This document shows, piece by piece, positions 1-64,000 of a stretch of DNA of 64,000 bases. Within the stretch, counting starts at the first letter, position 1. Each line of letters opens with the position of its first letter. The translations under genes and the position numbers were made by a program. The notes beneath the pieces are model-generated. The model had not been told where the DNA came from. It did no database searches and saw nothing but the letters and a program-made list of their open reading frames with translations. The stretch is taken from assembly GCA_964188305.1 (NCBI GenBank), contig OZ076894.1; one strand, written 5' to 3'. Source of the stretch: Podarcis bocagei (lineage: Eukaryota).

Positions 1-52
1 TTAAGAATGGACCTCTGAAACGAATTAAGTTCTTAACCCGAGGTACCACTTT
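1..52. mobile_element. Right end of a pogo/Tigger-type (Tc1/mariner superfamily) MITE, truncated by the window start
   Basis: ttaagaatggacctctgaaacgaattaagttcttaacccgaggtaccact matches the terminal part of the MITE copies at 2705-2929, 31629-31846 and 54377-56334. Confidence 0.75.
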
Positions 53-844
53 AGCCGTATGGCCTTATGGAACACTTTTGAGTTCCTGAAGGTGAGCTTC
101 TTGCATTTTCCCATTCCTGTAAGCATGACTCTTTTGCCCTGGATTAACAAACTCTGCGCATTGATAAGTGGACAAAGAAAACTGTCAGTTAGTTGTGAGC
201 AGGGGAGTGAACTTTGTAGTATAACGAAACAAAACCATGTATTTGTTTTTCTTGTGTATTCTTCCCCCCCCCCCTTATTATCCTGGTGCATTTGTCTTTT
301 GGCTGGGGATTTCTATTTTTCATTGTTCCTCGGTTGTCAAAAGCTGCTGCCTTGTGGCCTAAAGCCAATGATCATCTCTGTATCAGAACCCAGCAGGAGA
401 TGATGAATGGTGAAAGAATGCAGCAGAGAAGGCCAAAATAAAACACAGCCACTCACCCCCTCCACTAGTTCTCTGCATATGCAAAGGATGGCAGTGTGTT
501 GACTGTGTGTATGCTGCCTGTTTATAAATGAGTTAATGAATGGCTCTTGCTACACTGTTTTTGTGACTGTGCCAGCACTACAGATTCCTCGGATGTGGCT
601 CTTGCACAAACATCATTGTCAACATGGCTTACTTAATGCGGCCTGGAGAATTGCATTAGCACAGTAGCTTTTATATATATTCGGGTGTCCTTGAATATTC
701 TGGGAAACTTGAATATCAGATTGGAGATGTGAAACTTCTGTCTTCAATATCCGCACACTGTGAAGAGGCTTGTCTTGATGTTGACGCTACTTTGGCACAG
801 CCCTCCCTTCTAAGGCAATTTTCTAATAGGAATTGATGGAGGAA

Positions 845-995
845 TTGTCTCTTTTTAGAGACAATGGAAGAGTGCGCCTTTGGGAGTGAAGTCAAATCGT
901 TGTAGAGTTACAGCGCCTGCTGTGGCTGTAGAAACAGACACAGGAAATAGTTTTGTTGCAGCTGGGGCAGATGAAGGCATCCAGTTGTGCTGCTG
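845..995 (+). repeat. Unclassified interspersed repeat fragment
   Basis: gacaatggaagagtgcgcctttgggagtgaagtcaaa recurs inverted at about 9475-9525 (tttgacttcactcccaaaggcacactcctccattgtc). Confidence 0.5.
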
Positions 996-1999
996 CAGAT
1001 GGTGTTTTTACTATTATTTGTCCACGCAGTATCCTACTTAATAAATGTTTTTGTTTAGAAGGGACACGGAGAAAAGTGTGAATTTATGAACCTCAAGGAC
1101 AAGCTTGTATAGGATAAGGGAAGGCAACTGAAATCTGTATCTCAGATATTTGATTCCTGGGTTTGTTTCCTTCCAGAAAGAAGGATCTTCTTGAGTGTGT
1201 GTGTGTGTGTGTGTGTGTAATTTCCCTCTTTCTTTCTTTTTTGCAATACTATATGGATCTATTCTCTTCATTCCAAATAGAATAAATTCTAGAATTGCAA
1301 TGTTTATGACATAACATTCAAAATAACTGTGATCAAACAATGAATATAAGACTTTATTTAGCCGACTGTGTGACATCTGGCCCTGTATTTCCATAGACAT
1401 TTTTCTTCTTCTTCTGAATGCCAGAGCAAATATTCGGGACGTGTGTAAATGGGGATATGCAACTTTCTCAAAAATAGGTTCCAAATGATATTTTTATGCA
1501 AATACTAGGAGCAGCATTACCCACAATTGTGCATCATGTTCCTTGTTTAAAAGCATAGGCAGTGGTGCAGATCTGCACATCTCATGCACAATTGATTTAA
1601 TCATGCTCTGGAATAACAAACATTAATTTAAAATGCTAAAAAGGGACGGGGAAATGCAACAGACAGCAGTATCCTTTTATTTCTAAAATGTGGGGGGTTT
1701 TGGTGTTGTTTTTTGCTTTGTTTTTTACAGTTTCAAACTGAAGTCGATATATCAGCCATTCCTCTGTTCTTCAACTGGTGCAGCACTAAATATCCAAGGC
1801 ACATGGCCCTATTTGTATACATTAATGTGCAATTAAAATAGTGATACTACAAGAGGAGGCATTTCAAAAACCCAGGACAATGCTACACTTAAAAGATAAT
1901 TTCTTTAGCTCCTCTTTGGTATGACAATTGTTATTTTAGGTAAAACTGAAATCATACCACCGGATGTAGAGAATATTAAAGCAGAGGGGAGAGTTCTGT

Positions 2000-3113
2000 T
2001 AAATTCCTTCCCATGCTTGCTACACTGTCTACGCCACCTACAATGCACAAGGTTCAATTGGCTAGGGAGTGTGGGTGCATGCTGGTGCTGTCACCAACAT
2101 TTGTGTGTGTGTTGTCCTTGTACCTCTTTTCAAGGATATGCTATAGGGTCTCCTCCATAATTTTTGTAGATTCCATCCCACTCAGATGGTCTCTCCGAGT
2201 GGTGTGGGATTCCAGGGGTTTCAGGCTCTTATCCAGGGTTTATGCTTCCTTTTGGAAATGAGGCACAACAGAGACTATGGTGTCTTTATGATATATGGTT
2301 TATTTACACATATATACAACCTGAGTCTATGATGAAGGGATCCACATAATCAGCACCCCAAGAGGTGCTTCCTTCTCCCAAGCTGCAGTCTTGGATTCAA
2401 ACAGACCTCAATCATTGCTCTCAAATGTTGCTCTGCCTCTTCTGCTTCCTCTTTCACCCCCTCCATCACATCACCACTTCCTAACCTAAGTTTCTAACTC
2501 ACATTACTTCTCAGGCTCTACTCCAAAATCTTACTTTATATGTTGAAGGAGGGGCCCAACTCATTTGCCATCTCACAGAAAGCTCCTTTGATCATCTGCT
2601 TTCTTAATTGTTCACCCTCCATGCAAACACCTCCTATAGAAATCCAGCCTGGATTAATTAACTTTCGACACTTGTTGATTTGTCTAGTACAGATTTGTCT
2701 AGTACAGTGGTACCTTGGGTTACAAACACCTCGGGTTACAAATGCTTCAGGTTACAAACTCCGCTAACCCGGAAGTAGTACCTCAGGTTACAAACTTTGC
2801 CCCAGGATGAGAACAGAAATCACATGCCAGCGGCGCAGCAGCAGTGGGAGGCCCTGTTAGCAAAAGCGTGCCTCAGGTTAAGAACGGTTTTGGGTTAAGA
2901 ATGGACCTCTAGAACCCAAGGTACCACTGTACACAATTTAATACACACAGATCTTGTACCCAGAGTTTTAACACCCCAAGGCCTGAATAAATTCTAACAC
3001 TTACGGATTCCAGGAATTTAGAAGTGTTTAGCACCTACTAACACACAACAATATAATTTCCATATAATCAGACGGATCAGTAAGATACCTGACTGTGGGG
3101 GAGGGTTCTAACA
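2000..3113 (-). mobile_element. Possible degraded solo-LTR-like element hosting a MITE
   Basis: Right end ...gagggttctaaca (TG start on the minus strand) and a minus-strand polyA signal (tttatt near 2298); left boundary and TSD not resolved. Confidence 0.25.
2705..2929. mobile_element. pogo/Tigger-type MITE (family A)
   Basis: TA|CAGTGGTACCTTGGGTT ... AACCCAAGGTACCACTG|TA: terminal inverted repeats with TA target duplication; internal GGTTACAAAC repeats. Confidence 0.9.
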
Positions 3114-3313
3114 CCATGCAACTGAATATATGTAAAATCTACCTTTAGAAAGCTGGAATGTCATAAAGTGAGGCTGGCACACACAGGGATGTTGGGGGTA
3201 CCCTATGCCCCCTACTCAGTTTGAGCTCTGACACATTATTTTGAACGCCCAACATTGGCTAGTTATATGAAACCCTTCCTGGTGGATCTACATTCTTGGA
3301 TGCCCATGACTTT

Positions 3314-3450
3314 AAAAAGGTAAAGGGACCCCTGACCATTAGGTCCAGTCATGGACGACTCTGGGGTTGCGGCGCTCATCTCGCTTTACTGGCCGAGGGA
3401 GCCGGCGTACAGCTTCTGGGTCATGTGGTGAACCAGAGCAGCACACGGAT
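3314..3450 (-). mobile_element. Sauria SINE, 5'-truncated with an internal deletion
   Basis: aaaggtaaagggacccctgacc is the reverse complement of the (ACCTTT)n tail; matches the 4911-5250 copy; flanked by gacttta on both sides (TSD). Confidence 0.85.
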
Positions 3451-4714
3451 ACGACTTTAGCTAAAGATAATTATGCTAGAAATGGCTTTGAAATGTAGCT
3501 GAATGGAATGTTAACAACATTTTCTTTTCTGGGCTTCTGTTTTCTGTATCCATGCATGTTCATGTGCCTGTGTGAGAGAGATACTAACTTGATATATAAT
3601 TACACTTAAGCACGATTATTTTAAGTCAGCCTCCCCAAATATATGCACTGGTGTCTGGCCCCAGTACTATTTTGACATGTAGTAAATGAAACACTAACCC
3701 CAAACACTTCCTTTCAAACTCCATGCAGTACAGAGCAGTGGGCGTAGGTGAAAAATAGCAAGGCGCTCATTAAAATGTGGAACTCTGGAAGTAGGAGCTT
3801 AAATATTTAATACAAATGCAGTGGCAAAGGCAGGAGAAACATCACCAGGTAGCTAACAAGTTCTAGTTAATGTGTGTTTGCGCGGGTGTGCGGGCGTGCA
3901 TGGACGTACACACACACACACACACAAATATATAAAGTCTCTAAATTAAGGTTATGCAGATCAGAATGTCTAACTTTGCAGAAAAAAGTGGAATGTTATC
4001 ATTTGAATTACACAAGCCAGCACTCCTGCAAAGGAATTATTTGGATGATGTTTACTCCAGTATGGCGCAAAATTGTGGGAGGCTCAAACAGATGCACAGA
4101 AAATTGAGCAAAATTTCTCTGTCACCTGCATTGCCATCTCTCCATGGTTGGCTCCAAAGCTGAATAGCCTCTTGGGGATTTAATGTACTTTCAAAGCTGT
4201 CTCTTCCTGGAACAGCTAATTAGAGAAGATGGCACAAGCGTGGGCTTTTGTTGCAGGCAGTAGTTCTTTCATCACCTGCTTCAGCGGGTCAATCTGTACA
4301 TTGATTATTTCCATTGAAATAGATGGAACTGCTACTCTAGAGCAAAGAGTTTCAATGATGACAGCTCAGAAGATTCTGACACCCACAGATCCTGTGCCTT
4401 TCTTAGCCTTCCCCTGTTCTGAACTCTACCTCATCCTGGAAGATTATGTGTTTCTTTGCTCCAGGATCAAGTCTTAGCTAACATCCATCAACAAAGAAAT
4501 TGGGTGCAATTGGAAACCACTTAAAAACTAATTGTGTTCATTGTGGTTGCAGCATTAAATGCAAAGCTACAAAGAACATGGTGCTTCTGCCAAATATGAC
4601 AGCTCTGGCTCACATCCTTCCTTTCCTTGTTTATGATCATCAAGATGCCTTATACCAAACCAGAACACGGATTAATCTAGCTTAGCAATGCCTGACTATA
4701 TTTGTTTTTGTTCT

Positions 4715-6060
4715 TATTTATAAAATTTGTTTACCGCCTTTCATCTGTAGATCTCAGGACGCTATTCACAGCAAGATAAAAATACAGAATATAAATAAGA
4801 ACAAAATAAGTGCAAACCAACAAACCACAAACACATTTAAAAGGGTATAGGATGTTAATCAGCCAAAGGCCTGGTTGAAGCAGAATGTTTTCGCCTTAGT
4901 GCCTAAAGTAGTAAAGGTAAAGGGACCCCTGACCATTGGGTCCAGTCGTGGCCGACTCTGGGGTTGCGGTGCTCATCTCGCTTTATTGGCGAAGGGAGCC
5001 GGCGTACAGCTTACGGGTCATGTGGCCAGCATGACTAAGCCGCTTCTGGTGAACCAGAGCAGCGCACGGAAACACCGTTTACCTTCCCGCCGGAGCGGTA
5101 CCTATTTCTCTACCTGCACTTTGACATGCTTTCGAACTGCTAGGTTGGCAGGAGCTGGGACTGAGCAACGGGAGCTCACCCCGTCACGGGGATTCGAACC
5201 ACCGACCTTCAGATCGGCAAGTCCTAGGCTCTGTGGTTTAACCCACAGCGGGGTTGCCATATTTCAGAAAGTGAATCTCCAATAGACATGAAGCTTTTGA
5301 GCTCTTTTTAAAAGGGAATTTGGCAAACCAACACTTCTAACATGCGCTGCCATATGACTCCCTGGTGAGAACATTCCACAAATGGGGGAGCCACTGCAGA
5401 AAAGGCCTGTTCTCATATTCGAAACCTCTGGACCTCTTGTGGAGGAGGAACATGACAAAGGGCCTGAAATGATGATTTCAGGGTCTGGATAGGTCCATAT
5501 GGAGAGAAGCAGTCCTTCAGGTGATAAAAATAACAATTTTATTATTTATACCCCACCCATCTGGCAGGGTTGCGCCAGCTACTCTGTGCGGCTGTTGCAG
5601 TCCTCAGCTGTTTAAGGCTTTATAGGTCAAAACCAGCACTTTGAATTGGGCCCGGAAACTATTTTGCAGCCAGTGCAATCAGGCCAGGATTGGCATTATA
5701 GGCTCAGACCGTCTTGCCCCAGTGAGCAACTTGGGTACCAACATCTGCAGCAGCTGAAGTTTCTGAATCATCTTCAGAGGCAAACCCACGTATAACACAT
5801 TGCAGTAATCTAACCTAGAAGTTCTGGGAGCACATTTAGCCATCTGGGCCTCAAGCAACAGAGAAGTACCCCCAAGCAATGTATCTGCTCCTTCAGAGGG
5901 TGTGTAACCCCATCAAGAGCAGGCAACCTTCTATCTATCCGGTCTAGGGAACCACCCACTAACAGTGCCTTGGTCTTTTCTAGATTGAGCTTCAGTATGT
6001 TGGCTCTCATCCAGTCCATTACCAAGGCAAGACAGCAGTCCAGTATATTCACTGAGACCA
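4715..6060 (-). mobile_element. Degenerate L2 LINE, 3' part, interrupted by nested inserts
   Basis: Minus-strand peptides DWMRANILKLNLEKTK and SRLDYCNVLYVGLP..IQKLQLLQ..LLTG..PIMPIL are typical of the L2 ORF2 C-terminus; frameshifted. Confidence 0.75.
4911..5250 (-). mobile_element. Sauria SINE, near full length
   Basis: tRNA-like head with B box (ggttcgaatccc on the minus strand) and (ACCTTT) tail; homologous to 18083-18420. Confidence 0.9.
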
Positions 6061-7091
6061 TGGACTGTCAGCAGTTCTCCATGGTTTCAGAGAGAGGTCT
6101 TTTCCAGCTCCCTGTTCTGCATGAGGACCAAAGCTTGAGTTCTACCTCTGAGCGCCTTTTCTCATGTCCAGACATCAGTACAATGAGAGTTTTCTGCTTT
6201 GCTTCCATGAGGCTTGGTGCATATTGCAGTGATGTTCAGAGGACACAAACTACACCAAATTAAACTTTACAGTGTGGAGTGGGGGGTGGGAATCGACATT
6301 GGGCTGCCACTTTGGCCAGAAGCCTTGTTTGCAGGTCCTAAGAAGTGGCGGCCAACTCAAACACATAGTTTGTTGTAGAGGTATGGAAAAAATGCAGGGT
6401 TTTCCTGTGCTCCTAATTGGAGATATAACAGAAAGCAATCAAAGCCACTCAACTTCTTAATGGCAACTCTGACAGGTTATTTAAAATGATGAACTATGAG
6501 AATTCTCTTTACTGCAGAAATACATGCTGTTCCTATTTCTCTCCCCCCCCCCCTTGCCCCTCTTGGGGGAAAAAGAAGAAGGAGAGGAAGAGCTTCTTAG
6601 AGTGGGTTACCTGCTGATGCTGATCTCACCTTTGTGACTATCTTTATATTAAATTTTTAGCTGCAACTGCTGCTGTAATTTCACACTTTAATGAGTTCCT
6701 TGGTACTGTACTTTTTTAATAACGAGCACTGCTGGGTATGTGCAATTTAACAGGAGTGGCTGGTTCTGTGGCTCCAGTTAGCAAGGGTCAAGCTACAGTT
6801 TGCCAAACATAAACTTGTGTTTTCCCCTAATAGTTTTTAGCTGTACTGGTTTGTTGTTGTTTTTTTTGTCTTTCTTAGTTGTTTCTCCAAACTGTGCCGT
6901 GATACAAACCGTGTCAGCGGCACGAATACAATAATTGCCTTTCTTGATCATGCCAAGGGAACATTTAATCCAGCATGCTCATGAGGTAACCATGAAGCTG
7001 GCGACTTTCCTTCCCTAATTGTTTTGCTTTAGCAGATGGTGTTCACTGATACACTGCCTCTGGTCTTGGAGGTTCCATTTGGCTACCATAG

Positions 7092-7524
7092 TAGGGATGG
7101 GGGGGGTAAATTTGGTTTGGTTCACATTTAAATGCAAACCTACCTGATCCATGCTTTTTGAAACAACACAAGGACTGAAAAACAGCCCGCCTTCAAAATC
7201 CGCATTCCTCTGAATTTTGCAATGCAGGCCTCCTCCCGGCCAGAAATATTTCTGAAATTGCATATACTAAGATAAATGTACAAATGAAAATAGCATACAA
7301 CATGTGTTATATTAAGGGGAACTGATCTGCATAAATGTATTAGGCAAAATTGCATACGGAAAAGGGGTATGCTTTAAATTTGCATTAAAGTGCTGGTTTT
7401 CATGAAGATTTCCACCCAGACACACACACACTAACCAGTTAGGAAATGTAGAGAAATGAACTGAACTGGAAAACTGAGAAACTGAGAGAAATCAACGTTG
7501 AAATAGAAACCTGTCTCCTATCCC
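7092..7524. mobile_element. Non-autonomous DNA-transposon-like repeat (AGGGATG...CATCCC termini, possibly hAT)
   Basis: Shares internal sequence and ends with 48175-48801 and, inverted, with 25682-26075. Confidence 0.5.
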
Positions 7525-8369
7525 CACAAAAAATGCCACTGAAAGCAGCCTCCCCATGGCAATTCATTTCCCCTTATGGAATAATGTTAGGAAGTACTTC
7601 CAAAAATGGCTTGGGACCATGAGTCTCTGTGCTAGGGAGGCACTGAGTATTTGAATTGAGGCCTTTGTGTCTCTCTTCACAACTCACCCCTTTCCCAGCC
7701 ACACACTGTATCCTCAGACCGCAGAACACAATCCTTGACCATTTTGACCAGGCTGGAATGTATCCTTGAACTCTGTCATTGGTTTCCTTGGTTGGAGGAT
7801 AGAGAGGGGCACATGCTTGTGTGTGAACTAGCTTACTGTATCAAGCTTACATTTGTTGCTCCGCCCACTTTCCCCTGGCCCCACCCACCACTGGCATGCC
7901 CAGAGTGTGCCACTGCAGGTTGAAAAGAGTTCTCCGATGTTGGTATATACCATCAGTTTATGGTTTAGAAATTTGTTTGTCCTTTTTCTTGATGTTTCTG
8001 GCTGGGCTCCGCTTGTGATGACTTGTCTTGCCACTAGACGATGCCCAACACCATCTGATTTATAGATACCTAGCCTGTTAGCCCGTTTGACTTGCTCGAC
8101 TGGCTATGTGACGATTATTCATTAGCCACCTCTCTCAGTGCCTCACATTCTCCAAACAATGTCTAACATCAAAGAAGGTGAAGGCACCCAGCACTATCAC
8201 TTCCTTCCACAGATTAGGGTATTAAGGGCTGTTCTCAGCCATCAAAGAGCTGAATAAGAGACAGAGAAGGGGAAACAAACAGAGGCAGGAAAGGTAACCA
8301 TGTCAGTTCACTATCTCCTTGAAGTACAAATATCTTCTGGATAGATTGCCCATACATGGCTGTAGAATT

Positions 8370-8489
8370 TTCCATGGAGAGGTTGGATGGCCAACTGTCA
8401 TGGATGCTTTAGTTGAGATTCCCACATTGCAGGAGGTTAGACTAGATGAGTCTCAGGGTCCCTTTCAATTCTACAGTTTTATGATTCTA
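8370..8489 (+). mobile_element. CR1 LINE 3' end fragment
   Basis: ggttagactagatga...ccctttcaattctacagttttatgattcta resembles the CR1 3' terminus ending in an (ATTCTATG)-like repeat. Confidence 0.65.
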
Positions 8490-9399
8490 GCAGAGTCACC
8501 ACCACATGCTTACTGAATTTTTCCACAGGCCATGCTGGGCATGTAAAGCAAGCTGTTCCATGTTGTAGTCAGCCTGGCTTTACCCCTACGTCTTCCTGTA
8601 GTGTGTTTTCTATTTCTTCAGAGTAAATATTAATTAAAATAGAAACTGCTAATGCAGTTCATTGCATGGGTGGGGTGGCTGAAAGATGGGGGGGGGGGTT
8701 GAAATCTGGTCCTTGATTCTTCTACAGGCTTCACTGTCTCAGGAGCCCAGTTAGCAAAAATTGTGTCTGACATCCACTCTGTGCAAGACCATGGAAATCA
8801 ATTTTTCAGAGCTTGCTCCATGCAGAGGCCAGATTAATTTTTAGCTGAATTGATTCTTAAAATGCTACAGTGGGCTTAATTTGACATTTTGCACAGATGA
8901 TTGGTGCATCCAAATTTCAAAAGTTTTAAGTGGCGCATGGTATTTTGTGGTGGGGGAAAGGGTGTGCTCAATTTAAGCACTTCAGATTGGATCCCATTAA
9001 TATGTTCACGACAGTGTATATAGACACACTCCTAGTTTGCTCTCTTCAAGACTTTCCTGGATGGTGCATGTTTGCTGGGTGTAAGAAATATGAGGCTATC
9101 ACTATAAGAACTAGTGCTAGATTTTGAGGGAAAACTCGCTGATGTAGACATCACTAAGACAGGAATGCAAACATGCTGGGAATGTGAGCTTGGGAGAGCA
9201 CATTTTTGTTTGAGACTGTCCTTCCATGTAATGCCCAAAATCTTCCTGACATAGTGGATTTAGAAGGCATTAAGGTGTTGCTCCTGGCAGTTGTAAGTCG
9301 CCCATGACTCACTTCCATTAAGTAGCATAGTCAACATGCAAGCCCAGTAGACCTTCATCTTGGTCTTGGACATTAGCATTCCATTCTCCCATACGCTTT

Positions 9400-9525
9400 T
9401 GGAGAGGTGGGCCATTGCTGTTGTTGGCTCGCCAACACACTTGTCTGGCTCAGCTTTGATGTGTGGTGTGCTGGCAACAGTTTGACTTCACTCCCAAAGG
9501 CACACTCCTCCATTGTCTGAGATGG
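9400..9525 (-). repeat. Second copy of the unclassified repeat at 845-995
   Basis: Reverse-complement similarity to 855-900. Confidence 0.45.
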
Positions 9526-10552
9526 ATGGATGAATGTCAACCAACCAACTGATAGCAGCAAGTAAGGATTTTAGGCAGAATGAACACAGGGAGAACAAAC
9601 TTGGTACGGTGTACTGGATGAGGCTTATGGGAGTTGTAGTCCAAAACCAGACTGGTTAAGTATGTAAAAGCTTGGTACAGAGGTCTGTAAGATGCTGTGG
9701 CCATTACAAAAATGTTTTCCTAGTAAAATCTCTGGCCAGTGTCACAAGAAGTATAAAAGGCAAAATCACAGTTCTCCAAATTTTGCAGTGCAGTTCTTGC
9801 CTCAAAAAAAAAATGCAAAAGATTTGGACACATTTAAAGAAAATACATTTGAAATGGCTGCTGAGTGATACTGATGACTCTGTGACTTATAAGATGGCTC
9901 TTTATGCCCTGGCAGCTAGGAAGATTAGGAAGAAAGAACTGGATGGGCAATTTGCAAGTTGCAAAGGGGACTCTGAGATCTAATTTGCACATTTTATTTG
10001 AGAATTACTTTTTATTCTGTGTAATAAGAAATTCTGGTGGATTTGACCATGGTTTGACTGCATATGTAGCAAGTGCTGTTTCCCTCCCTTCCTTCTTTGG
10101 ATGTTGCCATGGCCTTTGGCTAGTGCAATAGAAAATAAAGGGAGGGCATTCAAAAATTGAAATGTCGAGATGCATAAAAGATCTTCAAAATAATGTGTGT
10201 ATGTAATTATGTATACATTCACAATGTATTCCATGGTCCCACATTGCTTCGTCTGGTGTGATGCTGTCACGGGTTACTAAATCACTTCAACCAATTGAAT
10301 CAGACAGCAGCGTGGGCAAATCAGGCAGGATCTGACAAGGACTGCAAAGTAGGTAGCATGTCAGGGATGGCATCCAAACCTCTGCTGCATATACAAGATC
10401 ATCTGTGTGCTAAATGTGTGAAATGCCGGTTTGTTGCAGCAGGTTTTGCAGGCAAGAGCTGATTTCGTTATGCGCAATTTGTGTACAGATACAGTGCCGG
10501 ATTCAGAAGGACTCCCAACACAGCCAACAAAGTGATGGGAATCTTTGCCATA

Positions 10553-10553
<1 letters not shown>

Positions 10554-10602
<49 letters not shown>
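10554..10602. repeat. (TG)n microsatellite
   Basis: Perfect dinucleotide run. Confidence 0.95.
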
Positions 10603-10605
<3 letters not shown>

Positions 10606-12940
10606 GGCCAGATTCAGCAGGTGTTTTCTTTTGCTAGTGTTTTTGTGCCTCTCCCTCTTCATTTAGACTTTGCTTATTTGGAGCTATTGAAAGAGCACAC
10701 TCTGTTTTTAGCATGTCGAAATCCAGTCACTACTAATTACTCTGGTTGCCATTTTCTAACCTGACAAGTGCAAAATCAAACCCGTCTCTTGAGTGCTGTA
10801 GGCTGTTCAACAAGCCCTTAAAAAGGAGAACCCAAAGTTTGACAAAGGAAGCATGCATGTCTAAAGTAAGCACTGCTTTGCAACTTGGCTGTAAACAAGT
10901 GGCAGCCAGCCTATTAGTGTCACAGTATTTTATTTTATTTTTACGGATTATTTTGCATTTTTTAAAAAATCTATTTCTCTCATTTTCAGTTGAGAAGATG
11001 TTTTCCAATGCCTCTCCAAAAAAAAACAAACCAAAAAACAAACAAACAAACCAAACAAGTGTTTCAAACATTTTCACTTTATAATTGCTCGTGTTTAAAA
11101 CACGTTTGTGATACTAAGAAGTTGAGAGGAGGAGGGATGTTAGCAATTATGACGCATCTTCCAATGTGTTTGATCATTAAAATCTCTTAGGGGAGATACT
11201 GCAAAAAAAGAAAGAATTGTAAGGGGGAGACAATAAAGAGGCAGAGACCAACAGCTGAGATGAAAAAGGCCTCAAGTTTAATAAAGCAACATAGCATAAA
11301 CAGCAAACTATTAAGAATGGGATGGAGGAGGAGGTTATATTATTACTCTTTCAGCTATGTTGCCCAAGGGAGGTTGGCATCAATAGGCAGCTGAGATGCA
11401 CAGCTCAGCTTACCTATGATCTGAACCTAGACATATTACTCATAATTCTTGTGATGAGATGTAGGTAGGAGGCTCTCTGAGTTGTGGCAGCTCTTTAGCA
11501 AGACACACTCACTGGGCCCCTCTTCCCTGAGTAGACTTACTCTTGCTGCAGTCACTGGCTGGAATATAGCCAACCATGCCAAAGTAAGAGTCACAACCAT
11601 TACTCCACCCATCTTTCCTCCTAGGAAGGATCCCCACAAGAGAATATGGACCTTGGATTGAGAAAAATTATCCCAACCCTACATTGCACCTTCCCTGTGT
11701 GCTGTCTCCCACCTCAGCCAAGAAGGCCCTTCTGAGCACCTTTCCATGCTTCCCCCACAGTCAAATTTTTTTGCCGCATCCATACAGATCCTTTTGCCAA
11801 GCTTTGTGATGAAAGAGCTTGGGGGGAAATCTAGGATGTATTTCTGGAAGGTCATGAGTTCCAATGTTTTGAGTTCTACTTTGGTAAACATGTCTGTTAT
11901 AGTGGAACCTCAAAATCCAAGGTAGGCAGATTTCATAAGAATCCTAACAGAACACAGCGATGGGATGGAGGCAGATTTAAAAAGTTTTTAGAAGGTGTCA
12001 GCTGATAGAAGATCCCACTAATATTTGTGAGGAAATAAACCTTTCCCTCTGCAGTTTTGGCCTCATGTGCTTGTATGTTGCTATCCTGATTGCCAGATCA
12101 ACATTGCTACATCCTGACAAGGACTAGACATTCAGCTGTTTGTGGATGCCGTGTGTGTGAGAAAGTTGTGGCAGATGAAAGGGAATACAGTTTTCCGAGG
12201 CGAATACAATGGAAAATCTCATTGTATGCAGCCAAACTGCCTTCCCTCAGTAGCCTAATGTCAGTTTACCAGTTCAGCAGTGTGAGCACAGGCCTACAAT
12301 TGTGGCACTGGCAGCCGGATTGCCTCTACCAGAGTTGTTGTCCTTGTCCTCTGTTGAGGAAGAGTAGCTGTTCCAGGTATGGGTAAAACGTGTAGTTACG
12401 TATTCTCTTGCTAATCAGAAGGAGATTATTTTATGAAGTACAACTGCATTCCAGGAAAGGTACATTTCTGCATCTTCGGGTCAGTCAAGGTGAACCACCA
12501 CTCCCTTACCTTTCTGGCTTATGTTGGACTCCCCTTGAGAGCAAGGGGGTTTACAGCACCCAGTCATGTCCTCATTTTCCTGAGAGGAAGGCTCACTCAA
12601 GCACTGTACACTTTATGGCTGTTCTCCAAGGTCAACATTCCTTCCACCACCAAAGGGATGTGGTGGGAACATCTAAGAGAGCTTCATTATAGCTGCAAAG
12701 TCTGCAAGAGGAACTGAAGCTCTATACACCTGGGAAAGTTGGATACTGTAAGCAACATTATAACTGGGCTTGTCATCCAAGATTAGGAGATTGCCTGGCT
12801 GCACTAGACCCACTTCCAGTAGTTAAAACAATGTACAGAGATTTATTCTGCTCCGAGGGCATCCTGGGATGGGATGGGGATGGGGAACATCTGGCCTTCT
12901 AGATATTGCGGCTTTATTCATCATTGACTGTTGGCCATAC

Positions 12941-12960
12941 TGTCTCCATCTGGTGGCCAC
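12941..12960 (-). promoter_or_regulatory. Candidate CTCF-binding motif
   Basis: Minus strand GTGGCCACCAGATGGAGACA resembles the CTCF core CCACCAGRKGGCRS; motif match only. Confidence 0.3.
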
Positions 12961-12987
12961 AGGTTCTCGACCTCTCATCTCAGTCCT

Positions 12988-13420
12988 GTTGTTGTTGTTT
13001 AGTCGTTTAGTCGTGTCCGACTCTTCGGACACGAGGACGCCAGGCACTTCTGTCTTCCACTGTCTCCCGCAGTTTGGTCAGACTCATGTTTGTAGCTTCG
13101 AGAACACTGTCCAACCATCTCGTCCTCTGTCGTCCCCTTCTCTTTGTGCCCTCCATCTTTCCCAGCATCAGGGTCTTTTCCAGGGAGTCTTCTCTTCTCA
13201 TGAAGTGGCCAAAGTATTGGAGCCTCAGCTTCACAATCTGTCCTTCCAGTGAGCACTCAGGGCTGATTTCCTTCAGAATGGATAGGTTTGATCTTCTTGC
13301 AGTCCATGGGACTCTCAAGAGTCTCCTCCAGCACCATAATTCAAAAGCATCAATTCTTCAGCGATTAGCCTTCTTTATGGTCCAGCTCTCATAGTTCTCA
13401 CTTCCATACATCACTACTGG
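12988..13420 (-). mobile_element. Bov-B (RTE clade) LINE, 5'-truncated 3' end
   Basis: ORF 13007-13318 MRVPWTARRSNLSILKEISPECSLEGQIVKLRLQYFGH..LEKTLMLGK..RRGRQRTRW is the Bov-B RT C-terminus; (CAA)n tail; exact 12-bp TSD catctcagtcct at 12976-12987 and 13421-13432. Confidence 0.92.
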
Positions 13421-13896
13421 CATCTCAGTCCTAGTGTCTAGCAATACTACTACTTTGAGACAGGCTTAGGGTCCTGGTCTAGGTCCATTCTGGAGTCCAT
13501 GTTTAATTTTATGTGTGTTCAAACTATTAATCCATTTGCTCTGGATAATTTCTGGAGGAGAGTTAGGTGGTGTTTCACCAAGCCCTAGCTATCTTACATG
13601 GCAATGTAAACACACATTTGATTTTTCAATACTTCTATCCTCAAACGTACTATGTTCATGATCACTGTCTTTTTTATTTTTAGTGTTTAATTGCAAAGGA
13701 ATAAAACTTTCAGGTATAAAAACTGAATAGCTGTGGTGTATTTTTTTTTAATTAGCATATTGTGGAATATCTGCAGTCCGTAATAAGGCTGCCCAGAGTG
13801 TAGCATTCACATAAGCTCTGTTCTTGTTGAAGGGAATTGGGGATTGTGCTCAAAAGTAATGATCCTTGTGGTTGTTCATGTAATAACTTTTCATAA

Positions 13897-13897
<1 letters not shown>

Positions 13898-13946
<49 letters not shown>
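13898..13946. repeat. (TA)n microsatellite
   Basis: Perfect dinucleotide run. Confidence 0.95.
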
Positions 13947-13948
<2 letters not shown>

Positions 13949-15742
13949 TGTTATAGAAGTCTTACTGGAAATCAGCAGTAAACTCTGAACATCTTGGGTG
14001 AAATCGGCATATCTGCCGATATCATAGGGGGATTAAAAATATGAATTGTCCTCTTTTGCAGATTTAATTTCTGCAAGGCACTGATTTAGTTATTTTTTAT
14101 TTATTTACTACAAATATTTAATAATGATTCTTAGTCTTGACTGCTAATTGTAAAGGCTTTTTAAAAAACGACAACAACACACACATACACACATAATGGA
14201 TCAGTCAATAAAAGGTTCATATTCATTGTATATTGTTAATTTCCATGAATATATCTCCTCTGTATCTCAGCTCTGTCGCAGAAAGTGTAGCAAGGCTCCA
14301 ACCCCCTTGGTGAGAATGGGATTGTGGGTATACTATTCATTTGGTATGTTCACTTGGTATGCCTTTCTTTCTTTTTTAATCCAATTTCTGCTTTTTCAAT
14401 TAGTTGTGTTGACATGGTACTCTTCCTTTCCAGATCAAGATTGACAGGTTTAAAACTCACACATGGAACTTTAAAATGTCCCTTTAAAGAAATGGCTTTA
14501 TTTGGCTGTTTTCCTGTCATAGTTTAGTGGTAGAGTTGTGTTTTTAAGCCATTACTTCAAACTATTTTCCTTTGGCTTTGGGGGCTCTTAGCAAGATCAA
14601 GCTGTTTTGGGGGCTAACAACACTTTGTGATGGCTGTTTCTTTTGAGTGCGAACAAAAACCAATATGTACACAGCATATGAGAATATTGAAAATCAATTT
14701 CAAATAAAACTGATGCAGAAAACTGTCAGTTATGGAACTCAAGGTAGCATATACAGGATTCTCATGTGGGCATTGCTCCAAGAACAGAAATTCCTTACAT
14801 TTGGTAGAGCTACTGCACATGTTCCTTCCCACTGTTCCCTTCGGCCACAGAACAAATAGTTATTTCTGGCGACTTATAAATATTGTACATATGTTTTCCT
14901 AAATGAGTGTGAGTTCCATAGTAGGGCACTATGGTTTCAAACCACAGCGTGTTCAGAATTGCCAGCTAATTTTGCCTTTAAACAAATTATCGGCTGAACT
15001 TGGTGATTCCTGCTCTGGAAAAAAAAATCCAATTAATTTGAAGGAAAGCAATAAGTCAATTAAAATTTGTCAGTTGGCAGGGACTTGTGAGATGATGTGC
15101 ATATGTTCTACTGGGGAATACTGGACTATATTGATGCAGGTTTTTAGTTTAGTTGTGTTGCTGTCTGATTCTCACACGTTTTTGTTAAGTAAATTCTAAA
15201 GGGTAGTTAAAGCCAGTGATGGTTTTCCGAAAGAAAACCTTGGAAAATTCTCTGGTGCTCTAGAGAGGGATCTAATGTAGTATTTTTAGAAGTTAGTCAG
15301 AGAACAGCGGTACCCCAGATCCTTGGGTGCCAGATTTCCCCCTCTAGATTCTTGAGTGTTGAGGTCTAATCAGAACTGTCAGGCTGAGCTTGTTTTTCCA
15401 CCATGTACAAGAAAAAAAGGCCCTACAGGTAACCAAGGTGGCAAGGTGGCCAGGGCAACGTGGGCATGTTGTCACTCATGGAAATTGTCACCCTTTAAAA
15501 CTAGGCTTGCAATAGTGCGTAGAATGGGAGGAGCTGCTTAGCAAGGGGTTTTCCAGGAGGGAGAAGCATGAAATAGGTCAAACTCCATGTTGGGACTAAG
15601 GTCAGAACCATCTTGGTGGGCTGGCTGAAGGGAGGCTGGGACAGAGACACAGAATCTGTCTTGGAATCTGATGCAGCTATGGGAACAAGTGCCTTTTGAG
15701 ATGTGAACACTAAGTTATGCACTTCCTCCGTGTGTGCAATAA

Positions 15743-15924
15743 AGAGCTGTTCGGCAGTGGAATTTGCTGCCAAGGAGTGTGATGGAGTCTCCTACTTTGG
15801 AGGTCTTTAAGCAGAGGCTTGACAACCATATGTCAGGAGTGCTCTGATGGTGTTTCCTGCTTGGCAGGGGGTTGGACTCGATCGCCCTTGTGGTCTCTTC
15901 CAACTCTATGATTCTATGATTCTA
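15743..15924 (+). mobile_element. CR1 LINE 3' end
   Basis: Ends in ctctatgattctatgattcta; nearly identical (inverted) to 22475-22655. Confidence 0.9.
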
Positions 15925-16491
15925 TTTCTTAAAGAGTGAGTGCCTGGAAGCCCCTGGAATCTTCCTACTGCTCAGCAGTGATTGAGAGTGGTGCACGGCC
16001 TTTCTAATAGTATGTTTAGTTTGCTTGTGCTTAATATATAGAGGTAAAATAGAAGCTGTCAAAGCTTTCCTAATATCTACTTGCAATTGGCATCCGTTAT
16101 TTGTTACTAGTGAATTTTTGAAATGGAAAATTGTCTGTGCAAAAACAAAGCACTGATTGCAACCAAACCACAACAGGGTGCTTGCGACTTCTAAAAGACT
16201 AACAATGTTATTATAACATAAGCTTCCTCCAGTCCTCAAAGTGCTCATATATCACTGCTGATTAATATTAAAACACAAGCAAATATACGTCAAAGATCCT
16301 GATCACAATCTCATATATCTAGTTTGGCCTTAGATTATCAGTTTTGGTGTAGTTTGTGTGTGTGTGTTGGATATTGGCTGAAATCCTCTGTGCATTTGTC
16401 TAGGAGTAAGCACCACTGAACACAGTGGAACTGATTTCTTTTTAAAGGTATAAGGTTCATTGTTAAGCTGCATATATGCTTCATTACATCT

Positions 16492-16494
<3 letters not shown>

Positions 16495-16527
<33 letters not shown>

Positions 16528-16532
16528 GTGTG
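16495..16532. repeat. (TG)n microsatellite
   Basis: Dinucleotide run. Confidence 0.9.
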
Positions 16533-17440
16533 CCTGCACACATAATATCCACAACTTGCTCATCTCTAAACTTGAAGAGGTGATGATGGCAACATTATGG
16601 GCTGAATTTTGCCCAGTGTCACCAGTCACTTGTATGCAAGTATTTGTATATTTCCAAAATACAAATTTTGGGCATGTGTTAGGAGTGAGGGACGCTTGAG
16701 AAAATTTGCAATTCAATAATTAAAAGCCACGATTCACTGTTGGGAGGAAATACCATTTTGATATATTTGTTTTCATTCCCTGTTATGGTCACACACACAA
16801 ACCAAAGTAGCCTGCTCAAATACGGTACATGTTTGCCTGTGATGCTAAGATGAACAAATTAAAAGATACCACAATAGATTAAAATTGGCCCGTACCAATT
16901 ACTCAACGAAAGTTGTAGCAGGTCAATTCATTCCTTAATGCTTGCAGCTCATTAAAAAAAATAGTATATAGAGAGATGCACACAAAGACATTTTGAAACA
17001 TGGACCTGTGATCCCTGCCATTTTATAAAATGTATTCCATTATTTAGTTAGGTCCATTCATTTCAGTGGATCTACTCAGTCGTCTATTATTTTCACAGGG
17101 TCTACTCTGCATAGATCTAACATCAAATTACACACTTTCTTCTTTCTTCTTTCTTTTCGACGCAACAAAAAACACCTGAATTTGGGCTGCTGTGTGGCTA
17201 TTTTAATATTAGCACCTCTAAATAGTAATAATGAATTTATTACTGCTCTTTGGGCATAGTGCCATGAAGAATCCTTCCAAGTCAGTAGACTTCAAGACTA
17301 ATTTGCTCTGATTATCAGGGGGAATTACTTTGTCAGACTTTCTTGCTCACTTATGCAAGGACAGACTTGTTAGTTCCAACTCATTTACTTTATGTGGGAT
17401 GAAAGGTGAATGCAACAAAAGTGGCCAAGGAAGCCTCAAG

Positions 17441-17487
<47 letters not shown>

Positions 17488-17498
17488 TCATTCTTTCA
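17441..17498. repeat. (CTTT)n microsatellite
   Basis: Tetranucleotide run. Confidence 0.95.
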
Positions 17499-18082
17499 TT
17501 CTTTTACATGAAGCACTAGATGTTAGTTGCACATGCCGTCAGCAGGATAAAATGCCACAGCTATGCTCTTAAAAGATGTCAGATTGCTTACTCCATCAAG
17601 TAAGGCCATTCCTTCAGGCCCATCAAGGAAATGGATGGAGCCAAGTGTACGTTGAGCTTCCCAGTCAAAGGATGCAGCGGAAAAATCCCATCAGAAACCT
17701 GTCCTCCTTACGGAGAGTTTTCTAATGCAATGAGACAGGGCGCACATTAGTAGATGGGGAAAGATGGTGACGATCCCATGAAGGATGATCTGTGCATGGT
17801 AATAGCTTTTCTGCATGCTCATCTTGCTGGAAAGGGAATAAGGATTGTTTGTCTCCAGCCCCCTTGGGCTGCAAGATTCATGCTTGCTCTGCTCTACAAA
17901 AAAACAGCAGAATGCAATGAAAGACTCCTGTCTTTGCAGCGTGCCTGCTACCAACCTTCACACTCCTTCCAGCAGGCAATGAATGTGAATCAGGGGCTGT
18001 CCGAAACCCAGTGTATAGCAACAAACTCGCAAGTAAGGTGGGGTGAATTGTTGAGCCCAACAATTAAGCATTTCTACATGCA

Positions 18083-18420
18083 GGGCTGTGGGTGGCGCTG
18101 TGGGTTAAACCACAGAGCCTAGGACTTGCCAATCAGAAGGTTGGCGGTTCGAATCCCCGCGACAGGGTGAGCTCCCATTGCTCGGTCCCTGCTTCTGCCA
18201 ACCTAGCAGTTTGAAAGCATGTCAAGTGCAAGTAGGTAAATAGGTACTGCTGCAGCGGGAAGGTAAACAGTGTTTCCATGCACTGCTCTGGTTTGCCAGA
18301 AGTGGCTTAGTCATGCTGGCCACATGACCCGGAAGCTGTATGCCGGCTCCCTCAGCCAATAAAGCAAGATGAGCGCTGCAACCCCAGAGTCGGATATGAC
18401 TTGACCTTTACCTTTTACTT
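18083..18420 (+). mobile_element. Sauria SINE, full length
   Basis: Head gggtggcgctgtgggttaaac, B box ggttcgaatccc, (ACCTTT)-type tail; flanking duplication tacatgcagggc at 18075-18086 and 18421-18432. Confidence 0.92.
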
Positions 18421-21400
18421 TACATGCAGGGCAGGTTCCCAGTATTGTAGATACAAATGCTTCCCTCTCCAGGTCTGTCATCAGCCCTTGCACCTCACAA
18501 AATGAGATGTACCTGATCTGGGGTCCTGTGAGGGCTGACTGGGATTTTTTTTTTTTTAAAGAAATCAAGGGCATTGCTGCTGAAATGCCACCTTTTCATT
18601 CCTTAGTCCACTCCTGCTGCTCAACACGCTACCGTTGTTCAGCCCAGCAGGGAAACACAGGATTAAGGAGGACTGGAGATGGGGCAGAGGTTTTGCTGGC
18701 TGCTGTGATCCTATCAACAGAAGTTGGTCCCATGGTTCCAACTCTCTCTTCCCCAAACAGCATCATAGAACATCTGAAAGGAATTTACCGTGTTAGGCTG
18801 CAGGCACAGAACCAACAAAAGGCTTCCGGGTGCAATTCTGCCAATCTTACTGCCCTTATTAAGCCTTGCAGAAACTCTTAGCTGATATTTTCATATAGCC
18901 CCTTGATGACATGCCCTGTTATTTCAAACTGAAAAGAAGGCACCACAGTCCCAAACATCTGCAAAGCACCAAATTGGCTGCAGTATCTGCCAGACCAGTC
19001 ATGCTTCTGTGAATCATTTGCTTTGCGCCAGACTAAGATGTGTCCAGAGCATTAAGCATACTCAATATGGCAGGCTGGTTTGGATAGTGCTGGGCCAGTT
19101 TCCATTATAAGAAGTAACACAGAGAACTGTGAACAGAACTTTTTGAATCTAATATGTATTGCTATGGGTAGGCCACTTTTAAGGGTACTTGATCCATACA
19201 ATTCATTCCTTTACAACTCATAGTGGTTAGCATTTATGACTTCAAAATATAGTGCCAAACTTCAGAATGCTTTTCTGTTTTCTTTGTATGGGGTTTCTAG
19301 AATTGCATTTGAGAAGGGCAGATCAACTAAATCAGAAGGTTTAGGAGTATTCTAGCGGAAGCCACAGAATCACGTTTAGGTGAAATGTAGGGGAAAGTTT
19401 TAATTTTATTTTACGAACCTTCAGATTTGGGGGGGTGGAAAAAACGTTCACTATGGGACTGTGTTTCTTGAAATAGGAGATTAAGGGAAGAATGAGATGC
19501 ATGGTGTAGAAACTTTGTACCCATTGATACTATCCTTAATGGACAATAGCCAGATGGCAGCTCATGAACCAGTGTTCATCTTTCACAAATAGATGATTGA
19601 ATTAGTGCTAAAGTTTCCTAAATGACTAGAGAATGAAGATTCTCAGGTAAATCAAACAGGAGACAGGTTTTCATTTGTTCTGTAGCACACACAAACACAC
19701 TACTTCTCACTGCCATTACAGTGCTCAAACCAAACCCAATCACCATTATGAGGTGATTATTGTCTTGTTTCTCTCTTCTGGATTATATTCCTCATTAAAA
19801 ACAAAAATTGAGCCAAAAAGTCATATTCACATAAGCAATATTATTACTGCATGTTCTTTCCCAAAATATCTTCTGTGCTTTTCCAGTTATAAATTTGTGT
19901 TAGGAGAGGAATAATGATTAAACTAAAGCCTTCCTCGTGATCAAAAGAAATGTCAAGACTTTGGCTTGGATCCTGTGGGTGCAATTCTAACCTCGTTTGC
20001 CTAGGTGTAAGCCCCATTAAATTCATTAGGACTTGCGTCTGAGTAGACAGGGTTCAGATTGTGCTGCAAGATGTTCCCTGATTTTAGGATCCAAGCCAAA
20101 TGAAGATTATGGAAGGAAAATTTCCTGTCTTCTCCCCACCTCAGCAGCCCCTTGTGTCCCTCGGACATGTCCTTTTGGGTTGAGGGGTTAGCTGGCCCTC
20201 CTGAACAATATGGGGTGGGGTGAAGAGTTCTAGGGATGGGCATATATGCACATTTTGGTTTCTCTAGCAATCTCCCTCACCAACCATTGAAAATATGTTG
20301 GCATTTTGGCAACAATCTGTTCTTCATTGTAGCCTGATCCTAGGTTGTATTTTGTCATCACAACGGAGTATGACAGAATGTTAAGTGTTTGGGACAGTCA
20401 GAAAGTTGAGAGGTGACTTTATATTGATGTAAATTGGGAGGTGTCAGAGGAACCAACCCCCAGGGCAGGTTGCCAGGAACAGATGAGACAAGGAAAAGTC
20501 CTTACCATCTGCTCTTTATTCAATATTGTGACTACATTATTATATGAGCACTGTTCGACAGCATTTGATATTTTCATTTACCTACATTCATTTGAAATGA
20601 GATGGGTTTATGAAGCAATTCTATATCCTCCCACCACGCTGATGAAGAATTCTACCAAACAGTAGTCAATATCCGGAATCACTGTTCAGTGTTGGACATC
20701 ATATTTTCTGAATGCACAAAGCTTCACAGCTTATCTTTCATCGTACAAAGTCTGGTACCTCGCTTCACTTAAAGATTTTCAGAGACTTTGGGACTAAAGA
20801 TTTCATTTTGTACTTGTTATGGTTTGAAGGAATTCTATAAAGATTGTCTGTTGCGTATGTACATGGTCATCGTGTTGCCTAGACATTGCTGACTTTGTTC
20901 AGTATTCACAAAGAGAAGCTTGGGAATGCAGCCTCTCAGAATAATGGTGTCGTCCCGAGTAAATCTCAACCCCACTTTCCTCCCACTCCCTCATTCGTTG
21001 TTATCATCACCTCCTCTATGGTTGTAGCTTAGGGACATCTGTCTCCAAACATCTTTGCTCTCCTACTTTTAAGGCTCACCGGGTTCTGGGAGATGCTGGG
21101 TCTGGAAGGCTTTCTAGTGATAAAGTGTCAGCCACCTGCTCCGGCTCTGCCTCCTCCTCTCCCATTATTTCCCAACTTTCCCCCACATCTTCCTCTGAGC
21201 TGTGACCTCCCTCAGACCCCTGTTGTAAGTCTGATCTTTCTTCTACTTCTCTGGAAGGGTCAGGCTGGGGAGGCAGTCTCCACCATTCCTCCTCTGCCTC
21301 GTCCCTGACAGGAGTTGACTTTCAATTGATGTATTCCTTCATTGAAATGGGTTGGGCTACATGACCCTCAGAGTCCCTCTACATTTTTATGCTTCTACAT

Positions 21401-22011
21401 ATATGTGGATGGATTATTTAATTATCTACTGTGTTGCTATCTATTTTACGGTATGGGATTCTGACTGCTGAGAAAATGGAAATATGCTTTCTCTCTTCTT
21501 CATCTGCATTAGTGCCTTTAATTTGCAAGAATAATTGCATAGTTTACATTCCATTTGTACATCTGTCATCACTTTGATTTCATCTCTTTGCATCAGGTGG
21601 TGTAAAAATTAAACGTAGCCAAGTTCCTTTGAGAGTTATCCATCTTGTAAGGGTTTTTGTTTTGTTTTGTTTTGTTCTCGTCTTGCTTTCTCTCTCTCTT
21701 CCACACACAAACACACACACACACACAAACAAACGCACACGTCTTGTAAATTGTTTCAAAGCTTTTCCTGTTTATTAGATGTCATCTATTGTGTCACAGT
21801 CTTTTACTTTTAGATGTTTCAATTATGCAGGAACAAGGTGCATTTGCTCTGCATTTTTCGCAGGGACCTGGTTTCCATTTGCCACCTCAGCTTTGCATAA
21901 CAGTCACCTATTTTTAACTTCAAAACACCCCGCACCCCATGAATTGTTATAATGCAGCTCCTTGATTCTAGCCTTCCAGATTTTACTTAAGCCACAGGAT
22001 AATAGGCTCAG

Positions 22012-22012
<1 letters not shown>

Positions 22013-22085
<73 letters not shown>
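22013..22085. repeat. Compound (GT)n(GA)n microsatellite
   Basis: Direct observation. Confidence 0.95.
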
Positions 22086-22088
<3 letters not shown>

Positions 22089-22472
22089 TTATGGCCTTTG
22101 GAGATACATTGGTGCACAGCAGTATATTTTTAAATTTAATTATTTATGAGCTCTGTTTTATTGGAGAAGTGTATCTATTTTCAGGAAATCTTCCATTTGC
22201 CATATATATATAGTCAGTGGCCTTTTATTTTTAACTGGCATCCTGCAGCCAAAGATTTCACCTGATATTTTGAACCTGTCACTGAAATCCGGTCCTTGCC
22301 ATTTACCTCCTGTCCTGAATCATTTGCATCTGAGTTCCTGTTTTTTATCCACACAGCCCCTTCTATCTCCAGGCTCTGGTTTATCTGGTTTTCCCCTCCA
22401 GCTTCCCATACCTCTGTAGCTTATTGACTACCATCTCCTTCCTCCTTCATTGCTAACCATTATAATTGTTAT

Positions 22473-22945
22473 TAGAATCATAGAATCATAGAGTTGGAAG
22501 AGACCACAAGAGCCATCGAGTCCAACCCCCTGCCAAGCAGGAAACACCATCAGAGCACTCCTGACATATGGTTGTCAAGCCTCTGCTTAAAGACCTCCAA
22601 AGCAGGAGACTCCACCACACTCCTTGGCAGCAAATTCCACTGTCGAACAGCTCTTACTGTCAGGAAGTTCTTCCTAATGTTTAGGTGGAATCTTCTTTCT
22701 TGTAGTTTGGATCCATTGCTCCATGTCCGCTTCTCTGGAGCAGCAGAAAACAACCTTTCTCCCTCCTCTATGTGACATCCTTTTATATATTTGAACATGG
22801 CTATCATATCACCCCTTAACCTCCTCTTCTCCAGGCTAAACATGCCCAGCTCCCTTAGCCGTTCCTCATAAGGCATCGTTTCCAGACCTTTGACCATTTT
22901 GGTTGCCCTCCTCTGGACACCTTCCAGTTTGTCAGTGTCCTTCTT
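22473..22945 (-). mobile_element. CR1 LINE, 5'-truncated, young subfamily
   Basis: ORF 22550-22897 [40 protein letters not shown]...WNLLP.SVVESP is the CR1 ORF2 C-terminus; tagaatcatagaatcata tail. Confidence 0.92.
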
Positions 22946-23244
22946 CTCTATTTATCATAACCATTTTATGCCACCTTCCCTCCAAGGAATTCAAGGGGGT
23001 GCACATGGTTATCAGCCTCCCTATTTTATTCCAGAATGTTCAGCAGGGTCCACAAAGGCAGTGTAGCTGGTGTATCATCTAAAGGAGATGGGGGGGTACC
23101 ATTGAGACCGGGGTCTAAGATTACATAACTACACCACCTGAATACATTTGTTATCCATTGTACAATCTGTTCCAGTTTGGGATATGAACACCCTACATGC
23201 AGGAATAAAAATAGCAGAAGAGTGTGGTTTATAGATTTGATATC

Positions 23245-23545
23245 TAGAGGGCTCTGCCGTGGAAGATGGAGCAAGCTTGTTTTTCCTTGCTCCAGAGAGT
23301 AGGACCCAAACCAATGAATTCAAGTTACAAGAAAGAAGATTTCGAATAAACTTCAGGAAGAGCTTTCTGACAGTCAGAGCTGTTCAACAGTGGAACAGTC
23401 TCCCTCAGATGGTGGTGAACTCTCCTCCATTGGAACTTTCAAAGTGGTTGGGTGGCCATGTGTCATGGATGCTTTAGTTGAGATTGCAGGGGCTTGGACC
23501 AAATGACCATCAGAGTCCATTCCAACCCTACAGTTCTATGATTCT
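23245..23545 (+). mobile_element. CR1 LINE 3' fragment, older
   Basis: ORF 23259-23477 APESRTQTNEFKLQERRFRINFRKSFLTVRAVQQWNSLP; ends in ttctatgattct. Confidence 0.85.
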
Positions 23546-23943
23546 CTGGAAATGATTATTATTATTTTGCTAGAAACCTTCTCTGAAATAATACTTGATA
23601 TATAAGGCTCCTCAGAACTTTGTTTTGGGAAACTTTGAATAATAATTGGTTGTTCTGTGTGGTGCCGTTAGCCCTGTTCATATTTCACACATGCAGCTGC
23701 AAATATGTGCTTCTGCTTTCATCCCAACATCGTCTGACTTTTGGATATTCAGGGCAGAATCCTGGAAAGGGACCTCACACAAAAGGTGGTGTTGCTTTCT
23801 GCAGACCTCTGCACTCAGCACACGAGAGATGGTTTTGGTGCTGGGGCAGAACTGCAACTTCAAGCAGAAAGCCAGAAGCATTCCCTCACTTCTTCTTCTG
23901 CACATGACTCACCCACCCCTGGGTACATGTGTGAATGGGATTA

Positions 23944-24193
23944 CAGCCGTACCATGGAAGCTGAACGCCTTGCGACTCTAACATTTTGACTCCCAAGCAC
24001 CGCAAACCCAGAAGTGAGTGTTCCAGTTTGCAAATGTTCTTTGGAAGCAGAAAGTCAGACACAGCTTCCGTGGCTTCCGATTGCGTGCAGGAAGCTCCTG
24101 CAGCCAATTGGAAGCCACGCCTTGGTTATCGAACATTTTGGAAGTTGAACGGACTTCCGGCACGGATTCCGTTCAGCTTTCAAGCTACAGCTG
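23944..24193. mobile_element. pogo/Tigger-type MITE (family B)
   Basis: TA|CAGCCGTACC ... GCTACAGCTG|TA; internal aaacccagaagtgagtgttcc shared with 45695-45920 and 54039-54272. Confidence 0.8.
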
Positions 24194-25681
24194 TATTGTT
24201 AAGTGTCACAAGTAGCAGATCAGTAATGACATCTCTTGAATTTGGTTAGGGATTTCTGAACATGGGTTTGTATCCACTGAAGACATGTAGAGTAGACCCA
24301 TTGAAATGGATTAGTCAATACTTCTGCTTTCAATACCCTAAGATTAAGGGCTCATCCAGACTCCTGCTTGCCCCAGGGAAAATCCAATCTTTACTACTGA
24401 ATCAGAGCAAACTTCAATGGAGTTTTCTGCAGGTTGATGTTTGCTCAGATTCATCGCTAAAGGCCGTGTTTTCCTGGGGAAAGTGGTGTGGCAAATAGAA
24501 AGCTGCCTGTGCCCATGTCTAGAAAGCAAGAGAGAAACAAGAAATTGTTTGAACCCATGCTTTCGAAGCACAGGACAAGCAAAAGTGTGGACAAGCTCTT
24601 AGTCTTATGCAGTACAAAGTCACTAATCAATAAGGTCATTCTAATTTCTCATTTACATGAGCCAGTTTTCCTCTAAAACTTTGTTCCAGTATTTGCTTGT
24701 ATTTGGTTCAGCCTCTTCTAGCCTGACCTCTTTTTTCCTGAAGACATTGAACGAGCATTATTTTTTCATGATGGTTTCAACAGGGTTTAATATAAATTAT
24801 CTATAAAAAATTCAGGAAGGGTCATTTCAAGTTTTGCCAGTTCCTGATGATTTACAGACATTTGACCATTCATGCTGGCTGGCGATATTTATCTGCTGCC
24901 CTTAAACTGCAGTTTGAATGTCATGCACAAACTGTAGTTTTAACAAACCAAGAAGTATCCTCTGAAGCCAAGCATGTGGGAGAAGGGAGGGGAGAGAATC
25001 AAATGCTCAAATTCATTGCTCGTTCCTCATCCAGGAACATAACATCTAACCCATGGCAGTGCCTGTGATGGAAGTACTTTGAATTGAGCTTCAAAGCAAA
25101 ACGATAAGGATCCCTTTTGGTATAAATGAACTCATAGTGTTTGTACAAATGCACACGTATCACAAGAGCATTTTTTGCCAATAATCTTCATCATATGCCA
25201 CCGAATGGTCTCCATTCCACACCACCCTGTAATGCAATGTTATAACCTTTCTATTTTTAAAACTCTATTCCAGCAGTTCATATTACAGGCTTCAATTTTG
25301 TATTCTGCCTCCTCCGTCTACTATATGCTATACTGTTGCTGTGCTTGTTTTGATTTACTTGCTCTGGGTTACGACCCTTTTCATTAGAGCTGACTGCTTA
25401 ATTAAGTTTCCAATTGTTTTTGCTCTGTCTCCGCTGCCCTAGCTCTCCAAATGAAATAACAAAAGTGCAGCTATCATACTCTGGTTCTTGTCTTATCAAT
25501 TATATTTTCCTCTTACCATTTGTTTCACTCTTTTTTTTTCATTAGCTGTGCACTTTACAAGATGTTAATTTTCAGACACTTTGGAGATGCTAGACATTAA
25601 TTCACATTGATCACGCACTCACAGGATTCTGTTTATATGGGAGCAGCAACCAACCTCAAATCTCTCCACAGGCACTCTCAG

Positions 25682-26075
25682 CTAGGGACCGGTAAATCTG
25701 TCAATTTTGGTTTCTCATTTTTCCAGTTTTCAATTTATTCCGCTGAATTTCCTCATCTATTTGCAGTTCATAAAAAAAGTCCTCATGAAAATGTAACAGC
25801 ATTTAGTGCAAGTTTTCTCTAATGTGTACACTTTTGCAATGCAATTGCCCCTAAAACAATGGTTTTAGCTGTGTTATTGTTAGTAATGAATGCATTTTTA
25901 TTAACATTTTACCCCGGTATATGCATTTCTTTTTTTCATATTACTTGACTGGATAACTGTATTGCAAAATTCAGCTATGTACAAATTTCAGTGAGTAATT
26001 ACTTTTCAGTTCTCATATTGTTTTGGAGACTTAGGTAGGTGGGCACTTAAATACAAACCAAATCAGATTTCTAGT
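25682..26075. mobile_element. Non-autonomous DNA-transposon-like repeat, same family as 7092-7524, inverted
   Basis: Reverse-complement similarity to 48620-48800 and 7330-7500. Confidence 0.45.
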
Positions 26076-27116
26076 AGGTTCATCATAAAGCGTGGACAGG
26101 AAGCCTGTTACCTTCTAGAAGTTATTGGACTACAACTTTCATTGTCTTGACCATTTTCCATGCTCATTGAGGCCAATGGCATCTGGAGTTCATCATTGTC
26201 TGTGGAGTTGCATGTCCCTCACCTAGATACCCCCACTGATTAAACTGAAGCCTCTGAAATTCTACTGTCCCAAGCAGCCACCTGAATTGAATTGAACTGG
26301 GCCAGTATGAAGTCTGAAGTGGAATGACCCAGCATTTTCCTTATTAAATTCCTGACTCCTCATGACTTGTCAGTCCAAACCTGATTAGATTGAAAGATCT
26401 CTTGGCAGAAAGCATGCCATTTTGCAGCTCTGTTCCGTGCTTACCCCACAGTCGATGATATATAAGGTTAAACAGAAGTCATAGTATAGAAGAACCTTTA
26501 ACAGATAAAGTCAAGTTTCAAATTGCTACCTGCCAATCATGAGGTTAAACCTACACTGGGTCAACTGCCTATCCCACTGTTTTCCCTGTAACTGACTATA
26601 GAGCAAGAAGACAGAAAATACCTGTATCTAATAATGTGTCGCCAATAGAATAGCAATTAAATTAGGGAGAAAAGGTGTCGGAGAACCTTTCTGAAATACA
26701 GTATATGTGTTGTAATTTATAAATAGATCAATTGCTAATCTACCATTTGCTATTTAACCAAAACAACAACAACTGAAAGCCTAGGCTCTAGGAACTCCAT
26801 TATACCAAATGAGCCATCTCTAATGGGCTTTTTGTATTTACATTATTGCAAAGAAAAGACCTGATGTTTCAGAACTTGACTTCACAGTTACAGGCAAAAT
26901 AAGTCTCTCTCTCTTTATAGGTATGAGCATGCCTGATTTTGTAGCTGCAGAATTTTGTAAAAGCTTAGAGTGGTTCAAACTAGGATTCTATGACATCTGG
27001 GAAAATTTCTTAGTCCCATCAAAATGCCTTTGAATTCCTTGTATGCTTTGCATGAGATGAGTTCCCCAAAATTCAAAAAGGCAAAAACCTGTGAAGCCTA
27101 GACAAGTTACTGAGAG

Positions 27117-27118
27117 AT

Positions 27119-27157
<39 letters not shown>

Positions 27158-27172
27158 GATAGATAGATAGAT
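27117..27172. repeat. (GATA)n microsatellite
   Basis: Tetranucleotide run. Confidence 0.95.
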
Positions 27173-28275
27173 ATAAAATCATTGTCTACCTTTGATATTC
27201 CTTTGATAGGAATTAACCCCTAAATTCACCTCCTATTTAAAATTTTGGAACCATTTCTATTACTTTGCACATCAGTTTTGGTTATGCTCTCAGATGTTCT
27301 GGTTGACAACTGAACTTTTCTAACACTGTCCTTTCATCTGAGGCAAAATTTGTTGGAGCAAAAACAGGCTACATAAAGGACTTTGCCATGGGTGCAATGG
27401 CGGGGGAAGGGGCAGGGGGCTGGTCCCCCCGGGTGCCATCTCTGAGGGGGCAACAAGAAGGGAACCCATGGGGGACTCAGCCTGCCACCCCTGGGCACGG
27501 TGGTGCGAGCCACTGTCATCACACCGCCACAGCCACATGCGGTACATAGTGGCACACACACATGCATGCCTGGTGGTTTTCCCCGCCCTTGACATCCCGC
27601 ACCGGGTGGCAGTACTCCTTCCTTCAGCCCTGCGTGGGTGTTGAAGATTGACAGATATTTTAAGGTACACAGTGTTATGACAGCATGTGGGACATCAACT
27701 CTTTCTAGCTGCAGCTTCAGATTCCAGCATGTAATCTATGCTGAAATGTTAGTAACCAAGCCAATTCGGTAACTATATTTTAGGCCCCATTTTAATGCCA
27801 CTGCTGTGAGGTGATGATAACAACAACAATCACAGCTGCAGAAGCCTTTTCCACGTGTAAGAGCATATGTTTGTGCATGCGGGGGAAATTTGTTGCATAC
27901 AAAGAGCACATTTGTGCAAGGAATTCTCTACCCGGCCAATGCAGGCACCCAGTAGCACAGACTTTGGAGCTGAGCCCAAATCACTCATTACCCTTGACCC
28001 ACGCTGAATTAGGTCAGTCAACAAATTAGGTCAGGCATTTTAATGTATTCTGGTGTTCAGGACTCATTTCAGAATGCAGGCTGAAAGCAGTAGTATTAAA
28101 ATGCCTCAAAATAAAATAGATGCGTAATAACTCTGTGGTTGCTTATGGCTGCAGGTTCCATTTATAACTGTTTTGCAGTGAACTGCTTGGAAACAATTTA
28201 TTTATTTTATTTTATTTTTCATAGCTGGTCTGGAAGTGGCATTCCTTTTGGTTTACTTTCTATCCCCTTCATGTG

Positions 28276-28527
28276 CAGCAGTACCTCTGGTTGCAAACAG
28301 GATCCATTCCGGAGCCCCGTTCGCAACCTGAGCAGAACACAACCCGCATCTGCGCATGTGTGGGTCACAATTCGCCACTTCTACGCATGCGCATGACATT
28401 ATTTTGAGCGTCTGCACATGCGCGAGTGGTGAAACCTGGAAGTAACCCGTTCCGGTACTTCCAGGTCACCGCAGGACACAACCTGAAAAGATTTAACCCG
28501 AAGCACCTTTAACCCAAGGTATGACTG
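28276..28527. mobile_element. pogo/Tigger-type MITE (family C)
   Basis: CAGCAGTACCTC ... AAGGTATGACTG|TA with internal gcgcatgcgc palindromes and aacccgaag repeats. Confidence 0.7.
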
Positions 28528-29599
28528 TATTGTCTGTTAGAACTCAGGGTCATCCTGTTAACCATTTCCCGAAGCCTGCCAGTGACCATTCAATCAGAAG
28601 TGGAGGGAACTTTTCATCTGACGGCCCCAAGTCATACAGTGAGATTTGCTTGACCAGGCATGGGAAATTCACCATGGACATGCCAGTTCCCGTAGCAAAT
28701 ATAAGTTCCACACCAGCTCTCAGCTGTCCTGCTGGCAGCTGAAGTTTTGAACAGTTGAGGTTATATTCCTTACAGCAAAAGCAGGCTGAATTGGGGTCCT
28801 GGTATGAGTAGCAAGGTTTCTTGGTATGCCTGGGCAGAAACTGTTTGTTCTTCCTCCCTCCAGAGAGGGCCTGTACTGCAAGAATGACTTGTGGTACACT
28901 TGACAAAACTGAGTGGCTACCACCAGCCTTCAGTGACTCAGAAATGAAAACAGGTCCTTCCTTCCTGTGTCCCTAACCTACTAGAGCTTTTTTATTATTT
29001 AAAAAAATGTAGTTGTCATGTTATGAGCTGCACTGCCAATGAAAATCAATAAAAGCAATTTCCATCTACATTTATGATCTCCTCCTCACTGGGTTCCCCC
29101 TTATCATTTTCTGGAGCTATTTTATCAAAATGTCACTGAGCCTGAACGGAATGTTAGTTTTTTGTTGTTGATTTCTTTCTTTCCCGTACAAATACAGGGG
29201 AAATCAAGTGTTCTTTGTTCAGTTTTAACACAAATAAGTTTAGCAGGATGGTTTCAGTATGTGCTGGATAGAATGGGATATTCTGTGATCCCCACCCCTT
29301 TTGTTTCCATCAGCAGGGCTTTCCCTTCCCAGGCCCAAATCATAGCTTGCTGAGCTCTAAGGTCAAAGGGGACAGATACAAACCATGAAAAGTCAGGGGG
29401 AAATGCTTTAAATTCTGTTTTGGATTCTCTGCAGAGAATATGTGGAGAGCATTTGTAGCTAAAATTCACAGCTATACTATACCTGCATTTGAAAAAAAAA
29501 AAATGTTCTCCTTCATAGAGAGCACGTGTTGCGGTGGGGTCTGTTGCTGGGTGAGTTAGTATGGATGACCATCCACAGTGATTGGACGGTTGGATTACT

Positions 29600-30290
29600 G
29601 GGCAAATTTTGGTGTTGCCATTTAAGAGAACAGACCAAAGGTTATAAAGTCAAGTCACGCAGCACTGACAGGGCTCTTTTGCTGCATGCATCAGATCACC
29701 CGCCCACCCTCCCTAATCTAGGGCTATTGCATTGACCTTGCTATGCCTGTCATGGGGTCGTCCGCCTTGGTGCGGGGGCCTGGTAGGAATTTTGTCCATT
29801 TGGCTGATTGGCTGGTGCCATTTGGTTTTTGCCTACTGCGTAGCAAATCGTCACAACACAGCTGTTAGGCATTGGTTAAAAAAAATTGGTTGGTGGAGGG
29901 GTAAGGATTGGCGGGGCCTGTCCCTCCAATGCTGCTGCTGCAAGGGAATTCCATTAAAGGAATCCAGGGGCTTGCCGTTCTTTTGTCCGTACCCCTGAAT
30001 GGGGCTTGGGGCTGCACAAGCCCCTGGGAGCATGCAGGGAGGGGTGAGGGTCTTGTGCCTGGCTCCATGCTCTCCCCAATATTGTTTTCCCTTACTGGCT
30101 TTCGCTGGAATCTGGAAGTCAGTTCTGTCCCTGGGTGTGGGGACAGATAGTCATAACCAATGCCTAAACAACCACTCACATTTATGTATTTTAATGAAGT
30201 TGTGGCCAAAATTATGACAAAAACCTTAAGGAAAAATTATGTGTGAGTTGTGAATTATTTAGGGGTGGCTTGGGGGACCTCAACACACAA
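29600..30290 (+). mobile_element. Terminal-repeat remnant, tentatively DIRS/Ngaro-like tyrosine-recombinase retrotransposon
   Basis: Homologous (inverted) to 33875-34400; ends with an aatgaagttgtggccaaaatt motif; family assignment is from recall only. Confidence 0.45.
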
Positions 30291-31628
30291 AAACAACGAT
30301 GGACTTCAATATTTGATATCTGCCTGGTGATTTCCTGACCCAGTGTTTTATATTAGTATTTGACAGTGTTGATTGCTCACATGCAATATAAGATATCACA
30401 GTTGTGGGGGGGGGGGTTGGAATTTTACCTTTATGGAACAGTTTTATATTTGCCAGGGTCGTTCTGCATATCTTGCATCTAGCCTGTGCCCTCAGGCTAG
30501 ATCGCCAGTATCATTACCAGCTTTGAAGAAAGATTCAAGTACCAGCCTAGCTGGGGAGTGGGAATGCACCACTGTATCATTTTTTAAAGGCAGCAAGATG
30601 ACGAGTATTAATCGCTAAATTATCGCCCGAGTGTTCCTTTATTTGAGGAGCCCCTCATAAGCTAGCCAGAAGATAGCTTCCAAACCAATGTTTGACAATG
30701 GCTGGCGTACAACAGCATTTTAGGTAGTATTGGATAGTTGGTATGATATTCAAAATGTACCATTATAAAGTACAGCAAGCCTGCAACTTAAATGCATTTG
30801 ACTTGTGCACATTCGGCTTTATGCGCATGGCAAAACTGCAATATGCTACTGTGAGAGATGCCTATGCTTTTGAATGGAGAACATGATGAATGATTAAGCA
30901 TATTACAGATAGTATGTATACATTGCATAGCAATTATTAAGAAATGCATTCTGAAAGTCACATGGCTGTTTCTGCAGATAGGTTTCCTGTCCACTGGCTG
31001 CCAATGTGAAGGAATGTGGATATACCAGGTGAAATTAATTTACCAGTGTGAAACAAAGCCTTTGAGCACAGGGAAAATAAACTCCTGGAACACAGAAGTA
31101 TTCTTTCCTCCACAGTAGTAAAGATCATTTCCTGATCCTCCGCTATTCATCATTCATCATACAGCTTTCAGTATCCAACAATGAAATCTGTTTTCCTGCT
31201 GATTGCTTCCTCCATTCTTTTAATGTTTCTTAATGTGTAGGCTGTTGCAGCATTTTGAGTTGAAGAAACACAGACACATAAAAGATTCTTCCTATTGCCG
31301 CCGCCATCTACCCAGAAGAATTTGTATCATTTCATGTTAATCCAAGGCAAGGTTGGGAGAGCTAGGCCATCTCAAGTTAGATTTGATCTGAAAAGAGCCA
31401 CGTTTAAATTTTTCACCGTTGCTAAAAGAATTCCTTTCTGTGCTTGAGATTCATTTGGCAGTCAACCCAAAAAGTTAATCTGTGCTCATCTTCATGAAGC
31501 CAACATTGTTGTCATGATACAATTACATAATGACTTTGTGGCCTGCAGGTACATGGTGTGCCATTGACCCACACAACTCTTGTGCTGATGTAGCTCATTA
31601 TTTGTTTCCTCTTCACTTTTTGGTAGTA

Positions 31629-31846
31629 CAGTGGTACCTCAGGTTAAGAACTTAATTTGTTCTGGAGGTCTGTTCTTAACCTGAAACTGTTCTTAACCTG
31701 AGGCACCACTTTAGCTAATGGGGCCTCTCGCTGCCACCGCCACACAATTTCTGTTCTCATCCTGAAGCAAAGTTCTTAACCCGAGGTACTAGTTCTGGGT
31801 TAGTGGAGTCTGTAACCTGAAGCATCTGTAACCCGAGGTACCACTG
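31629..31846. mobile_element. pogo/Tigger-type MITE (family A)
   Basis: TA|CAGTGGTACCTCAGGTT ... AACCCGAGGTACCACTG|TA. Confidence 0.92.
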
Positions 31847-33874
31847 TATAGATCCATGTGATAACATTTGATGATATAACCTAGCACTGTGCCTTGTCAG
31901 GTTTCCTGCAACTTGCTTTATTCGCTGTAAAGAAAAAATACACTATTTCAAAAATACTTGCCATATTTGATCTTTGTACTGAAAAATATCTTTTCAAGGG
32001 GGGTGGGGAGAACCTCACAGTATAAAACAGTACCCCCTTATTTATTTATTTGAAAAGCTTTTTTTGTCAAAGTATAGACAGTGCTTTATTCAGTACAATA
32101 GTTCCCATAATGCACAAGGCTTTTCACTCTCCACTGACATAACATGCCCTTTCTCCATGCGGTGTCAGCAGCGGCTGAATAACCAAATGCATTGTGGGAA
32201 GCGCTGCAATGAATTATGTCCCAAACATATTGGAATGCAATATTGGTTTTCTATTATGGGTGCTCTGATTCGTCACAGTTTTCTCACAAATTGGGTCGTT
32301 TTCCTGCGTTAAAAATAAAATCAAATCAAACATAACAGACATTTGGTGCATCACAAAGCTGTGTCTAGTTCTGAATGGGCTCATATACAGTACTTTGCGA
32401 ACCCAATATTTCCATGCGGCTTTTATTGGCTGTTTTGAATCAAAGTCCCCACCTGGTTTTATGATAGGCACAACTGAATATTCTGCAGGATCCCTCTATT
32501 CCCATTCAGAAGCTGGAAAGTTTGTGAAGAAAGCTATGCTTTGCCAATGGATGAAGCTATGTATAAATTGTGACTAAGGGAACATACAGCACAGGCAGCA
32601 GTATTTATACAAGAAAAGAAAACAGGTGTGCCCAAAGAAGGGGGTATCTTTTCTTTGCAGTGTTTCAATTGTGAATAATGGGAACTGCAGTCCACAACAT
32701 TCAGAGGCTACTGTGTTGTCTCTTCTTTGTGTAAATCATATGTGCATGGTATAGTATCTGTGGCTGTGCATCTTGCTCCCCATACAGAAGTAGAAGCAGC
32801 AACATTGGTCTACGGTTTGGTTAAGAATCACATCTGTCATTGGGTTAATTTTGCAAGAGTTTGCACAGCTAAGCTGCTATGCATTTTCCCCTTCCCTCGT
32901 TTGTTTTTTTGTTTGTTTAGCTTTTTTTGCTTGTTTTGTAGCTCCAGTTATATATGCAACCACTTGTAAACAACTCTATAAATATATGAACAGTAACAAC
33001 AACTGACCCTGTGTTCTGTTTGGGGCATGACCCTAATCTCCCTGCCCCAATGCATTTTTGGCTGAATGTATCCTTTACAAGGGCAAACATTCTCTGCCCA
33101 CGATCTGTTCAGACTCTGGTTCCCAATATTGTTGAGCATTCATTTTTGCTAGCAGGATGAATTATTGATTAGCTGCAACAACAAAATTACTCTGTAATGT
33201 AACATTTGAGGCATTTTCATTTAAATAGAGTTGCCTTAAATATTTAGACAGGCACCTGACGATGAATGCTTTTTTCAAACAATTATGGAATGTTCATAGT
33301 GCTCATTGATTCACCGAGATCCAATATTCACAAAGCCTTTCTCTTTAAATTACAAGTCACTGCAGATGTTCTGCTCCATTAGCAGAAGGGAATTGTTTGA
33401 GGTTCCCGGCGATGTTTTCAAGGGCGTTCTGTGTGCTCTGTAAGGCTCGAAGTTATACGGATGTAGCACCTGGGATTGAGGTTTTAAGATGTGTACATAG
33501 TTGACGGGGAATTAAATTGTCGTCTAAATGAGTCGGATACATTGGCTGGTACCTTTAGAGAAAAGGAGAGAGAGAGGAAAAACCTGCTTTTGCCTGTCAA
33601 AGACGAATATTTTGGAAAATGACATAAAGAAAGAAGGCGGGCCTACATCAAGTGATTCATGCAGTGGTGTGATTCTGCTGTGTTATTGAATGCTGTAACA
33701 GAGAAATAGTGTAGCACAGCGGAGATTGATTGAAGTGGCATAAGGCCAGAGCAGGGAATTGTTGAGAGGGAGTCAAGCTTGTCCTCTGTAGCTAAATACT
33801 TACGGGCTTATAGAAGCCTTGAATCCACGCTTTAGAGCAGGGGTGGTGAATCTGGGTGCTTCAGAACCCCATTT

Positions 33875-34700
33875 TGTGCTCTGAGCCCCCAAACCCATCC
33901 CCATGGAAATAAAGACACAGTGGAGACAGAATTTAGTTTAAATGTTAATGGGCAAATTTTGGCCACAACTTTATTAAATACACAAATGTGACTGGTATTG
34001 ACTTAGGCATTGATATCAAAACTATAACTGGCTCCTGCCCCACCCTGCAGGAAGCCTGGAAGGGTAAACAACCAGCAGGGGGATCTCCGTCAGTGCATAT
34101 TGACTGGTGCTCACCCCTGGGGTTCCCGGGGGTCCTGGCATGGCCCTAGCCTCTCTCCCGGCCTCGGACAAGATCCAGACCCCCGGATTCCTTTAACAGA
34201 ATACCCTATTGGAGGAGCAAGTGATGGCCGCACCTCCCCTCCCCTCCCCACATTCCCCTAAATCAATGCCTAACCACCAAGCCTTACAAAGTTGTGATGA
34301 TTGCTAAGAGGTAGGCAAAAACCAAGTGGCCACAGCCAATCTGCCACATTGGACAAAATTCCTACCCGGCCCCTGTTCCAAAACAGGCGACCAACTGAAG
34401 TACAAAGCAAGGTGAATCACGACCTAATTAAAGGGTAGGTGGTCGGGTGTTCGGCAGCACGAAGCAAAAGTAGGTCCCTCCATCGCTTCCAAATAAATAC
34501 CCCCAACCTTGCCACACTGCCAATTGGCTAAAGGCCATTGGCATAACTGTGGCACCACCGGCTTGGAGCAGGGCAAGCCCCGCCCACAAGCCAGTTGGGG
34601 AAGAGTTCCAGGGCCGAGCACAACATGGACCCTCTGTTAGGAGGATCCAACTTACCACAAATCCCATCTTCCCTGACCACTAGCCATGCTGACTGAAGCT
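33875..34700 (-). mobile_element. Second terminal-repeat remnant, same family as 29600-30290
   Basis: Minus strand reads aataaagttgtggccaaaattt and ggtaggaattttgtccaatgtggcagattggctg...tttttgcctac, matching 29782-29840 and 30160-30215. Confidence 0.5.
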
Positions 34701-34958
34701 GACAGGAGTTGAACAACATTTATTTCTTTTCCTTACTTCTGCATCCTCCTTTATCCATCAGGATTCTCGGGTGGCTTGCATTATTCATATTTAAGCAACA
34801 ACTTTTGGACAGGCATTGGTTCCTTACCCCTGCTTGAAAGCTAATGCCATAGACTAACTGTCACCATCTAGAAGTCAGGAAAAGGCTTGGGTTCCCCTGG
34901 GTCCTAGATTTCTTTCTCATCCCCAGACTTTGGACGGTGGTCACTATTTCCCAGACTA

Positions 34959-35329
34959 GTAAAGGTAAAGGAACCCTAGACAGTTAAGTCCAGTCAAAGG
35001 CGACTATGGGGTTGTGGTGCTCATCTTGCTTTCAGGCCAAGGCAGCTGGCATTTGTCTGCAGACAGCTTTCCGGGTCATGTGGCCAGCATGACTACACAC
35101 CTTCTGGTGCAATGGAACACCATGATGGAAACCAGAGCACACAGACACACCGTTTACCTTCCTGCCAGAGCGGTACCTATTTATCTACTTGCACTGGCAT
35201 GCTTTTGAACTGCTAGGTTGGCAGGATCTGGGACAGAACAATGGGAGCTCACTCCGTCGTAGGGATTCGAACCACTGACCTTCCAATTGGCAAATCCAAG
35301 AGGCACAGTGGTTTAGACCACAGCACCAC
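34959..35329 (-). mobile_element. Sauria SINE (older subfamily)
   Basis: gtaaaggtaaagg tail, gggattcgaacc B box, gtttagaccacagc head; homologous to 63671-64000. Confidence 0.88.
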
Positions 35330-37509
35330 TAATAGCCATTTGTCAGCTGCCCCTTCAGGGAGAACAGCTCACTAGAAACACCTACAACAACACTGTTAAT
35401 GGCCTTGAAGTGAATATGACTTAAATTAGAAGCGTTCAATTATTTGTAAAAGTAATTCAAATGGATGCTAAGACTCTGGGCCGAAGCACACTTTCTAGGA
35501 AGTAGTCCAGTAGAATGAACACAATTCTTGCGAACTGTTCAACACGAGTCAGAGGTTATTTAATATTTAACAGAATGTGACGGTATTTTCAATGGAGCAA
35601 GTTTCAAAAAATACAGCTGACTTTCAATCTGCCTTCATCTTTGAAGCAGAGAGTTGCTTCTATCAAATCATGAGTAGCAGCAATATTTCCCTCTTTGCCC
35701 TGAAATATTTGCAAAGGCAAATTGATAAATGGATTGTGACATGAGTAAAGTAATTCAGAGCCTATTCACAGGTGGGAAGATACTGGAGATGGTTTGCATT
35801 AATTCATATGAAATGGCCCAATCACCAAGTCCTACCCTTGGTCCTTTTAGCCAGTCCTGGCAGTGACTTTCTGTTATGGCCTCTGTCAGAGGTATTTGCA
35901 TCTCTACCGCCAGAGATCCTTCACACCATAGTGGCAAACACAAGCAGCTTGGATACTAAATTCCTTATCCAACAGCACCTTTAGATTTTTGCTGAATTTG
36001 ACAGCAAGCCATCAATTTCACTTATCTATTATGAAGCAGCTTGACTAAGACAATCAAAAGGGTTTATGCAATCAGACTTTTGCATTGCTTGGACTTGGGA
36101 TACTATGAGCGAGGGTTTTTTTAATTCTTAAAATCCCTATAAATGGGGGCAGGGGGAAGGACAGGGGGCTATCAAAGCACAGCACAACAGGGGCTTACAA
36201 TGCCCATTCCTGACAGATGCAAGATACCACCAATGACAAAAGCTGGTGCAACGGCAGTAATTCATAAGTCCCTTTGCTCTTTGAAGCGTCAGTAATTGAT
36301 GTTGAGTAGGGTAGTAATGTCAGAGGGCAATTGACGGCCTCAGGGCCTTATGGTTCACATCATGGCTTCAAGTAAAAGTAGCAAGGTCTTTGGACCTTAC
36401 ACATCTGAGTATTGTGAATAGTCTGTGGCCCTTCAGATGTTCAGCCCCAGTCATCATGACCATTGGTCAGGGCTGATGAGAGTTGTAGTCCAATAACATC
36501 TGGAGGCCCATCAGTTAGCCACACCTGTATCAGAGCCATTGAAAAACAGCCCACTGCAAGTGAATGTAAGTATCACGCCTGGAAAATGTTGGCCAATTCA
36601 ATGGGTTATGTGGCATTAAAGAATATGCTCAGCTTCCAAATATTCTATTTATTTCAGTTGTCACACAATGTAGTTCACTGAAGGTTGGAACTAGCCCAAT
36701 CTTGTTCTCATTTTTTTCCATTATACTTTCTTGGTTCTAAGCCGTTTCATTTTTTAATCTTATGCTGATGGGGAAAAAGGCAATTGCCTTTGTTTGTGTT
36801 TCTGAATTGAAGAGTGTTCCAATACTAGGTATCAAAGGATACTTATTGTATTAATCTTTTTCAATTCCACAAAGAATACATTTATTTTCTTTTTCTCCCG
36901 AGAACACGGTCATTCTCTTGAATGCGGAATATACTGAAGGCAGCAGCTTATTCCTCTGATGGTGGCACATATAAATAAAGAGCTGCTTTTATGAACCCAG
37001 CCCAACACCATGATTCATTTAAACTGGCAACCATAATCTTTCTTTTGTAAATCTCAGACATTATTGTCTTAAACAGTTTACGCGAAGGAACGTGTAGTAC
37101 ATGGGGCTAACTGCACATTAACACTCACACAGCAAACAGATTTAAGAGCCCTAGTGCTGTTTGATGTTTGGTGGGTTTTTTTTTTTTAAAGAAAAGCTAA
37201 GTTGACTTGTGGGCAAGGTGGAGGTCTAGTTCAGAGGAAGGGAAGAACACTAAACCCTTCTTCTGCCTACCATTTTTCTACTCCACATTGGCCCCTCATG
37301 CCCTTCTCCCCTCAGCCTTTCAAAAACATACTCCTTTTTCAGTATGGGGTAGAAAATCAACTGGTAGGGAATGGTTTCAGTGACACCTAAGTCTGACTTG
37401 TGTCTTGACTATAAGCAGACTTTTTTCTGAAGCAACTTTTTCATTAAAAAACAAAAACACAACAAAACAGTAAGTACATGTGTGGGGCTCACTAAATAAC
37501 ACACACATT

Positions 37510-37510
<1 letters not shown>

Positions 37511-37580
<70 letters not shown>

Positions 37581-37680
37581 TTATTTGTACCCCGCCCATC
37601 TGGCTGGGTTTCCCCAGCCACTCTGGGCAGCTTCCAACAAAGATTAAAAATACATTAAAATGTCACACATTAAAAACTTC
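37511..37680 (-). mobile_element. L2 LINE 3' end with an expanded (AAT)n tail
   Basis: cccgcccatctggctgggtttccccagccactctgggcagct shared with the copies at 40051, 44660 and 47071. Confidence 0.85.
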
Positions 37681-38660
37681 AGATATAGGTATTTTGTGAT
37701 TAAAATATGTATTTAAACATATTTGTCTATACTTAAAAAACATAAATCAATCACAGATGACTCTAGAAACGGGATGGAATTGATTTTTGAGGAAAACTGT
37801 CATGGAGCAGAAATGCACTCATGCATCTAGCCATACTCGGGGACAATTACTAGGCTATCCAATTGACGTGACAAAACTCTTTATAGAATCTGCTGCTTCA
37901 GAAGCACATTGTTTCATGTTTCTCATATCCTGAACAGAGATAGGAACAGCTACTTTAAAATGAGTCAGACTTTTGGTTCCTCAAGTCCTTATTGCTATCT
38001 ATTCTGACCAGAGGTGGCCCTCTTAGATCTTAGGCCAAACTCTTTCCTGCCTTCCTATCTGAGTATTTTTTAAAACACAGGTAACGGGGACCCTCTGCAT
38101 GAGAAGTGTGCTAGAACTCAAAACGAAGGAGGAAGGCATGTTTGGCAAACCCTCTCTATGACCAATTCCTGCCTGGAAACCCATGTCCTGACTGTTCAAG
38201 GACGTGTAGATCCAGAATTGGCCTCCACAGTCACCTAGGGACACACTATTAAGACTGTCTATTAAGACAATCTTACTTGGCTATGAGTGATCGCCAAAGA
38301 AGAAGAGGAAGGTCTACCACTGAACTATGGCATCTCAGCATTTATTTATTTTTCTGTTTTTTAAATACCACTAGACCCCTTTAGGTAGGATTTGAACCTC
38401 TCTCACCTGCACAGGAACCAAGTCCTAGGTGCTGCGGTCCCTTCAGCCCCTCAATAAAATATTTTAGGGGGCCAGGCATCCCCAAAGTTGATGGACGTTG
38501 CCATTCAAATGGTGTGTGCGCACTGTGTGATGTGATTGATCATGCAGAGCAGGTCTTACCTGGGGACCCCCAATATCTTATTCAAGTTAGCACCCCTGTT
38601 TGCCTGTAACATTTAGACAAGCTTACCCATCTAATTGTGCCATTACATTATCTCCTCTTC

Positions 38661-38796
38661 CAGTAATGGCCAAACTTGGCCCTCCAGCTGTTTTGGGACT
38701 ACAACTCCCATCATCCCTAGCTAACAGGAACAGTGGTCAGGGATGATGGGAATTGAAGTCCCAAAACAGCTGGAGGGCCAAGTTTGGCCATCACTG
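38661..38796. mobile_element. hAT-type palindromic MITE
   Basis: About 56-bp near-perfect inverted arms (cagtaatggccaaacttggccctccagctgttttgggact / agtcccaaaacagctggagggccaagtttggccatcactg); 8-bp TSD tcctcttc/tcctattc. Confidence 0.88.
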
Positions 38797-40050
38797 TCCT
38801 ATTCCATCCTACTTCACATCCTGGGCTGCCATTGAGGGTACAGAGAAATGAATGACGTTTGGCGGTACCGTGGCTTGGGAAAATGCTCATAAACGTCAGT
38901 ACAACCTGACCAGGTGAAATGGCCAGCTTCACATGGTTGTCACTGGGGGAATAGATGAAGGCGGTCATAACAGGGGGCCTAAATTTTGCAGCAAGGCTTT
39001 TCAATGTGTTGTGCCTCGCAGGGGATGGGGGCATTATGCCTCTTCTTCAAGGAAGTACCAAAATGTCTCGAGGCTGCTTGGAACTTCTTTGTCCTGTATT
39101 CCAGCGACGCCAACGAGAGATTAATCCATCGTGACTCTTTGAATTTGCTACTAATCTTCCTTTCTCCCTTCATTTATATTCATGTTTTCCCAGACACTGT
39201 GTTTACTCTTTCGTACCTTCAGGTTTTTCCAACAATTATACATGACACCAATGTAATTCTCTCCTATAAACTATTTTATCAACATCTATTAATTTCTGTC
39301 TGGCTCTTTGTTCCCCTCCGATCCCAGCTGAAAGTGGGAGGTGGGGGCGGGGTAGAGATTTGCACATCTTGGCCAATGTATAATGCAGTGGGCATATACC
39401 GATGCTGACAACTGTTTGAACAAAGTACCTGTGTGTTTGATTGTTCTGTTGTCTCTTCAATCACACAAGTCCATGCTGTTTATTTCTTTGATGATCTCCG
39501 TATCCTCGCATTTCTGTGTCACCCCTCTTCATTTCCCTCTGTTGTTCGGTGTTCTGTTTATCAAAGTGAGTCACTGTCTGTCCCCTCTTGCTAAGTTAAC
39601 CGTTGCGCTCAGGCAGGGTTTATTTTTATTTTATTTTTTTTTTAATTAAAAGAAACGTTTAAAAAAGCTCTGGTAATTGCCTGTGTACTATTGTCAACTT
39701 TGCTTACTAATTAACTCCAACATAGATGGAAGAAGTACCAAAGGTGAAAAATCAAATAGTGTGGCAGACAGATTTTTTTTTTAAAAAAAAGTAAAAATCA
39801 ACAGCAGTGAGAGCCTTTCTTAAACATGCTTTCAAGTGGTTTGAAGAGTATTTTCTCCTACTGTCCATATTTATCTGAAATGGAACATATCTCATAATAC
39901 CTAGACAATCTCTTTCCTCCCTGTGCACAAGCAGAGTTTTCTTCATCTCCTCCTGAGCCTTTAGAACAGGTAATGCTTTCTTTGGTGTGTGGTTTTTTTA
40001 AATGAGGTAAATGTATCATGAGTGCTGGTACAAAATTTAATAATGATACT

Positions 40051-40465
40051 AATAATAATGATGATTTATACCCCGCCCATCTGGCTGGGTTTCCCCAGCC
40101 ACTCTGGGCAGCTCCCAACAGAATATTAAAAATAGAATCAAACATTAAAAACTTCCCTAAAGAGGGCTGCCTTCAGCTGTCTTCTAAAAGTCAGATAGTT
40201 GTTCATTTCCTTCACATCTGATGGGAGGGCGTTCCACAGGGAAGGCACCACAACCGAGAAGGCCCTCTGCCTGGTTCCCTGTAGCTTCACTTCTTGCAGT
40301 GAGGGAACCTCCAGATAACCATCGAAGCAGGACCTCAGTGTCCTGGCAGAGCAATGGGGTGGGAGACGCTCCTTCAGGTATACTGGGCCATGGCCGTTTA
40401 GGGCTTTAAAGGTCAGCACAAACAATTTGAATTGTGCCCAGAAGCATAACTGGGAGCCAATGATG
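40051..40465 (-). mobile_element. L2 LINE 3' end
   Basis: ORF 40138-40425 LTFKALNGHGPVYLKERLPP...RAFSVVVPSLWNALP..FRRQLKAALF is the L2 ORF2 C-terminus. Confidence 0.9.
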
Positions 40466-41322
40466 CCATGGACAGCAAGAAACAGAGGTGATTGGACTCC
40501 TTTTTTGTTTGTTTATTATTTAGTTACTGCATTTGTATACCATCCTTCATCCGTAGACCTCATGGTGGTTCTCAGCATTATAAAAACGCACAACGTACAT
40601 AGGAAAAGCAGGAACAAAAACAAACCAACACCGTCTCTTCCACACACATCCCACAAAGCATTTAAAAAGGATGCTGCATGTGTGTATGCATACACACATT
40701 GGGCTTCAGGGTACTGCTGGTCATAGAAATCAATTGACACCAGGCAAAGAGAGTATCCAGCAAGATGGAGAAAGATTAGGGATTTTAAAGTACTCAGGAG
40801 TGTCTCTATTCTCATCTTTTAAAATGTTGATGGGCATGGCATGGCCGTGGTCTGAATTCTTGAATATGGTGGCATTTCTTAAAGACAGAAGATGCTATTT
40901 ATTTAATCTGTCGCGATTGGATTTTTTTAAAAAAGGAAATCTGTGGCATCTTTTGTTAAACCCAATTTAAAGTGATGCTCTTGTGTTACTGATTTCCCCG
41001 TGTTGCAGGTTCCCTTGATGCGTGTTAAATTACATTAATTAACCTTGTGTCCCAGATATCAGTTGTTAACCTCTTGTGGGAAAATTATTCCTCAGAAGGG
41101 ATTATTTTTGTACTTCAATTTGCTCTTCACTTTGCCAGCATAAGCACAGGCCCCAGATTAGCATGGATTTTGTCATAATTTCTGAAACTAGAAAGATTGT
41201 TCCTATTTCTTTAAATATCCTTTCCCCTTGATAACTTGGTGACCAGGCTATGTTTTTTACTTTGGGGGCGGGGGTTTTATTGTTTCATCTAGTATTGTCT
41301 GTTTTAAAATTTCATTCTTTTA

Positions 41323-41601
41323 CAGTGGTGCCTCGCAAGACGAATGCGTCGCAAGACGAAAAACGCGCAAGACGAAAGAGTTTTCCGTTTTTTTAGTTGT
41401 TCCGCAAGACGAATTTCCCTATGGGCTTGCTTCGCAAGACGAAACGTCTTGCGAGTTCTTGCAAATTTGTTTCCTTTTTCTTAAAGCCGCTAAGCCGTTA
41501 ATAGCCGCTAAGCCGCTAATAGCCGTGCTTCGCAAGACGAAAAAACCGCAAGACGAAGAGACTCGCGGAACGGATTAATTTCGTCTTGCGAGGCACCACT
41601 G
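41323..41601. mobile_element. pogo/Tigger-type MITE (family D, CpG-rich, young)
   Basis: TA|CAGTGGTGCCTCGCAAGACGAA ... TTCGTCTTGCGAGGCACCACTG|TA: perfect 22-bp TIRs; multiple internal GCAAGACGAA repeats. Confidence 0.93.
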
Positions 41602-42040
41602 TATAAAATATATATTGTACTTGTTATCCTTGCATTATCTTTTTGTAAGGTGAAAGAGACTGTTCTGCTATTAAGCAGTACGCAAATGTTTTTGTTTGTT
41701 TTCTTGTTTTGATATTTTTGTAATACTCATTTTTGTCTTCCACAAGGTTGGTAGCTTGTTTTTCAGTTTAGCTTGAATGCGTCTGAACATGCAAAGTTCA
41801 TTTTGCCCATGCAAAGAAAAGTGAGCATTTTTCTTTTTAAAATACCTAAGGATAAGGTTCTCTAGTCATGTCTTACTTTTGAAGGCAATTTTGGCTGGAA
41901 GGCTCAGTATTCATTGAACAACACACGTTTCCCAGCATGAGGGTGCAGTGATGGGGACCATTCCACCTTTCATACTGCTGAGAAAGTTTCCTCTGTTGTG
42001 GAGGAAGAGTGAGGAAGGTGGAAAGCATAATGTCTAGTAC

Positions 42041-42370
42041 GCCAGCCAGTGTGGTGTAGTGGTTAAGAGTGGTAGTCTTGTAATCTGGGGAACCGGGTTC
42101 GCGTCTCTGCTCCTCCACATGCAGCTGCTGGGTGACCTTGGGCTAGTCACACTTCTCTGAAGTCTCTCAGCCCCACTCACCTCACAGAGTGTTTGTTGTG
42201 GGGGAGGAAGGGAATGGAGAATGTTAGCCGCTTTGAGGCTCCTTCGGGTAGTGATAAAGCGGGATATCAAATCCAAACTACTACTCCTCCTCCTCCTCCT
42301 CCTCCTCCTCCTCCTCCTCCTCCTCCTCCTCTTCTTCTTCTTCTTCTTCTTCTTCTTCTTCTTCTTCTTC
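42041..42370 (+). mobile_element. tRNA-derived CORE-type SINE (Squam3-like) with (CCT)n(CTT)n tail
   Basis: A box tggtgtagtgg, B-box-like ggttcgcgtct, CORE-like gctgggtgaccttgggctagtcac, trinucleotide tail. Confidence 0.8.
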
Positions 42371-44659
42371 TCATCACCATGTTCAAAACACTGAGTAACC
42401 TTCAGGTTAATACTGGTCATATTCAGCCAGGGAGTTTACCCAATACTTGTGTCTTCATGCCTGAAGAGGCCTACTTTCTCCAATCAAGGTGTGCAATGCT
42501 TTAGCATTTTGTGTTACAAGTATTAAATATTGTTCAGTTTGAAGCAACTGGAAGCATAGGAACCGACTCCTTTAGAAATGAAACATTGTCCAGGCCTATG
42601 GAAATAATATTCAGACTTTTACTGGTAGAACTTTCTTCAAAACAGAATTAAAATATCAAAAGAAATATCCATACAATATCTTGTGCTACCCAGCACAGGC
42701 ATTTTACAAAATATGAAAGAACCCAAACAGAGCTATAAGCAAAGGTTTCTCTCCAGGCTGTTTGTTCTTCCTTCAGGAGAGCCATTTACTTACATTGTTC
42801 TCCCTGCAGTGTTCAGAGAGAGGTAGCTGCAACAGCAATGAACAATGGAAGGAATGGGAATGCAGAGTGGTCAGCCTTGCCAGGACTTTGTAGAACACCA
42901 TTAACTTATATACATATACACACCCTTGACAATCCTCACTTCACATTCTATATCAACATCTGCTTGGTGAAAGTAAAGATATACACTGGTCTCATATGAA
43001 TCACACAATGCGTTAACAGCATATGTGTCTAATTAGAAAATCAAGGTTACATAAGCAGCGCTGGAGAAAAGGTATCCTGTGGTGTTAATACAATCATGTC
43101 AAGTGTTGATACAATTCATTACTTGCTATTACCAAATTGCTTCAAATATATGCATCCATGATGGATGAAAGAGGGCAGTTAAATAGTAAGGGCCTCAAAG
43201 AGCCCGTAGCCCAAATGCAGCAATAGGACTCTTCCAGTGGATGGAAGATGCTCTGAAAAGCGTCTGTAGAAAAGGCTCTACTAATATAGGAACCTTTATA
43301 GAGCAGTTATTCAATTAGACTTTTTTTTAAGGTAGACAGGCACAGGTTTGGGAAAGGGTTAATGAAAAAGGTGCCTAGCATTTATGTAGCATATGTCAAC
43401 TGCTCAAACTACTCTATATACATGGTTTCAGAGTGAAACTCAGTGGCACACTAAATGTGTGGCTCTGCCAAAAATGGCCACCACGCATCTAGTTGACTTG
43501 TTCCACCAACTTCATGTGGTGATGTTGGAACATACTGTGTTTCCCCATCTCTACAGCACAACATTGCTGTGAAAAGGGGCAGGGAAATGTGTGATTTCAT
43601 GACACCCCAGCATCTTGATAGATGGCAGCTGAATGTTTCAACTGCAGTTTGAGGCGAGGTGATTTGAAAGTTGCAGCTATACTTTCAGTTCTGTCATGGC
43701 CCATTTGAGGCATCACAGAACGTTGTCACCACAGGATGTGCAGACCATCATTGTGCTGGCAGGAGCTCGTAGTTCCACAAAACCTAAAACCTGCATTTTT
43801 TTCTGCTTCAAACCATGGTTTCCAAGCCTGTTTCGGAGTGCAAGGTCACATGTTTGGACATAATGGCAAACCATAGTTTTCTCTAAGAACTAACTGAATC
43901 CAAACATGCCAGGGTTGGGAAAGGTTGGGTGTGTCACTCAAGGCTAACCCACATCACACTAAACCCTGGACCTTCCATTACATTATATTCCAAGCTCAGT
44001 AATGGGAGGGGACGAGGTGCTATTTTACCCCTCTCAGTGAGCACAAGCACCAACTAGGACAGGGCAAACTTTTCACCTTCAAGCGGAAACCCTTTGCATA
44101 TCAACTTCTCTATGCCTGACATTTCTGCCATGGAACCTCTGAATACTGCCAAGGTTTCTGGGATGACAACTGGGGGGTATTTGCTCTTCTCTAGGAGTTG
44201 TCTGCTCTACCCTCTGTTGGTTTCTGTTTCCCTCACTGAGCAGCAGCTGCAAGTCATGGGACTATGTTTTCATTCCACAGTTCAGTTACTGTTGGATTCC
44301 CATGGGAAAGGGAGACTGGATGTGACGTTCACTGGTTTCCTGTTTCTTTGTTCTTTCGTTTCTTTGGAGTTGCTCTCTGCTCTCACAGAGGCAAGATGTA
44401 TATTTGTGTGTTCTCGGTATAGCTTAGAAATAAAGCATAGCAATGTAGCACCATACCTGCTTCATCCTTTCGTTTGTGGACACTGGGATTTTACTCTGCT
44501 GGGCTCAAGGCAAGATGAGCCATATCAGCTCGAGGGCCGGAGCTGAATAAAACTGACACCCTCGCCACCATCCCCTTTGAACAAAGATGTGCCCTAGAAT
44601 GTACCAACACACCCACACCCAACAAACCCCAGGATTATATTCTAAGATAACGACAAAAA

Positions 44660-44895
44660 AACAATAATAATCATTTATTTTTTATATCATGCCCATCTGG
44701 CTGGGTTTCCCCAGCCACTCTGGGTGGCTCCCACAGAATATTATTATTAATAATAATAAAGTGATAAAACATCAAACATAAAAAACTTACTTAAACAGGG
44801 CTGCCTTCAGATGTCTTCTAAAAGTCAGATAATTGTTTATTTCCTTGACATCTGATGGGAGGGCATTCCACAGGGCGGGCACCACAACTGAGAAG
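44660..44895 (-). mobile_element. L2 LINE 3' end fragment
   Basis: Homologous to 40051-40260. Confidence 0.85.
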
Positions 44896-45694
44896 GAGTG
44901 GTGGGCAAGCTGTCTTATAGGCAAGCATGTCTACCATTGGATTCCTTTTGTGGTCACAGTGCCACCCTGCCTGTGCAGGAACTATAGCTTAAGTGTGATG
45001 AGCAAATGCAAACAGACAACAATCTGGATTAGAAATGGCCACGACTTTATTGATTCCCGATATAGGTGGATTTTGGCTCAGGCATTGGGTGAGGGAGGGC
45101 TGAAACTTTAAATAAGGTCAGGCCAAAGATTATGGCTTCTCCAAGATGACAATCTACTGAGGTGGCCATCCTCAGGCCACCAATGGAAGCTCTATGTCTC
45201 ATGCTTGGCTTCTGGATAGAGACTTCCACCTAGACTTCCACCCCACCTAATGGGGTACCCAGAATAAGCCGCTTGTCTAGGTCCAGGTGATGCATCAATT
45301 CACCCCAAACCTTCGTGACTAGGATTCCACCCAATGCCTTGACCGCCACTAGCAGGCCCTGATTGGCTGATTCAAACAACAACAACAAATTGCGGGCAAT
45401 CTCTCCCTGCAATGTGGCCAGCCTAAGATTTTCAACAGCTGGCTAGCCCATGCATCCTAGCTGCTGGGGAGGCGACCAATCCACGAGAGGCTGTAACCGC
45501 TACCCGCTCAGAATACGGTAAACAGCCATTGATGACACATTGAGGAGAAAGTGTGTTCTGAGTGCTGTGGAAAGGGAAAGACAGAGTGAGGTACTTCACA
45601 CATGCATTGTTCATAGATGACACAGCAGATGACTGCAATATCTAGTGAATAGGCCATCATGCGACAGGCAAAACTTCATGTTGCAGATACAATA

Positions 45695-45920
45695 CAGTGG
45701 TACCTTGGTTCTCGAATTTAATCCATTCCATGAGTCTGTTCGACTCCTGAAATGGTTAGAAAACCAAGGCTTCCTGCACTCAATCGGAAGCCACTGAAGC
45801 CGCGTCAGACGTTCAGCTTTCAAAAAACGTTCGCAAACCCGAACACTCACTTCTGGGTTTGCAGTGTTTGGGAGCTGATTTGTTTGGTAGCCAAGCCGTT
45901 CGACTACCAAGGTACCACTG
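45695..45920. mobile_element. pogo/Tigger-type MITE (family B)
   Basis: TA|CAGTGGTACCTTGGT ... ACCAAGGTACCACTG|TA. Confidence 0.88.
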
Positions 45921-47070
45921 TATTGCTTTGCATTACCACAAAAACAATGTTGGTCAATGGAGTAAGTTCACATTTCCACCTGTCGGCATTAATGGACTTC
46001 AGGATCATATGACTGTGATGGTGCACAATCCAGTTGAGTTTCATTTTTGCTTCAGTCTGATATCTTTCCCAAGGCAGCAGAGGAGGAAAAAATGAACATT
46101 GCCTTATATGTAATTGTTTGAAGTATTAGTCTTCAACACGTTAATATGTATACATAGGAGATTTTCTAGAGAAGCCACTCTCGTTTTGAAGCATGGGGAA
46201 AGGGGGGGGGGTGACTCCAAGAATGGTAAAAAAAAGAAAGAGTGAAAGCAAGGAAGAGTAAAAGACAAACATAACTAGTTTGCAAGTGAGCCAAATTTTA
46301 GAGGATTATGTTCTTAATCTTGACATTCAAAGAAGACATCCTGTGATGCTGTAAATGTTCCAACAGGATTAAGCAGAGAGACTGCAGAGACACTAAGAGC
46401 ACTCCAACCTTTCTCCAATATGCTCATTTTTCAGGGGCAGAGAATTGTGAAAGGAGCTTCGTGTTAGATTTGGCTCTCACGAGCCAAGTTTATTGTGTCA
46501 AAGTTTAATTTGCATCCTTTATACAACACCAATAAGGCTATTCTGGTTTGTTTTTTCTTACTTTCCCTCTCTTCTCCTAGCAGTTTGTCCAGTGAAGATG
46601 ATAAATGGTGAATTTAGATGCCAAAATAATGTGTCTCCAAAGAAATCGCAAGTAGGTCACCAACACACACAACATAAAGCAAGAATTAGCAGACTCGAAT
46701 TTGAAACATCCAAAGCAGCTAACAAATTGTAGTTTGGTTTGGTTTTAACATAAAACATATCAAAACATGCACTGAGAGCTGTGACACATCAGGAGAAACT
46801 GTATCCAGACTTCAGTTGAAGTCAGAGAAACGGCAATGTTAAAAGAAAAAATCTCCCAGCGATACAACATTCGCTTGTCAGGGGAGGAGAAAAAAACCCA
46901 GATTCCACCCTAGCTATCTCTCAGACATCTGTCTGGACAGGCAATTCTTATGTGGGAGAGCTTTAAAATATGACACCCCTCCCCTGCAGTCTGAAATGGT
47001 ACAGTCCAGGACCTACTGCACCACATAGTTCTCCAGATCCTGTATTTCAGCTGCAGGACTGTCATTCACA

Positions 47071-47424
47071 ACATTCTAAACGGCCTTGGTCCAGTATATC
47101 TGAAGGAGCGTCTCCACCCCCATCGTTCTGCCCGGACACTGAGGTCCAGCTCCGAGGGCCTTCTGGCGGTTCCCTCACTGCGAGAGGCCAAGTTACAGGG
47201 AACCAGGCAGAGGGCCTTCTCGGTAGTGGCACCCACCCTGTGGAACGCCCTCCCATCAGATGTCAAAGCGATAAACAACTACCTGACATTCAGAAGACAT
47301 CTGAAGGCAGCCCTGTTCAGGGAAGTTTTTAATATGTGACATTTTAGTGTATTTTTCATCTTTGTTGGAAGCCTCCCAGAGTGGCTGGGGAAACCCAGCC
47401 AGATGGGCGAGGTACAAATAATAA

Positions 47425-47469
<45 letters not shown>
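47071..47469 (+). mobile_element. L2 LINE 3' end with (ATT)n tail
   Basis: Reverse complement of the 40051-40410 copy; ends gtacaaataataaattattatt... Confidence 0.9.
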
Positions 47470-47471
<2 letters not shown>

Positions 47472-48174
47472 ATTATGCAATGTATGTTCATAAGGAGTCC
47501 CCCTTTTTTAAAAAGAGACTGCTTATAAATAAAGGTCTTCTGAAAGACTTAAGCAGGACAATGTATCTACACACACACACACACCCCATGTGTAACACAG
47601 ACATGAAACTGCTGCCCAGCCAGATTGTTAATATCATTGAACATTCATCTTGCCAGGTGGGTAGACAAAGTTGTTTCTCAAGCAGTTAACTTTATCTGCA
47701 GTTTGTTAAATTGGAAGGCAAAGATAAAAGGTCAGCCAACTGTCTCATGTCTACATTCAGTTTGTCTGTTCCACGAAATGAAATGCTCTGATACAGGATT
47801 CTGAGGTATTTAATACTGCCTAGCAAATTAAGTGGACGGCATTTCTTGCTATTGCTGTGATGTCTTCCATGTTTTAGTTATGAGTGTGGAGGCAGGGTTT
47901 TGATTATATCATTATGAGAGAGAGAGAGAGAGGGAGAGGGAGAGGGAGAGAGGAAAGTGATATGAAATATGGTTGCACACATACCTGCACTTGAGTCTGC
48001 ATGTATGTTTTTTCCCTCCTATATCCACTTTGGTTTTTGCCCTGTCTGCAGTCCCCAATCTCTTTCCCCTGAAGGAATGCAGATTTTGGGGTGGGGGTGC
48101 AAGGGGTTGGGGAAGACTATCTACCCCTGATATAATATATCTAGTTTTTCATTTGGGTGAGATATGTGACTTAC

Positions 48175-48801
48175 AAGGGATGGGTGAAAAATTTGGTTCC
48201 ATTTGCATTCAAAGGCAAATCTATCGAAGTTGTGAGAATGGGAGCACAGCCAGACTTTGAAATTTGCTATTCTCCAAATTTTGTGACGCAGTTCCCCAAC
48301 CAAACAGAGTTTCTAAACGTACATCTTTTAAGATGAAGCGTGCACAAAAATGAACATGTTTGGTGGGAAAGCATATATACAGTGGTACTTCTGGTTATGT
48401 ACTTAATTCGTTCCAGAGGTCTGTACTTAACCTGAAAATGTTCTTAACCTGAAGCACCACTTTAGCTAATGGGGCTCCCGCTGCTGCTGCGCCACCGCCG
48501 CACGATTTCTGTTCTCATCCTGAAGCAAAGTTCTTAACCCAAGGTGCTATTCCTGGGTTAGTGGAGTCTGTAACCTGAAGCGTATGTAACCTGAAGCGTA
48601 TGTAACCCGAGGTACCACTGTATTGGGGGAGGGGGGATTGCTGGCAAAAATGATTGCATTAGTCAGAACCGCATACAAAAATGGGCTTATTAGGAGAAAG
48701 TCACACTAAAATTGCAATGAATTTCTATGAGGCTGCTGCAGTACACTGGAGAGCTGAATTTAAAAATGGGAAACAAAGAGGCCCAAAATTGACACATCCT
48801 T
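48175..48801. mobile_element. Non-autonomous DNA-transposon-like repeat (AGGGATG...CATCCTT) hosting a MITE
   Basis: Same family as 7092-7524; interrupted at 48380-48620. Confidence 0.55.
48380..48620. mobile_element. pogo/Tigger-type MITE (family A)
   Basis: TA|CAGTGGTACTTC ... GAGGTACCACTG|TA; close to the 31629-31846 copy. Confidence 0.9.
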
Positions 48802-49531
48802 TGAGACCTGATGCGAACAACTATACCTTTAAAGGACATTCAAAGCGCATTCTTTCCCTCAAAGAATTCTGGGTACTATATTTTACCCCTCACAGAATTT
48901 CAATACATTCTGGATTTGCCTTTTTAAAAATATATACATTAGGGAAGTGGTTCCCAAAAATATATTCTATTCATCCTTGGGCCACCTTGTGGCTGAAACT
49001 GGGAATTGTGTTAGTTGTTTAATGATGGCATAATCCTTCCCCAATCCACTCTGGAAATAATTTTGGGAACAGAAATGTGTTTTTATTTTCAAACACCCCA
49101 CAGATATCTGTCAAATAGCCCAGCTGTGATTGCTTGTAGCAAAGTCAAATGACCTGCTACAAGCTGCCTACCCAGCCCGCCGCCGCCTTCATAAGTTATG
49201 GAAAAGAGGCTGACACTGAATTTTTTCAAACACACTTCTGCCGCAGAAACCTCTGGTCTAGGATAGAGATTTGGTTCCTTACTAGTGATGTACTACCTCT
49301 AATTTTGAGATACAATGCCAAATGGTGTGTATAAGGGGGCAGCAGAGGGGGGGGCGGTAAGCTTGCAAATCACTGATTTCATGGCACTCGATGCCCCTAC
49401 TTTAAGCCTGGAACTGATCCTAGTCAAATTGGTTTGACTAGGGCTGCACTGAGTAGCTTCTCCTCCTCTTTTAGGATGCAAACTTCTGAAGAGAGCAGGG
49501 CGCCTTCAGCCATATGGGCCTCCACACAATC

Positions 49532-50057
49532 CATAGCTGTCAACTTACAGATTTGAAAATAAGGGACCAGCAGCCTCGAAAATAAGGCATCAGCAGCCAA
49601 AATAAGGGATATTCAGAGCACAGCTATGTTCAACTTCTGAGCCCCTCCCAGCCAAAGGCAGAAACCCCAGCCAGCACCCAAACGAAGCCTCAAGCAGTGG
49701 TTCCCACAGCGCAGCAACCTGGCAAAGGGGCTGCAGCAAGGAAGACCACTGTCACCTCTCCACTGTGAAGCGCTGAGCAAAGGCGAGTCCCCAGGCAACG
49801 CAGCCGATTTGATCAGCACAAGGAATGCAAGCTCCACCCCCCAGTTGTTCTTAGACTCCTTATTGGGTGAGCAACGTAGCCAAGCAACACAGTTGGAGCC
49901 TCCCTCCTCCCTGGCTGGGAGGGAGGGAGGGAGGGAGAGGAGCTGCTTCCTTTGAAACCCGGGATATTTAAGGGACATCATCAATAAGGGACAGCAGCGG
50001 GACATGGTGCTAGGATAAGGGACTTTCCCGCCAAATAAGGGACAGTTGACAGCTATG
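49532..50057. mobile_element. hAT-type non-autonomous transposon
   Basis: TIR CATAGCTGTCAAC / GTTGACAGCTATG; 8-bp TSD acacaatc/ccacaatc; subterminal AATAAGG(G) repeats at both ends. Confidence 0.85.
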
Positions 50058-51087
50058 CCACAATCCAGGGTCCAGTGTGGCTGTACGGCTGCTGTGAGAA
50101 TAGATAGCTCTTTGGTCTGATCCAGTAACCCAGCTCTGACAGAGATAATAGGCTTAATTCAACATTCTTGCACCACTACCAATACTCATGAGCAAAAGCC
50201 CCTTTATTCATTCATCAAACCACCACAAATCATCAGCGGGATAATTGGGCCTTTCCTCTTGATTTACAATCATATTATATTTGAGAGCACGCTTTCCCAA
50301 TAATATACTGTAGTGAGGTTGTAACCACCCCCACCCCCGTTCCGTGAAATTATTCTTTAGCCACCTACAAATCTTCTTATCACAAGCGAATCCACAACCA
50401 ATGTCCATACAATGCATTTTTACAGAGATGAGTGAACTGTACAATTAAATGCATCTAAGAGCAGGTATCTGAATCTTGCTGAATTCTCTGGCCACACAAA
50501 CTGCTGTATTTTCCATCCCCTGAAAATCCGAAATGGCATTTTTAACCCCCTCCCACCTCAAATGGAACAAAGCACAGAAGGAATGCGCTGCCAGTGCTTT
50601 AGTTTATTCTTCTAAGGCTGCTCTGTGTCCTTAGCATAGGCATAATGATCTCCGCAATTGCCGCTTCCTGTCAATCTCTAGAGACAACTTTCCACAGTTC
50701 TCTCATTAGAAACACAACCTAAGGTAGTTGAGCACTCCGCCATCTCCAGGGACGCACTCCTGAGAGGTGTCCCCCTCCTTTTTCAAGGATGATGAAGGAA
50801 ATGAAATATGGCTGAAAATCCCCTTCTGCCACAAAGTTTCAACGAGCAGGTTCTGAAGTACAGGCAAAGCTGAGGAGGCCAGTGCTTCCTTTCTGACACT
50901 ACTGAAGGGAAACATAACTAAAACACATCCTGCTTTGTGTGAATGCTTTGACATCCCTGTGTTCATCAGCTGATGATGGGGTAATCAAGTATTGATTTCC
51001 ATGTGTCCATGAACAATTAAAGATTCACCACCTCATTTTTATCCCTAGTTATGTGACCACTGAGCCAAGGAGATAAATAACTATACA

Positions 51088-51210
51088 ACCTTTAGAAGAC
51101 ATCCGAAGGCAGCCCTGTATAGGGAAGCTTTTAAATGTTTTATTATGTTTTTATATATGTTAGGAGCTGCCCAGAGTAGCTGGGGCAACACAGTCAAATG
51201 GGTGGTGTGT
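51088..51210 (+). mobile_element. L2 LINE 3' end fragment
   Basis: tttagaagacatccgaaggcagccctg...gctgcccagagtagctggggcaac matches the other L2 ends. Confidence 0.75.
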
Positions 51211-51939
51211 ATATGTGTGCGTGCGTGTGTGTGTGTGTATCTATCTATCTATTCTGGAATAAGTCGTCCCAATTTTCACCAGAAAATTTTTGGAGTGTAT
51301 GTACTTTAGAATAAAGGATGGAGGTTATTGACTGGTGTATATACATGTGTGAAACAGGCCTGAGAAACCTGCCATCTGTATTATGCTTAAAACCTTCCCC
51401 CCCCCATGGGGATGGAAATAGGGGGGAAATGGAAGGCATTTCCCTGTTAAATACTTACATGTTCATCACAAAAAATCAAGGCTAATGTAAAAATGTATGT
51501 GTTTGCATGTTGACAAACACCTCATGCATAGACCATGCTAACAATCATTTGCTAACAATTTGGGTAGGCATATTCTTCCAGTGAAGAGGTAGCTATTCTG
51601 AGGCATTGGCTGCTCCTCAGCTGTTAAATGCAAGGAAATGCCAAACATAGAATGTGTACATTGTTCTGCCTCCCTAGTGCATCAACATATAGAAACGACA
51701 TGCCAGGAAAAAGTGATTTTGTGGGTTGGCATTAAAGTATTTGTTTATAGGCAGCATTTGTGCTTAGGCAAAAGTGACTACATGCATCGTAGGTTAAGAG
51801 CTGCAGTAAAAAAAAACCACCAATAGGACAGGCCAAAGACGATCAGCTGAACTGGTTTCTGAGCATGCATCTTCTTGCTCTCCATCTTCACACATGCGAG
51901 GTGCAAATGGCAGACCAGAGTGAAGACTTCTGCACTGCA

Positions 51940-51990
51940 GTCTGCCGCCCCAGCTCCGCCCAGCAACTTGCCCCTGATTGGGCTGGGTTA
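51940..51990. promoter_or_regulatory. GC-box/CCAAT-like motif cluster
   Basis: Two CCGCCC hexamers followed by TGATTGG (inverted CCAAT); motif match only. Confidence 0.25.
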
Positions 51991-52051
51991 AGCTGCTATC
52001 CCACCGTGCTCAGCGGCTGGGGATGGATCTAATGACTGACCATGAAAATAG

Positions 52052-52057
<6 letters not shown>

Positions 52058-52099
<42 letters not shown>
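52058..52099. repeat. (CA)n microsatellite
   Basis: Dinucleotide run. Confidence 0.95.
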
Positions 52100-52100
<1 letters not shown>

Positions 52101-53558
52101 GGGGAGACTGGGAGCCCACAACGGGCCACAACTGCCGCTTACCCCAGGTCCGGGTAATCAGCCATTCTAGAAAGCTTGTATCCATATGTGAAGACAAATG
52201 ATGAAGTGTTGAGGCTTCTACTGAAAACACTTGTTAAGTAGCAAGTTGTTTTTCAGTTTAAAAGGGGCTAGCCTCTTCAGCGGAGTAGCTTCTTCTGACT
52301 GCAGCAGACACTTCAAAGAACCTTCAGTCTGCCACTGTGGTTCTCCCCCAAGTATGTACAACACTTTCTAGAACGGCAGCTAAATTGAAGCATTACGTTT
52401 GTATATTATGTCCCAAACTTGCTTAGTGTCAGAACACTTTCTAAGCATTCCACAATTTAGCCAATTAATCTACCCAATTTAAAGGACTCATTCACGCATG
52501 CCTCTTCACTTGATAACTTCAATACCCAATGACATCTGTCATATTTAAAAGAGCCAACCCATGAATCTAAAATCATGGATAGGACCCATGGGAGCAGTCA
52601 GGATTTATGTGGTCGGAGGGCAGGAAACTCACCTGTCACCGTCCTCTGTCTAGCTCTGTCTACCAGATTCAGAATGAAGTGTCTGAACAACGGTTGTTTT
52701 AAATTATTATATTTTGACCCCAAGTGCTCAGAAAAATCTGTCAAAATCTTTCTACAATTTCTACTTTTAGTTAAGTATTTTTATTTATTTACTTGATTTA
52801 GTGGGGCAGCCCCCCCCCCCCGGTTATGCCCATGATAGGACTCCTGTATTGTGTCTCATCACCATAGTGAAAAATAATGCCTTTTTGGTAATGCCAGTTC
52901 ACAAAGCCAGAACAGGGTCTAGTTGCCAGATTCAATAACACACTCCATCTTCAACTTCCAGATGGGGAATTACCTATGGAAAGAACATGGTAAATTTCTA
53001 AGTGCCTCTTCAACAGAACCAGCGCTTTAAGCACGAACAGCTCACGGGTGTATTAATTTCAGAATATCAAATGAAATAAAATGGTCCAGCAAACCTTTAA
53101 ACAAAAGTAAATCACTTCCTTACAGCCTGCTAGGATTCATTTGTTTTGAAGCCTTGACTTGATTTTAAGACACGATCCATTTGTTCCCTGGGATATCATC
53201 CCTTCAAGATTGTAGAGCTAATACGGCCATCTTATCAAAGATGGATTCCGTATAGTCACTGTGGAACGCTGCATCAAATAAGGGGAGATTGCAGATCAGA
53301 AAATCCAGCCCTGCTGGTAAGAATATCTTTTACCACTGTGTCACCTTTTCTGGCCATTTTGCTTTGCTATCTTGCTGTGCAGCAATATCACCTGGAGATA
53401 GCACTTTATAAAATTATGAATGCTGTCATGAGAATGAGAATGCTTTTCTCTCAGAAGACTGGAGCTGGTAGTTCCACAAAGAACTTGATCTGCAGTGTTC
53501 CAGAAGTGTGCCAGCCTGTTCAAGCAAAAATAACTACAATTTGTGTGGTATCTTAGAG

Positions 53559-53854
53559 CTGGGGTCGGTAAACTTTTCCGCCACACATGCCCGCAGCTCT
53601 TTCCCCGCTGGCTCTCGGAGCCATGGCGGGAGGGAGGAGGCATCTGCGGCTTTCTATTGGCTGCAGGAACTTCCTGCAGCCAATAGGAAGCCTTGGCTGC
53701 GTCCCGGAAGCCAGTCCCCATGTGGAGCAACTGGCGTGGTGCGTCGGTTTAGCTCTGAGCAGAGACTGACTGAGCGGCCGGCAAGGGCTGGGGGCCGATT
53801 TAACGACCCCCTTGGGCCTTATCTGGCCCGCAGACCGTAGTTTGCTGACCCCTG
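53559..53854. mobile_element. hAT-type MITE
   Basis: CTGGGGTCGGTAAAC / GTTTGCTGACCCCTG termini; exact 8-bp TSD tcttagag at 53551-53558 and 53855-53862. Confidence 0.88.
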
Positions 53855-54038
53855 TCTTAGAGAATCACAAATCTATTCCAGCATAAGATTCCATGGGCCA
53901 GAGTTCACTCCACCAAATGTATGAATGATTTGCTTAAATGGGTAGCTGTATATAATCTGGGTACAGAGAAAATATATACATACCTATAAACAAAGGGAGT
54001 CAAAAGAGCTAAGGGATGTGATGAACAGGGTTTAGCAA

Positions 54039-54272
54039 TAGTCATACTTTGGTTTTCAAATGCCTTGTGAGTCAAATGTTTTGGATCCCAAATGCCACAA
54101 ACCCAGAAGTGAATGTTCCGGTTTGCAAACATTTTTGGAAGCCAAACGTCTGACAGGGCTTCCGCGGCTTCCGATTGAGTGCCAGTCGGAAGTCGTACCT
54201 TGGTTTTCTGACATTTTCAGAAGTCGAACGGACTTCCAGAATGGATTCCATTCGAGAACCGAGGTACGACTG
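54039..54272. mobile_element. pogo/Tigger-type MITE (family B)
   Basis: tagtcatactttgg ... ccgaggtacgactg|ta; internal similarity to 23944-24193. Confidence 0.78.
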
Positions 54273-54546
54273 TACCATATTAGTAATAGAATAAAAGATC
54301 CAATCAGTGTGTGCTGGTTTGATTCATTCCCAGGTATGGGCCACTGACTATATGTCTTGCCACAGCAAAATTAGTACAGTGGTACCTCAGGTTACATACA
54401 CTTCAGGTTACATACGCTTCATACGCTTCAGGTTACAGACTCCACTAACCCAGAAATAATACCTTGGGTTAAGAACTTTGCTTCAGGATGAGAACAGAAA
54501 TCACATGGCGGCGCGGCAGCAGCAGGTGGCCCCATTAGCTAAAGTG

Positions 54547-55650
54547 TCTAGCTAGGATATTTTGGAAAATGTATTGCTCATTAGAATTATACAGGGACTC
54601 CAGCTCGATGCCTAAAGATTCAATCTTTTTTTCGAGGTACTGATACCATCTTGATTTATAGGAGTCCTTGAGCAGATCAGCGAGCAGGCTTGATGGAGAG
54701 CAGCGAAAGTGGCAGCGTAACCAGTACTTTATTGAGGTGGACCAGGCCCAATATTCCATTGTGTGTATGCCTATTTCTGCACACATTGTCTCATATTTGA
54801 TCGCAGCTGGGAGTCCAAGAATACGTCTCAGAAAGCTGGAGTGAATCTTATTTAAATCACTGTTATATGCTTGAATCCATAGCGGGATTCCATAGAATAT
54901 CTGGGCTTGCACTTTTGTTTGAAAAATCTGATTGGCCGCAGGAATAAATTGATTACCTTTCTGATAATAAAACCGGGCAACTGCTGATGAGGTGCACTTT
55001 GCCTGTTTTATGGCATTTGTGCGATGACTTGCCCACCCTAGATTGCTCTGGAATAAGATTCCCAGATACCTATAGATTTTTACTTGTTGGATTTCTTGCC
55101 CTCTTATTTTCCATTTCTCTAGTTTCCAACCATTTGAGAAGACCAAAATTTTTGTCTTCTCGTAATTTATAGAGAGTTTATTACATTCGCAGTAAAGGGT
55201 CAGAGAAGATATAAGACGTTTCAGACCCAAGCTCGTTAATGATAGTAGGACTGCATCGTCTGCGTATAATAAGAGAGGAACTGGTTTCTGATTAAGTTTA
55301 GGGGCATGTGATTCTATTTTTTGAAGGTGATCTGGCAAGTCTGATAAGAATAAGTTAAATAGAAAGGGGGCAAGAATACATCCTTGTTTTACCCCTTTCG
55401 AGATTGGGATGTCTGATGAAAGATGACCTATGGTGTTAAGGTTGACTTGACAGACATTGGAAGAGTATAGATTTTGTATTAGAATCAATAAGCGCTGATC
55501 AATTTTTAGTTCTGTGAGTTTCCTCCACAGCTTTGGGCGGTCAATTGAGTCGAATGCACCACGAAAATCTACAAAAGCAGCATATATCTTAGATTGCCTT
55601 TGAGATCTATATTTTTCAACCAAATGCATAAGTATAAGGCAGTGGTCTAA
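54547..55650 (-). pseudogene. Reverse transcriptase domain of a LINE ORF2 (inverted segment, uninterrupted frame)
   Basis: AAFVDFRGAFDSI, GVKQGCILAPFLFNLFL, LLYADDAVLL, KTKILVF and YRYLGI RT motifs in the 364-aa ORF 54535-55629. Confidence 0.93.
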
Positions 55651-56057
55651 TTATGGCGGCTGTAAACAAAATTTGCTCCCCCATATTCTATGATTTAAAT
55701 ATCTTAGATAGCAGAGTCAATTACGTCACTAAATTAATAATCCCAGCCCAACGTAGGGCTTTTATGCTGGCCCGGTTGAATGTCTTTCCCTCAGCATTTG
55801 TCTGGGGAAGATATCAAAACATCCCTAGAAACAAGAGACTCTGCAGATGCTCTATGAATGTCCCGGACACTGTAGAGCATATTCTCTTTCATTGCCCATT
55901 GTACAGTACGCTCCGTCAACGCGTGCTGTCCCCTCTTTTGGGTGGTCTGGAACCCCAGCAAGGTAAATGTGCGGGATTCTGCCTATCCGACGTTGACCAA
56001 AGGGTTACGGCGGGGGTAGCCGAGTTTTTGGCTGCAGTCCTCCAAGGAGCAGGTTAA
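55651..56057 (+). pseudogene. C-terminal part of the same LINE ORF2 (zinc-finger-like domain)
   Basis: WGRYQNIPRNKRLCRCSMNVPDTVEHILFHCPLY Cys/His motif, typical of LINE ORF2 C-termini such as RTE-X. Confidence 0.85.
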
Positions 56058-56075
56058 CAAGGAAAACCACTGATT

Positions 56076-56082
<7 letters not shown>

Positions 56083-56128
<46 letters not shown>
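56083..56128. repeat. (TA)n microsatellite within the LINE 3' UTR
   Basis: Direct observation. Confidence 0.95.
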
Positions 56129-56132
<4 letters not shown>

Positions 56133-58752
56133 TGTAGCCAACTGCTGCCTTTTTATATATATTTCAAGGCTTTTACATGTTATTTTTCCTTCTTACGGTT
56201 TTATTTGCATAATGCCTAATAAAGGTTTGATTTCAGATTTCAGATCAGCTAAAGTGGTGCTTCAGGTTAAGAACAGTTTCAGGTTAAGAACGGACCTCCG
56301 GAATGAATTAAGTACATAACCAAAGGTACCACTGTAATGTGAATCAACATCCCAAAAGTGGCACTCTTTCTTTTCAGGGAGCTAGCGACTCCTTTATTGA
56401 AGCCAGGTTTCAAAAGTGACAGATTCCACCTCTGAAGCCTTCTGCTGCAGTCTCTGAAACTTCTTTTGTTAAAGCGCGGAAATTTAAGGTTAGGAACTCC
56501 TGGTGAATTCGTTCTTGAACAAAGGTTGATTCATGATAACCCTAAGCAGTTCCACCCAGCACTGCTTATGATACCTGCTAGTTTTATATTGATCCTGGCA
56601 TGCAAAATATTGCTGAGTGCACCTTCCAGGCTTCAGCACCATGCTGAATCCACATTATTTTGGGATTAATGTGTGATAAGGTGTTGGCGCAGATAATCCC
56701 TGCAAGAACAGGGGCTAATCAAAAAGCTGTGTCTCGTCGTGACCATGGATGTTTTTCTCTTAAGCATAAATCCCTTAATTGGTCTTTAATGCTTATTTGC
56801 ATCAGTTCCATTTTGGGTTGTCAAAATAGTGAAAGAATTTGTCTCATCAGAAATGCAGCTACTCTTCTCCTCCTCTCCATGCGGCAGCAGTGCAGAATAC
56901 ATTTCCCATTAATTTGGGGGCAAGTGGAAAATTGGTGTATAATTGCCAGAGAAAAAATAGTCGGTTACCACATAATGATTTCTCTGCACTGCTTGTTATC
57001 AGGGGCATTTGCAATGGTAAAATTAATTTTACTTACTATAGCTCTTCTTGCGGTAATAAATCAGACTCTTAAGTCACCATACACTTCTGCAAATGGTTAC
57101 AGATGAGCATCTGAAAGACACATAATTCTGGTCGTCTCCCCAGATGTTTTAGCATTGATGATCAGGTAGCACTAATTCCTTTCTGCATGCCTAATTCTCA
57201 TTTGTATGAAAATCCAGATAGAAATGAAAGTAATGTATTAGCTGTATTGGAGAAAATGTTAAGTCAATTATACTCCTGCAAGATTTATAAGAACTAAAGT
57301 GAGTATAAATTTGAATTGTCAAAGGAAATTTTACATGCATTAACCACTCAGTAAAATCCATCATATGTATTTAATTATGTACTGAGTTTTGAACTGCCAT
57401 CTCCAAGGCAGAAGAAGAAGAGTTTCCTTAAACTACTACTGTTCATAGACATTGTTTTGAATTATACATGTAAAAGATTCTGTGTTTTTCAAAAGCTGAA
57501 ACCTTTCAGAACAGCCTACAGCCTTCTCTCTTCCTCTCCCCCTCTCTCTCTCTGTGTATTCTCATATCATTTGTGAGAGGACTCTCTCATCTGTGTTTGG
57601 TGAAACAGAATATGAGTAGCAGAAATCAGTAGCACAATGGTATTGTTACCAAAAATGTAGATATGGATGAAAGAAATGCATACATTGATATAGAGAATCG
57701 GTAACAGTCATAGAGAAACCTAGAAACAACAAAGACAGCTCCGCAATACGGTCCGCAATATGTTTCTGTAATGAAAAAGTTATCCCAAGTTTTATTCAAA
57801 AGCATTAAACCATTTCCTTTGATAAAGTATTTCTCTGAAATGTGTTGGGAACTGTATCTATTGTATAACTGTTGTTGTTTTCTAAATTCACTGCGGGAAA
57901 ATACAATCTGAATACGATGTAACCTTCCCTTTGGGGCCATGCAGAGGATGTGAGTTGCAAAGTCCACATTTTTAACGCAGAAAGTCAATTCCGGGCTTGT
58001 TCAGCAAAAGGATCTTGGGACATAGGTTCATGAAATAATTCTGCCTCACTATGTAGAGCAGTGGTTCCCAAACTTTCCCCCCTCTGGGCCACACTTTCAG
58101 AATAAAAATTCGCTAGTGCCACACCAGATTCTTTATTGATAAGAAACTCATTGGAAAGCAACAAGAAACAACACCTACCCATGCTTGATTCATAACATAG
58201 AACACAGCTACTTTATAATATGATCATGGGGCTTCCAGAAAGTATATAACAATGCAGCTGCATAAGAACTTGAACTATTCCCAAAATATAATATTGATTG
58301 TCCTTGAATCTTCCAGCCACACTTGCCATCCTCTCCTGTCACACCCTTTGAGAACTCTTGATCTAGAGGCTAGTGATGAAATTCAGTATTCTACATTCAA
58401 ACTTTGTCAGGATTTCAGAATTGAAACCTGTTAGAATCTTTGACTTTTCCAAGTTTCACACCTGAAACTTGACTTCAATGCATCTTTTTTAAAAAAATAA
58501 AAATCTTCTCCCTCCCCATACAGATGATTTCTGTGCAGCTGTGGGTCTTGGATGAGGTTTTCCATCCTGGGGAAACACATAGCTTTGGTATGTGTGTGCA
58601 TTTTGTCCTCCTGATTAGAGTCAACAATGCCCAGTTACAGAGTGTTCTGACTATCTTCTTTTTCCTGTGCAGATTAAACAATAACCACAGGGAGCTGAAC
58701 ACATGGGAAATGAGCTAGCATTAAACAACTGCAGCACTCAGAACCTGTTTAC

Positions 58753-58799
<47 letters not shown>
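58753..58799. repeat. (ATT)n microsatellite
   Basis: Trinucleotide run. Confidence 0.95.
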
Positions 58800-58845
58800 G
58801 GTGGGAGTAAACAATTGCTGGATCAAAAAGAACTGGATCTAAAAT

Positions 58846-59208
58846 AAAAGAGAGACCTGGTCTGAACAAAGACATTGGATTCTTATCTCATTATACATGA
58901 CTAAGCCATTTCTCACCTTCTCACCCCTGGCCTTTTCCTGTAAGACCTATTGCAGTCGTTAAGAGTCGTCAACAGGCTCATCTCAGCTAACTGCCAATCT
59001 CCCATTCCCACCACCCTTCTGAGTAATACCCCTCCCCACCTTCTCACTATATAGAAGGGTCTGGCAACTTCTGTTTCAGTGTATCTGAAGAAGTGTGCAT
59101 GCACACGAAAGCTCATACCAAGAACTAACTTAGTTGGTCTTTAAGGTGCTACTGGAAGGATTTTTTTTTTATTTTGACTATGGCAGACCAACACGGCTAC
59201 CTATCTGT
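58846..59208 (+). mobile_element. Penelope-like element 3' end / pLTR
   Basis: Begins with the ORF end RPGLNKDIGFLSHYT* (GIY-YIG C-terminal GLN motif), followed by a hammerhead core; flanked by a 15-bp duplication aactggatctaaaat (58831-58845 and 59209-59223). Confidence 0.85.
59081..59118 (+). ncRNA. Minimal type I hammerhead ribozyme
   Basis: GTAT-CTGAAGA-A-GTGTGCATGCACAC-GAAA-GCT-C-ATAC: stem I gtat/atac, CUGANGA box, palindromic stem II, GAAA box, palindromic AGCT stem III. Confidence 0.8.
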
Positions 59209-60499
59209 AACTGGATCTAAAATGGAAGGCTTGCATGTGTATGTGAACACTTTCCTACCCCATAAAAAAGCACACCCCTTTTCTGGCATTTTATTTGGGA
59301 GGGCGTGGATGGGGTTTGTACTATGTAGACTCTGACTGGGACAGGCTTGCTTTAAACAAGGGCAAGGGTGAAATTCAGCTGGTGGTTGCAACCCCAAAGC
59401 CATATATTCACACAGATACCCAATATCTTTCAGTGTGAATATTCTCTTTCATCCACGTAAAACAGATAGTCGTGTTCTGTGATCTAATTTGCAGCATTTC
59501 TGCGCCTAATAAAATTTTTGTTCAAAATGCTGAGCTCTGAGTTTCTGAAGGGCAGCCATGGTCTACATGCAAACTCCAGGCAAACAATATCTGAATAACA
59601 GGCAGGAACACACATATTAGGAGCTTCCAGAAGTGTGTTTGTTGTGGCTGCTCTGTTTGCTGCTGCTTGAGCAGTTAAGGTGAAGCAGACTGATGGATTA
59701 GTGCCAGTTGATAGGGGAAAGGTATGCCAACATAGAGAAATACAGAAAAAAAGTTCTGTCAAAGAAAGGTGTGTTTGGAGGTTGGGAGAGGCCATTGCTG
59801 AGAGAGTGTGAAGCCTTCGAATATCCTACACTTTCTTGTAAGAAATTTAGTTCACAAATAGCAATAGCAGATTGTTAATTTGACAGGATGCTGATTGGAT
59901 GTGCATGTTCTGCTTTATATTTCCACATGACAAGCTAAGATTAAGTAGAACTGATGGTATTTTTAAAAAATGGGTTAAATGCATTCTGAATTTAGACTTG
60001 TCAACATTTCTGTATCTGGAAATATACTGAGAGGAACAATAGTAATAATTATCACCTGCGGTAGCAGTTGCTTGGTTGTCTGAATAGGGAGAGAATGAGT
60101 TTTGAGACTAGAATACAGCCTCTAGCCGCTATCATCCTTGCAAAAGATTTCAGTCTAATTAAGGGAAAAGAAATGTTTAACAGACAACTAAGGATGGAAA
60201 CATCATTTAATGGTGTGTCCCCATGCCACATTATTTCACCAGGAAATGGCATTTCTGAATGACTTTGCCTTTAAGAAGACAAAACCTTTAGCTGCCTGGA
60301 AATGATTGGAGGCCAATGGTTCAAGCACATCATATTAACTTGTGGTAAAAAGGGTGGCAGGGAGATGAAAAGGAAATAAAAGAAAATTGGGTTCAATGGT
60401 CTACACGCCTAACTGGGAGAAAGTCTTGAAAGGAGCATGCTTCCAAGTAGATGTGCACAAAATGGTCCTATTTGAAATACAAAATTCTGTTTGGTGGTG

Positions 60500-60559
60500 C
60501 CTAGTGTATTTGAATAAGGGCTAGTGTATTTGAATATAAGGGCTAGTGTATTTGAATAT
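60500..60559. repeat. Short tandem repeat, about 3 copies of a 20-22 bp unit
   Basis: ctagtgtatttgaata(ta)aggg repeated. Confidence 0.9.
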
Positions 60560-60730
60560 TGTCCAGAGAGCTTGCAATGTGAAGAACCTTAACTATTCTT
60601 CCATATAACCAGAGAACAAAACAAGAAGCTCTGCTTAGTAGAGCATTTCCTTTCCCACCTCGGTATGCCCTTGTTCACCAGGAACTTTAGTATGTATTTT
60701 GTGGTCAAAACGTTTACAATGAATTGATGC

Positions 60731-60865
60731 ATCATAGAAACATAGAGTTGGAAGGTACCACAAGGGCCATCTGCTCCAACCCCCTGCAATGTGGGAATCG
60801 TTTTGTCCAATGTAAGGCTTGAACCCACAACCAGGAGATTAAGTCTCATGCTCTACTGACTGAGC
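60731..60865 (-). mobile_element. tRNA-derived SINE with a CR1-type 3' tail (Squam2-like)
   Basis: Minus strand gctcagtcagtagagcatgagacttaatctcctggttgtgggttcaagcc (tRNA-like head) followed by ggggttgga...ccttccaactctatgtttctatgat. Confidence 0.75.
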
Positions 60866-61633
60866 ATACTGTCGGAACTGTGGGATGAAAAGCCAGCTGG
60901 CTTGGCCCCAGCCGGAGTGTCTCCCTTCTCAGCCTTGCCGCTGCGGAGATCCATCAGTCATCCTCCTCCGCCGTACGTCCGCGACTCATGCTGCTGTGCA
61001 TGCAAGAGCACACCTTACTCAGCAGAGTAAACACACAACAGATCAGGCTTGAAGCGTGGATACTATACTAAACTACGCCTTTATGATACATAAATCAGGA
61101 CAAAGAAAAACATGGCCTCTCTCCTTGTCGTTCTTCTCAGAGAGAGAGAAAACAAAAGCAATATAGAGCGGGACTCCAGCAATCTGTGCTGGAATGTAAA
61201 CGGACATGTAACAATCCCACATATCTACAGCAAGGGTGGAATGAAATTCCCAGCACATATTTGGTTACATACTTTCTGTTCTTTCTGACGTGTCCCCAGA
61301 CTGTTTGAAGATGCCATAATTGGGGTTCCCCTATTATTTTCTGTACCACCAGCTGGCAACATTTCCAGCACCCCAACCCGCATCGAGTAGCTGGACCAGA
61401 AGCAGCCTGCTAGAATGGCTCAGAATTCAGGTGTCCCTGGATCTCATCCTCTGAATCAGATATGGTCTTTGTGCAAGCTTAAAGTAGACCGCAGAAAACA
61501 CTAGGTCTTCTGTGTGCCATTCCAGAGTTTTGGATGACTGACATGCATCTATTCTGCTTTCTCCCCCAAAATGCGGAGAATAACCTATTTATCCCTTCCA
61601 TTTTTAAATCTAATATTCTTTGGCCATTTCCCA

Positions 61634-61863
61634 GAGCAGTAGCCATGTCAGTCTGTTGCATCAAGATCAGCAAAGAGTCTTGTGGTACCTTAAAACCAAC
61701 AAAATAATTTATTATGGCATATGTTTTTGTGGCCTGGGATCCATTTCATCTGATGCAAGAAATGATACAAGATAACATCTGATGAAATAGGCTCTAGGTT
61801 CTGGAAGCTGATGCCATAATAAATTTGCTTAAAGTGCCACAAGATTCTTGGTTATTCTTTGCT
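61634..61863. mobile_element. Degenerate inverted pair of Penelope pLTR ends
   Basis: tcttgtggtaccttaa...tttattatggcat...ttcatctgatg mirrored by catctgatgaa...atgccataataaa...ttaaagtgccacaaga; similar to 59085-59200. Confidence 0.65.
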
Positions 61864-62881
61864 TAGCGCATTCATGCCTTTCATGGCTAGCTGAGTAATG
61901 GGATGAATATAGAATATACTCATAGAATATATGAATATAGAAATGACATAAGACATTTTTTTGGATACATGATTGAAGCATGTCTGAATTTAATGTACCT
62001 CTGTAAATTTAAACAGACACTTAACACTTCTGTCAAAATCAATGGGACTTAAATGTGCTTATTTTTGGCAGGCTCATGCCCATATATTTTTATGATATGC
62101 TGAAATGGGCAGTTCTAGAAATCCCCAATGAAACCCCCAAATAAACTGAGATATCTCCATTATATGTTCAGAATTACTTTTGGATTTTGGATTTGTGTTT
62201 GACCAGGCATATGCAGCTGTGTAGAAGTTTCCAAAGTCTGAAACAGCACAAAGGAGACTTCTGATCTCCTAATATGGCAATGGAAAGTCTAATATTCTCT
62301 TGGAATAGAAATGATTAAATTGTTCAACTGAGGTCATAATTCCTAACTTTCTCATTTGACTTTGAAGTTAAGCAAGTGTTGGGTTACAATGGCTCTTGAA
62401 CTTTTCACTTAAAGCAGTGTGAGAAGTGCCAGTTGGCTCTGTTTAACCATGTTTATTGTGGAGATGGCTATGGCTCCAGTCCACAGGCTCATTACTTTAA
62501 AATATGATTTTACTTTAAAAAGAGAGAGAGAGTTCAGAGTTACTGGAACAGCTCTGAAGTAAGTGGGGCCAGAATACAGCCAGTGTATTCCAGGGATAAC
62601 CCAAGAATGTTGATACCTGAGCTGACATTTATCGAGTGTGCACTTTAAGTTTAAAATGTCTTAGTAACTTCTCATATAAAATAATTCTTTACAGTTTTAA
62701 TCAGAGTCTAGACAGAATTTGGAACGTGAAACAGAATGTTTCTGATTTATGGCATATATATATATATTAAATAATTATTTTTGTTTCAGCTTTCTATTGA
62801 CCTTGAAAGTCAGCCTGCATCTATGGAAAAATAACCTAGAGTTGGTAATAAGAATCATATATGACATACCTTGATATAATC

Positions 62882-62924
62882 AACTTTCAATTTTGCTAAA
62901 TATCACTTTCAATTTTGCTAAATA
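62882..62924. repeat. Tandem duplication of about 22 bp
   Basis: actttcaattttgctaaata occurs twice in tandem. Confidence 0.85.
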
Positions 62925-63288
62925 GATTATTATGCATGCATCTGAAAACTTGGGCGGGATGTTGAACATCTTGTACAATGGAAGAAGACCAGATATGTCT
63001 TAACCTGTGGTGTATGTGGTCAGTTCATGCTGGGATTTGGGGGGGGGGTATCTTTACCACAGTCATCCTTATGTTAATTCTCCTGATAGTTGTCACCTAA
63101 GACCGTTAAGGTGCATCCTAGATTAGAGAACATTTACTTAATCCTATGGAATTCAATGAGAGCAAGTGAGAACTGAGCTAAACCTCTCCATACCGCTCCC
63201 TTCTCATGCGCGTAATCTTCCCCTGGGTTGCTTTTATTGGTATAATGCTGGAATGTGATTTTATTTTAGGATTTTAAAAGCATGGCAA

Positions 63289-63360
63289 AGTGCCTGGCGT
63301 GCTCTGGTCCATGGGGTCACGAAGAGTCGGACACGACTAAACGACTAAACAACAACAAAA
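63289..63360 (+). mobile_element. Bov-B LINE extreme 3' end
   Basis: gtgcctggcgtgctctggtccatggggtcacgaagagtcggacacgactaaacgactaaacaacaacaa corresponds to the reverse complement of 12988-13050. Confidence 0.85.
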
Positions 63361-63670
63361 GGGGAAATCTATTAGGAGGAATTTTGAGACAAATGGGGAA
63401 CTACTGAATGCAACTTTTCTTTTTCTTTTTCAATTTTATTTTATTTTATTTTATTTTTATTTTTCGCCTTATCAAAAACCCTGTATAAAGCAGGAGTGAA
63501 TGTTGCAAATAACGTTAGGCACATTTGATTTTTTTACACAATAAGTTGTCTGCACATAAGATTGCACGCAGTAAGTCCCCATCACAGGGTCCTTGTATTT
63601 GGGTGGGAGAGTCAGCAGTGTCAACAGCTCTTTGGGTCCAACCTCTCATTGTCCATCTTTACCCAATATA

Positions 63671-64000
63671 AGGATGCAGGTGGCGCTGTGGTCTAAACCA
63701 CTGTGCCTCTTGGGCTTGATGATCAGAAGGTCGGTGGTTCAAATCCCTGTGATGCGGTGAGCTCTCGTTGCTCTGTCCCAGTTCCTGCCAAGCTAGTAGT
63801 GGTGAAAGCACACCAGTGCAAGTAGATAAATAGGTACCGTTGGGGCGGGAAGGTAAACAGCATTTCCATGCACTCTGGTTTCTGTCACGGTGTCCCATTG
63901 CACCAGAAGTGGTTTAGTCATGACCCAGAAAGCTGTCTGTAAACAAACGTTGACTTGCTCGGCTGCAACCCCCTAGTCGCCTTTGACTGGACTTAACCAT
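63671..64000 (+). mobile_element. Sauria SINE (older subfamily), runs off the window end
   Basis: ggtggcgctgtggtctaaacc head, ggttcaaatccc B box; homologous to 34959-35329. Confidence 0.88.

Follow-up and report, generated by a model that had tools for sequence, protein, structure and literature searches.

A LINE-derived insertion in the lizard Podarcis bocagei carries two parts of an ORF2 in opposite orientations between copies of one short direct repeat. The locus raises the question of how many integration events produced this arrangement, and whether twin priming, a process described mainly for L1, could have acted on an element of another kind. The window analyzed here comprised the whole stretch of 64,000 nucleotides, and all positions refer to it. 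A sequence-only reading of the same window had suggested a twin-primed insertion of an RTE-X-like element, and its individual claims are taken up below where the results bear on them.

The insertion and its two arms

The target-site duplication (TSD) consists of two exact 10-bp copies of AGCTAAAGTG (54537-54546 and 56247-56256), with no further TSD copy in the 64-kb window, and these enclose 1,700 bp (54547-56246). The insert splits a MITE-like repeat of ~250 bp that is very abundant and flanked by TA; the depth of this host MITE was ~30,000 in ~1x raw reads, with read boundaries at 54375 and 56336. In three other copies of the MITE in the window (48378-48622, 31627-31823 and 2700-2909) CCCCATTAGCTAAAGTGGTGC is uninterrupted and AGCTAAAGTG occurs once per copy. 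Because the 10-mer is single and uninterrupted in them, the three copies represent paralogous empty sites, and the claim that a single 10-bp TSD bounds the insertion was borne out. The features of the locus are listed below.

54376-54536, plus strand: host MITE, left part, with inverted termini (start CAGTGGTACC, end GGTACCACTG); from the alignment of the three window copies over the insertion site
54537-54546, no strand: TSD, left copy AGCTAAAGTG, an exact match to 56247-56256; its 3' end is the putative second (top-strand) primer
54547-55651, minus strand: inverted arm, ORF2 RT and thumb in antisense, 1,105 bp; from the RVT_1 match, homologues and contig end
55650-55651, no strand: inversion junction, AT, 2 nt common to both arms, candidate microhomology; from contigs of other copies
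55650-56057, plus strand: forward arm, coding part, ORF2 C-terminus (IMAAVNKICSP...) with CCHC CRCSMNVPDTVEHILFHC, stop codon included
56058-56228, plus strand: 3' UTR; from TRF and the 3' box of relatives
56229-56246, plus strand: tail, (GATTTCA)2.4 + C, without poly(A); from TRF (repeat at 56229-56245)
56247-56256, no strand: TSD, right copy AGCTAAAGTG; its left edge in the empty site is the putative position of the first-strand (bottom-strand) nick
56257-56336, plus strand: host MITE, right part, closing with GGTACCACTG and then TA

On the minus strand, a frame without stop codons extends over 54547-55650 (LDHCLILMHLVEKY...NILAR) and matched RVT_1 with an E-value of 3.4e-24, in agreement with the earlier description of the first ~1.1 kb as a reversed RT region. 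The inverted arm corresponds approximately to residues 561-928 of P0094, a relative of 1,075 aa, and showed 42-55% identity to P0001-P0007, P0094 and P0095. Read in RNA sense, its 3' end (...CTAGCTAGA) lies directly next to the left TSD.

The forward arm has a total length of 597 bp and lies in sense orientation. The plus-strand frame at 55653-56057 encodes 134 aa with the CCHC motif and a weak zf-RVT match; the coding part corresponds to residues 937-1075 of P0094 and was 33-50% identical to the C-termini of the nine homologues, and 35-50% identical in a later comparison in which the full-length relatives were included. The 3' UTR contains a (TA)26 microsatellite (56077-56129, detected by TRF) and a 3' box, ATGCCTAATAAAGGT (56212-56226), that is common to the relatives L002 and L003, where the same box is followed by (TTGAAT)2 and (TTACTG)2 tails. 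The 3' end of the insert is canonical in that a conserved ATGCC(T)AATAAAGGT box precedes 2-2.5 copies of a 6-7-nt repeat, as in L002 and L003. With the CCHC frame and the (GATTTCA)2.4 repeat found by TRF, the assignment of the last ~0.6 kb to a forward ORF2 C-terminus, 3' UTR and heptamer tail also stands.

Junctions, arm adjacency and alternative origins

Between ...NILAR and IMAAVNK... eight residues are missing that are present in all nine homologues spanning both arms, leaving a gap of 8 codons (~23-24 nt) at the inversion point. The alignments to P0094 cover residues 569-928 and 937-1065, and the spacing was identical in P0001, P0002, P0003, P0005, P0007 and P0012. Judged from these alignments, the arms appear to be neighboring, not strictly consecutive, segments of one ORF2; of the earlier claim that they are consecutive mRNA segments, the adjacency is retained and the strict continuity is not. 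Losing ~8 codons at the inversion point is in keeping with what twin priming typically produces. Both breakpoints and gap size were derived from distant homologues and short contig pieces, no family member of more than 55% identity having been retrieved. The best match in a word search with the RT arm had 55% identity, the same search with the C-terminal arm returned no match at E ≤ 1e-10, and an exhaustive representative search reached 50% identity. Read depth placed the LINE family on the order of 100 copies at ≥90% identity, with no second copy in the 64-kb window.

Contigs from other copies of the element (records 5, 22 and 23) agreed with the inverted arm as far as 55651 and with the forward arm from 55650 onward; one of them (contig X20, record 22) tracks the window to 55651 and then diverges. 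The palindrome TAATTA (55648-55653), which had been put forward as the microhomology, is replaced by AT alone (55650-55651), the part that the contigs of other copies support. At the left junction such contigs matched up to 54546, which corresponds to a 1-nt overlap. Overlaps of 1-2 nt are compatible with chance matching and could be no more than that, so that the microhomology is a candidate only. The hexamer TAGCTA, which occurs both in the TSD region and where the inverted arm ends, was also considered as an annealing site and rejected, because with this pairing 5 nt would protrude unpaired as a 3' flap, whereas the left copy of the TSD is intact. Listed substitutions relative to the family majority were equally dense in both arms (23 in the 1,105 bp of the inverted arm and 12 in the 597 bp of the forward arm).

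The same end product could have been reached if an ordinary 5'-truncated copy of ~1.72 kb had inserted and its 5' 1.1 kb had subsequently been flipped in a chromosomal rearrangement that also deleted a few nucleotides, as the ~24 nt missing at one breakpoint would allow. One of the breakpoints would, however, have had to hit the boundary between element and TSD exactly, with the left TSD left intact, and no inverted repeats that could drive the rearrangement were seen at the breakpoints. A later inversion is, for these reasons, very improbable.

None of the reads or contigs listed, which are dominated by the host MITE, bridged the three junctions of the locus. No strand-changing joints were present among them either, only MITE 'skips' that correspond to the empty-site forms of other MITE copies, and the assembly at the locus is neither confirmed nor contradicted by the listed reads. 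A misjoin or a collapsed repeat that created the inversion would fit the lack of a junction-spanning read among those listed and the position of the locus inside a ~30,000-copy repeat, but such an error would not surround the composite with a perfect TSD, place the break exactly at the TSD and leave the arms next to each other in the reading frame, and we consider an assembly artefact highly improbable.

Since the family has ~100 copies at ≥90% identity, two of its members might have inserted independently, in opposite orientations, at one site. A 3' UTR, a tail and a TSD are all lacking from the inverted arm itself, whose RNA-sense 3' end falls within ORF2, at approximately residue 928 of 1,075; as this end touches the left TSD without UTR or tail, the arm is not a separate TPRT event. 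Furthermore, the arms lie within 8 codons of each other in ORF2, a single TSD surrounds both, and no remnant of a second TSD or tail was found at the internal junction, all of which makes two insertions exceedingly improbable. LINE reverse transcriptases can switch templates, and a snap-back or template switch of one cDNA would need no second primer, but this origin is extremely improbable as well, given that it predicts an inverted duplicate of the forward arm while the arms do not overlap (P0094 residues 561-928 versus 937-1075), and that the inverted arm is joined covalently and without a break to the TSD copy of the top strand.

The twin-priming model and the identity of the element

What the analysis shows are the TSD and the empty site, how each arm is oriented and what it encodes, the adjacency of the arms with an 8-codon gap and the canonical 3' end. 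The locus very probably goes back to a single retrotransposition of an APE-type LINE, neither L1 nor poly(A)-tailed, that was completed by twin priming, a process that accounts for all of these features. The geometry, with one TSD, an inverted 5' arm and a tail beside the right TSD, is that of twin priming, as had been recognized earlier. In the proposed sequence of steps, the endonuclease of the element would nick the bottom strand of the MITE at 5'-CACTTTAGCT^AATGG-3', and from the bottom-strand 3'-OH the LINE RNA would be reverse-transcribed, starting at its tandem-repeat tail, to give the forward arm. The top strand would be cut 10 bp downstream, and the freed 3' end (...AGCTAAAGTG-3') may anneal within the same RNA, ~620 nt from the RNA 3' end, from where a second cDNA would run ~1.1 kb toward the RNA 5' end and give the inverted arm. 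The two cDNAs would then be joined at the 2-nt overlap, and the ~23-24 nt of RNA between the priming and stopping points would never have been copied. The order of the nicks, the priming by the top strand, the use of a single RNA molecule and any role of microhomology are what we infer from this arrangement.

Full-length relatives of the element carry an ORF1 and an ORF2 of ~1,075 aa (APE, RT and CCHC, no RNase H). In L001 and L003 the upstream ORF1 has 462 or 423 aa, and L003 covers ~4.7 kb between the start of its ORF1 and the 3' end, which is a minimum for the full span. No RNase H was found in the 316 aa after the RT. The ORF1 of the relatives matched no Pfam family, the Pfam L1 ORF1 families included, and a protein atlas search with ORF1 gave weak RRM-like or ferredoxin-like structural leads. 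Our tree showed only that the element belongs to a squamate lineage with 100% support (Podarcis, Anolis, Naja and Rhineura).

From these sequence features the element is judged not to be L1. It has a (GATTTCA)n tail instead of a poly(A) or A-rich one, and its relatives have an ORF1 without Pfam match and an ORF2 of ~1,075 aa, against ~1,270 aa in L1. The ORF2 of the relatives matched human L1 ORF2p over the RT alone (127 bits), and the match of the APE region to L1-EN was weak (profile E-values of about 1e-10 to 1e-13). In PDB comparisons the RT and APE were closer to L1 ORF2p and L1-EN than they were to R2 or TRAS1, which cannot tell the RTE, I and L1 groups apart. The element is also unlike classical RTE, which has a single ~1,000-aa APE and RT ORF, no C-terminal Cys-His motif and a length of ~3-4 kb, because the relatives have an upstream ORF1, a C-terminal CCHC and a span of at least ~4.7 kb. 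The label RTE-X-like is not supported; the 423-462-aa ORF1 and the ~1,075-aa ORF2 with CCHC of the relatives differ from the single-ORF organization of classical RTE. RNase H is absent as in Vingi; the ORF1 in the relatives is unlike the compact single-ORF Vingi-1_Acar (PMC13708176).

Comparison with known systems and implications

Twin-primed, 5'-inverted insertions are known from human and mouse L1 (Ostertag and Kazazian, 2001, as cited in PMC4245944). The lizard locus resembles these in having one TSD around an inverted 5' and a forward 3' arm, neighboring RNA segments with a small loss, a short junction overlap and a TSD of at least 10 bp. It differs from L1 in the tandem-repeat tail that follows a conserved 3' box without poly(A), in the shorter ORF2, in the ORF1 of the relatives, which matches no Pfam family, and in its host, a lizard. 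The Vingi, RTEX and RTE families of Anolis are likewise reptilian APE-type LINEs without RNase H, and RTEX shares the tandem-repeat tails, 6-7-mers included (PMC7561263, PMC13708176, PMC3747384). The relatives, with their 423-462-aa ORF1 and C-terminal CCHC, differ from Vingi-1_Acar as described and from classical RTE, both having a single ORF.

The novelty of twin priming outside L1 had been put too high, since one 5'-inverted insert of Nimb-2_DR was already described in chicken DT40 cells (Yamaguchi, Kajikawa and Okada, 2014, PMC4245944). Nimb-2_DR is also a non-L1, two-ORF, APE-type LINE with TSDs of ~10-15 bp and a 5' inversion; that case, however, was 1 of ~30 inserts of a zebrafish element in a cell-culture assay (PMC4245944), whereas the present insertion arose naturally in the germline of a squamate. 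Apart from this insert, Yamaguchi et al. (2014) reported 5' inversion only with human L1 in human cells, and they argue for three determinants, namely the LINE species, the host and a TSD length of 10-20 bp (PMC4245944), a range that includes the 10-bp TSD found here. Our searches of the literature turned up no genome-scale survey of twin priming in elements other than L1.

So far, 5' inversion has been treated as nearly L1-specific. A single insertion was studied here, and a frequency is not derivable from one case; among elements other than L1 the locus is a clean natural case of twin priming, a mechanism that was itself already known. A germline case with a 10-bp TSD, in a LINE that is tail-specific and not L1, supports the view that the 3' overhang counts by its length and that L1 itself is not what matters. 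It also indicates that such a reverse transcriptase is able to elongate a primer that has annealed within the RNA of its element. As one case it lends support to the overhang-length idea and is not a new principle. Tentatively, and with some doubt, twin priming might be a general outcome of APE-type LINE integration and not a speciality of L1 or of mammals, such that even a 'stringent' LINE, which begins reverse transcription at its own tandem-repeat tail, could use the top-strand overhang to begin a second cDNA within the RNA. Several clades in this lizard (this LINE family, BovB, RTE-mobilized SINEs and L1) might then show it, with TSD length and host factors determining how often. For annotation, inverted pairs of LINE fragments in reptile genomes should accordingly count as single events.

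Target site and host repeat

Exactly two copies of the 10-mer AGCTAAAGTG are present in the 64-kb window (54537-54546 and 56247-56256), which has no N, and the 1,700 bp that separate them break up a short repeat (MITE).

The host MITE and its other copies in the window
54376-54546 and 56257-56336: host MITE, split by the LINE insertion
48378-48622: other MITE copy
31627-31823: other MITE copy
2700-2909: other MITE copy

The host MITE is ~250 bp long and has imperfect terminal inverted repeats of ~25 bp (TACAGTGGTACCTCRGGTTAC...), starting with CAGTGGTACC and ending with GGTACCACTG. It carries TA on both flanks, and these TA-flanked inverted termini suggest a Tc1/mariner-type origin. The MITE was found in all four read runs, with a depth of ~30,000 in ~1x raw reads. 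The three other copies align across the insertion point, read CCCCATTAGCTAAAGTGGTGC and contain the 10-mer once each. Compared as paralogous empty sites, they show the insertion to have duplicated the 10-mer, and the agreement of the TSD with them is far beyond chance. This bears out the single 10-bp TSD enclosing the composite that the sequence-only reading had proposed.

The two arms and their junctions

Features of the insertion
54547-55650, minus strand: open frame of the inverted arm, LDHCLILMHLVEKY...EQYIFQNILAR, RVT_1 at E 3.4e-24
From 55650 to the stop codon at 56055-56057, plus strand: coding part of the forward arm, IMAAVNKICSP..., with a C-terminal CCHC (CRCSMNVPDTVEHILFHC) and a weak zf-RVT match
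After the stop codon, plus strand: 3' UTR of the forward arm, with a (TA)26 microsatellite and then the box ATGCCTAATAAAGGT
Adjoining the right TSD, plus strand: tail, (GATTTCA)2.4

The microsatellite occupies 56077-56129 and the reads skipped over it. The 3' end has no poly(A), as had been read, and the tail consists of (GATTTCA)2.4. Two relatives with DNA end alike (L003 with ATGCCAATAAAGGT and then (TTGAAT)2, L002 with ATGCCAATAAATG and then (TTACTG)2), which indicates that the insertion finishes with the canonical 3' end of such elements. The conserved terminal box ATGCC(T)AATAAA(G/T)GT, AATAAA signal included, and the repeat after it occupy 56212-56246 in the window, L003:5708-5740 and L002:1784-1815; the repeat, lineage-specific and 6-7 nt long (GATTTCA, TTGAAT, TTACTG), has only 2-2.5 units. 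Box and short repeat probably serve this LINE lineage as its module for recognition and priming.

A word search returned proteins spanning both arms at 42-55% identity (P0001-P0008 and P0012; sources were ENA and Logan assemblies as well as Naja, Rhineura, Podarcis and Anolis). In 9/9 aligned homologues the inverted arm stops at the equivalent of ...KRR and is followed by 8 residues without counterpart in the window (IWDIEKQI in P0001), after which the forward arm starts (INARANQICSP in the homologue, IMAAVNKICSP in the window). On P0094, a homologue of 1,075 aa, residues 561-928 are the counterpart of the inverted arm and residues 937-1075 that of the forward arm. The arms had been taken for consecutive mRNA segments; the same gap in nine homologues indicates that they are neighbouring segments of a single mRNA, but not strictly consecutive, with ~8 codons missing. 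Twin priming predicts that a little sequence is lost at the inversion point. Snap-back synthesis, which predicts an inverted duplicate, fits poorly with arms that do not overlap. Among the listed substitutions relative to the read majority, 23 fall in the 1,105 bp of the inverted arm and 12 in the 597 bp of the forward arm, and this equal density fits one event.

The conserved LDHC on the minus strand takes the inverted arm to at least 55650. When reads and contigs were compared with the window, a 378-nt contig of another family copy tracked 55510-55651 and diverged beyond, and two further contigs matched from 55650 onward only, with 12 and 66 unlike letters before it. As contigs of other copies end their match at 55651 or start it at 55650, the overlap common to both arms would be AT (55650-55651); of the palindrome TAATTA, suggested earlier as junction microhomology, these two bases are retained but not the remainder. 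End offsets in the read table were counted inclusively, as was verified by setting 55658 against the start known to lie at 55650. By these offsets, other family copies match through 54546 and so enter the left TSD by a single base (G); this G would open a Leu codon (CTN), and Leu is present at this position in 5/9 homologues. Overlaps of 1-2 nt at the junctions are compatible with microhomology and also with chance. No listed read or contig bridges the junctions of this locus.

Within 54533-54560, the palindromic hexamer TAGCTA is present in the target (CATTAGCTAAAGTG) and again 2 nt into the inverted arm (TCTAGCTAGG). This may be coincidence, with an expectation of roughly 2%; TAGCTA as a priming register was ruled out by the intact left TSD copy.

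Twin priming as the probable explanation, and others

As far as sequence can show, the structure is real. The geometry is that originally described, with a single TSD, an antisense 5' arm continuous with the left TSD, and a sense 3' arm and tail at the right TSD. Twin priming, first defined for L1, explains every feature of the insertion and is very probably the best explanation. Judged from the empty site, the bottom strand would have been nicked at CACTTTAGCT^AATGG and the top strand 10 bp downstream. The bottom-strand 3'-OH would prime on the RNA tail, giving the forward arm, and the top-strand 3' end (...AAAGTG) would prime inside the same RNA, giving an antisense arm that runs on from the left TSD copy without a break. 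Both cDNAs would be joined at AT, with a loss of ~23-24 nt of RNA between the priming and stopping points.

A later inversion of the inserted copy fits poorly, as it requires a breakpoint precisely on the boundary between element and TSD. Two separate insertions also fit poorly, since the second requires its own tail and TSD, whereas the inverted arm ends within ORF2. The TSD and the in-frame adjacency of the arms are not expected from misassembly, which is likewise a poor fit.

Nature of the element and known 5' inversions

In ~1x raw reads of one run, LINE depth at >=90% identity was ~80 in the RT region and ~150 in the 3' region, which suggests a copy number in the order of 100 and the usual bias towards 3' ends. 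The ORF2 of full-length relatives (981-1,075 aa) contains Exo_endo_phos_2 or Exo_endo_phos, RVT_1 and a C-terminal CCHC, and no RNase H was found in the 316 aa following the RT. Directly upstream, on the same strand, lies an ORF1.

ORF1 of two relatives
L001:409-1797, same strand as ORF2: ORF1, 462 aa
L003:1063-2334, same strand as ORF2: ORF1, 423 aa

Both ORF1 proteins are mostly low-complexity and neither had a Pfam match. They share weak similarity (E 3e-5) in a ~70-aa RRM-like core, whose structure only weakly resembles RRM-like or ferredoxin-like folds (DbpA, ACT). L003 measures ~4.7 kb from ORF1 start to 3' end. Classical RTE elements have a single ORF without a Cys-His domain, whereas the relatives combine ORF1 with a CCHC-bearing ORF2. 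Vingi-1_Acar, compared by its description, is a compact single-ORF element (PMC13708176), in contrast to relatives with an upstream ORF1. By these features the element does not look like either.

Compared with solved structures, the RT matched human L1 ORF2p over the RT domain alone (127 bits), R2 being a weaker match; an APE profile matched L1-EN (about 1e-10 to 1e-13) and TRAS1 EN (1e-4). Together with tail and ORF1, these comparisons argue against L1 proper, without naming a clade; the element is not L1. In a maximum-likelihood tree of 124 RT regions, none of them a labelled clade reference, it falls in a 100%-supported lineage containing all named squamate sequences in the tree (Podarcis, Anolis, Naja, Rhineura), with P0001 as nearest neighbour; the RTE-X-like affiliation suggested earlier is a candidate label. 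No match closer than 50% identity came out of 1.84 billion representatives searched exhaustively.

Among >200 sequenced de novo inserts, 5' inversions were seen only for human L1 in human cells, the one exception being a Nimb-2_DR insert from DT40 cells; ZfL2-1, whose TSDs measure 5 bp, had none, and 5' inversion was proposed to need overhangs of 10-20 nt (Yamaguchi et al., 2014; PMC4245944). The 10-bp TSD described here agrees with that proposal. Both Nimb-2_DR and the present element are non-L1 LINEs, the former observed in cell culture and the latter in a natural germline case. A genomic survey of non-L1 inversions was not found in the literature. The mechanism is already known; what is new is a natural germline 5' inversion in another non-L1 LINE, and its weight would grow if a genome-wide count found such inversions to be common across squamate LINE clades.
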